A stretch of DNA of 32,902 nucleotides, taken from Methanomassiliicoccales archaeon (lineage in GTDB: Archaea > Thermoplasmatota > Thermoplasmata > Methanomassiliicoccales > JACIVX01). Location: NCBI GenBank assembly GCA_028682925.1, contig JAJRAG010000045.1, forward strand, positions 1 through 32,902. The letters run 5' to 3'. This document shows, in pieces, positions 1 to 32,902 of the stretch (position 1 is the first letter of the stretch; the number at the start of each line of letters is the position of its first letter). The notes under the pieces are model-generated. The model saw only the letters and a program-made list of their open reading frames with translations, was not told the origin of the DNA and did not search any database. Made by a program: the position numbers and the translations under genes.

Positions 1-30
1 ATACAAACGATGGGCGAGATGGTTTCTTTC

Positions 31-1310
31 TCATATTCCGTCCTTCGAAGCGTAGTTCTTGTAGACGGCCAACCAAGAACCGAGACTTGTCGCACCCACG
101 ATGGCGAAGATCAATCCTGCGATCAGTATCCTGTTCTCCCATTCAATGGAGACGATCATCATCCCTAGTGTCCCGACGGCCATGAAGAAGAAGTTGAATA
201 TCGATGATGCCGAACCAGCATCAGTGTCCATCTGCGACATTATGATATCGAGACTCGGTGTCCGTGTGACGCTAACAGACAATGTGGCTGGTATGACCGA
301 TAGCAGGAAAGGAACGGGTCCAAGGTTACCAAACAGGATCACGAGAGCTCCACTGAGCAAGATTGTCGCTAAGCTAAAGGTGACTATCTTCAGTCTATCA
401 AAGCGCTTTGCCAGGAATAGATACAAGAACGGTCCGATCAACAAGAAAGCTGCATTGCAGGCAAAGAAAAGACTGAACTCACCTTGACTTAGACCAAAAC
501 CATCGATGAGAATGTAGCTGGAGATCCCCACCCACACGAAGATTATCATTCCGAGTGGTGACAGACTAGGCAGCAGTCTTGAGTAGCGCCGGTTCTTCAA
601 CACCACCCACAATTGACCCAGAGTTGCCAGTATCCTCCTATTCGATTTCTCTTTCAGCGACTCTTCCATGGCGAGGCAGCCAAGCAACGCGACTGCGCCG
701 AGTGCCCCTAGAATGTAGAAGATCCCCCTCCATGCCATATACTGGAGCAAAACCGCCCCGGCTATTGGCGCAAGTATTGGGCCGAATGCCATCATCATGC
801 TCACTATGGCGTAAGTCCTCTCTCTCTTTTGTGGCCTTCGTATATGTCTTTGACCATAGCGATGGATACTGCCACAGCTACCCCGCCGAATACTCCCTGA
901 AGGGCGCGGAAAGCGATGAGCTGGTAAACGTCGAAAGACAGACCACACAGGATGCTGAATATGACGAAGGCGGTCATGCCCGTCACCAAAGTCGGTCTTC
1001 GTCCGTACCTGTCGGAGAGTGGCCCCCACAGCAACAGCCCAATGGCATAGAAGAGGAAGAATAGTACCAGGTTCAGATTGAGAAGGCTTATCGGAGAATC
1101 AAACTGTGTGCTCATGCTTGGAAGGGCCGGGAGGTACATGTCGGTGGCGAGGGCAGGCAAGGCATTGAGCACGATTATTACCACCAATACGATCGGTGAC
1201 TTCTTTGGAATCATGAATCTTCTGGGCGCGGCTTCGTTGTTGACACTCCCATCCATGCTCTCCTGAAGCACAGTCTCTCCCTCCTTCTCCACTCGTCCTG
1301 GTATCTTCAA
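31..1310 (-). pseudogene. MFS transporter (Bcr/CflA-like drug:H+ antiporter type), interrupted by a frameshift
   Basis: Minus-strand ORFs 804..1310 and 31..1029 form the N- and C-terminal parts of one multi-helix MFS protein. The N part has LPALPSM and GPLSDRYGRRP motifs. The C part continues with AFGPILAPIAGAVLL and further hydrophobic helices. The frames switch inside an (AG)5 run. Frame A reads HKRERGLTP-stop and frame B reads PQKRERTYAIVSMMM. Deleting one AG unit gives a continuous HKRERTYAIVS. Confidence 0.7.
818..827. repeat. (CT)5 dinucleotide run, (AG)5 on the coding strand, at the MFS frameshift point
   Basis: Read directly from the sequence: ctctctctct at 818..827. Confidence 0.9.
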
Positions 1311-1575
1311 TCGAGATCTTGAACCGTCAAATGATGATTCTTGAAATCGGAGGGGTCAATAGGTTTGAGCATTTATGTTGTTGCACCGTTCAGCGGCAAC
1401 GACCATCAGGAAATCCGTCCCATCAGACCGCTTGTCGTCTACTGCGACGACTACAGCACATATTTCTGATCGTCTAAAGAACCTCAAGAAGCCCAATTGT
1501 CCAGTCACAGTATGTCCGAGCCCAGATACGGATAGGACTGGGTAAAGGGTTCATACGGGTTGAAGATCTGCGGAT

Positions 1576-1583
1576 AATATTTA
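1576..1583 (+). promoter_or_regulatory. Candidate TATA box (AATATTTA) for the Rieske/Grx/FTR operon
   Basis: AT-rich octamer in the divergent intergenic region, about 63 nt upstream of ATG 1646. It overlaps the ATG at 1583, which argues against 1583 being the real start. Confidence 0.3.
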
Positions 1584-1645
1584 TGCTACATTGTCCAATG
1601 GAGACCAAAAGCTATTGGAGACTTCGTTCCAGAGGCAAAGCAAGA

Positions 1646-1966
1646 ATGAGCGGAATGGAAGAATGGGTGGCAGTATCAGAGGAGAAGCAGCTCAAGGAAG
1701 GTAGCGGACTAAACGTCAATCCGAAAGGGTTGCCGGTGCTTCTACTGAAGAGGTCTGGACAGGTCTTCGCCATCTCGAATCGCTGCCCGCATATGGGATG
1801 CGCGCTCGCGGGCGGGAGCATCTCTGGCTACATTCTGACCTGCCCCTGCCACGATTGGCGCTTTGACATCCGCACGGGAGAATTCTTGAGCGCGAGAGAG
1901 ATCAAGCTACCCATATACGATTTCAAGATCGAATCAGGAACCATATCAATAAGAATAGAGAGGTGA
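1646..1966 (+). CDS. Rieske [2Fe-2S] domain protein (small Rieske ferredoxin / NirD-like)
   Basis: The CPHMGC...CPCHDWRF pattern gives CxH and CxxH Rieske ligands about 20 residues apart. The size is about 107 aa. The ORF track starts at 1583, but the internal ATG at 1646 (MSGMEEWVAV) is preferred because of the TATA position. Confidence 0.8.
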   Translation: MSGMEEWVAVSEEKQLKEGSGLNVNPKGLPVLLLKRSGQVFAISNRCPHMGCALAGGSISGYILTCPCHDWRFDIRTGEFLSAREIKLPIYDFKIESGTISIRIER

Positions 1967-1970
1967 GGAG

Positions 1971-2228
1971 ATGAAGAAGATAAGAGTGTACACTCTGAGT
2001 TACTGCCCTTGGTGCAAGAAGACAAAGAAATTCTTCGCGGATCGCAAAGTTCCAGTCGATTGTGTCGACTACGATCTGGTCAGCGAAGATGAGCAGAAGG
2101 AGATTCTGAACGAAATGAGGAGTAAATCCAAAGGAAGCGTCGCGTTTCCATTCGTGATCATAGAGGACGAAGTGGTCGTCGGATACAATCCTGAGAGATA
2201 CGAGGAGTTGCTTGATCAAAAGGGATAG
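1971..2228 (+). CDS. Glutaredoxin/NrdH-like thiol-disulfide oxidoreductase (CPWC active site)
   Basis: 85 aa. It has VYTLSYCPWCKKTKKFF near the N-terminus and a thioredoxin-fold spacing with VAFPFVII...VVGYN. A strong GAGGTGAGGAG site precedes the ATG. The gap to the upstream Rieske gene is 4 nt. Confidence 0.8.
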   Translation: MKKIRVYTLSYCPWCKKTKKFFADRKVPVDCVDYDLVSEDEQKEILNEMRSKSKGSVAFPFVIIEDEVVVGYNPERYEELLDQKG

Positions 2229-2568
2229 TGCAAAAATGGATGATCTAGAACGAAAGAAAGCGCTCAGATTTCAGTTCGAAGGCATTGTCGACAAACTAGG
2301 ATACAAGTTCTCTTCAGACGATGAGATTGTGAATGACTTACTGGACGCAGAGGTCCAACTTGAGAAGCGCTTTGGCTCACCATATTGTCCTTGTCAAGGA
2401 AGGACGAACAAGAGGAGCGATGATATGTTGATCGTCTGTCCGTGCATCCCGTTTCACAGGAAGCACTATGATGCGATGAAGCGATGCTGGTGCGGACTGT
2501 ACGTGCACAAAGACGTCGTAGACCCCAGCAAGCTGATCCAAATCCCCATGAGCGAGATGAGGATGTGA
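2212..2568 (+). CDS. Ferredoxin:thioredoxin reductase catalytic subunit-like protein (FTRc / ferredoxin:disulfide reductase family)
   Basis: The six-Cys signature CPC-x14-CPC-x13-CWC (YCPCQGR...IVCPCIPFHRKHYDAMKRCWCGLY) matches the CPC...CPC...CHC pattern of FTR catalytic subunits. The start is either TTG 2212, which has GAGGAG upstream, or ATG 2236 (MDDLERKK). Confidence 0.7.
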   Translation: MIKRDSAKMDDLERKKALRFQFEGIVDKLGYKFSSDDEIVNDLLDAEVQLEKRFGSPYCPCQGRTNKRSDDMLIVCPCIPFHRKHYDAMKRCWCGLYVHKDVVDPSKLIQIPMSEMRM

Positions 2569-2572
2569 CAGC

Positions 2573-2959
2573 ATGTTTGTCAAGATGGCGAAGGAGGAAG
2601 ATCTCGTCGATGGAGGCCTTATGCTCATTTCAGGAAATGGGAAAGAGGCGGTCCTCTGCAACTACGAAGGGAAGTTTTTCGCTATTGAGCGACGGTGCGG
2701 TCACATGAATGCCCCGCTCGAGATGGGGACTCTGACCGGCTACATCCTGACCTGCCCAATGCATAGCGCTCAGTTCAGCATCATCACAGGCGAAGCGCTT
2801 GCCGGCCCCGTTCCGGCGCCTCAGACCCAGGTTTCGACAGCTCAAAAGACGGAAGCGATTCCGGGATACTTGGCAACGCTGATGTCAGGAATCAGAACGG
2901 AGAACGTCAAAACCTTCCCTTTGAAGGTTGAGAATGGATGGATTCTCGTCGACCTATGA
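2573..2959 (+). CDS. Second Rieske [2Fe-2S] domain protein
   Basis: CGHMNAPL...CPMHSAQF provides the CxH and CxxH ligands. A GAGGATGTGA site lies upstream. The gap to the FTRc-like gene is 4 nt. It carries a longer insert after the cluster-binding loop than the first Rieske protein. Confidence 0.75.
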   Translation: MFVKMAKEEDLVDGGLMLISGNGKEAVLCNYEGKFFAIERRCGHMNAPLEMGTLTGYILTCPMHSAQFSIITGEALAGPVPAPQTQVSTAQKTEAIPGYLATLMSGIRTENVKTFPLKVENGWILVDL

Positions 2960-3011
2960 GCGCATCTACTGTTCAGAACATTTCCATGTTCGCATTGGAG
3001 ACTCGAGCATA

Positions 3012-3575
3012 ATGACGTCCCCCCTATTCTTCTCTGACAGAGAACAATGGCGCTCCTGGTTAGTAAGGAATCACAGCTCCAAGAAGGAGGCCTGGCTTCT
3101 TCTCTATAAGAAGAGGACGGGCAAACCGGGGCTCAGCTTGGACGAGGCCGTTGAGGAGGCAATCTGCTATGGATGGATCGACAGCATCCTTAGGCGGGTG
3201 GATGATGAGAAACACATGCTGAGATTCAGTCCGAGGAAGAAGAACAGCAAATGGGCCGTGAGCAATCTTGAAAGGGCTCAAAACATGATTAGACAAGGGA
3301 AGATGACGGAGTCGGGTCTCAGGCTCCTGCCAATGACAAATGACAAGACGGACCCGAAGCGCTATCCGCCCGAAGTTGAGGAAGTCACAATTCCAGAAGA
3401 TCTAGATAGGGCGCTGCAAGGAAGTCCTCCAGCCCATGATGCTTTCAAGTCTCTGGCAAAAAGCCATCGAAGGGGATACATACACTGGATCACAGAGGCA
3501 AAAAGACCCGAGACAAGAAAGAAACGAATAAGAAAGATCGTAGAATTTCTGACGGGTGAGATAGACAGCTTGTAG
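3012..3575 (+). CDS. YdeI/OmpD-associated family protein
   Basis: The sequence REQWRSWLVRNHSSKKEAWLLLYKK...EAICYGWIDS...RFSPRKKNSKW...YIHWITEAKRPETRKKRI looks like the YdeI/OmdA family. The ATG at 3012 has GGAGAC upstream. The track ORF begins at 2928 and overlaps the previous gene. Confidence 0.55.
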   Translation: MTSPLFFSDREQWRSWLVRNHSSKKEAWLLLYKKRTGKPGLSLDEAVEEAICYGWIDSILRRVDDEKHMLRFSPRKKNSKWAVSNLERAQNMIRQGKMTESGLRLLPMTNDKTDPKRYPPEVEEVTIPEDLDRALQGSPPAHDAFKSLAKSHRRGYIHWITEAKRPETRKKRIRKIVEFLTGEIDSL

Positions 3576-4159
3576 AAACAAAGCATCGGACAAGAAAGCG
3601 ATCTAATGTCTTCCGAGAAAGAAGCATCGTGAGAGCTCGAGGGCATTTGTTAGAGACTGCTAATGATAGGAGTTCACCCCTCCGGCCACCCTGAACAAAT
3701 TCCATGATAGCGTTCTGAAAAATCCTTGAACGGCCTGACACAATCTCAATGACCGACCGGAGGCTTTCTTCGCCCGTTCGGTCAGGAGAAGGCGGACAAG
3801 CTTGAAATACGTGGTCTTTCGTGCGACTCAACAATAGTTAATAAATGAGAGGTGATCAACCTGCCAACACATCAGGGCAACAGAAACGACCGATATCTGA
3901 TGATCGAACTATCCTGTGCAGAAAGGAAATGCATTCCATGCACGTACCCCTACTGTCAGCGCTACGTCAGGGAGAACGGGAAGGAAAAGAGGGTCTCAAG
4001 CCGCATTTTCGAAACCGGCAACACAGTGTAGTCCAATAACGAGATTCTTGTTTCCATTCACTGCACCAGGATCGATTGCCGAGAAATGGAAGCCTCGTCT
4101 CCCTTGGGATATTCTGTCTCTTGCCTATTGAGATTCGACTATTCTCTCAGAAATATCGG

Positions 4160-5107
4160 TCAATACTCATTTTTGAAATCGAATTTGAAGATGTCCCGCC
4201 TTGAATAATGTCCGAGTGCGTCAAAATACGCCTTCGTGTGTCTCCTGTCATCAGAGTCCAGCGATGCATAGATTATGGCTTCCTTATCGAAAACAGGTCC
4301 TGCAAGAATCACTCCGGCGGGGTTGACAATGAAGCTCCCGCCCGCAGCCGTGTTGAAGTCCGCGCATTCCTTCGGAAGATCCTTGTCCGGGACGTACTGG
4401 CTGACGCTTATCACGAACGCCTGATTCTCGAACGCGTATTCTCGTACGGCGTGCTCAATGTCGCAGAAGTGAGACGAATCCTTGCCCTCCTCGTACCGTT
4501 TCTTATCTCCTGGATGACGATTCATTACCCACCATCCAGGCCATACGGCGCAATGTATCTCCTCGCCCAGGCTTCCCATCGCCGCCTTCAGAAGCGTCAT
4601 ATGATGCTCATAGCATACAAGTCCTCCGATCGTCCCAATGTCAGTGTCGAACACTCTTACGTCGCTGGCGTCACCCATTCCCCAGACCATTCTCTCGCCA
4701 TGGGTCGGCATCAATTTCCTATGGCGTCCCAGGACCTTTCCATTGTTACCTATGAAAAGGATAGTGTTGTAGAGTGTCTCGCTTCCCTTCCGGTCGCTAA
4801 GCTCTGTGCATCCAATAACTGAGATCATGTCCGCGTTCTTGGAAGCGTCGCATAGGACATCAGTGTCCGAGCTTGGAATCCTGACCGAGTTCTTCTGATA
4901 CTGGACCATGAAATCGGACCATCTTGATATAGGCTGCAATCCCCTCCAATATGGATATCCAGGGATGAATGTCTCGGAGAAAACGGTCAACTTCGCTCCC
5001 GCGCGACCAGCTTCTTCAATCGTCCTACATGCCTTATCGATCGTCGCCTCCTTGTTCATGAAGATAGGAGAGACCTGGGCCGCTGCAACCTTGACCTTGT
5101 CCATCAT
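4160..5107 (-). CDS. Nitrilase / carbon-nitrogen hydrolase family protein
   Basis: The Glu-Lys-Cys triad contexts are VFSETFIPGYP, HRKLMPT and GGLVCYEHHM. The N-terminus VKVAAAQVSP is typical of CN hydrolases. GGTG lies 9 nt upstream of the ATG. Confidence 0.85.
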   Translation of the reverse strand: MMDKVKVAAAQVSPIFMNKEATIDKACRTIEEAGRAGAKLTVFSETFIPGYPYWRGLQPISRWSDFMVQYQKNSVRIPSSDTDVLCDASKNADMISVIGCTELSDRKGSETLYNTILFIGNNGKVLGRHRKLMPTHGERMVWGMGDASDVRVFDTDIGTIGGLVCYEHHMTLLKAAMGSLGEEIHCAVWPGWWVMNRHPGDKKRYEEGKDSSHFCDIEHAVREYAFENQAFVISVSQYVPDKDLPKECADFNTAAGGSFIVNPAGVILAGPVFDKEAIIYASLDSDDRRHTKAYFDALGHYSRRDIFKFDFKNEY

Positions 5108-5290
5108 GATTCAGCACCACGAGATAATCCCTGAAGAAGCAAGCGAACATAAATACTGTGCGTGGCCACTCATTTCAAAAACAGGGATTCGGGACTGCGG
5201 ATGCGGTCGTCTCCGTATAGGAAGCAGGTGGCGGCAATACCATCCAGCGCATTATCGATTCTTGTTCTCCAAAGGCATGTCGAACTCAAG

Positions 5291-5299
5291 ATATATATA
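5291..5299 (+). promoter_or_regulatory. Candidate TATA element (ATATATATA) upstream of the ABC transporter operon
   Basis: AT run about 65 nt upstream of the TTG start at 5364, in the divergent nitrilase/ABC intergenic region. Confidence 0.25.
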
Positions 5300-5363
5300 G
5301 TTTGGAGCTACTCCAGCCGAATTTGGTGGAGCTCAGGACCGAAACTTTGGGAGGCAGCTTGAG

Positions 5364-6080
5364 TTGATCGCGATAGAGATCAAGAACCTGGTCAAAAGCT
5401 ATGGGAGTTTCAACGCTGTCAACAACATATCGTTCGAGGTCAACCGAGGCGAGATATTCGGCCTCATCGGTCCAAATGGCGCTGGCAAGACTACTACTCT
5501 CAGAATCCTTGCGACATTGCTCCAGATCACCTCCGGTGAAGTGAAGATCTTCGGCCACGACCTTGAGCACGAGGCGGATGAGGTCAGGAAAATCATCAGC
5601 TATCTCCCCGAAGATGCTGGTGCGTACAAGAATCTCACAGGAAGGGCATACCTCGAGTTCATAGCACCGTTCTTCGGAGATGGCAACAGGTCTTCGGAGA
5701 TCGTCAGAAAGGGAGTCGAGATAGCGAATCTTGGTGAGAGGATCAACGACAAGGTCGAGACGTACAGCAAGGGGATGACAAGAAGATTGTTGGTCGCTCG
5801 TGCATTGATGATCGAACCCAAGCTCGCGATACTTGACGAACTCACTTCCGGCCTGGACGTCTTGAACTCCCAAGAGATCAGGAAACTTGCCAAGAAGACC
5901 ACCTCCGAGGGCACGACAATACTCCTCTCATCTCACAACATGCTTGAGGTCGAGCTGCTCTGCGATCGAATAGCTTTGATTGACAACGGCAAGATCGTCG
6001 AGATAGGTACTCCAGATGAGCTCAAGAGGAGGCACAACTGCAACAACATAGAGGACGTCTTCGTGAAGGTGGTCGCATGA
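5364..6080 (+). CDS. ABC transporter ATP-binding protein (ABC-2 / drug-exporter type)
   Basis: Walker A is GPNGAGKTT, the signature is YSKGMTRRL and Walker B is LAILDELTSGLD. The TTG start gives the canonical N-terminus (M)IAIEIKNLVKSYG, with GGGAGG upstream. Confidence 0.9.
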   Translation: MIAIEIKNLVKSYGSFNAVNNISFEVNRGEIFGLIGPNGAGKTTTLRILATLLQITSGEVKIFGHDLEHEADEVRKIISYLPEDAGAYKNLTGRAYLEFIAPFFGDGNRSSEIVRKGVEIANLGERINDKVETYSKGMTRRLLVARALMIEPKLAILDELTSGLDVLNSQEIRKLAKKTTSEGTTILLSSHNMLEVELLCDRIALIDNGKIVEIGTPDELKRRHNCNNIEDVFVKVVA

Positions 6081-7378
6081 ATAGCGTCACGAACATCATC
6101 AAAAAGGAAGTGAAGGAGCTGTTGACGCCGTCCACACTTGTACCAATCATCATCATGGCCGCGATTTTCGGATCGCTGGGTAACATCATCGGAGGAGCTG
6201 GCCAAGAAGCAACGAAGGCTCCGGTAATAGGGATGGTGGATCAAGATCATAGTGTCCTATCAGCGGTAGCTGGCAAGACGCTTAACAAAAGTGCGAACGT
6301 CGTCTACACCGGCTCAAGCGTGTCGGAAGGACTGACGGCGCTGGAAAAGGAGGACGGAATCGCGCTCATCATCATTCCTTCTGGCTTCGGCGAGAGTATA
6401 TTGAGCAACAAAAGTGGGGAGTACCAGATTCTCTGGATCATGAAAGGCACTGGACTCATGGACACTATTTCTTCAAGCAACGTCGACTCTTCACTGCAGC
6501 TCGCGAGCGCGAGCATCTCGAAGGAAATCATAGACAGCCACGCATCGGTGAACTCGACGGTCATTCTGAACCCGACCGTCAAGAACGAGACAACAATTTT
6601 CAAGGGGAAAGAAATGGTTGGGATCTCTCCAGGTTTGATATCTGGCTTTATGTCTCAACAGGCTTTTGTCGTTCCTCTGATAGTACTCATGGTCATCATC
6701 ATGGCCGGCAGCATGGTCATATCGTCGATGGGCACCGAGAAGGAGAACAAGACCCTCGAGACACTACTTACGCTCCCGGTCAAGAGAAGCTCCATCGTCT
6801 TTGGGAAGCTGGCGGGGAGCGCGATCGTCGGCCTCATATTGGCAGTGATTTACATGATCGGACTTGGATACTACACTAGTTCGATCTCTGCTGGTTCCCC
6901 GATAGACATGGCGAAATACGGATTGACCCTCGACGCTTTTGACTACGTTCTCGTCGGCATCTCGCTCTTCCTCGGACTGCTTTCGGCATTGGCCCTATGC
7001 ATGCTGCTTGGCATCTTCGCGAAGAACTACAAGTCGGCGCAGACCCTAACGATGCCGATCACTCTCCTGGCGATGATCCCAATGTTCGCGGTGATGATGC
7101 TCGACTTCAACACAATGCCGCTTGTCGGCCAGGTGCTGTTGTTCGCGATCCCGTTCACGCACCCGATGATGGCGATAAGAAGCTTGATGTTCGACGACTA
7201 CACGCTCGTCGTCGGCGGGATCGTCTACGAGGCGATATTCGCCATGGCTACGATGGCGATCGCAGTGTGGTTGTTCAGGAAGGACATCCTCCTGACGGGT
7301 AGACTCACTGCGGGTGAGAAGAAACGATCATATAGCCCGATTTGGAATGCAATTCAAAGGATGAACAAAAGAAAGTAA
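6077..7378 (+). CDS. ABC-2 family transporter permease with a large extracytoplasmic loop (NatB-like)
   Basis: An ATGA start/stop overlap links it to the ATPase gene, and AAGGTGG lies upstream. There is one N-terminal TM helix, a loop of about 170 aa, then 5-6 hydrophobic helices. Confidence 0.8.
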   Translation: MNSVTNIIKKEVKELLTPSTLVPIIIMAAIFGSLGNIIGGAGQEATKAPVIGMVDQDHSVLSAVAGKTLNKSANVVYTGSSVSEGLTALEKEDGIALIIIPSGFGESILSNKSGEYQILWIMKGTGLMDTISSSNVDSSLQLASASISKEIIDSHASVNSTVILNPTVKNETTIFKGKEMVGISPGLISGFMSQQAFVVPLIVLMVIIMAGSMVISSMGTEKENKTLETLLTLPVKRSSIVFGKLAGSAIVGLILAVIYMIGLGYYTSSISAGSPIDMAKYGLTLDAFDYVLVGISLFLGLLSALALCMLLGIFAKNYKSAQTLTMPITLLAMIPMFAVMMLDFNTMPLVGQVLLFAIPFTHPMMAIRSLMFDDYTLVVGGIVYEAIFAMATMAIAVWLFRKDILLTGRLTAGEKKRSYSPIWNAIQRMNKRK

Positions 7379-7438
7379 TGCTGAGTATTCGCATTGAATC
7401 CAACCCCATCGCCTTTTCATCCTACGACGTAGGTCTGT

Positions 7439-8212
7439 TCAGACCTCTTCCTTCAATGACATTCCAACCGGACAATGGTCCGACCCTTTGACGTCTTTGA
7501 GTATGAAGGCGCTCTCAAGCCTACCAAGGAGACCCTCGCTTATAAGGAAGTAGTCAATCCTCCAACCTACATTCCTTTCTCTAGCCTTTGTCTTCAAGTC
7601 CCACCATGTGTACTGACCCGGGGATTGATCAAAGACTCTGAAGGCATCGATGAACCCGACTGCCAACAGCTCATCAATCCAGGCTCTCTCCACCGGAAGA
7701 AAACCAGAAATCTTACGGTTCTCCACCGGCCTTGCCAGATCGATCTCTTTGTGGGCGGTGTTGACGTCCCCGCATATTATCACGTTCTTTCCACGATCCT
7801 TCATTCCTCGGACGAATTCGAGGAACGAGGCGCAGAAATCCAGTTTGTAGGTCAGCCTTTCCTTCGATGACTTCCCATTGGGAAAGTATATGTTGAATAG
7901 AACGAAGTCATCGTAGTAGGCTATCTGGATCCGCCCCTCTTTATCGAACCTCTCCACTCCGATTCCATTCTCGATTTTTGCCGGTTCCTTCTTCGTGAAC
8001 AACGCGACTCCGCTGTAGCCCTTTTTGTCAACTGGCGAAGAGAAATAACACCGATAGCCGTAGATCCTCTTGAGATCCTTCGGCACTTCCCTCTCCTCAG
8101 CCTTTGTCTCCTGAAGACAGAGAATGTCAGGAGCTTCGCTCTTGAACCATTTCTTGAATCCTTTCTTGTGAACTGCCCTGATACCATTGATGTTCCAGGA
8201 AATCATTCTCAT
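7439..8212 (-). CDS. xth: Exodeoxyribonuclease III (AP endonuclease, Xth family)
   Basis: Motifs seen are [32 protein letters not shown] and GSDHCPVG. The start is taken at MRMISWN (8212), which has GGTGA upstream. The track ORF extends to 8275. Confidence 0.9.
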
Positions 8213-8327
8213 CCGGAGTTCACCCGACATCTGATTGTATTGCATCGATATCAATCCGCGATTGAGGAATCTCATTCGAAGGGAATCATTATCTCATGCT
8301 TCATCGATTCAAGCCGAGGGTGCGTGG

Positions 8328-8561
8328 ATGAAGGTTGGCGTATGTGGAATAGCATGCGAGATATGTCCCTTGATGGTGAAGGGGAAATGCCCGAATGGTG
8401 AAGACGGATGCTCCCCTAAGATGAACGAATTCTGCAAGGTATCCACATGCGCATTCGAGAGAGGAGTCAGATACTGTTTTGAGTGCTCAGACTTCCCTTG
8501 TGAGACCACGAAGTCTGGACCGATCGCTTACGATTACTGCATGTTCATCTCAGGCAGATAG
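8328..8561 (+). CDS. Cys-rich DUF3795-like protein
   Basis: MKVGVCGIACEICPLMVKGKCPNGEDGC...CKVSTCAFERGVRYCFECSDFPCE fits the DUF3795 Cys pattern. GAGGGTG lies 6 nt upstream of ATG 8328. Confidence 0.55.
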   Translation: MKVGVCGIACEICPLMVKGKCPNGEDGCSPKMNEFCKVSTCAFERGVRYCFECSDFPCETTKSGPIAYDYCMFISGR

Positions 8562-8584
8562 AAATCCAGATTCAGGACCCACCC

Positions 8585-9076
8585 CTAGTAATACGGAGGA
8601 GGAATGATCGTATCAGGGGACGGCTGCGTTGTCTTTGCGATTAGGTAAGCATCGTAGGCCTGCCACAGCCATAACGGGAAGAAGATGAGGCTGAACAGGA
8701 CCGCCGCACCAATCAGTCCCGCACCGTCTGGACCCATGTCGAGTGGTGACAAGAAGAACAAATCGATTATCAGCACCCACGTGAACAGGCCGAGCACTGC
8801 TCCGACGACAAGAAGGACGAGACCCTTCGCTAGGGATCTGACGTAAATGTGCCCCAATCCCATGATACCGAATAGGCCTGGTCCCAGAGCTAGGATTGTG
8901 GCGATCATAGGGCTGGCGCGCGAGGTCACTGGGGCCGAGGGAAGCTGAGACTCGGATGGATGGTAGTTTGACCTGACCTTCTTCGCCGTCCCGGGCCCAG
9001 AAAGGCTGTGACCACATTGATCGCAGAACCTCGCCTCCGACCTCATCTGCGCGCCGCATCTAGAACAATAACGCAA
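8585..9076 (-). CDS. Membrane protein with an N-terminal zinc ribbon and a TM2-like hydrophobic domain
   Basis: The N-terminus YCSRCGAQMRSEARFCDQCG is a CxxC...CxxC ribbon. It is followed by LGPGLFGIMGLGHIYVRSLAKG and three predicted TM helices. Confidence 0.6.
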   Translation of the reverse strand: MRYCSRCGAQMRSEARFCDQCGHSLSGPGTAKKVRSNYHPSESQLPSAPVTSRASPMIATILALGPGLFGIMGLGHIYVRSLAKGLVLLVVGAVLGLFTWVLIIDLFFLSPLDMGPDGAGLIGAAVLFSLIFFPLWLWQAYDAYLIAKTTQPSPDTIIPPPYY

Positions 9077-9208
9077 TCTTTTTGCCTCCGCACCCTAGTC
9101 TAGCCACGTCTGACGACACGATTTACATCGCATGCCTTCCCCTAATAGGTTCTCAAGAAAAACAAACAAGGGAAAAGGGTTTGAAAGGTTTGTCTTGATG
9201 AGGCACCA

Positions 9209-11089
9209 CTACTTCGCGGCTGGCAACTTCTTCAGGTCCGCGACGGCGAAATCCAGTCCGAATTTCTTGAGAGTGTCCGCAGTCGGTATCCCGTTCGGCC
9301 ATCCCCTTTCCTGGTAGTACTCCTTGAGCATCTTCTCTATGGGGGGCACTTTGCCTGCGGCGCCGCCTTCCTTGAGCGGTACGAGCATTCTCGGCGGGAG
9401 CAGATCGTTCTTCTTCGGGATCAGACCGTGCTTCAGGTTGAACATTCTGCACAGCTGGTTAATCCTGCCTCCGACCTTTATGAACAGCTCCTTGGTGTCG
9501 GTGTCCCAACCAGTGATCGCGTTGATCATGTCCGCCTTCATCTTGTGCGTGTAGCCTGCGAAGTCATAGAACAGACAGTAGCTCAACGCGTTGTCGAACT
9601 GGCAGATGTCCTGCCACGCCAAAGCGGCCTTTCCCTTCAGCTTGTCATCGAACCTATCCATTCCAGGCAGGTCGTACTCTGCAACAGGAATCCCGAGCTC
9701 AGAGCCCTCGGGGAATCCCGTCACATGGCATGGTCCGCGAGGTCCGGTCACGTAGTTTACCGCCATCGAGAAGAACGCACGCGGATCGTGAGCCGGTATT
9801 ACGGCATTGTTCACCTGAACAGCGATCTCAGGGCATCCGAGCTTCTCGCTCGCGACACGCAATCCCTCACCCAGCAGTTTGCCCATCGCGTTCGATCTGA
9901 ACGTTATCAGCTTCAGGAGCTTGCACATCGCAACTCCGTCTCCCCACTTCAGCTCGAACCCGAGGTCCTTCTTCTTGATGAACCCCTTCTCGTATGCTTC
10001 CATGGCAAACCCGAGGACACCGCCGAAATCGATGGTGTCGATGCTCCACATGTTGCAGAGGTGGTTGGCGTAATTGATCGCCTTCAGGTCGTCGATAAGG
10101 CAGTTGCTGCCCATCATTCCCAAGGTCTCATACTCTGGACCGTAGCCGTCCATGTCGCACTTCTTTCCTTCTTTTACCGTCACGCGCCTGTGGCATCCCA
10201 TGACGCAATTCGAGCAAGCATCAGGCCTGGGCTTCAACACCGGGTTAAAATCACCGCCAGCGGACCCGATCTTCTTCGCACCTTCTGGCCATGATCCCAG
10301 AGCGAAGTTCTTCATCGGGAGCAGGCTCAGCTGTTCACGAGGGATAATAGCCATAGCCTGTCCTTCTTCGCGGTTTGATTTCGCGAAACCGTTGTCCTTT
10401 ACGATTCCGGCGAATTCCTTCTTGAGCGCCTTCAACTTCTCTGGGTCCTTGATCGGATTGTGCTTGTCTCCCTTGAGCACGATCGCCTTCAGTTTCTTCG
10501 AGCCCATCACGGCGCCGCCGCCCATTCGGCCAGCGTTACCGTGGCCGTCGATGATCGTAAGGGCAGCATATCTGACCAGGTTCTCAGCGCCTTGTCCGAT
10601 AGGAACAACGACCGCGTCCTTGTCCCCTACTTCCTTCCAGAGCGCTTCCTGAGTCTCATGGATGTCCTTTCCCCACAGGCCAGATGCATCCTTCAGCTCG
10701 ACCTTGCCGTTCATGACTTTGAGATAGACGGGCTTCTTCGCCGCACCCTTGACCACTATCGCATCGTACCCAGTGCGCTTCAGTTCCTCAGCGAGATAGC
10801 CTCCACCGGTCGACTGACCCCAGAATCCGGTCAGAGGGGATTTGAAATTTATCGTAAACCGCCCTGAACCCAGTATTCCGGTGTATCCCTGGATAGGTCC
10901 CACTGATAGAACGAAGACGTTGTCGGGGCCCAATGGATCCGCGCCAGCAGGTATCTCGTCGTAACAGATCTTAACGCCGAAGCCGACTCCTCCCAGCCAA
11001 TCTCGGGCAAACTTCTCATCGAATTCCTGAGTGGATATCTTCCCGGTAGTCAGGTCCACTCGTAGTATCTTTCCCCAGTATCCATACAT
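9209..11089 (-). CDS. aor: Aldehyde:ferredoxin oxidoreductase family (tungstopterin enzyme)
   Basis: The N-terminus MYGYWGKILRVDLTTGKI is typical of the family, and 626 aa is the usual length. The [4Fe-4S] ligand region is DACSNCVMGCHR. GGAGG lies about 9 nt upstream of the ATG. Confidence 0.9.
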   Translation of the reverse strand: MYGYWGKILRVDLTTGKISTQEFDEKFARDWLGGVGFGVKICYDEIPAGADPLGPDNVFVLSVGPIQGYTGILGSGRFTINFKSPLTGFWGQSTGGGYLAEELKRTGYDAIVVKGAAKKPVYLKVMNGKVELKDASGLWGKDIHETQEALWKEVGDKDAVVVPIGQGAENLVRYAALTIIDGHGNAGRMGGGAVMGSKKLKAIVLKGDKHNPIKDPEKLKALKKEFAGIVKDNGFAKSNREEGQAMAIIPREQLSLLPMKNFALGSWPEGAKKIGSAGGDFNPVLKPRPDACSNCVMGCHRRVTVKEGKKCDMDGYGPEYETLGMMGSNCLIDDLKAINYANHLCNMWSIDTIDFGGVLGFAMEAYEKGFIKKKDLGFELKWGDGVAMCKLLKLITFRSNAMGKLLGEGLRVASEKLGCPEIAVQVNNAVIPAHDPRAFFSMAVNYVTGPRGPCHVTGFPEGSELGIPVAEYDLPGMDRFDDKLKGKAALAWQDICQFDNALSYCLFYDFAGYTHKMKADMINAITGWDTDTKELFIKVGGRINQLCRMFNLKHGLIPKKNDLLPPRMLVPLKEGGAAGKVPPIEKMLKEYYQERGWPNGIPTADTLKKFGLDFAVADLKKLPAAK

Positions 11090-11343
11090 TTCCCGATTTC
11101 CTCCATTCCCTTGACAGTCTGTGCCTCACACGACCATCTGATAGACGGTCTAGCACCTTAGAGAAGAGGAACTCTGTACGTGTTTCACGTTTTCTAGGTC
11201 GATTCGATTGCTGCCAGTCTCTCTCAAATAGGTAGGTGCTCACGTCCGACGAGGCACGCCGCCCTTATAAGGCTAAACCTGTTCGATAGCCTTAAGAATT
11301 TCGTTATGCTGGGGAAAGCATTTCGTTCATTGTTGTCAATAGC

Positions 11344-11350
11344 AATATAT
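11344..11350 (+). promoter_or_regulatory. Candidate TATA box (AATATAT) about 27 nt upstream of ATG 11377, which would imply a leaderless or near-leaderless mRNA
   Basis: Based only on position and AT-rich composition. Confidence 0.25.
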
Positions 11351-11376
11351 GGCCCCTGCTCACTGAAGGAATAAGC

Positions 11377-11883
11377 ATGGAAGAGAAACTACTTTCTGTT
11401 CTCGCGGCGGCAATCGAGGTCGAGAAGTTCGGTTATGACCTGTACATTAGCATGAACGAGTGCGTTGGAGACAAGAAGGGAGCCGCTTTGCTGAGAGGGC
11501 TGGCAAGAGACGAGAGGGAGCATCGAAGAATACTTGAGAAGGAGATCGTGAGAATCGCGCCCTCGGTGGAACCTTCTTCCATCAAACCCGTCAAGGACTT
11601 CCTGATGATCATTCCAGAACACGTGTTTCCTGCGACCATCAGCGCTCGATGTGCAACGCTGGAGGGAGAGATCGAGGCGGTCGAGCTCGCAATCAAGGTC
11701 GAGGACAGCTCAATCAAGATGTACGACGAGGCTGTAAATTTGATCGAGGATGATAAAGCGAAGGATGTACTGAAAGGGCTGGCAAAATGGGAGAGTGGAC
11801 ATAAGGAGGCTCTGGAACAGAACCTTCACATGCTCAGGACGGAGGGGTCGTGGTATGGATACTCCCCGATACTCGAGGGTTGA
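11377..11883 (+). CDS. Rubrerythrin/ferritin-like diiron four-helix-bundle protein without a rubredoxin domain
   Basis: Two E...ExxH half-sites are present: EVEKFGYDLY...DEREHRRIL and EIEAVELAIKVE...WESGHKEAL. Confidence 0.7.
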   Translation: MEEKLLSVLAAAIEVEKFGYDLYISMNECVGDKKGAALLRGLARDEREHRRILEKEIVRIAPSVEPSSIKPVKDFLMIIPEHVFPATISARCATLEGEIEAVELAIKVEDSSIKMYDEAVNLIEDDKAKDVLKGLAKWESGHKEALEQNLHMLRTEGSWYGYSPILEG

Positions 11884-12059
11884 TCGACAAGCAGTCAGTC
11901 TGAGCTGGCCGGTCTCGTTTTGGATCCGTTCCCTTTCACCACGGAGCTGGCATTTTAAGTACCAAAACATAAATATCCGATTTCCTTCCTTTACCCCAAC
12001 CTGACCCATCAGATGGGGCAGATAATCGCTGGCTCGAATCCGGACAATAAGGTGAACGA

Positions 12060-13229
12060 ATGGTCAAGATGCCCGATATAAAAAGAGAAATGCTTGCCTG
12101 CCTGCAATGCGGCTATTGCATTCGAGTCTGCGACACCTGGGGGCAGACGCCGTGGGAGTCCGTCACGCCTAGAGGCAAGATCTTCTATCTCAACCAGCTC
12201 ATGAAGAAATCGCCAGTGGATACGCTTCTCGGACGCAAGGTCGAGGTCGACGAGGAGTTCGTCAAGGCCGTGTATATGTGCACTGGCTGTGCGTCTTGCT
12301 GGACGGTCTGTCATGCGAACATCGAGTTCGCTGAGTTCTGGGAGAAGGTGCGAGAGTGGTTGGTGGATCAAGGAGCTGGACCGTTGCCCGCGCACAGCAA
12401 GTTCCACGAACGCATCGAGACGAAGAGGAATCCGTACGGGGAGCCTGTCGACAAGCGCGCGGCTTGGTTCCCTCCGGATGTTCCAAGACACTCGAACCCG
12501 GACGTGGTCTTCTTCGCCGGATGCACCGCCTCATATCGTGTTCAGAACATCGCAAAGGCAGGAGTGACCGTTCTTCATCGAGGAAACGTCAAGTTGGACG
12601 TGCTGGGAGAAGACGAATGGTGCTGCACATCACCGGTCCTGAGAACCGGCATGAACGATCTGACACATAGCTTCGCGGAGCACACCATAACGGAGACGGA
12701 AAGAAGAGGAGCAAAGGCGATGGTTATGACCTGTGCGGGTTGCTACAAGACGACGATGAAGGACTACGGAAGGTTCTATTCGAACCCAACATTTGAGGTC
12801 TATCATTTCTCTCAATACATGCAGAAGCTCCTTAAGGAAAAGAAGTTGAAGTTCACGAAGGAAATCAGGGCCAAGGTGACGTACCACGACCCATGTCATC
12901 TGGGCAGACACGCGGGCGTTTTCGAGCCTCCAAGGGAGGTCTTGAAGGCCATACCTGGTCTTGAGCTGATCGAGATGCCTCGAAACCGTATGAGCTCCAG
13001 ATGTTGCGGGGCGGGCGGAGGATACAAGTCCGCGTTCAACGATTTCGCTGTGAACATAGCGGCGGAAAGGGTAAAAGAGGCATTGGACACTGGAGCGGAG
13101 ATCATAGCGACCGCGTGTCCGTTCTGCGTTCTCAACCTAGATCAGGGAGCAAAGAAGCTGGAGTCGAACATCATTGTCAAAGATATTTCCGAGCTGCTGC
13201 TCGAGGCGACTGAGCCGATACAGAAGTAG
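12060..13229 (+). CDS. HdrD/GlcF-like (Fe-S)-binding protein with two CCG domains
   Basis: Two ferredoxin-type motifs are present, CLQCGYCIRVC and CTGCASCWTVC. They are followed by two Cys-rich CCG-type segments: FAGCT...WCCTSP...CAGC and DPCH...RCCGAGGG...ACPFC. Confidence 0.75.
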   Translation: MVKMPDIKREMLACLQCGYCIRVCDTWGQTPWESVTPRGKIFYLNQLMKKSPVDTLLGRKVEVDEEFVKAVYMCTGCASCWTVCHANIEFAEFWEKVREWLVDQGAGPLPAHSKFHERIETKRNPYGEPVDKRAAWFPPDVPRHSNPDVVFFAGCTASYRVQNIAKAGVTVLHRGNVKLDVLGEDEWCCTSPVLRTGMNDLTHSFAEHTITETERRGAKAMVMTCAGCYKTTMKDYGRFYSNPTFEVYHFSQYMQKLLKEKKLKFTKEIRAKVTYHDPCHLGRHAGVFEPPREVLKAIPGLELIEMPRNRMSSRCCGAGGGYKSAFNDFAVNIAAERVKEALDTGAEIIATACPFCVLNLDQGAKKLESNIIVKDISELLLEATEPIQK

Positions 13230-13437
13230 AGGATCAACGCGGCGTATCTTATTGTGTTCATTTCAACTCGAGATTCGCCTTCAAACAAATGGGGGCAAAC
13301 TCCGAAGACATGCTCGTGAACAAATCCAGCCCCCGTATGGATGTCAGCCAGGAGTTGCCCCCAAGAGACAGAGAAGATGTGTTTCAAGAAGCCGTCTGTT
13401 GGAATGATGGTCTTCTCCCGTCTAGGCCCGGGCATGA

Positions 13438-14100
13438 CTAACTGTACCGACCGCAACTGTAGCAAAACCATGCGTTGTAGTCAGGTAGATAGGTCAGGAC
13501 CTGTCCGCAAGTCGGGCAATGCTTCACCACGTCGATCTTCATGATCGACGCATGTGTCACCACAGGCATCTTCTTCTTGCTCTCGATGTCATAGTACTGG
13601 ACCACCGTGCCCGCACCAGCGATCACGAGGAAGATCGGCACTAAGAGATACGCCGATGTATCGAGGAGATCTAGACCCCAGACTACCATCGATGCGCCGA
13701 TGAGAGCCGTGAACAAAGCAATTATCCTTTCAAAGCCTAGAAAGACTATCACGAAGACAGCTCCGGCTACAAGTAAGGATATCACCGTGCCAGCTCCGAG
13801 TCGATAGAGTAGTGTGAATGCTGCAGCAGCGATGACGAGGGACACTCCAGTTGACACCAGTCGATAGAAGACTGCCCCAAGGAGGACCGCCCCGATTACC
13901 CCCAGTAGGAAAGCAGCCAGCTCTCCACTGAAGACCATTCCTAGGGTATAGCCGAGAACGAACCCAAGGAAGGCACCTATTATGCCCATCAACCCCTTCC
14001 AAATCCTATGTCCTGCAAATGCAAGAGCGAGGCCGAAGACCAGCAACAGTGCGACTACGACAATCTCGATCTCGCCTGGCACCAGAAGAATGGGCTCCAT
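13438..14100 (-). CDS. Multi-pass membrane protein with a C-terminal zinc ribbon
   Basis: Six or seven glycine/alanine-rich TM helices are followed by HCPTCGQVLTYLPDYNAWFCYSCGRY. Confidence 0.6.
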   Translation of the reverse strand: MEPILLVPGEIEIVVVALLLVFGLALAFAGHRIWKGLMGIIGAFLGFVLGYTLGMVFSGELAAFLLGVIGAVLLGAVFYRLVSTGVSLVIAAAAFTLLYRLGAGTVISLLVAGAVFVIVFLGFERIIALFTALIGASMVVWGLDLLDTSAYLLVPIFLVIAGAGTVVQYYDIESKKKMPVVTHASIMKIDVVKHCPTCGQVLTYLPDYNAWFCYSCGRYS

Positions 14101-14259
14101 GTTCCCCCTAGCAGTTAATCGACCTAGTATGCCGATATCCTCTTCATCAATGTTTCTATTTCAGAGTGTCTGGAACGTCTGTCCGAATATCTCACTCGAT
14201 AATGTCTTGCGCGATAGGTTGATATACTCGCAGTCAATCGTTGCAGGTTGCTGCTGGCC

Positions 14260-17001
14260 ATGGTATTTGAACTACTTGATAAAAGGATTCGACGGGTACT
14301 TGCGGAGAAGAAGATTAGCGAGCCGACCGGACCTCAAGTCGACGCGATCCCCCGAATACTCGATGGAGACCACCTCTTGCTCGTTGCTCCGACTGGGATC
14401 GGCAAGACAGAAGCGGCCATGCTTCCAATACTCCATAGTCTCCTCGAGACGGAAGGGAAGGGTATCAAGTGCCTTTACATTACGCCGCTGAGAGCGCTGA
14501 ACAGGGACATGCTCAGAAGACTCGAGGAGTTCGGCGAAGCTCTGGGAATTGGAGTGGCGGTCAGGCACGGGGACACCTCTCAAAGCGAGAGGAACAGACA
14601 ATCGAAGACCGCTCCAGACGTTCTCATAACGACCCCCGAGACGCTCCAGATAATGTTCACCGGCAAGATACTAAGGGAACACCTCTCAAGGATACGCTGG
14701 GTCGTGGTGGACGAAATCCACGAGCTGGCGAACGACGAAAGGGGCGCCCAGCTAGCTGTCGCTCTCGAACGATTGGCGCGTCTCGCAGGAGAATTCCAGA
14801 GGATAGGATTGTCGGCGACGGTAGGAACAGTGCAGGAGGTCGCCAATTTTCTTGGGGGAGTCGGCAGGAGCGTGCGCATCGTACGGACCGAAGTGACCAA
14901 AGAGATGGACGTGACCGTCGAGTGCCCTGACGTAAACGATCAGGACCGAGATCTGGCGGGACCGCTTCAGAGCGATCCCCAGCTCGTAGCCTGCATGCGA
15001 AGGGCAAGGGATATCATCGAATCACACAGATCTACGCTTCTTTTCGTGAACACTCGCGACACCGCCGAGGCGCTCGCTGCGAGGTATCACGTATGGGACG
15101 AGGGATTCAAGATTGGCGTGCACCACGGTTCCCTCTCAAAGGAAATAAGGGTGGAGATGGAGGAAGGGTTCAAGAAAGAGGAGTTGAAGGGGCTTATTTG
15201 CACCTCATCGCTTGAGCTGGGGATAGACATTGGCACGGCAGATTTCGCGATTCAGTACAATTCGCCGAGACAGGTCACCCGCCTGATCCAGAGGATCGGA
15301 AGAGCTGGACACAGGGTGGGGGAGATATCGACAGGGGTCATCATTGCCAGCAATCCGGACGAAATCGCGGAGAGCATGATTATCAGTAGAAGGGCTATGA
15401 ATGGTGAACTGGAGGAGCTGAAGGTCAGAGAGAGCCCGTTCACCGTGCTGGCGAATCAACTCGTTGCCATGGCGATGAGCGGCGCGGTCGGGATAGATAG
15501 TGCCTATGAAACGGTCGTTAGATCTCATCCGTATCGCAACCTTTCGAAGATCGACTTCAATTCAGTCCTTGACCAGCTGGGCAAGATAGGGCTCCTTTTC
15601 GTGGGTAATGATGAGTTCAGACGTTCGAACAGAGGCATGAGGTATTTTTATGATAACGTCTCAATGATTCCGGATGAGAAGACCTATCGGATCAGAGACA
15701 TAAGCGGCAGGAATGTGGTAGGCTCTTTGGATGAGAGCTTCGTCGTGGCTTTTGCAGAGCCGTACGCGACGTTCATCACCCACGGCAAGACCTGGAGGAT
15801 AGTGGAAATGAGGGAGGACGAAATCCTGGTCGAGCAGGTCAAGGAGCTTGGATCGATCCCATCGTGGGTCGGAGAGGAGATCCCGGTCCCGTTCGAAGTG
15901 GCCCAGGAAGTGGGTCAAATGAGAAGGCTCGGGAACATCGAGGACTACTCAGGTGATCATGACGCAGTCGAGAAGCTCCGAGAGTATCTCAAGAGACAAG
16001 AGGACGGCTTTCCCGTGCCTTCAGATGACCTGATCACGCTCGAGGTCGGAAAGAGACTCCTGATACTGAACGCGTGCTTCGGGACGAGGGTCAACGAGAC
16101 CATTTCAAAGATCCTCTCGGTTCTTCTGACCGCCAGACTCGGCGAGAGCGTCATGGTGCACACGGATCCTTACAGGATCGCGATTGAGTTGCCAAGGGAT
16201 CTTAAACCCTCTCTGGTCATCGAGACCTTGAAGTCGATAAAGCCGGATGGGGTGGAAGGTCTTGTCCGCATGGTCATGAAGAGCTCCAGCTTCCTGAAGT
16301 GGCGCTTCATTTACGTTGCCAAGAAGTTCGGAGTCGTAGAGAAGGGGGCGGACTACAGAACGGTCAGCTTCAATCGACTGGCAGAGGTGTTCGAAGGGAC
16401 GCCGCTCTTCGAGGAGGCAGTAAGGAAAGTGCTCTGGGAGGACCTCGATCTAGAGAAGACGACCGAGGTGATCCGACGCGTCGAGTCGGGCCAGATTCGA
16501 TTCGAGACCTGTTCCCTCTCCCCTATAGGAAAGGCGGGTTTGGAGCATTCAAAGGAACTTATAGCCCCCCAGCGCGCCGACCACTCCATCCTTGTAGCGC
16601 TGGGCAAGAGACTAGAGGATGAAATCCTCTACATGACCTGCATGAATTGCACCGACCAATGGCGCATGAGACCAAGGGACGCTCCGAAGAGAATACTCTG
16701 CCCCCGGTGCGGGGGCTTGATGGTCGCTGTCCTGCACCCATACAACAAGGAACTGGTGAAGCTGCTGAAGAAACGCAATCTGAACGAGGAGGAGAGGAAA
16801 GAGATACAGAGAATTCTAAAGAGCGCGAATCTTGTCCTTGAGCATGGCAGGAAGGCGCTCGTCGCTCTCTCTGGCAGGGGAGTCGGTCCGGATACGGCGG
16901 CGAGAATTCTGTCAGGATTCTACGACAACGAGGACGAGTTCCTCAGAGACATTCTCAGTGCAGAGATGAACTACGCAAGGACGAAGAGATTCTGGGACTA
17001 G
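14260..17001 (+). CDS. lhr: Lhr-type superfamily 2 ATP-dependent helicase
   Basis: Motif I is APTGIGKTEAA, motif II is VVDEIHEL, motif III is GLSATVG and motif VI is QRIGRAGH. The long C-terminal extension with the CMNC...CPRC zinc ribbon is typical of archaeal Lhr-like proteins. The start is ATG 14260, or TTG 14248 as in the ORF track. Confidence 0.85.
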   Translation: MVFELLDKRIRRVLAEKKISEPTGPQVDAIPRILDGDHLLLVAPTGIGKTEAAMLPILHSLLETEGKGIKCLYITPLRALNRDMLRRLEEFGEALGIGVAVRHGDTSQSERNRQSKTAPDVLITTPETLQIMFTGKILREHLSRIRWVVVDEIHELANDERGAQLAVALERLARLAGEFQRIGLSATVGTVQEVANFLGGVGRSVRIVRTEVTKEMDVTVECPDVNDQDRDLAGPLQSDPQLVACMRRARDIIESHRSTLLFVNTRDTAEALAARYHVWDEGFKIGVHHGSLSKEIRVEMEEGFKKEELKGLICTSSLELGIDIGTADFAIQYNSPRQVTRLIQRIGRAGHRVGEISTGVIIASNPDEIAESMIISRRAMNGELEELKVRESPFTVLANQLVAMAMSGAVGIDSAYETVVRSHPYRNLSKIDFNSVLDQLGKIGLLFVGNDEFRRSNRGMRYFYDNVSMIPDEKTYRIRDISGRNVVGSLDESFVVAFAEPYATFITHGKTWRIVEMREDEILVEQVKELGSIPSWVGEEIPVPFEVAQEVGQMRRLGNIEDYSGDHDAVEKLREYLKRQEDGFPVPSDDLITLEVGKRLLILNACFGTRVNETISKILSVLLTARLGESVMVHTDPYRIAIELPRDLKPSLVIETLKSIKPDGVEGLVRMVMKSSSFLKWRFIYVAKKFGVVEKGADYRTVSFNRLAEVFEGTPLFEEAVRKVLWEDLDLEKTTEVIRRVESGQIRFETCSLSPIGKAGLEHSKELIAPQRADHSILVALGKRLEDEILYMTCMNCTDQWRMRPRDAPKRILCPRCGGLMVAVLHPYNKELVKLLKKRNLNEEERKEIQRILKSANLVLEHGRKALVALSGRGVGPDTAARILSGFYDNEDEFLRDILSAEMNYARTKRFWD

Positions 17002-17624
17002 AGAGATTGAACCGGATTCGCAAGTCTGCCGACTTTCGGGATCACGACCTCAATCAAATCTCCCGGCTGGATCGGCCCGACCCCTTCAGGCGTGCCGGTC
17101 GCGATGATGTCTCCTTCCTCGAGCTTCATCCATCGCGAAATGTACGCCACCAGTTCGGCAACGCTGAAGATCATCTCGGAAGTGCTTCCTCGCTGTCTTA
17201 TGACCCCATTCACCCTAAGTTCGATATCGAGATCCTGCAGATCCTCGACATTTTCAACAGGACATGAATCTGAGATGGGTGAGAAGGTGTCGATTCCTTT
17301 GCTAATTGTCCATGGCAACCCCTTCTTCTTGGCGGTGGCCTGAAGATCGCGCGCGGTCACATCGTTGAAGACCGCTACTTGAGCTATGCAATCCAAAGCG
17401 TCCTCGACCGGCACGTTCTTGCCGCGGTTTCCGATTATCACCGCGAGCTCGGCCTCGTGATCAATCCTTCCTATGCCACGAGGCAGGAGTATCGAATCGC
17501 CGTCACCGATCAGAGAACTCGGAGGTTTCAGGAAAAGAACTGGCTCCATCGGATCTTCTGACTTCATCTCTGCGATGTGGCCGTGATAGTTGCGCCCAAC
17601 ACATACTATTTTCCTACAGAGCAC
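16998..17624 (-). CDS. Fumarylacetoacetate hydrolase (FAH) family protein
   Basis: KIVCVGRNYHGHIAEM, FLKPPSSL, HEAELAVIIG and GTPEGVG motifs are present. The start codon is GTG. Confidence 0.85.
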   Translation of the reverse strand: MLCRKIVCVGRNYHGHIAEMKSEDPMEPVLFLKPPSSLIGDGDSILLPRGIGRIDHEAELAVIIGNRGKNVPVEDALDCIAQVAVFNDVTARDLQATAKKKGLPWTISKGIDTFSPISDSCPVENVEDLQDLDIELRVNGVIRQRGSTSEMIFSVAELVAYISRWMKLEEGDIIATGTPEGVGPIQPGDLIEVVIPKVGRLANPVQSL

Positions 17625-17651
17625 GGGGTTCCACCCTCTCTGAACAACTCA

Positions 17652-17888
17652 TCACTGGATCTCGTCGCTTACTGTCTCAAGCTTGAACAGCACGCCCATG
17701 CCCCTCAAGGTGGTGTGGACCTTATCGGCGAGAAAGACCGCGTCCTCAACGGTGGCCTTGCTGGGCCAGCGATACAGACAATCATAACTACCTGTCGTCG
17801 TCTCGAAGCCTAGGTTGTGGAGCGCGCTAAGCACCTCGGACGGCCTCTTCCCCTCGGTGCTGAAGCTCACGGTCAGATAGGTGATCAT
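17652..17888 (-). CDS. Small hypothetical protein (78 aa) between rlmE and the FAH gene
   Basis: A clean ATG-initiated ORF, co-oriented with its neighbours and 27 nt upstream of the FAH gene. The composition is globular with an alternating beta/alpha pattern. No family was recognised. Confidence 0.45.
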   Translation of the reverse strand: MITYLTVSFSTEGKRPSEVLSALHNLGFETTTGSYDCLYRWPSKATVEDAVFLADKVHTTLRGMGVLFKLETVSDEIQ

Positions 17889-17974
17889 CGCCCCTGCATC
17901 GCCTCTCTTGTCTTAAAAACTGTCGGTGAAGAGCAATGAATATGCACGAACATGAAGCTCGACAAGACCAGGGG

Positions 17975-18577
17975 CTATCCCAAGAATCCTTTCGCGATGA
18001 TGTATATCTCCGAACTTGATGATCGAGATGCCTTCGGACCGTGAAGCCGGACTTCGCCAAAGTGCTTCCTCACCTCCGCAAGGAAATCCTGCATCAGGTC
18101 CCCCTGGAATATCTTCATGACCATGCATCCGCGCTTCTTCAATATCTTTGATGCAAAAACCAGGCCGTGGTGGCACAGCTCGACCGACCTCGCATGATCC
18201 ATGGAATAACTGCCGCTGATGTGCGGCGACATGTCCGATAGAACGACGTCCACCTTGCCCCCGATCTGGGAAAAGAGCTCGTTAACCGTCTCCTCTTCCC
18301 GTATGTCCCCTCTGATCACAATGACATCGTCAATCGGCTCGATCGATTGCATGTCGAGACCTACGACCTTTCCGGTCGGACCGACGACCTCCCGCGCGAC
18401 TTGAAGCCAACCTCCGGGGGCGGCACCAAGATCGACCACTCTGGCACCTTTGCGAAGAATGTGAAATCTATCATCAATCTGCTTCAGCTTGAAAGCGGCC
18501 CTGCTTCGATAGTCCATCTTCTTCGCCTTCTTGTAGTAGTAGTCATTCCTGCGCTCAGCAAGCCAGCGCTTCGACAT
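17975..18577 (-). CDS. rlmE: 23S rRNA (uridine-2'-O)-methyltransferase RlmE/FtsJ
   Basis: YRSRAAFKLKQIDDRF, the SAM-binding loop VVDLGAAPGGWLQVA, VVLSDMSP and MKIFQG are present. Confidence 0.85.
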   Translation of the reverse strand: MSKRWLAERRNDYYYKKAKKMDYRSRAAFKLKQIDDRFHILRKGARVVDLGAAPGGWLQVAREVVGPTGKVVGLDMQSIEPIDDVIVIRGDIREEETVNELFSQIGGKVDVVLSDMSPHISGSYSMDHARSVELCHHGLVFASKILKKRGCMVMKIFQGDLMQDFLAEVRKHFGEVRLHGPKASRSSSSEIYIIAKGFLG

Positions 18578-18667
18578 CGCCCACCAATCCTTGTTCGCAG
18601 GGCATAAATGTTTGCTCGGACGGAGGTTATTTCAGAGGGCCCGCCGATTACCAGTCCGGGACGGTCG

Positions 18668-19693
18668 ATGACGCGGAGAGGTTGGACGTATGCTCGTGCT
18701 GGCGTCGATATCAATCGAAAATCCAGAGCGATAGACGCGCTCGTGGACCAGCTGAGATATCGGAGGAAAGGTCGAGGCAAGATGCTAGATGTCATCGGAC
18801 AGTTCACCGGTATGATCGATTTCGGAGACTTGGCCCTCACCCTTTGCACAGATGGCGTCGGAACCAAGCTGCTCGTGGCTGAAGCCCTCGACAAATGGGA
18901 CACCGTCGGCATCGACTGCATTGCGATGAACGTCAATGACACGATTTGCGTCGGGGCCGAACCGATAGCCCTCGTAGACTACATCGCCATGGACCAGCCA
19001 AACGACAGGATTGCCGAGGAGATCGGAATCGGACTGGAGAAGGGTGCAAGACTATCCAACATTGACATAGTCGGAGGGGAAATCGCGATATTGCCGGAAA
19101 TGGTCCGCGGGGTCGACCTGTCGGCCAGCTGCCTGGGTTTCGTAAAGAAGAATGGCATCGTCGATGGTTCCGGAATCGAGGTGGGAGATGCGATAATAGG
19201 ACTGAGGAGCTCCGGAATTCATTCGAACGGACTGACTTTGGCGAGGAAGGTGTTGAAGGACAACGAAATCGAGAATGATGACACATTGGCAGGCCTTCGG
19301 TGCACCGTCGGGGAGGAACTCCTCACCCCCACCAGGATCTATGTGAAGAAGATACTGAAGGTACTCGACGCGTGCACGGTCGGAGGCATGGTGAATGTCA
19401 CCGGGGGAGGATTGAGGAACTTTGTAAGGTTGAAGAAGGGCGTCATGTTCGAGATCGATGGTCCCTTCGTGCCTCAGAAGATATTCAAGATCCTGTCTGA
19501 GATCGGCAACATTCAGCCGAAGGAGATGTACCAGACTTTCAACATGGGCATGGGGTTCGCGCTCGTATGTCCGGCCGAACAAACGAAGGACGTCCTCAGG
19601 GTTCTTGGAGAGGGGGCGAAGGTCGTCGGTGAGGTTAGAAAAGGAGACGGCGTCGGAATTCCGAGCTTAGATCTTCATTACAGAAGCTACTGA
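18668..19693 (+). CDS. purM: Phosphoribosylformylglycinamidine cyclo-ligase (AIR synthetase)
   Basis: TYARAGVDIN, CTDGVGTKLLVAE, DCIAMNVNDT, SSGIHSNGL and TFNMGMGF are present. The start at ATG 18668 gives the usual short N-terminus. The track ORF starts at 18608. Confidence 0.9.
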   Translation: MTRRGWTYARAGVDINRKSRAIDALVDQLRYRRKGRGKMLDVIGQFTGMIDFGDLALTLCTDGVGTKLLVAEALDKWDTVGIDCIAMNVNDTICVGAEPIALVDYIAMDQPNDRIAEEIGIGLEKGARLSNIDIVGGEIAILPEMVRGVDLSASCLGFVKKNGIVDGSGIEVGDAIIGLRSSGIHSNGLTLARKVLKDNEIENDDTLAGLRCTVGEELLTPTRIYVKKILKVLDACTVGGMVNVTGGGLRNFVRLKKGVMFEIDGPFVPQKIFKILSEIGNIQPKEMYQTFNMGMGFALVCPAEQTKDVLRVLGEGAKVVGEVRKGDGVGIPSLDLHYRSY

Positions 19694-19724
19694 GACCGCC
19701 CAGGGAGCCGTTTGAAATATGATG

Positions 19725-20312
19725 TCAACGGTTCTCAGTTGACATTCGTCTCATAGTGTGAAACAACACAGCGACGACGGCCCCCAGTGCTGTACAGGTC
19801 TCGAGAGAATACCCGCCATTGGTGATGTCCAGATGGTGTTGGGCGATTCTTGAAACCTCTTTGGGGGTCCCCTTTGGTCCAGTGCCGAATATCAAACAGA
19901 CGCTTTCCCCATCAAGAAGCATCGAACAGACGTCGTCGACGCTTCTCCGCTTCTTGTCCTCTGCATTGCACGTGGTCAGCACGGTCTCACCCAATTGCGG
20001 AGGGAAGCCCTTGCTTATGTACGGAAAGGTCTGGAAACGACCAGTTGAAGCAAGTTCCGTCAGGTAGCTACCATCCTCCCCGATAGATGTTGTCGTCGCG
20101 ATCCAGTTGGATATCTCCATTGGAGTCGAGAGGTCCCGCGGGAACGGGAACCCGAACGTCGCAAGATTAGCGTCGAATGCGAGAGAGATCGGCCCAGCTC
20201 TGGCCAGTATCCTCCTGTGGGCTTCCCTGAACTTGGCGGGATCGTATGAGTTGTAAAGACCTACGGTCATTCTTCCAAGTCTGGGCACGATTTGGGATTT
20301 GCCTCCGGGCAT
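19725..20312 (-). CDS. Conserved archaeal protein, possibly a SPOUT-class methyltransferase (DUF531-like)
   Basis: The C-terminal CLIFGTGPKGTPKEV...HLDITNGGYSLETCTALGAVVAVLF resembles the SPOUT knot motifs (xxFGxExxGlp ... SLNvsvAagi). The start is taken at MPGGK (20312) to avoid overlap with the dys gene. Confidence 0.45.
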   Translation of the reverse strand: MPGGKSQIVPRLGRMTVGLYNSYDPAKFREAHRRILARAGPISLAFDANLATFGFPFPRDLSTPMEISNWIATTTSIGEDGSYLTELASTGRFQTFPYISKGFPPQLGETVLTTCNAEDKKRRSVDDVCSMLLDGESVCLIFGTGPKGTPKEVSRIAQHHLDITNGGYSLETCTALGAVVAVLFHTMRRMSTENR

Positions 20313-20395
20313 AATAAACCATTCCTCCAATCGAAAGCACTGCAAGGTCGGAAGAGGAAGAAGAGCGGAGGATGGGCAAAGGAGGAAGCGAGCGT

Positions 20396-21454
20396 TCAGT
20401 CTATGTCCATTGGGACCTTCTTGATGCTTTTCAGCATATCTCCATCCCAGACGTATCTGAGCCTCTTGCGGTTCTTCCACACTCCCTTCTGCAGGATGTA
20501 ACCGACCATTAGGCTAAGTCCGATCGACGCCTCGACGTACACGACGGCCTTCGTCGCGTTCCTGTTGATCTTGCCCCAAGACTGTGCCTCCTCAAAAGTG
20601 CAGCCGGAGAGGCCGCCCCAATAGGGAACATCGGTAGTGATCTGTATGGCGTAGTGGTGGCCGCCTTTGTCGTGGCCCAGAGTCTCGGCGATCACCTCGG
20701 TCTGCTGTATGTAGTTCTTCGGGACGCCGCCTCCGATGTATATGACACCGGTCTTGTCCGACTTAATCTTTATCTGGGCTATCTCCCAATTGTCCCGTAT
20801 CGGATCGATGCTCATGAATGGCTTGTTTGCCTTGCGCATCCTTACGTACATTCCCGTCAGCCCGATGCCGATGGATGAGTCGTTAAGAGCGGGGACGAAG
20901 ACCGGGACTCCGTACCTCCTTGCATTGTAAAGGATAGAGTCTTTGCCAGACTGTTGGCCCAGTATCTCCATGAACTCTCGACTCGAGTAGCCGCGTGGCT
21001 CGAGCCCTCCCGCAATGTCGCCGATGAAAGCGTCAGTCTCTCTGAATTTCTCCTCATCGACCAGCGTATCGTATATTCTGTCAAGGAAGAACTCCCTCAA
21101 CTTCAGATCGTCGATATTGGGGGAGCACTTGTAGTGACTGTACCCCCTCGACTGGTAGAAGTCCTGATATGGGATCGCACCGATCGACACGATTCCGTCG
21201 ACAATGCCATACCTTATCATGTCGACTATGATCTTCCTAAGCCCTGCAGCGACCAAAGGACCGGCAAGACCCAAAAGGATCGTCGGTCGGCTCGGGTCCT
21301 TCAGGGCGTTCTCGTACGCCATGGCACATGTGGCCAAGGCTCGACTCTGCACAGAGCTATCCTTATATGCTTCGACCAGATCCTCAACCGTCGAGATTCT
21401 GTCGAAGTCGATGTGCTTCACTTTCTCTTTCAACAAATCCTTTCTGCTGACCAT
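20396..21454 (-). CDS. dys: Deoxyhypusine synthase
   Basis: There is full-length resemblance to DHS, including LAGPLVAAGLR, IPALNDSSIG-type PALNDSSIGIGL and IYIGGGVPKNYIQQ. ATG 21454 (MVSRK) has GAGGGA 8 nt upstream. The track uses TTG 21472. Confidence 0.9.
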   Translation of the reverse strand: MVSRKDLLKEKVKHIDFDRISTVEDLVEAYKDSSVQSRALATCAMAYENALKDPSRPTILLGLAGPLVAAGLRKIIVDMIRYGIVDGIVSIGAIPYQDFYQSRGYSHYKCSPNIDDLKLREFFLDRIYDTLVDEEKFRETDAFIGDIAGGLEPRGYSSREFMEILGQQSGKDSILYNARRYGVPVFVPALNDSSIGIGLTGMYVRMRKANKPFMSIDPIRDNWEIAQIKIKSDKTGVIYIGGGVPKNYIQQTEVIAETLGHDKGGHHYAIQITTDVPYWGGLSGCTFEEAQSWGKINRNATKAVVYVEASIGLSLMVGYILQKGVWKNRKRLRYVWDGDMLKSIKKVPMDID

Positions 21455-21508
21455 TGAGAATCCCTCAGACAATTCGAATTCAGATGCCTCCGGTCCCCTC
21501 GAGATTCA

Positions 21509-21679
21509 TCAGAGCTCGCGTCCAGTCTTTTTAGGACGGCTGCAAATCGCATACTCGTCCCCGTCGAAGAAAACGTCCAGCTCAGGATGCTCGGTCTGAA
21601 TCTCCTCGATTTTCCTGAGGACCTCCCGCAGTGTCATGTCGCTGTTCTTGTCTATTTTGACGTATATGCGCTTCTCCAT
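21509..21679 (-). CDS. Small ORF of 56 aa that is absent from the supplied ORF track: MEKRIYVKIDKNSDMTLREVLRKIEEIQTEHPELDVFFDGDEYAICSRPKKTGREL
   Basis: Hand-translated from the minus strand. It has an ATG start with AGGTG 7-11 nt upstream and a TGA stop at 21511..21509. It is co-oriented with dys and ends about 55 nt upstream of the dys ATG. It fills an otherwise empty gap. Confidence 0.4.
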   Translation of the reverse strand: MEKRIYVKIDKNSDMTLREVLRKIEEIQTEHPELDVFFDGDEYAICSRPKKTGREL

Positions 21680-21984
21680 CCACGACACCTGGCTGCAGCC
21701 GATGCTGTACTAAGATGCTCGTGTCTGTATTTATCTTTTTGTCATCTTTGATTGCACCAAGAGAAGTGTCTCACGGAATCCAGACACCCGGATTCATCGA
21801 AAAGAAAGGGAGACATCTGTTTGATCATCGACCATTTCGAATTGATCACAATTCAAAACGTCTTCCTTGTTGCAATAGTGTTGAATTCGTGGCATGAGAC
21901 AACAATCAAGCCAGATCGTTACGATCGACATCAAAAGAACTAGGTTCTGAGTTGATATCGAAAAGGGGTAACAAGACCAGAACG

Positions 21985-21992
21985 TTAAAATA
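21985..21992 (+). promoter_or_regulatory. Candidate TATA box (TTAAAATA) upstream of the coiled-coil KaiC-like gene
   Basis: It lies about 60 nt upstream of GTG 22052, within a 370-nt AT-rich non-coding region. Confidence 0.3.
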
Positions 21993-22051
21993 TCAATATC
22001 AATCTAAACTTGGTCTAAGTCAACATTATTTCGGCCAGCAGGTGAAACTGA

Positions 22052-24004
22052 GTGCAGAAGAAATCGGAGGGAGACAACCTGGACTACCAGGGAACACTAG
22101 ATGGTTCCAAGGCATCTTCTGAAGAGACTGGTCCGATTGAAACGGACGATGTATCGCCAGAGAAGACGGACGAACTCAAGAGATGGTTGAGCGGAGAGGA
22201 TACCCTTCTTTCTTGGCTTAATGAAGGTCCGGAATCGGGACTGCTCGTCAATTCTGACCTCGAAATCGGAGGAAGTATAGAACCTTCGGAAGATCAGCTG
22301 GCTTTGAAAGAGAAGGTTGCAGACTATGAGGACGAGCTCACGCGATTGAGGAAAGAAATCAATGAGATGAGGGCAAAGGACGATATTGTCGGACCCGATG
22401 AATCGGTGACCGCGAGGAAGCTGCGAGAGCTGTCGAATGAGAATACAAAGCTACTGAAGGAGTTGGAGAGCGCACGGGAATTGAGGGAAGCGCTCAAGAA
22501 TCAGTTCGAGATCTCGATGAAGGACCTTCCCGGAGATAGGGTGTCAATCATTCAGAAGGAATTGGAGCTCAAGGAACTCGAGAAAGAGCTGACCTCCAGA
22601 GAAGCCATCGTGGCAGAAAAGGAATCGATGTTGAGGGACAAACCGATATCCACCGAAGACGGAATTGACCTCGAGGAGAGATTCCACGCTGAGCTCAGAG
22701 AAAAAGATCTAGAGTTCCAGCGCAGGGAGCAGGAGCTCTTGACGAAGATCGAGGGGCTTGAGCAAAACCTCAAACAGAAAGTGATGGATGACGAGCTTCT
22801 TGAGAACGAACTGAGAATCGCGCGGATGACTGGCCCCGACGCGCAGAAGGAGATACTGGAGAGAACAAAGAGTCTCGCGCTCAAGGAGAAGTCCATAATG
22901 CTGAAGGACGCGGAAATCGAGAAACTCAGGATAGAGAATCGGGAGAAGGATGATGAGCTTTCGAAGATCAAATCCGTCGTCTCATATAAAGAAGAAGAGA
23001 TCCTTCGAAGAGACGAGGATTTGTTCTACAGAGAGAAGGTACTGTCAGAGGAACGACGCAGATACGATGAGATGAAGAAGCAGCTCTCAGGCCTCGACGA
23101 GGTGGAACTCAAGAAGCGCCTCGAGGATCTGAAGATGGAAGTCCAAAGGAAGGAGGAGGAAATCCGAGCAAAGGAGAAGTACCTCAATTCGAAAATGGAA
23201 GAGCTGCGCCGGAGAGAACAAGGCATCATCGAGGACGAGATATCGGCGAGAGAACAAGACAGAGCACTTGAGGTGCAGCAGGCTAAGGTGAAGACCGGAA
23301 ACGACCGTTTGGACGACCTTCTGCTTGGAGGTATCCCGTTCGGATCGAACATTCTGGTTCATGGTCCGCCCTTCGTAGGAAAAGAAGTGATGATGAACCA
23401 GTTCATGGCAGAGGGCCTCAAGAAGGGGCTACCAGTATTGTGGGTCCTCACAGACAAGACTCCTCACGACATCCGAGAAGAAATGAACTATGTCCTGTCC
23501 GGATACGAAGAATATGAGAAGTTGGGTCTGGTGAAGTACATCGACTCATATTCCAGGAGCATGGGGGAGACCACTGACGATCCTTTTACCACCTACATCG
23601 ACGAACCGACCGACCATGACTCGATTATGGAAAACGTCGAGAAAATTGTAAAGCAATACAAAGAGAAGCACGAGCTCTACCGCCTCGCATTCCGATCCAT
23701 CTCGACCCTGATAGCCTACTCAGATCCAAACACGGCGTTCAGATTCTTGAGCCCATTCTGCGGCAGGAGGAAGAGGGACAAGGCAGTCGCACTCTTCACC
23801 GTGGAGAAGGGCGTGCATGGTGAGCAGGAAATCCAAATGCTTGGATCGATCATGGATGGAATGATCGATTTCAAGGTTGACCAGTTGAGAACGTTCTTCG
23901 CGGTCAGTGGCATCTCTGACGTGCAATCAAGAGCGTACATAAGGTACACTTCGAGCAAGCATGGCCTGACAATAGGCTCATTCGCCCTTGAGCACATTCG
24001 TTGA
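22052..24004 (+). CDS. Coiled-coil protein with a C-terminal KaiC/ArlH(FlaH)-like RecA-superfamily domain and degenerate Walker motifs
   Basis: The GTG start has AGGTGA 8 nt upstream. Residues about 85-415 are E/K/L/R-rich with heptad-like periodicity (LKELESARELREALKNQFE, KELELKELEKELTSREA and similar). The C-terminal 230 aa reads LDDLLLGGIPFGSNILVHGPPFVGKE...LWVLTD...YRLAFRSISTLI, which is the KaiC/RAD55/GvpD-family layout. No TM helix is present. Confidence 0.75.
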   Translation: MQKKSEGDNLDYQGTLDGSKASSEETGPIETDDVSPEKTDELKRWLSGEDTLLSWLNEGPESGLLVNSDLEIGGSIEPSEDQLALKEKVADYEDELTRLRKEINEMRAKDDIVGPDESVTARKLRELSNENTKLLKELESARELREALKNQFEISMKDLPGDRVSIIQKELELKELEKELTSREAIVAEKESMLRDKPISTEDGIDLEERFHAELREKDLEFQRREQELLTKIEGLEQNLKQKVMDDELLENELRIARMTGPDAQKEILERTKSLALKEKSIMLKDAEIEKLRIENREKDDELSKIKSVVSYKEEEILRRDEDLFYREKVLSEERRRYDEMKKQLSGLDEVELKKRLEDLKMEVQRKEEEIRAKEKYLNSKMEELRRREQGIIEDEISAREQDRALEVQQAKVKTGNDRLDDLLLGGIPFGSNILVHGPPFVGKEVMMNQFMAEGLKKGLPVLWVLTDKTPHDIREEMNYVLSGYEEYEKLGLVKYIDSYSRSMGETTDDPFTTYIDEPTDHDSIMENVEKIVKQYKEKHELYRLAFRSISTLIAYSDPNTAFRFLSPFCGRRKRDKAVALFTVEKGVHGEQEIQMLGSIMDGMIDFKVDQLRTFFAVSGISDVQSRAYIRYTSSKHGLTIGSFALEHIR

Positions 24005-24028
24005 CGGCATTCGGCGCAATTTGACCGT

Positions 24029-24454
24029 TCAAGCAACTTCAACGCTTTCTCCAGGCCCTCTTACGTTCTTCTTTTGAATATTCACCCTTGGTAGCGGAAA
24101 GGGTGGAGGCAGCCTAATATCCCGAGAGACGAGCAAAGCTGTTGGGATACAGTTCGAGACAATCGAGTTGTGGACAAGGTTCGCTGCCTCATCGGGCATG
24201 GAGTTCTTCTTCGACCATTCGTCCACGAGAATCGAGACCTCGCCGCATAGCGTTATTTGGCCTTCAATCTTTATGTATCCCATTCCGACATAGTTAGCGG
24301 TGAACCTGAACTCGACCGAAGCGGTATCCTCCCCAACCTTCGAGATCTGGGTCACTGTACTGTTCTGATCGATTCTGACATTGGAGATCCGTTCACCAGA
24401 TTTTGAGAATCTCTTTGCCTCGATCGTGTGCGTCTCAAATCCCTTGACCTGCAT
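24029..24454 (-). CDS. Hypothetical protein (141 aa) with a SecB-like fold pattern
   Basis: ATG 24454 starts MQVKGFE, and an upstream TTG at 24466 is also possible. Four predicted beta strands are followed by a long helix and a C-terminal IPTALLVSRDIRLPPPFPLPRVNI. That tail parallels the SecB segment LFPYARE...RGxFPxLxLAPVNF. The resemblance was judged by eye only. Confidence 0.5.
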   Translation of the reverse strand: MQVKGFETHTIEAKRFSKSGERISNVRIDQNSTVTQISKVGEDTASVEFRFTANYVGMGYIKIEGQITLCGEVSILVDEWSKKNSMPDEAANLVHNSIVSNCIPTALLVSRDIRLPPPFPLPRVNIQKKNVRGPGESVEVA

Positions 24455-24545
24455 CCTCACGCCCAATGGGCCAATCGCTCATTTAGATAATAGACATTTC
24501 GACAGCGACTGAAGCATGAAAGGTTGATTTCATTGAACGTCGAGA

Positions 24546-24638
24546 TGCCGCGGGCCGGACTTGAACCAGCGACTTCAAGATATCCGCTCCCGTGCAGGGA
24601 ACTTCAGTCTTGCACTCTCCCAACTGAGTTACCGCGGC
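24546..24638 (-). tRNA. tRNA-Phe (anticodon GAA) with a 20-nt intron at the canonical 37/38 position and no encoded CCA
   Basis: The reverse complement reads GCCGCGG TA ACTC AGTTGGGA GAGT G CAAGA CTGAAG [TTCCCTGCACGGGAGCGGAT] A TCTTG AAGTC GCTGG TTCAAGT CCGGC CCGCGGC A. All four stems pair, with one G-U in the T stem. The discriminator is A. Confidence 0.85.
24582..24601 (-). other. tRNA intron (20 nt) with a relaxed bulge-helix-bulge
   Basis: The proposed fold has a central helix CTGA/GCGG with 3 of 4 pairs, flanked by the 3-nt bulges AG|T and AT|A. The inner helix is TCCC/GGGA with loop TGCAC. The splice sites fall symmetrically in the bulges. Confidence 0.6.
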
Positions 24639-24664
24639 TTGCGCTCAGAGAACAGAGAGGGTTG

Positions 24665-24671
24665 TAATAAA
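24665..24671 (-). promoter_or_regulatory. TATA box (TTTATTA) at -27 to -33 relative to the tRNA-Phe 5' end
   Basis: The spacing fits an archaeal TATA-to-transcription-start distance. Confidence 0.45.
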
Positions 24672-24857
24672 GCTTACTTATTGACGAATCTGGATATACT
24701 TCGTCATATTCAAGATCCCCAGCGCTGCGACCTGTCATTCGACATCGCTGGCGGAGATGCTTTTGTCGATGGTTGGCAATAAAACGATGGTACCGAGAAA
24801 ACGCTCTCCAACGCGTTTCTGACGTCGTTCTCAATTCGAGCCAGCAATCACGACATG

Positions 24858-24865
24858 TTTAAATA
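24858..24865 (+). promoter_or_regulatory. TATA box (TTTAAATA) upstream of the type IV filament operon
   Basis: It matches the archaeal TATA consensus TTTAWATA. It lies 52 nt upstream of ATG 24917 and 79 nt upstream of ATG 24944. Confidence 0.4.
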
Positions 24866-24943
24866 GTTATATGTTGCTCATTTTCACCCGAAGGAACTGG
24901 GTCACTGGTGTAGCGTATGTTCGGTTCCCGTGAGGGACTACGG

Positions 24944-25852
24944 ATGAATAGATTGAGCAAGCGTCACTTTCTGAAGCGTGATAGGGAAGGAGTCGCTTCG
25001 ACAGTGGGCACGATAATGGCCTTGCTAGTATTCATGACATTTCTCTCGATGTTCACGAACTCGTACATTCCAGTATGGATGCAGGACAACGAAAGGGCAC
25101 ATATGAACCAGGCTATCAACCAGTTTGCAGACCTCAAGGGAAAGATAGACAGCCTTATTGTCACTGCCCAAGTGACTGGATCCAGCACGATTCACATGTA
25201 TTCACCGATAACGCTCGGTGCCCAAGGGATACCTGTCTTTGCCTCCCCGACGGCCGGGTTGTTGACCTACTCTCCTCAGGGAACGGGTGACTCAGGCATC
25301 TACGTTAAGTTCAACTACTCACTTGATGGGGTGAAGACCAGAGTGTCGGAATCGGGTGGCGGTATGGTGGAGCTGTATGCGCCGAATAGGTATTACGTCC
25401 AGCAGTGGGTCGGATATGAGAACGGCGCGATGATCGTAAAACAGCAAGACGGTCAAATCCTAAGGGCATGGCCGAGCATCCAGGTCGAGAAAATTGGGTC
25501 CTCGATAAATATCAGGTTCACTCAAATCGACTTTATTGGGACTAATGCTAGCGTTGGCGGTACCGGCACGGTCGGCCTGAATCTGAACCTGGTCTACATC
25601 GACTCCCAGACATATTCATTTGACAGCACTAGTGGAATGGATGTGAACATAACGTTCAGAACGAGATACTGGGACGCATGGCAGCAGTTCCTCGATGACA
25701 CGTGCTTGAAGGCCGGACTGACTTCTCCCACGAACTACGGAATAAAAATCCAGCAAGTGAATGACAATGTCGAGACCGTCACGCTTTGGATAAAGAATTC
25801 AGGAACGATGATCTACAATAGAGCGTTCATGGACGTATCGGTGCAGATCTGA
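24944..25852 (+). CDS. Class III (type IV prepilin-like) signal peptide protein of about 300 aa; putative pilin-like or filament-associated subunit
   Basis: The N-terminus MNRLSKRHFLKRDREG/VASTVGTIMALLVFMTFLSMF has a charged leader, a Gly at the likely cleavage site and a hydrophobic helix of about 20 aa. The rest is rich in beta strands and in S/T/G/N. ATG 24944 has GAGGGA upstream, and 24917 is an alternative start. Confidence 0.65.
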   Translation: MNRLSKRHFLKRDREGVASTVGTIMALLVFMTFLSMFTNSYIPVWMQDNERAHMNQAINQFADLKGKIDSLIVTAQVTGSSTIHMYSPITLGAQGIPVFASPTAGLLTYSPQGTGDSGIYVKFNYSLDGVKTRVSESGGGMVELYAPNRYYVQQWVGYENGAMIVKQQDGQILRAWPSIQVEKIGSSINIRFTQIDFIGTNASVGGTGTVGLNLNLVYIDSQTYSFDSTSGMDVNITFRTRYWDAWQQFLDDTCLKAGLTSPTNYGIKIQQVNDNVETVTLWIKNSGTMIYNRAFMDVSVQI

Positions 25853-25867
25853 TGATGAAGCGGTGTA

Positions 25868-27649
25868 ATGATGCAGGAAGCTGAAGCAGGGAAGATGACT
25901 GAAGGGGACCAGTCTAACGATGCAGATGAAGTCTCATCGAAAGCATTGGTCGATGATTTCCAGAGCGAATCCAAGGCCACCAACAGGCTTAGAGACTCCT
26001 ACTTGAAATTCCTTCGAAGGGTCGCGCCGAACAGGGCGTCCAGAGTCAGACTTCCTGTGGGGGAGATAGCTCAGAGAGTCGAGTGGTCAAAAGGGAGAGG
26101 TTCTCTCATCACTGAGATCCCGAAGATCGAGAATCCTTCCATCGAGGTCGCTGATATCTATCCCGTTGTGGAGCCTTACAGTTTTGTCCGCGTGACTTTC
26201 AACAAAGAAACGAGCGAATACATTCTCGAGATGATAGAGCCGGCGCTGACTGAGAAGGAGGAGAAGCTACTCAACCTGATAAAGGACACCATGAAGAGAA
26301 CACTTGGATATGAATGGGACAAACTCACACAGCTCGACAAGGGAGAGTATCTCACGGAGAGCGTCGAGAGCTATATCAAGAGCCGAGGGGTCAGGATTGA
26401 TCCTCTAGTACGGAAGAAGATAGGGTACTATATAGCCAGGGACTTTGTCGGATACGGTAAAGTCGACGCCCTCATAAGGGACGAGAACGTCGAGGACATC
26501 TCGTGCGATGGCGTCGGCATTCCTTTGTTCGTCTTCCACAGGAAGTATGAGAGCATCAAAACCAGTCTATCATTCAATGATGAAGATGCGCTCAACTCCT
26601 ACGTGGTTTCTCTTGGACAGAGATGCGGCAAGCAAATATCCGTGTCGAACCCGATCCTGGATGGTACCACTCCCGAAGGTCACCGTGTCCAAGCGACGTA
26701 TTCGAGGGAAGTGACGACCAGAGGATCGACATTCACCATAAGAAGGTTCAAGGAGAAGCCCTTCACTCCAGTGGAACTAGTCAAGTATGGCACCGCAAGC
26801 CCGGAGATGATCGCGTACTTCTGGCTTGGCGTCGAGAACGGGGAGTCCGCAATCATTGCTGGTGGGACCGCCAGCGGCAAGACGGCCACGCTGAACTCGA
26901 TCGCGTTGTTCATACCTCCGGGGGCGAAAATCGTCACTATGGAAGACACGAGAGAGATCAACCTTCCGCACGATAACTGGATACCAGGAGCGACAAGGAC
27001 CGGGGTCGGGGAGCGTGACGCGAGCGGTAGAATGGCTGGGGAAATCGATATGTACGATCTTGTCAGGGCCTCTCTAAGACAGCGTCCCAACTACATCATC
27101 GTCGGCGAGGTCAGAGGCAAAGAGACATACATCATGTTCCAGGCGATGGCCACCGGTCACACGACATACTCCACAATGCACGCAGACTCAGTGAAGTCGA
27201 TGGTCAACAGGCTCGAGAACCCTCCGATCAACTGCCCACGGATCCTGCTCACGGCGTTGAGAAACGTTATCATCCAGACGCACGCGAGAGTCGGGACCGA
27301 TCTTGTGAGGAGAATCAAGCAGGTAATCGAGATTGTCGGTTTCGAACCTGAGACCAACGAGCTGATCACTAACACCGTCTACGATTGGGACCAGGCCACT
27401 GACAGGTTCATCTACAAAGGTCACAGCTTCCTATTTGACAAGATTATGGAGATGAAAAGCCTCACGCACGATGAAATGATGGAGGAGTTCAACCGACGGA
27501 CGGACATTATCAAGTACATGGTACAGAAGGACATCACCGATCACAGGAAGATATGGGGCCTCATTAACAGCTATTATAAGGATCAGGAGAAAACGATAAA
27601 GAGGATACGTAGGGAGATGGAGGAGGGGGTGACACAAGTTGGCGCCTGA
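25868..27649 (+). CDS. FlaI/PilB-type secretion ATPase (GspE/VirB11 superfamily), paralog 1
   Basis: Walker A is GGTASGKTATLNS. The Asp/Walker B region is IVTMEDTREINLPHDNWI. GEVRGKE is present, and the His box is AMATGHTTYSTMHA. The N-terminal domain YPVVEPYSFVRVTFNKETSEYILEMIEPALTEKEEKLL is typical of archaeal FlaI-like ATPases. Confidence 0.9.
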   Translation: MMQEAEAGKMTEGDQSNDADEVSSKALVDDFQSESKATNRLRDSYLKFLRRVAPNRASRVRLPVGEIAQRVEWSKGRGSLITEIPKIENPSIEVADIYPVVEPYSFVRVTFNKETSEYILEMIEPALTEKEEKLLNLIKDTMKRTLGYEWDKLTQLDKGEYLTESVESYIKSRGVRIDPLVRKKIGYYIARDFVGYGKVDALIRDENVEDISCDGVGIPLFVFHRKYESIKTSLSFNDEDALNSYVVSLGQRCGKQISVSNPILDGTTPEGHRVQATYSREVTTRGSTFTIRRFKEKPFTPVELVKYGTASPEMIAYFWLGVENGESAIIAGGTASGKTATLNSIALFIPPGAKIVTMEDTREINLPHDNWIPGATRTGVGERDASGRMAGEIDMYDLVRASLRQRPNYIIVGEVRGKETYIMFQAMATGHTTYSTMHADSVKSMVNRLENPPINCPRILLTALRNVIIQTHARVGTDLVRRIKQVIEIVGFEPETNELITNTVYDWDQATDRFIYKGHSFLFDKIMEMKSLTHDEMMEEFNRRTDIIKYMVQKDITDHRKIWGLINSYYKDQEKTIKRIRREMEEGVTQVGA

Positions 27650-28679
27650 AGTCTCTGACATATTTGCGAGATTGGAGGCCTCGAAGAAATCGTATACGAA
27701 GACCAAGGGAGCGGAGGAGAGGCCCGATGTTGTAGGTCCTCATGTCGTGAAGCTTCCTCAGGGTGCAGTTCCAGATTACATCAAGCTGACGAAGTATCAG
27801 GAGTTCTGTTGGAGGACCCTCGAGTCGTTCGTGAAACTGAAGGCCAAACCTAACCCCAAACTCGAACAGAACCTCCTCCAGGCCCACATGAAGATGCGCA
27901 CCGAGGAGTATGTGTCTTATGTCTGGATGACGACCATACTGGCTGGTGCCATTGCGGCGGTCCTTGCCGTCCTCTTGGGCGGCATAATCCTGAGCTTCCT
28001 GCAAGTCGACGCCGCACTCGTCTTGGTAGGACTCGTGCTGATGGTGATCATACCCCCTGTGCTAGCCTACATGGTCCTTGTTTCCCGACCTGCTTCGGTG
28101 GCGAAGCGCAGAGGAAGAGACATTGACAAGAGAATCGGGGCCGCAATGAGCTTCATTTCTGCCATGGCTTCCGCGGATGTCAACGTCGATGTCATATTCA
28201 AAGAACTTTCAAGACAGAAGATATATGGTGAAATCAGAGACGAGGCAGAGTGGATCACGAGGGACACGGAGCTTCTCGGCATCGACATATTGACGGCCAT
28301 TAACAATGCGGCTCAGAGGACGCCATCCACTAGGTTCCAGGAATTCTTGCAGGGTGTGGTCACGACCTCCACTTCTGGCGGTCAGCTCAAGCCCTATTTC
28401 CTGCAGAAAGCGGAGCAGTTCGAAAAGGAGGGGAAGCTCGAGATGCGTTCTCAGCTCGAGACACTTGGCCTGATGGCCGAGTCTTTCGTCACGGTCGTCG
28501 TCGCATTCCCTCTGTTCCTTGTCGTGATCATGGCGATAATGGCAATCGTCCCAGGTGGAGGGGGATCATCAGACATGACCATTATCCTACTCTATGCTGT
28601 GGTCGGACTTATGATTCCAATCTCCCAGTTCGGATTCATCTTCTTCATCTGGAACATTACTAAGGAGGCCAGCCTATGA
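27639..28679 (+). CDS. FlaJ/TadC-like platform membrane protein with a single T2SSF-like domain, half 1
   Basis: The TTG start has GGAGGGGGTGA 6 nt upstream and overlaps the ATPase-1 stop by 11 nt. The cytoplasmic domain reads MSFISAMASADVNVDVIFKELSRQKIYGEIRDEAEWITRDTELLGIDILTAINNAAQRTPS...GGQLKPYF and is flanked by TM helices. The exact start is uncertain. Confidence 0.8.
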   Translation: MAPEVSDIFARLEASKKSYTKTKGAEERPDVVGPHVVKLPQGAVPDYIKLTKYQEFCWRTLESFVKLKAKPNPKLEQNLLQAHMKMRTEEYVSYVWMTTILAGAIAAVLAVLLGGIILSFLQVDAALVLVGLVLMVIIPPVLAYMVLVSRPASVAKRRGRDIDKRIGAAMSFISAMASADVNVDVIFKELSRQKIYGEIRDEAEWITRDTELLGIDILTAINNAAQRTPSTRFQEFLQGVVTTSTSGGQLKPYFLQKAEQFEKEGKLEMRSQLETLGLMAESFVTVVVAFPLFLVVIMAIMAIVPGGGGSSDMTIILLYAVVGLMIPISQFGFIFFIWNITKEASL

Positions 28680-28691
28680 GGGGTGATTTGG

Positions 28692-29636
28692 ATGGCTAGA
28701 AAGGGGAAAGGGAAGAAGAAGAAAGAAGACAAGAAGGGGCGAATCCTAGACATAAGCCAGATCAGGACTAGAAAGAGCGACTACGGCAGGACCATCCTTT
28801 TGGTGGGCTTGGTCATCGCGATTATATTGTTCTTCATGGGATTCCTGGAAGCCATTGGCGGACTGAAGACTGGTCTCAAATGGATAGACTTCGTAGCCTT
28901 CGGCCTGATGGCAATCAGTGGACCATACGGCTTCTACATGTCCTATCGTCACAAGAAGATAAAGGAGATAGAGTCTAGACTGCCGGACTTCCTCAGAGAT
29001 GTGGCGGAGGCTGGACGATTCGGAATGACATTGGCCGAAGCGGTCAAAGTCTCATCCAGAGGCAGATATGGCAAGCTGACGCCTGAGATAAAGAGGATGG
29101 CTGCTCAGATTGACTGGGGGGTGCCAGCAGCCGACGCGATGCGTCTGTTTACCGAAAGAGTGAACACTCCCCTTGTGAACAGAATGATGTCGATCATCAT
29201 CAAAGCGAACGACGCCGGCGGAAGCGTAGCAGATGTCCTTACAATGGTCGCCCACGACGCAAGGGAGGCGATGCTCAACGAGAACGACAGGAAGATCTCG
29301 ATGTCGACCTACATGGTGGTCACCTACATCGCGTTCATGGTGTTCATCGCGACGATATTCATCCTGAACTCGACTTTCCTGCCCAAGATGGCGGAAGCAG
29401 GCCAACAAGTCGCAAAGGGCGCCGAAGCGGCTGGAATAACGAACATGCCAGCGACGATACAGACCGAAATCATTCCTCAGGTGCAATTGATATTCATTAT
29501 CGCGGTGGTTATACACGCTTTCGGCGATGGCATCCTTGCTGGTGTACTTCAGGACGGTAGAATCACGAACGGACTACGGCACAGCTTCATCATGTTGGTG
29601 ATCGGCTTCATCGGAACAAGAGTAATAGGAGGATGA
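28692..29636 (+). CDS. FlaJ/TadB-like platform membrane protein with a single T2SSF-like domain, half 2
   Basis: The ATG has GAGGGGTGAT 5 nt upstream. The domain reads LPDFLRDVAEAGRFGMTLAEAVK...EIKRMAAQIDWGVPAADAMRLFTERVNTPLVNRMMSIIIKANDAGGSVADVL and is flanked by TM helices. Confidence 0.8.
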   Translation: MARKGKGKKKKEDKKGRILDISQIRTRKSDYGRTILLVGLVIAIILFFMGFLEAIGGLKTGLKWIDFVAFGLMAISGPYGFYMSYRHKKIKEIESRLPDFLRDVAEAGRFGMTLAEAVKVSSRGRYGKLTPEIKRMAAQIDWGVPAADAMRLFTERVNTPLVNRMMSIIIKANDAGGSVADVLTMVAHDAREAMLNENDRKISMSTYMVVTYIAFMVFIATIFILNSTFLPKMAEAGQQVAKGAEAAGITNMPATIQTEIIPQVQLIFIIAVVIHAFGDGILAGVLQDGRITNGLRHSFIMLVIGFIGTRVIGG

Positions 29637-29642
29637 TAGAGA

Positions 29643-31334
29643 ATGACAGACGCCGAGAGAATGGAAGAACCTCTTCCTGAGGAGAGAGTTGAGAAAGACA
29701 TCAAGGAGAAGAGGTCAGGCGGCGGATTGTCAAATAGATACCTTTCATTCCTGCTCAAATTGAAGAGCAAGCCGATGAAGATCATGATCCCAACAGAGGT
29801 CAGCAAAGGACCGCTTGACGTCATAACAGAGATTCCCAAGATCTCGGACGCCGGAGTCGATGAGGTAGAGATCTCGAGAATCACTGACCCTTACTCATTC
29901 GTAAGAATAAAGTACGACAATGTCGGGGGAGAGTACCTCTATGAAGTCATCGAGCCGAACCTGTCCGGTGACGAGCGCAACCTTCTAGAGCTGCTGAAAG
30001 ACGCCCTCATTATGACATTGAACCTGGCAGAGATCGAGTCCAAAGCGCAGAAGGAGGAGATCCTGAACAAGGCAACGGACGCGCTCATGAAGACGTTCGG
30101 TGTGACGCTCCACCCGATCTCAAAGGACAGGATCATGTACTTCATTCGGAGAGACTTCATTGGATATGGGGCAATCGATGTCATGATGAACGACCCGAAC
30201 GTTGAGGACTGCTCTTGCGATGGGGTCGATATTCCACTCTACATATACCATAGGAAATACGGATCGATCAGGTCAAACATCAGATTCGTAAAGGAGGTCG
30301 AGCTTGATGCGTTCGTCGTCTGGCTAGCACAGAAGTGCGGAAAGCACATATCGGTCGCTGACCCGCTGCTTGACGCTACCATACCAGACGGATCGAGGCT
30401 CAATGCGACCCTTGGTAAGTACGTCACCAAGAGGGGGTCGTCCTTCACGATAAGACGCTTCAAGGAGAACCCGTTCACTCCTATCGATCTATTGAAGTTC
30501 AGAACGATGAGCACTGACATGATGGCCTACCTTTGGATCGCCACTGAGTACGGAAGCTCGATGCTCGTCTGCGGAGGTACGGCAAGCGGCAAGACGACGA
30601 CCCTGAACGCTGTCCTCCTTTTCATACCACCACAAATGAAGATAGTCAGCATTGAGGACACCAGGGAGCTCAACCTACCCCACGAGAACTGGATCCCCTC
30701 GCTCACAAGGGAGGGTTTCGGAGGGAGGGGGAGCAACAAGACCGGGACCATAGACATGTTCGAGTTGCTGACGACCGCTCTGAGACAGAGACCACAATAC
30801 CTGATGGTCGGAGAGGTCAGAGGCAAGGAGGCATATGTCGTCTTCCAGGCGATGGCGACCGGCAAGACCGCCTATTCGACCTTCCATGCAGAGGACGTTC
30901 AAGCGATGGTGCATAGGATGGAGAACGACCCGATCAATCTTCCCAGAGCACTGATGACAGCGTTGGACATCGTGCTTCTACAAGCGCAGGTGAAGGTCGG
31001 CACCAAAATGACAAGGAGGGTCAAGTCCCTCACAGAGATCGTCGGAATGGATCCGGAGACGGGGGAGCTTATCACGAATGCGGTTCACACTTGGAACCCC
31101 GCAGACGACACTTTCAACTTCAGCGGGCATTCGTATGTGTTCGAGAAGGTTAGAACGATAAGGAACTGGTCACCCAGGGAGATGGAACGCGAGGTCAAGC
31201 GGAGGGTCGACATCCTAGATTACATGAAGAAGATTGGTGTCGACAACTACAAACAGGTCGCGAGCATAATCTCAGCCTACTACAAGGACCCTGAGAAGGT
31301 CATCAAAGAGATCAGGGAGAAATTGACTGAGTAG
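29643..31334 (+). CDS. FlaI/PilB-type secretion ATPase, paralog 2 (His-box variant)
   Basis: GGAGGATGA lies upstream of the start. Walker A is GGTASGKTTTLNA, followed by IVSIEDTRELNLPHENWI and GEVRGKE. The His box reads AMATGKTAYSTFHA, with Lys where paralog 1 has His. The protein is collinear with paralog 1 over its full length, and identity by eye is roughly 50-60% in the C-terminal domain. Confidence 0.9.
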   Translation: MTDAERMEEPLPEERVEKDIKEKRSGGGLSNRYLSFLLKLKSKPMKIMIPTEVSKGPLDVITEIPKISDAGVDEVEISRITDPYSFVRIKYDNVGGEYLYEVIEPNLSGDERNLLELLKDALIMTLNLAEIESKAQKEEILNKATDALMKTFGVTLHPISKDRIMYFIRRDFIGYGAIDVMMNDPNVEDCSCDGVDIPLYIYHRKYGSIRSNIRFVKEVELDAFVVWLAQKCGKHISVADPLLDATIPDGSRLNATLGKYVTKRGSSFTIRRFKENPFTPIDLLKFRTMSTDMMAYLWIATEYGSSMLVCGGTASGKTTTLNAVLLFIPPQMKIVSIEDTRELNLPHENWIPSLTREGFGGRGSNKTGTIDMFELLTTALRQRPQYLMVGEVRGKEAYVVFQAMATGKTAYSTFHAEDVQAMVHRMENDPINLPRALMTALDIVLLQAQVKVGTKMTRRVKSLTEIVGMDPETGELITNAVHTWNPADDTFNFSGHSYVFEKVRTIRNWSPREMEREVKRRVDILDYMKKIGVDNYKQVASIISAYYKDPEKVIKEIREKLTE

Positions 31335-31348
31335 GACCCGAAGTCCTA
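31332..31348 (+). terminator. Hairpin TAGGAC-ccgaa-GTCCTA overlapping the ATPase-2 stop codon, followed by T-rich sequence and a T5 run at 31435..31439
   Basis: A perfect 6-bp inverted repeat read from the sequence. Its function as a terminator is speculative. Confidence 0.2.
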
Positions 31349-31492
31349 CCGGATCTATTTCATCTTTCGATGATCCAGGTCCATCATCTTGACCCTCGCC
31401 TCCGATCACCTGGATTTCGTTCATAATGCCAGGCTTTTTGACTGAAATGGGCCTTGAAAAGGGTTGATATGAAGAATCGGAATCCTATCTAG

Positions 31493-31530
31493 ACAAAAGA
31501 GATAAAGAACAAAGAAAAGGAGAAAAGGGA
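31493..31530 (-). terminator. Oligo-T rich tract downstream of the minus-strand zinc-ribbon gene (candidate archaeal terminator)
   Basis: The minus strand reads CCCTTTTCTCCTTTTCTTTGTTCTTTATCTCTTTTGT, beginning about 18 nt after the TAG stop at 31548..31550. Several T4-T5 runs are present. Confidence 0.3.
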
Positions 31531-31547
31531 ATTAGGGTTTGCTTCTA

Positions 31548-32902
31548 CTAGGGTGTTTCCTCACCCTCATTCGATCCTGCTTCCGGAGGTTCTGTTTGCT
31601 CGGGAGGTTTCTCTTCCGCAGCTGTCTCCTCAGGTTTCTTCAAAACCTTCTTCTCGACCGGTCTCTTTACGATCCTCCTCAGCCGTGGCTTGCCCTCCTC
31701 TGCGGCCTCTTCCTTCAGGGTCTCCTGCATCGTCTCGAAGACGGTACCGCACTTGTGGCAGACCTTTGAGCCTCTGGGGTTGAGCGTACCGCAGACAGGA
31801 CAAGCGAAAGCGCCGAGCTTCCGGCGTTCCTCCTCTTGGGAAAGCCACTTCTCGAAGGTGATGTAGCTGGGCTGCTTCTTCCACCAGTCTGAGAACTTCG
31901 CCTCGGAGAACTTCTTCCCGAGGACTTCCTTGGCCTGCTCCCTGTATCCGTCCAAGAACTGCTGGTACTGCTCCCTCATCTTCTTCATGTACTCGTCCTC
32001 TTCTTCCGGAATCGGCCCAGTTACGAATTTCGCACCGCACTCCGGACACTCAGTTGAGTTCGCAGGTATCCAAGCCGCGCATTCGCTGCACTTCGCAGTG
32101 CCCGTCTCGAACTGCACGCCGCACTTCGGGCAGCGCTTCGAGGCCTCGGGTATGAGGGAACCGCACTCGCCGCACTCAACCATCTTCCCAAGTCCGTACT
32201 TGTACAAGTATAGCGAGAAGAATATGATGATCGCGGCGACTATGGCGATAATGATCGCATAGATCCACCAATCGGTCGGAGTCTCCACAAATCCTCTGCT
32301 CACGGTTATGTCCTGGGTGTGGCTGAACGTCTGATCCCCAATCTGGACTGTGACTCGAATCTTGTAGTCTCCTTCCTCTCCCAGAGGGATGTACTTGGAG
32401 GACTGGAAACTACCAGATGCTGTGGTCAGCGCAGTCGAGTTGGCACCGATTACACTACCGGACGCGCTCACGAGACTGATCCACGCAGATCTGCCTATGA
32501 GTGGGTCGCCACTAATCTCATTCGTCACAGTGCCACCAACCACGATGTCTGTGCCGGCCTTGTAGTCGAACACACCGCCCAGATCGATGACGATGAGGGG
32601 GTTTGGCACGTTGACACGGAACTGCATTGTAATCTCATTGTTGGAGTAGTTTCCTTCTCCTGCCCCAATATCTCCGAGCAGACTCGCTCTCATCGTCAGG
32701 TTGAACCATCCGAAGCTTGTGGTATTGACCACCCAGGTCAGGTTCGCAGTCACCGTAGCATTGGCGGCAATGTCGGTCGTGACCGTTCCAATGTTCCTGA
32801 TCATGCCTTCGGAGTTCGTGATGTCAAAAGCCACAACGACATCCATCGCGGACGTGTACCCATCGTTCTTGACCTGAGCTCCTATGACAATGGATTCACC
32901 GA
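31548..32902 (-). CDS. Surface protein (partial, with its 5' end beyond the window): Ig/CARDB-like ectodomains, one TM helix and a cytoplasmic tail with three zinc ribbons
   Basis: The reading frame stays open from 32846 to the window edge (GESIVIGAQVKNDGYTSAMDVVVAFDITN...). The N-terminal part is beta-rich with N-x-S/T sequons. The TM helix is WWIYAIIIAIVAAIIIFFSLYLY. It is followed by CGEC..CPKC, CSEC..CPEC and CPVC..CHKC ribbons and a K/E-rich tail. Confidence 0.7.
   Translation of the reverse strand, partial: GESIVIGAQVKNDGYTSAMDVVVAFDITNSEGMIRNIGTVTTDIAANATVTANLTWVVNTTSFGWFNLTMRASLLGDIGAGEGNYSNNEITMQFRVNVPNPLIVIDLGGVFDYKAGTDIVVGGTVTNEISGDPLIGRSAWISLVSASGSVIGANSTALTTASGSFQSSKYIPLGEEGDYKIRVTVQIGDQTFSHTQDITVSRGFVETPTDWWIYAIIIAIVAAIIIFFSLYLYKYGLGKMVECGECGSLIPEASKRCPKCGVQFETGTAKCSECAAWIPANSTECPECGAKFVTGPIPEEEDEYMKKMREQYQQFLDGYREQAKEVLGKKFSEAKFSDWWKKQPSYITFEKWLSQEEERRKLGAFACPVCGTLNPRGSKVCHKCGTVFETMQETLKEEAAEEGKPRLRRIVKRPVEKKVLKKPEETAAEEKPPEQTEPPEAGSNEGEETP

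Follow-up and report, generated by a model that had tools for sequence, protein, structure and literature searches.

A DUF7504-family protein with a helical stalk and a degenerate KaiC-fold domain beside a CdiP-type pilus operon in Methanomassiliicoccales

To our knowledge, no cytoplasmic accessory proteins have been defined for archaeal type IV filament motors outside the archaellum. At the archaellum, the KaiC-like protein ArlH (FlaH) binds ATP without detectable hydrolysis, requires this ATP binding both for its interaction with ArlI and for archaellum assembly, and is proposed to lie beneath the motor as a ring; a Walker B D-to-N change alone strongly lowers its nucleotide binding (PMC5019145). 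ArlX and ArlC/D/E are coiled-coil-containing cytoplasmic scaffolds that lie around the FlaI-type ATPase and bind ArlH. KaiC-family proteins of arCOG01171, 01174 and 01175, which have been characterised in general as ATPases that phosphorylate and dephosphorylate themselves, adjoin VirB11/TadC-type genes and are predicted to regulate type IV pili (T4P; Makarova, Koonin and Albers 2016, PMC4858521). Archaeal T4P loci with KaiC-like proteins are thus already known (PMC4858521), and the protein described here is a further variant. No secretion ATPase turned up in the Methanomassiliicoccus genomes on which the 2016 census could draw (PMC4858521). Hence, the CdiP-type locus described here lies outside its coverage. 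For the CdiP machinery of Cuniculiplasma divulgatum (CdiPE1-Fa-Fb-E2), no KaiC-like, coiled-coil or other cytoplasmic partner is named (PMC12448462).

The window (the whole stretch of DNA analysed, 32,902 nt) carries a gene at 22052..24004 (plus strand), open for 650 codons from a GTG start, whose product joins a helical stalk to a degenerate KaiC-like domain. Downstream is a pilus operon (24917..31334, plus strand; Pfam and NCBIfam) with the same ATPase, split platform, ATPase layout as CdiP (PMC12448462). It encodes, all on the plus strand, a prepilin-like protein (24917..25852), ATPase 1 (25868..27649), platform a (27639..28679), platform b (28683..29636) and ATPase 2 (29643..31334), and it is colinear across all mapped relatives. 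The earlier note placed the gene 0.9 kb upstream of this operon; the distance is right, but the interval is not empty. It holds orf145 (24029..24466, minus strand), a conserved 145-aa gene with no Pfam match that is convergent with the DUF7504 gene, and a tRNA gene (24546..24638, minus strand; ARAGORN), and these two split the gene from the operon. Hence, the DUF7504 gene is a separate transcription unit. Of the 14 mapped relatives that cover the position, 13 have orf145 there as well (43-90% identity), and a homologue also lies elsewhere in a genome without the pilus module. On the other side, a membrane protein with an ectodomain, one transmembrane helix and a cytoplasmic zinc-ribbon tail (31548..32846, minus strand; Pfam zinc-ribbon families and translation) adjoins ATPase 2 in 12/15 mapped relatives that reach past it. 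Searches with Pfam and NCBIfam found no archaellin families in the window.

The 650-aa protein has three parts, namely an acidic N-terminus, a stalk of ~335 helical residues and a compact and highly conserved C-terminal KaiC-fold domain (aa 415-650; 23294..24001, plus strand), the last supported by Pfam, AlphaFold2 (AF2) and Foldseek. The KaiC-like layout that had been read from the sequence was confirmed, since Pfam KaiC (PF06745) matches aa 413-612 (E 1.4e-20, 74.1 bits against a cut-off of 26.6) and the AF2 model of the C-domain alone, built on a 134-row alignment, reached a pLDDT of 96.1 and a pTM of 0.92; this model replaced the full-length one, in which the C-domain was poor (mean pLDDT 64). 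The leading structural matches were PH0284 (2dr3; TM 0.84/0.87, rmsd 2.6 A, E 3e-16) and KaiC (TM ~0.75 to CI), both at an E of about 1e-16, and both are also nearer by sequence than FlaH structures. A strict likeness to ArlH did not survive, as the NCBIfam ArlH model NF052589 gave 28.3-33.7 bits against a cut-off of 215 and the ArlH/FlaH model NF004723 gave 51.7-54.2 bits against 194. PH0284, an archaeal RecA-superfamily ATPase that is the best structural match and, among solved structures, also one of the top matches by sequence (E 5e-12), resembles the C-domain in being a single KaiC-type domain of ~240 residues; however, it carries a canonical GGPGTGKT, has VVVDSVT opposite the stretch that the KaiC alignment puts at Walker B and lacks an N-terminal stalk, whereas our protein has Glu and Arg at the Walker sites and ~410 extra residues.

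The replaced catalytic residues noticed earlier were borne out by alignment. The degenerate Walker A, GPPFVGKE (aa 438-445; 23363..23386, plus strand), departs from the canonical G-x4-G-K-[ST]; in HMMER alignments it falls on the G-x4-G-K-T of KaiC (8zn5), PH0284 and RecA, so that the Lys is kept and E445 (codon 23384..23386) occupies the Ser/Thr site. Arg548 (codon 23693..23695, plus strand; within YRLAFRSIST) stands at the Walker B Asp site, with LAFRSIS aligned to VVIDSIT of KaiC and paired with VVVDSVT in the PH0284 match. At the KaiC CI catalytic Glu-Glu position, we found D468-K469 (23453..23458, plus strand; LTDKTP against TFEESP of 8zn5), and the protein thus has neither a Walker B hhhhD nor the catalytic Glu residues. 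The C-domain is therefore a KaiC fold with Walker A Thr replaced by Glu, Glu-Glu by Asp-Lys and Walker B Asp by Arg. K444, E445, D468 and R548 are invariant across 24 family members of 48-93% identity. Hence, these odd residues are under purifying selection.

Because the Mg2+ ligands are replaced, we infer that KaiC-like ATP hydrolysis by this domain is not possible, and Mg-ATP binding in the manner of ArlH is predicted to be absent, probably, as well. The Ser/Thr of Walker A and the Asp of Walker B contact one Mg2+ in canonical P-loop NTPases. Hence, Glu445 and Arg548 are expected to lie face to face, and a Glu445-Arg548 salt bridge may fill the predicted site and hold the domain in a single state. 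The protein thus shares with ArlH a KaiC-like fold, a predicted lack of hydrolysis and a gene near a FlaI-type ATPase. In contrast, Walker A Lys-Thr/Ser and Walker B Asp are intact in ArlH, where our protein has Glu and Arg, and ArlH is ~230 aa and encoded inside the arl operon, whereas the 650-aa protein comes from a separate unit beside a CdiP-type operon.

The stalk (aa 80-414; 22289..23293, plus strand) is coiled-coil-prone, as judged from AF2 helices, charged residues and a local heptad signal. AF2 places helices at 80-108, 117-157, 161-196, 203-258 and 261-414 with four short breaks between them, and the composition is 49% charged, 13% Leu and 3% Gly+Pro. The earlier reading of a long N-terminal coiled coil holds in part: a long helical stalk is well supported for aa 80-414, but heptad periodicity, by a crude test, is significant only at ~aa 78-140 and 323-392, and a coiled coil is supported for parts of the stalk, not its full length. 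Order-wide conservation begins at aa 205; aa 60-200 are variable and partly deleted in relatives. That the protein is soluble with no transmembrane helix agrees with its peak Kyte-Doolittle 19-residue mean of 1.08, which falls inside the P-loop strand of the KaiC-like domain. ArlX differs in having an N-terminal transmembrane helix and a short coiled coil (residues 87-127), and no sequence relation of the stalk to ArlX or ArlC/D/E was found, a Pfam search with this region giving no match.

Ahead of the stalk, aa 1-79 form an acidic tail that is probably disordered, with AF2 pLDDT below 50 at aa 1-35 and aa 58-79. Within it lies the motif WLSGEDTLLSWL (aa 45-56; 22184..22219, plus strand), whose W45 and W55 are invariant among the orthologues compared. 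Relatives from other Thermoplasmatota carry one or two copies of W-L-x-G-[ED]...W-L. Among the other proteins of its own genome, W-L-x-G-E...W-L matched five times, against 4-8 times in shuffles, which is chance level.

We consider the DUF7504 stalk protein most likely to be a non-catalytic scaffold. The whole explanation that we favor, a non-catalytic KaiC/RecA-fold docking scaffold whose likeliest partner is the adjacent CdiP-type pilus machine, we hold with a probability of about 0.5. Under this explanation, the C-domain would probably oligomerise into a ring or other fixed assembly, by analogy with PH0284 and KaiC, and would serve as a docking hub; the stalk would provide spacing or mediate dimerisation, and the N-terminal motif would be a peptide that binds a partner. 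Such a role would be analogous to that of ArlH plus ArlX/ArlCDE at the archaellum base, without nucleotide control. That the partner is the adjacent machine, with its two ATPases and split platform, is by itself somewhat short of an even bet. A dead KaiC-fold protein that tracks a CdiP-type operon in one order is nevertheless a concrete candidate partner.

The alternative that survives best assigns the protein no pilus role: it would be a general Thermoplasmatota cytoplasmic scaffold, for example nucleic-acid- or nucleoid-associated or serving cell organisation, with its place beside the operon a matter of inherited gene order. This is quite possible, though we would bet against it. Within Methanomassiliicoccales, linkage is tight: the DUF7504 gene precedes ATPase 1 by 1.9-4 kb, in the same orientation, at all 12 of 12 mapped loci and, judged by coordinates, in ~50 further genomes of the order. 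In our sample of the order, gene and operon occur together in 78 genomes, both are missing from 66, the gene never occurs alone and the operon does so in 6, which argues against a general scaffold. Five of the six operon-only genomes were inspected; three are contig ends, and two are true local losses, and these two, retaining the operon with no DUF7504 gene at the locus, fit the general scaffold. So does the finding that the window's housekeeping neighbors (AIRS-like, DUF531 and dhys-like) are as syntenic as the CdiP-type operon. Hence, adjacency within one order is weak evidence, and it may be no more than inherited gene order.

Co-absence of gene and operon in three lineages (coded f7, coded g8 and part of coded f10) also speaks against a general scaffold, although the independent losses are few and fall in lineages that may have shed many genes. 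In module-less genomes, the Lhr-FtsJ-AIRS-DUF531 synteny is kept and is broken exactly where the segment with gene and operon would start. Of a putative clean deletion of the whole segment, only the left breakpoint could be placed, after DUF531.

Outside the order, the picture changes in favor of the general scaffold. In all sister orders examined, the orthologous operon (ATPase 2 at 59-65% identity) and the orthologous protein (C-domain at 45-56%) are unlinked, at distances of tens to hundreds of kb or on separate contigs; in one genome (G252), the operon lies at 4.5-9.6 kb and the DUF7504 gene at 331 kb. No T4P gene was found within 6-12 kb at 19 of the 20 DUF7504 loci outside Methanomassiliicoccales. 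In family f9, the DUF7504 gene has an LSM gene on one side and a Kae1-Bud32 gene on the other, and some DUF7504 relatives have N-terminal zinc ribbon and helix-hairpin-helix (HhH_5) domains, which point to partners other than pili. Family f10 has a CdiP-like operon, and its DUF7504 member is ~310 aa and unlinked, whereas the stalk protein is 650 aa and adjacent. In favor of a pilus link, DUF7504 protein and ATPase occur together in 12 f10 genomes, both are absent from 8, and the ATPase is found alone in 1.

Against the general scaffold, DUF7504 members of two other families (f13 and f42) belong to a T4P-type operon: at least 10 genomes of these families encode a DUF7504 protein of ~240 aa that stands alone, and its gene lies downstream of a single T4P ATPase, at a distance of 4-5 kb. 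In L157, the one such locus with a detailed map, the order is ATPase, two platform genes, a KaiC::small-GTPase fusion and the DUF7504 gene. These stand-alone proteins share the GKE and TDK signatures with the stalk protein and keep the Walker B Asp. Their position in two other lineages adds to the candidacy of the stalk protein as a pilus partner. Also, across the phylum sample, 104 of the 105 genomes with a DUF7504 domain have a T4P-type ATPase, measured against a high base rate of 237/301. Hence, the CdiP-pilus link is partly supported. Co-occurrence with the dual-ATPase operon, which the earlier note proposed to test, holds within the order, and in the sister orders gene and operon are unlinked; likewise, the idea of a motor-associated scaffold for a non-archaellum filament keeps its order-level co-occurrence but is set back by a gene in its own transcription unit, equally syntenic neighbors and the unlinked sister orders.

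A more specific form of the pilus reading casts the stalk protein as a ring or stator, hitherto missing, on the cytoplasmic side of the CdiP-type machine, that is, a nucleotide-independent, permanently locked counterpart of ArlH with an ArlX-like stalk fused to it, in which Glu-Arg would replace Mg-ATP at the subunit interface. We regard this form as rather unlikely.

By its sequence, the 650-aa protein is a member of the Thermoplasmatota-wide uncharacterised family DUF7504 (PF24336; 54.6 bits against a cut-off of 27, E 2.4e-14, profile positions 1-178 of 179). The suggestion that its architecture was new to description does not stand, since it is already in hundreds of Thermoplasmatota database records, under the names 'DUF7504 family protein', 'RAD55 family ATPase' and 'KaiC/GvpD/RAD55 family RecA-like ATPase'. 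A literature search by the name DUF7504 found no publication on the family or the architecture, and the sequence signature set out here gives the family a first testable description. The P-loop glycines and Lys persist in 126-132 of 134 representative clusters, and the residue after the Lys is acidic in 120 (E 109, D 11) and S/T in 5. The Walker B Asp site is R in 34, L in 34, E in 12 and D in only 7; at the KaiC Glu-Glu site, D comes first in 71/134 and K or R second in 94/134. Alignment across these clusters shows the DUF7504 signature: G-x4-G-K is kept, an acidic residue comes next, and most clusters have lost the Walker B Asp. The protein at 22052..24004 follows this signature with E after the Lys and R at Walker B. 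Hence, the replaced Walker residues are family-wide and not peculiar to this gene. We rejected the Glu445-Arg548 salt bridge as a family-wide principle, because E/L (34) and E/R (31) are the most frequent pairs and E/E occurs too.

These counts bear on a further alternative, a working nucleotide switch, in which the domain would be a KaiC-like signalling hub whose G-x4-G-K binds ATP or another phosphate ligand and whose acidic residue binds a metal or allows metal-free binding. It is consistent with the retained P-loop glycines and Lys, with strong selection on the acidic residue after the Lys, with the Walker B Asp of the stand-alone members and with the precedent of ArlH, where bound ATP goes without detectable hydrolysis (PMC5019145). 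However, in ArlH the D-to-N change alone cuts binding (PMC5019145), and here the Asp is Arg and the Glu pair is Asp-Lys as well; furthermore, 58 of the 134 clusters have a hydrophobic residue (L, F, I, M or V) at the Walker B site, which fits a disused site. We therefore consider a nucleotide switch improbable. Apart from pili, the DUF7504 signature is a clean case of a P-loop domain turned structural module, in more than 100 clusters.

A chance ORF or pseudogene at 22052..24004 is ruled out by the invariant residues and by conservation of the gene as a single copy in 79 of 151 Methanomassiliicoccales genomes, spanning 21 genera. A sequence search returned 671 homologues of the 650-aa protein, and every named one is from Methanomassiliicoccales; the source organism's own genome has no second GKE-type paralogue. 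The gene is preceded by an AGGTGA ribosome-binding site read from the sequence (22040..22045, plus strand), 6 nt before the GTG start, and orthologues of 93% identity begin with Met at the position of this start. Further upstream, the TATA-like TTAAAATAT (~21985..21993, plus strand) is a putative promoter of the gene. Short metatranscriptome contigs, which could also be DNA carry-over, give a weak hint that the gene is transcribed; they come from three libraries, three of them being 3-9% divergent and one (22335..22485) identical to the gene.

The KaiC-like gene (22052..24004, + strand) is a 650-codon frame open without interruption, in an assembly of 223 contigs, 1.37 Mb and 79% completeness; the names of close homologues point to a Methanomassiliicoccales MAG. 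It starts with GTG, has AGGTGA 6 bases upstream and a TATA-like A/T-rich stretch about 60 bases upstream, and the same start position is Met in orthologues at 93% identity to its product. Short contigs in three RNA libraries, from wetland or sediment, hint weakly that it is transcribed. We found that the protein is soluble, with no transmembrane helix, as the earlier note had held, and that it is tripartite. Residues 1-79, an acidic stretch that modelled poorly, contain WLSGEDTLLSWL at aa 45-56, in which both Trp are invariant across the family. Residues 80-414 are predicted to form long helices with four short breaks, and are 49% charged, 13% Leu and 3% Gly plus Pro. A 330-residue coiled coil had been described here; the long helices hold, but a simple comparison of a/d positions with shuffled sequences gives a significant heptad signal only around aa 78-140 and 323-392. 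Hence, we call this helical part a coiled-coil-prone stalk. Stalk sequence is conserved order-wide from aa 205 on, length varies at aa 60-200, and the C-terminal domain (aa 415-650) is the most conserved part.

This domain is of the KaiC type, matching Pfam KaiC (E 1.4e-20), DUF7504 (E 2.4e-14) and DUF7090 (E 8.8e-10). The full-length model was weak in this region; an alignment of representative relatives with 134 rows brought the modelled domain to pLDDT 96.1 and pTM 0.92. PH0284 and KaiC took the top Foldseek PDB ranks, with TM 0.84/0.87, rmsd 2.6 Å and E 3e-16 for PH0284 (2dr3), a single-domain hexameric RecA-superfamily protein, and TM about 0.75 for KaiC CI. The KaiC match and this fold bear out the KaiC-like layout first read from the sequence. 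A strict likeness to ArlH does not survive, since by sequence PH0284 and KaiC match much better (E about 1e-12) than FlaH/ArlH structures do (E about 1e-3), and the protein reaches 28-34 bits with the NCBIfam ArlH model, whose cut-off is 215.

Catalytic motifs were placed with HMMER alignments of the domain to KaiC (8zn5), PH0284 and RecA. The G-x4-G-K-T of all three aligns with GPPFVGKE, in which the Walker A Lys is retained (K444) and Glu occupies the Mg2+-binding Ser/Thr position (E445, codon 23384..23386). VVIDSIT of KaiC aligns with LAFRSIS, with Arg at the Walker B Asp position (R548, codon 23693..23695); the PH0284 match has VVVDSVT at the same stretch. TFEESP of KaiC CI aligns with LTDKTP, with D468-K469 at the site of the two catalytic Glu. 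The alignments thus confirm that both Walker motifs are replaced and that the codon positions given in the earlier note are exact. K444, E445, D468 and R548 are invariant in 24 orthologues at 48-93% identity.

Searched against 1.8 billion representatives, the C-domain matched 2031 clusters at E <= 1e-3, of which 148 reached E <= 1e-30. Judged by the aligned residues, the replaced motifs are a signature of the whole family and no local accident, since the same pattern recurs across 134 full-domain clusters. The P-loop glycines and Lys are kept in 129, 132 and 126 of these, and the Lys is followed by Glu in 109 clusters, by Asp in 11 and by Ser/Thr in only 5. At Walker B, 7 clusters have Asp, 34 Arg, 34 Leu, 12 Glu, 9 Phe and the remainder other residues, Arg being the state of the long-stalk subfamily; the Glu-Glu site of KaiC is mostly Asp plus Lys/Arg. 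Family proteins span 240-1257 aa, and among the full-domain matches listed the domain ends at most 10 residues from the C-terminus, with one exception. The domain occurs in 105 of 301 sampled genomes of the phylum, and its ESM Atlas neighbours are without exception archaeal KaiC/DUF7504 clusters, commonest in Thermoplasmatota. The protein is an uncharacterised yet catalogued family member: named members, from Thermoplasmata/Thermoplasmatota MAGs, are a "DUF7504 family protein", "ATPase domain-containing protein" or "RAD55 family ATPase", and we found no paper mentioning DUF7504.

The N-termini of some relatives carry a zinc ribbon and HhH_5, then the motif W-L-x-G-[ED]...W-L once or twice, then the stalk; a multi-TM domain is found in others, and HD with a STAND NTPase in one. 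This short acidic motif, W-L-x-G-[ED]-x(5-9)-W-L, was seen in proteins P0126, P0127, P0131, P0132, P0133, P0135 and P0139; the window protein keeps a single copy (aa 45-56), and no other protein of its genome has it above chance. In P0174 (1257 aa), the DUF7504-type domain is C-terminal to an HD-CE domain and an nSTAND1 NTPase, an architecture that recalls STAND defence or signalling proteins.

We consider it likely (probability about 0.85) that the KaiC-like protein is a non-catalytic scaffold. ATP hydrolysis would be lost and Mg-ATP binding probably lost, with Glu445 predicted to lie opposite Arg548 where Mg2+ would sit. The domain may oligomerise as PH0284 and KaiC do, the stalk could be a spacer or dimeriser, and the N-terminal Trp-Leu motif is a candidate docking peptide. 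ArlH binds Mg-ATP via its Walker A Lys and Walker B Asp, and mutants at either residue have less nucleotide and ArlI binding and lack archaella (PMC5019145), whereas the KaiC-like protein has Arg at Walker B. Measured against these mutants, the KaiC-like protein presumably cannot work in that way, although it may hold an analogous place.

Several archaeal T4P systems are accompanied by KaiC-family ATPases, which are proposed regulators (Makarova, Koonin and Albers 2016, PMC4858521). The theme is therefore known; what is new is the stalk-fused, probably catalytically dead form. The Methanomassiliicoccus genomes available in 2016 were without a secretion ATPase (PMC4858521), so the window locus lies outside that census. 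The adjacent pilus operon (24917..31334, +) is laid out like the Cuniculiplasma CdiP machinery, whose description names no cytoplasmic partner (PMC12448462). That this pilus machine is the partner of the KaiC-like protein is a tentative proposal, to which we give somewhat less than even odds.

The earlier suggestion of a motor-associated scaffold or regulator for a filament is partly supported: co-occurrence with the dual-ATPase operon, proposed as a check, holds within the order. The KaiC-like gene is single-copy in 79 of 151 sampled Methanomassiliicoccales genomes: nearly all of families f1-f6, 2 of 64 in f7 and 0 of 4 in genus g8. Strong, paired FlaI-type ATPase matches fall in the same genomes; f7 genomes without the gene have only a match of 1e-21 to 1e-26 or none, and g8 has none. 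With the window's own genome excluded, 78 genomes have gene and operon, 66 neither, 0 the gene without the operon and 6 the operon without the gene. Three of these six end at contig ends (G031, G052, G108), two are true absences at the locus (G033, G044), where about 620 bp separate orf145 from the dhys-like gene, and the sixth is G080. The loci of the true absences (L052 of G033, L053 of G044; same genus) retain orf145 and the whole pilus operon; tblastn found no remnant of the KaiC-like gene there, and the zinc-ribbon membrane protein beside ATPase 2 had no match.

Gene order is colinear in 12 mapped loci from six families, apart from single genes missing in a few: AIRS-like, DUF531, dhys-like, KaiC-like gene and orf145 (opposite strand), then prepilin-like, ATPase 1, platform a, platform b, ATPase 2 and the zinc-ribbon membrane protein. 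Coordinates in about 50 further genomes agree. Genomes lacking this segment keep the upstream Lhr-FtsJ-AIRS-DUF531 synteny, which stops directly after DUF531. The KaiC-like gene lies outside the operon: it converges on orf145, which is itself separated from the prepilin-like gene by a tRNA gene. Because the housekeeping neighbours show the same degree of synteny as the operon, being adjacent within a single order is weak evidence.

Outside the order, the suggested link to the operon is weakened. Sister orders have an orthologous operon (ATPase 1, two platforms, ATPase 2; ATPase 2 at 59-65% identity) and stalk-protein orthologues (C-domain 45-56% identity, alignments back to aa 204-290), but the two lie far apart: operon at 4.5-9.6 kb with the gene at 331 kb in G252 and at 624 kb in G191, 75 kb between them in G168, and separate contigs in several other genomes. 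In family f10 the operon is unlinked to a DUF7504 member of about 310 aa. At 19 of 20 loci outside the order, no T4P gene was found within 6-12 kb. What surrounds the gene at these loci differs from order to order: f9 has LSM and Kae1-Bud32, four loci have a GvpD-like or STAND/TPR protein on the upstream side, and two have PKD or CARDB surface proteins on the downstream side.

Families f13 and f42 give independent support for the pilus link. In at least 10 of their genomes, the sole T4P-type ATPase is followed, 4-5 kb downstream, by a stand-alone DUF7504 protein about 240 aa long. It is 36-43% identical to the window domain, with GKE, L-T-D-K, G-M-H-x-E-x-E-x-Q and M-D-G in common, and retains the Walker B Asp. 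Locus L157, the only one mapped in detail, reads ATPase, two platform genes, a KaiC-like::small-GTPase fusion and the DUF7504 gene. Across the phylum sample, a T4P-type ATPase is present in 104 of 105 genomes with the domain against a base rate of 237/301, and there are large families in which the ATPase occurs but the domain does not; f10 has 12 with both, 8 with neither and 1 with the ATPase only.

In two other Thermoplasmatota families, the stand-alone DUF7504 gene comes directly after a fusion of a KaiC-like domain to a small Ras/Arf-like GTPase (382-393 aa; L157:13201-14382, -; L156:5357-6505, +). At L157 both genes come after the T4P-type ATPase and split platform; L156 has no ATPase in its 6.5 kb of available upstream sequence. 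Another family encodes, directly downstream of a stalk-protein homologue, a protein of 1843 aa (L146:7432-12963, +) that carries CARDB repeats and, at its C-terminus, double zinc ribbons; its general design matches the zinc-ribbon membrane protein flanking the window operon (31548..32846, -).

The tRNA gene (24546..24638, -) was given an odd 4-base anticodon (gaag) by ARAGORN, which fits a tRNA-Phe with an intron. Contigs of RNA library X2 break off at 24581 and at 24602, and their overhangs carry the sequence from beyond the 20 nt in between (24582..24601), compatible with splicing; the search tool listed no joint. The 145-aa orf145 (24029..24466, -) has no Pfam match and is at the same spot in 13 of 14 mapped relatives covering the locus (43-90% identity). 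A homologue (50% identity) lies elsewhere in G006, a genome without the KaiC-like gene and pilus operon, so orf145 is not strictly tied to them. The dhys-like gene (20396..21472, -) scores nearly equally as DHS and as 1,9-bis(guanidino)-5-aza-nonane synthase, in both cases short of the cut-off. Most relatives bearing the segment have it at 69-89% conservation, three relatives have a 37-41% version at the same position, and genomes lacking the segment have 27-40% homologues only; the gene may be a paralogue moving together with the segment.

Follow-up and report, generated by a model that had tools for sequence, protein, structure and literature searches.

We analyzed a 32.9-kb stretch of DNA (the window) from a Methanomassiliicoccales archaeon, in which the ORF list contains five co-oriented, tightly packed genes on the + strand at positions 24917–31334. 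Their products are, in order, a class III signal-peptide protein resembling pilins (PIL), an ATPase (A1), the N-terminal half (Cn) and the C-terminal half (Cc) of a FlaJ/TadC platform, and a further ATPase (A2). The operon and its neighbors comprise the following features.

22052..24004, + strand: upstream protein, coiled coil plus C-terminal KaiC/FlaH-like domain (KaiC, E 1.4e-20; DUF7504, DUF7090)
24029..24466, − strand: conserved 145-aa protein, between the KaiC-like gene and the operon
24858..24865, + strand: archaeal-type TATA box TTTAAATA, putative operon promoter
24944..25852, + strand: PIL, pilin-like, class III signal peptide; 302 aa when read from the ATG at 24944; DUF7289 family (25 bits, below the cut-off of 27)
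25868..27649, + strand: A1, first FlaI/afGspE-like secretion ATPase, 593 aa; T2SSE and PilB3_C
27639..28679, + strand: Cn, N-terminal half of the platform, 346 aa, TTG start; one T2SSF domain
28692..29636, + strand: Cc, C-terminal half of the platform, 314 aa from the ATG at 28692; one T2SSF domain
29643..31334, + strand: A2, second FlaI/afGspE-like secretion ATPase, 563 aa; T2SSE and PilB3_C
31548..32902, − strand: C-terminal part of a giant surface protein, convergent to the operon; CARDB repeats, TM helix, and cytoplasmic Zn ribbons

With starts at 24944, 25868, 27639, 28692, and 29643, the gaps between the genes are 15, −11, 12, and 6 nt, and each start is preceded by an SD-like GGTG/GGAGG motif. 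The box TTTAAATA is the sole match to TTTAWATA in the window (chance expectation, 0.44 per window), and a comparable box lies 25–85 nt (mostly 47–85 nt) 5′ of the orthologous pilin-like gene in 38 of 50 loci. A preliminary description of this DNA had reported the five-gene packing, a ribosome-binding site before each gene, and a consensus promoter box, and all three were confirmed; its gene calls and operon structure are likewise correct. The box may act as the promoter that drives the operon. In 53 of 60 loci, the end of A1 overlaps the start of Cn, and the median gaps are 0 nt between Cn and Cc and 5 nt between Cc and A2. Because the gene spacing is tight and one conserved TATA box lies upstream, we regard the operon as a single transcription and translation unit. 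The longest ORF of PIL begins at 24917 (311 aa), and the start of its orthologs at two loci (L004 and L005) aligns with 24944; an alternative start of Cc, the GTG at 28683, would give 317 aa.

The N-terminus of PIL is of the class III type (REG/VASTVGTIMALLVFMTFLSMF; the conserved stretch is also given as EG/VASTVGTIMALLVF...) and is near-invariant in about 50 orthologs. DUF7289 was found in 36 of 51 PIL orthologs, with a best E-value of 6.4e-9. An AlphaFold2 model of PIL (pLDDT 87.9) consists of a helix at residues 6–78 followed by an all-beta head, a fold for which structure comparison returned no PDB match. Proteins of the arCOG02911 pilin-like type are the signature of euryarchaeal Clade 2 systems (Makarova 2016, PMC4858521), and PIL is probably a "minor pilin" of this type. 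Neither a prepilin peptidase nor a second class III signal-peptide protein was found in the window; a PilA/CdiPB-like small pilin adjoins the operon in one locus, L079.

The flanking genes are also conserved. The KaiC-like gene is syntenic across Methanomassiliicoccales-type loci; its product has an atypical Walker A motif (GPPFVGKE) and scores far under the cut-offs of the NCBIfam ArlH and FlaH models. Makarova 2016 (PMC4858521) reports an association of KaiC-family ATPases with Clade 2 loci, and this protein is a possible regulator. The 145-aa protein, which has no match in Pfam or NCBIfam, is syntenic in about 27 loci at 38–88% identity. Downstream, the window carries only the C-terminal part of the giant CARDB protein, as the gene continues past the window end, so that the N-terminus, where any class III signal peptide would lie, falls outside; its full-length orthologs are 1578–1837 aa long with 2–6 CARDB repeats. 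This CARDB/Zn-ribbon gene is convergent to the operon at the equivalent position in most loci, a synteny suggesting that the surface protein could be functionally tied to the operon.

Two ATPase paralogs and a platform in two halves

HMM searches upheld the domain assignments of the preliminary description: T2SSE was matched by both ATPases (E 2.6e-32 and 5.5e-32), as was PilB3_C, and each of the two membrane proteins contains one T2SSF domain (2e-12 and 4e-19). A1 and A2 share 47% identity over 553 residues. The top PDB match of A1 is afGspE (2OAP, 416 bits), with FlaI at 274 and CpaF at 139 bits, and afGspE 2OAP is also the nearest solved relative of A2, at 443 bits, with FlaI at 294 bits; against the NCBIfam TadA model, the two reach only 138–143 bits versus a cut-off of 373. 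PilT identity was rejected, as the NCBIfam family model gave 45 bits versus a cut-off of 319, the full N-terminal domain and PilB3_C are present in both proteins, and the AIRNLIRE motif is absent. The earlier hint of an antagonistic PilT-type motor is therefore not sustained; both ATPases are afGspE/FlaI-like paralogs.

The catalytic residues checked were the Walker A Gly/Lys/Thr, the Asp box EDTRE, the Walker B GEVRG, and the His-box His; none varies among 63 A1 sequences or 69 A2 sequences, and A1 and A2 are ancient paralogs that both have intact catalytic residues. At 24 positions, the residue is conserved within each paralog yet differs between them; these positions cluster just before the FTIRRFKE motif and would fit distinct partners or roles of the two ATPases just as well as a shared machine. 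A1 shows a somewhat higher evolutionary rate and a lower similarity to afGspE and FlaI than A2, the identity of which is 62–98% across 80 species loci.

In alignments to NCBIfam models, Cn covers positions 5–243 of 555 in ArlJ, 29–243 of 484 in UpsF, and 156–337 of 656 in BasF, and Cc covers positions 271–542, 284–437, and 379–617 of the same models, respectively. Since Cn and Cc match the N- and C-terminal halves of one FlaJ-type protein, they are not two equivalent platforms, and the "symmetric module" that had been proposed calls for correction. The two proteins showed no similarity to each other by BLASTP. Most of the Cn homologs found measure about 346 aa (303–358 aa), and none is full-length.

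Conservation and origin of the two-motor layout

The gene neighborhood survey recommended in the preliminary description covered 80 Thermoplasmata species loci, 60 of which were intact, each of the four core genes forming one complete ORF; the remaining 20 were frameshifted or cut by contig ends. The order A1-Cn-Cc-A2 was retained in every intact locus (60/60), and the two-motor, split-platform design is no outlier among Thermoplasmata. In more distant Thermoplasmatota loci, the ATPase-platform-platform-ATPase order is kept with positional orthology (first ATPase, 494 vs 450 bits; second ATPase, 489 vs 452 bits).

Two relatives with a single ATPase, L089 and L091, already carry the split platform. 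The ATPase of L089 is equidistant from A1 and A2 (51–52% identity, compared with only 47% between A1 and A2), which fits duplication from a single-motor ancestor, and that of L091 is closer to A2 (483 vs 411 bits). In another lineage, two ATPase modules are naturally fused in tandem next to a half-platform gene; this case, an independent duplication on a single metagenomic contig, indicates that two paralogous ATPase modules can share one polypeptide.

Relation to described systems

The layout has already been catalogued in related archaea, and the present analysis adds the breadth of its conservation. Table S4 of Makarova 2016 (PMC4858521) gives it for two type IV pilus loci of Clade 2, one from Aciduliprofundum boonei and one from Aciduliprofundum sp. 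MAR08-339, in the order arCOG02911 pilin, arCOG01817 ATPase, two arCOG01808 TadC proteins, second arCOG01817 ATPase, and convergent arCOG01917 Zn-ribbon protein; the main text notes "two distinct ATPases ... in the same locus". By the published table, gene order and orientation are identical to those of the window and the sizes match (pilin, about 300 aa; ATPases, 545 and 550 aa; TadC, 332 and 290 aa), although Aciduliprofundum belongs to a different Thermoplasmatota lineage (DHVE2) and its upstream neighbors are aIF5A and agmatinase genes rather than the KaiC-like gene, 145-aa ORF, and tRNA of the window. In Makarova's tree, the short, fast-evolving Thermoplasma ATPases fall in Clade 4, not Clade 2 (PMC4858521), a point against the reading proposed below.

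The same design was described for the pilus machinery (CdiP) of Cuniculiplasma divulgatum (ISME J 2025, PMC12448462), a member of the same phylum from a different order, Thermoplasmatales. CdiP has two ATPases described as FlaI/AapE-like, CdiPE1 and CdiPE2, the second of which its authors termed enigmatic, and a platform split in the same N-to-C order into CdiPFa (N-half) and CdiPFb (C-half). The sequences are very divergent: identity is 32% between Cn and CdiPFa and 29% between Cc and CdiPFb (E 2e-36 for both), no closer than the match to the single-ATPase relatives. Whereas the authors likened CdiP to Aap, the window proteins are nearest to the afGspE/PilB3 type. C. divulgatum makes a real long helical pilus (PDB 8REY), its pilin genes, including that of the major pilin, lying about 500 kb from the machinery operon, and it adheres to surfaces with no twitching seen. 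Because this arrangement already stands in Table S4 of Makarova 2016, and its design in the CdiP study, the preliminary proposal of an undescribed variant fails.

That description was nonetheless correct in calling the layout atypical of characterized archaeal pili. Haloferax volcanii PilB3-PilC3 and Archaeoglobus fulgidus afGspE share the ATPase subfamily of A1 and A2, and their pilins are encoded in trans; according to the literature, however, these systems combine a single ATPase with a full-length platform protein of about 650–750 aa, in contrast to two ATPases and a split platform here. The platforms of Methanococcus Epd (EpdJ/K) and bacterial Tad (TadB/C) are likewise encoded by two single-T2SSF genes, into which a two-domain ancestor split (Denise 2019), but these systems belong to Makarova's Clade 1 and use a single motor ATPase, EpdL or TadA/CpaF, their second "ATPase" being of the FleN or FlaH type and no motor paralog. 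Bacterial T4aP does employ two hexameric secretion-superfamily ATPases, PilB and PilT, for one filament machine; PilT, however, belongs to a separate family of shorter proteins, and its gene usually lies away from pilB, whereas the window ATPases are full-length paralogs.

Possible roles of the two motors

Taken as one joint reading, it is likely that the window encodes machinery of Makarova's euryarchaeal Clade 2 with the same design as CdiP, and that this operon builds an (adhesive) type IV pilus, both motors acting on one split platform and the pilins coming from genes elsewhere. By analogy with known systems, Cn and Cc would associate in the membrane to rebuild the two-domain platform, hexameric ATPase rings would dock on its cytoplasmic face, and ATP hydrolysis would lift peptidase-processed pilins from the membrane into the base of the filament. 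A PilA/CdiPB-type major pilin and a prepilin peptidase would be supplied from elsewhere in the genome, and the pilin-like protein of about 300 aa could be a minor or priming subunit. A1 and A2 may serve the same platform, either together in a mixed ring or by occupying it in turn; we infer that they arose by duplication and subfunctionalization of a single-motor ancestor and are presumably neither a PilB/PilT-type pair nor the drivers of two independent systems.

A division of labor in which A1 and A2 separately drive extension and retraction, as an independently evolved archaeal analogue of PilB/PilT, is unlikely. It would account for two intact, co-inherited motors within one operon, for the 24 paralog-specific sites clustered before FTIRRFKE, and for the somewhat faster evolution of A1 and its lower similarity to afGspE and FlaI, and archaeal pilus retraction exists, as reported for the Aap pilus of S. 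acidocaldarius (PMC11178785). However, neither ATPase is PilT-like, C. divulgatum adhered without twitching despite having the same design (PMC12448462), and published accounts of CpaF and AapE attribute both functions to a single ATPase in this branch of the superfamily.

We consider it very improbable that the operon encodes two separate systems, A1 with a Cn homo-oligomer and A2 with a Cc homo-oligomer, which might handle different pilin sets or might be one pilus and one protein secretion machine. The order A1-Cn/Cc-A2 is mirror-symmetric, with A1 translationally coupled to Cn and Cc abutting A2; ATPase/TadC modules have been argued to be able to serve different pilin sets (Makarova 2016, PMC4858521), one platform gene suffices in some actinobacterial Tad systems (Denise 2019), and the CdiPFa:CdiPFb ratio was about 2:1 in RNA-seq of C. 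divulgatum (PMC12448462). Yet Cn and Cc, adjacent with that median gap of 0 nt, consistently correspond to the two halves of one FlaJ-type protein, and none of the 60 intact loci has lost one ATPase-platform pair. Moreover, the single-ATPase relatives carry both platform halves, and therefore one motor evidently uses both.

Finally, a machine other than a pilus, whether of a bindosome-like or secretion type that places surface proteins (for example, the giant CARDB protein) or one making a short pseudopilus only, is hardly credible: the window encodes no major pilin, the CARDB gene is a conserved convergent neighbor from Aciduliprofundum to Methanomassiliicoccales, and the NCBIfam matches include BasE and BasF, but these reach only 200 versus a cut-off of 1000 and 43 versus 1300, respectively, the design accompanies a long helical pilus in the only organism studied, C. 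divulgatum (PMC12448462), and Clade 2 systems normally have their major pilin genes at remote sites (Makarova 2016, PMC4858521).

Gene organization and protein families of the operon

ORF calling located five co-oriented genes where the preliminary description had placed them. In order, they encode a pilin-like class III signal peptide protein (PIL), a first FlaI/afGspE-like ATPase (A1), two single-domain platform proteins (Cn and Cc), and a second FlaI/afGspE-like ATPase (A2).

Features of the operon and its flanks (coordinates, strand, feature)
22052-24004, +, coiled-coil and KaiC/FlaH-like protein, 650 aa, with an atypical Walker A (GPPFVGKE)
24029-24466, -, 145-aa protein without family match, between the KaiC-like gene and the operon
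24546-24638, -, tRNA gene, 93 nt (Rfam, 56 bits)
24917/24944-25852, +, PIL, two possible starts
25868-27649, +, A1
27639-28679, +, Cn
28683/28692-29636, +, Cc, two possible starts
29643-31334, +, A2
31548-32902, -, C-terminal part of a giant convergent neighbour with CARDB repeats, one transmembrane (TM) helix, and a cytoplasmic Zn-ribbon tail

With the starts used in that description, the gaps were 15, -11, 12, and 6 nt, and all five starts were preceded by Shine-Dalgarno-like motifs. The TATA-type box was likewise recovered: TTTAAATA at 24858-24865 is the sole TTTAWATA match of the window, and in 38 of 50 related loci a comparable box precedes the orthologous gene by 25-85 nt (mostly 47-85 nt). 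Scans for sigma-70 promoters and intrinsic terminators rely on bacterial models and are uninformative for an archaeon. The remaining window genes are housekeeping genes. As the preliminary description had stated, the 32.9-kb window contained no prepilin peptidase (PibD/EppA type), PilA-family major pilin, or archaellin. A further class III signal peptide protein was also absent. The tRNA gene separates the 145-aa ORF from the promoter of the operon; ARAGORN gave no anticodon for it, and it probably contains an intron.

A Pfam search detected T2SSE and PilB3_C domains in both large proteins. A1 and A2 share 47% identity over 553 residues, and Walker A, Asp box, Walker B, and His box are present in each. 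The best PDB match was afGspE (2OAP; 416 bits for A1 and 443 bits for A2), followed by FlaI (274 and 294 bits), with CpaF far lower at about 138 bits. Every specific NCBIfam model fell short of its own cut-off on both proteins.

NCBIfam model scores of the two ATPases (model, A1/A2 score, cut-off)
FlaI equivalog, 409/435 bits, 550
TadA (TIGR03819), 138/143 bits, 373
PilB, about 50 bits, 676
PilT (TIGR01420), 45.5/44.7 bits, 319

A PilT/PilU identity, raised in the preliminary description through the comparison with bacterial retraction motors, was rejected on the model scores; moreover, both proteins are full-length (563 and 593 aa) with no short N-terminal domain, and the AIRNLIRE-like motif is absent from A1 and A2. 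An archaellum was rejected on the FlaI score and on the ArlJ models, which reached at most 76 bits where their cut-offs lie at 400-570; on the upstream KaiC-like protein, ArlH scored 28 bits (cut-off 215). The split platform fits a Tad/Epd type, but the TadA score led us to reject it, and bindosome membership was rejected on model scores as well.

Cn (346 aa) and Cc (314 aa) each contain a single T2SSF domain (Pfam) and showed no BLASTP similarity to one another. Five independent full-length platform models of NCBIfam (three ArlJ, UpsF, and BasF) aligned Cn to their N-half and Cc to their C-half, indicating that one FlaJ/TadC-type platform is encoded in two genes. The earlier reading of two half-size platforms was thus correct as to the two single-T2SSF genes, but together they make up one platform.

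Upstream of the first TM helix of Cn, a '+x[VI]x[VILM]P(xG)' element was present in 42 of 67 orthologs (1.4 expected), and the '+x[VI]x[VILM]P' form occurred in the N-termini of 15 of 61 A1 orthologs (2.5 expected); the corresponding window regions are 27639-27800 (Cn) and 25868-26150 (A1). A motif common to A1, A2, and Cn was rejected, as A2 yielded 2 of 69 against 2.5 expected. This element may be a docking peptide.

The N-terminus of PIL consists of a basic region followed by EG and then VASTVGTIMALLVFMTFLSMF, and is near-invariant in about 50 orthologs. Its AlphaFold2 model was confident (pLDDT 87.9): residues 6-78 form a helix, and the head that follows is all-beta. The sole family match was DUF7289, which fell just under the cut-off for the window protein and was matched by 36 of 51 orthologs. 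A Foldseek search of the PDB with this model returned nothing significant (best E 4e-3, TM about 0.1); the pilin assignment is accordingly based on the N-terminus and on the architecture as a whole.

Relation to catalogued Thermoplasmatota pili

The preliminary description had proposed that this module is an undescribed variant of the archaeal type IV machinery, and had named its occurrence in an already catalogued archaeal clade as grounds for withdrawing that proposal. Makarova, Koonin & Albers (2016; PMC4858521, Table S4) listed such a locus for both Aciduliprofundum genomes and assigned it to Clade 2. It opens with a 'predicted pilin' (arCOG02911, about 300 aa), followed by a FlaI-type ATPase (arCOG01817, 545 aa), two TadC proteins (arCOG01808, 332 and 290 aa), a second FlaI-type ATPase (arCOG01817, 550 aa), and a convergent Zn-ribbon protein (arCOG01917). 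This is the arrangement of the window, convergent neighbour included. In the tables of the same paper, the GI numbers of the Thermoplasma ATPase pairs are three apart, which suggests that two genes lie between them too.

A similar design has been described in Cuniculiplasma divulgatum, whose pilus structure was solved in 2025 (PMC12448462). Its machinery operon carries a pair of ATPase genes (CdiPE1 and CdiPE2) and has the platform divided between CdiPFa, the N-half, and CdiPFb, the C-half; its pilin genes lie about 500 kb away (PMC12448462). Twitching was not seen, the need for the second ATPase 'remains enigmatic' according to the authors, and the species was presented as an outlier (PMC12448462). 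Using CdiPFa/b sequences rebuilt from the machine-read text of the supplementary alignment, we found 32% identity between CdiPFa and Cn and 29% between CdiPFb and Cc, each with E 2e-36; the N-to-C order agrees as well. The window likewise has paired paralogous motors in one operon, with the N-half and then the C-half between them.

Features of Clade 2 were also compared one by one. From their domains and PDB ranking, A1 and A2 are assigned to the VirB11/FlaI family, afGspE/PilB3 subtype, and a TadC/FlaJ-type platform is encoded beside the ATPases by the adjacent Cn and Cc. The signature arCOG02911 pilin-like protein is 250-550 aa long and joins a class III signal peptide to an all-beta body (PMC4858521); PIL, a candidate judged by its features, has 302 aa, a conserved class III N-terminus, and a predicted long helix with an all-beta head. 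It heads the operon, as the arCOG02911 pilin does in Aciduliprofundum.

Because this arrangement is already listed in a catalogued archaeal clade, the proposal of an undescribed variant fails, although the genes and domains on which it was built had been read correctly. The window by itself reveals no new system; its operon is a Methanomassiliicoccales instance of a Thermoplasmatota pilus machinery that had been catalogued and, recently, described. What is new is that environmental Methanomassiliicoccales have this design and that it is conserved from one Thermoplasmatota lineage to another. The 2016 census recorded Methanomassiliicoccus as lacking secretion ATPases, and Table S3 of that paper credits two other Methanomassiliicoccales genomes with one Clade 4 ATPase (PMC4858521).

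Conservation of the operon and its surroundings

Named homologs came from Methanomassiliicoccales metagenome-assembled genomes (MAGs), and wetland and soil metagenomes contain near-identical contigs with the same genes. When one genome per GTDB species was scanned, more than 575 candidate stretches emerged, of which the best 80 were taken for ORF calling and comparison with the window proteins; these 80 were all from Thermoplasmata or Methanomassiliicoccales MAGs. The order and strand of A1-Cn-Cc-A2 were kept in 60 of 60 loci with complete single-ORF core genes, the other loci being cut by contig ends or carrying fragmented ORFs. Fragmentation affected four loci, all in MFD-named MAG assemblies, and we suspect indel errors. 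Across loci, identity to the window protein was 61-87% for A1 and 62-90% for A2. A1 and Cn overlapped in 53 of the 60 loci (median -11 nt); at the other junctions, the median gap was 0 nt (Cn-Cc), 5 nt (Cc-A2), and 11 nt (PIL-A1). This conserved packing and order place A2 in the same unit as the other genes, so that it does not belong to an unrelated one. PIL lies upstream of A1 in 49 of the 60 intact loci and went undetected in a few.

No decay of either ATPase copy was seen in relatives. The catalytic residues checked, namely the Walker A Gly/Lys/Thr, the Asp box EDTRE, the Walker B GEVRG, and the His-box His, are invariant in 63 A1 and 69 A2 sequences. A2 is more conserved than A1, and also more afGspE- and FlaI-like. 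Twenty-four sites are conserved inside each paralog yet differ between A1 and A2, and eight of them cluster at A1 266-284 / A2 245-263, directly before the FTIRRFKE motif. Judged from this survey, the design is of ancient origin and has been strictly kept throughout Thermoplasmatota, environmental Methanomassiliicoccales included. Such conservation, together with intact catalytic sites in both copies, argues that the second motor is a conserved functional requirement rather than a peculiarity of one species.

In three loci of more distant Thermoplasmatota (L085, L087, and L088), the ATPase-platform-platform-ATPase order is kept and the pilin-like gene has moved to the 3' side of A2. Positional orthology of the ATPases holds in these loci. 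The first ATPase of L087 is nearer to A1 (494 versus 450 bits) and the second nearer to A2 (489 versus 452 bits). The moved pilin-like gene ('EEGVASAVGAILAIL...') is at 8586-9428 in L085 and 11989-12837 in L087, where the operon comes after a family B DNA polymerase gene. In one Thermoplasmata MAG (L079), a small PilA/CdiPB-like pilin gene at 346-936 (-) adjoins the operon divergently; its N-terminus, '...EEAVSPVIATILLVAITLVL', nearly equals that of the C. divulgatum pilin CdiPB, which makes it a lead to the candidate major pilin type of this machinery.

The giant convergent neighbour, 1000-2500 aa in length, is conserved from Aciduliprofundum (arCOG01917) to Methanomassiliicoccales, and full-length orthologs are found in related loci L004 (11867-16603), L019 (11815-16629), and L052 (11704-17217). 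This CARDB protein may be a surface or adhesin component tied to the pilus system. On the other side, the KaiC-like gene and the 145-aa ORF are both syntenic in Methanomassiliicoccales-type loci. A deoxyhypusine synthase gene lies at 20396-21472 (-), a few kb upstream of the operon, and the Aciduliprofundum pilus locus directly follows aIF5A and agmatinase (PMC4858521, Table S4); these hypusine/polyamine-related neighbourhoods may go back to an ancestral synteny or be coincidental.

Origin and possible role of the second motor

In the single-ATPase relatives examined (L089 and L091), an N-half gene of 289-293 aa is accompanied by a longer gene that matches Cc over its C-terminal 300 residues. 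Since these loci also have platform halves, platform fission is not tied to motor duplication. The ATPase of L089 stands at the same distance from A1 and A2 (51-52% identity) and nearer to them than A1 is to A2; that of L091 is nearer to A2 (483 versus 411 bits). By these comparisons, the pair looks like one ancestral motor that was duplicated and then diverged. Both loci also carry KaiC-like genes with Roadblock/LC7, small GTPase, or response regulator genes.

In a neighbour-joining (NJ) tree of 154 ATPase cores (100 bootstraps), the A1 and A2 ortholog groups each received 100% support. Of the replicates, 24% contained an exclusive A1+A2 clade, 52% grouped A1 with the first ATPase of L087, and 17% grouped A2 with the second ATPase of L085; these bootstraps do not settle the deeper branching, that is, whether the duplication is Thermoplasmatota-specific or older. 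In the FastTree of PMC4858521, the two Aciduliprofundum paralogs stand beside different Archaeoglobi paralogs with modest support. Our conclusions lean on neither tree.

One conserved operon with two intact paralogous motors, a two-piece platform, and one pilin-like protein is established. On the model of known type IV filaments and of the C. divulgatum study, Cn and Cc would rebuild a FlaJ-like platform with a hexameric ATPase docked under it. Pilins encoded elsewhere would be processed by a peptidase and polymerised into an adhesive filament, with the 300-aa PIL as a putative minor or priming subunit.

For the two ATPases, we favour action on the same platform, in a mixed ring or alternately. 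This reading draws on their strict co-inheritance and translational coupling across four genes, on the use of both platform halves by one motor in single-ATPase relatives, and on an independent fusion of two ATPase modules beside a half-platform gene (L084). An extension/retraction pair is conceivable but less likely: this reading is weakened by the absence of twitching in C. divulgatum and by the single, bifunctional motors of the related Tad and Aap systems. That A1 and A2 are specialised motors of one machine, forming either an obligate mixed hexamer on Cn/Cc or an independently evolved extension/retraction pair, seems to us rather improbable. Were they such a pair, an archaeal type IV pilus would for the first time have a dedicated second motor, possibly for retraction, and one conserved widely over Thermoplasmatota instead of a single-species oddity.

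The two-motor, split-platform pilus is among the few archaeal type IV systems that break the one-ATPase/one-platform rule. The role of its second ATPase, left open by the 2025 experimental paper, is the part worth pursuing, and our survey provides numerous natural pairs of sequences with which co-evolution and structure prediction could address how two paralogous motors share one platform.

The L084 fusion protein (P0262, 264-3728) is a single 1154-aa protein with two complete FlaI-like ATPase modules in tandem, each with Walker A and Walker B. Its halves are 54% identical to one another and 33-35% identical to A1 and A2. The following gene (3721-4887), overlapping by 8 nt, encodes a 388-aa single-T2SSF protein. 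We read the fusion as natural, although it comes from one metagenomic contig and may be an assembly artefact; the 851-aa P0386 looks similar. Furthermore, in ten other ATPase homologs (P0295, P0301, P0326, P0330, P0338, P0355, P0358, P0359, P0373, and P0384) insertions of about 450-500 aa break up the conserved core; these are probably inteins in archaeal pilus ATPases.
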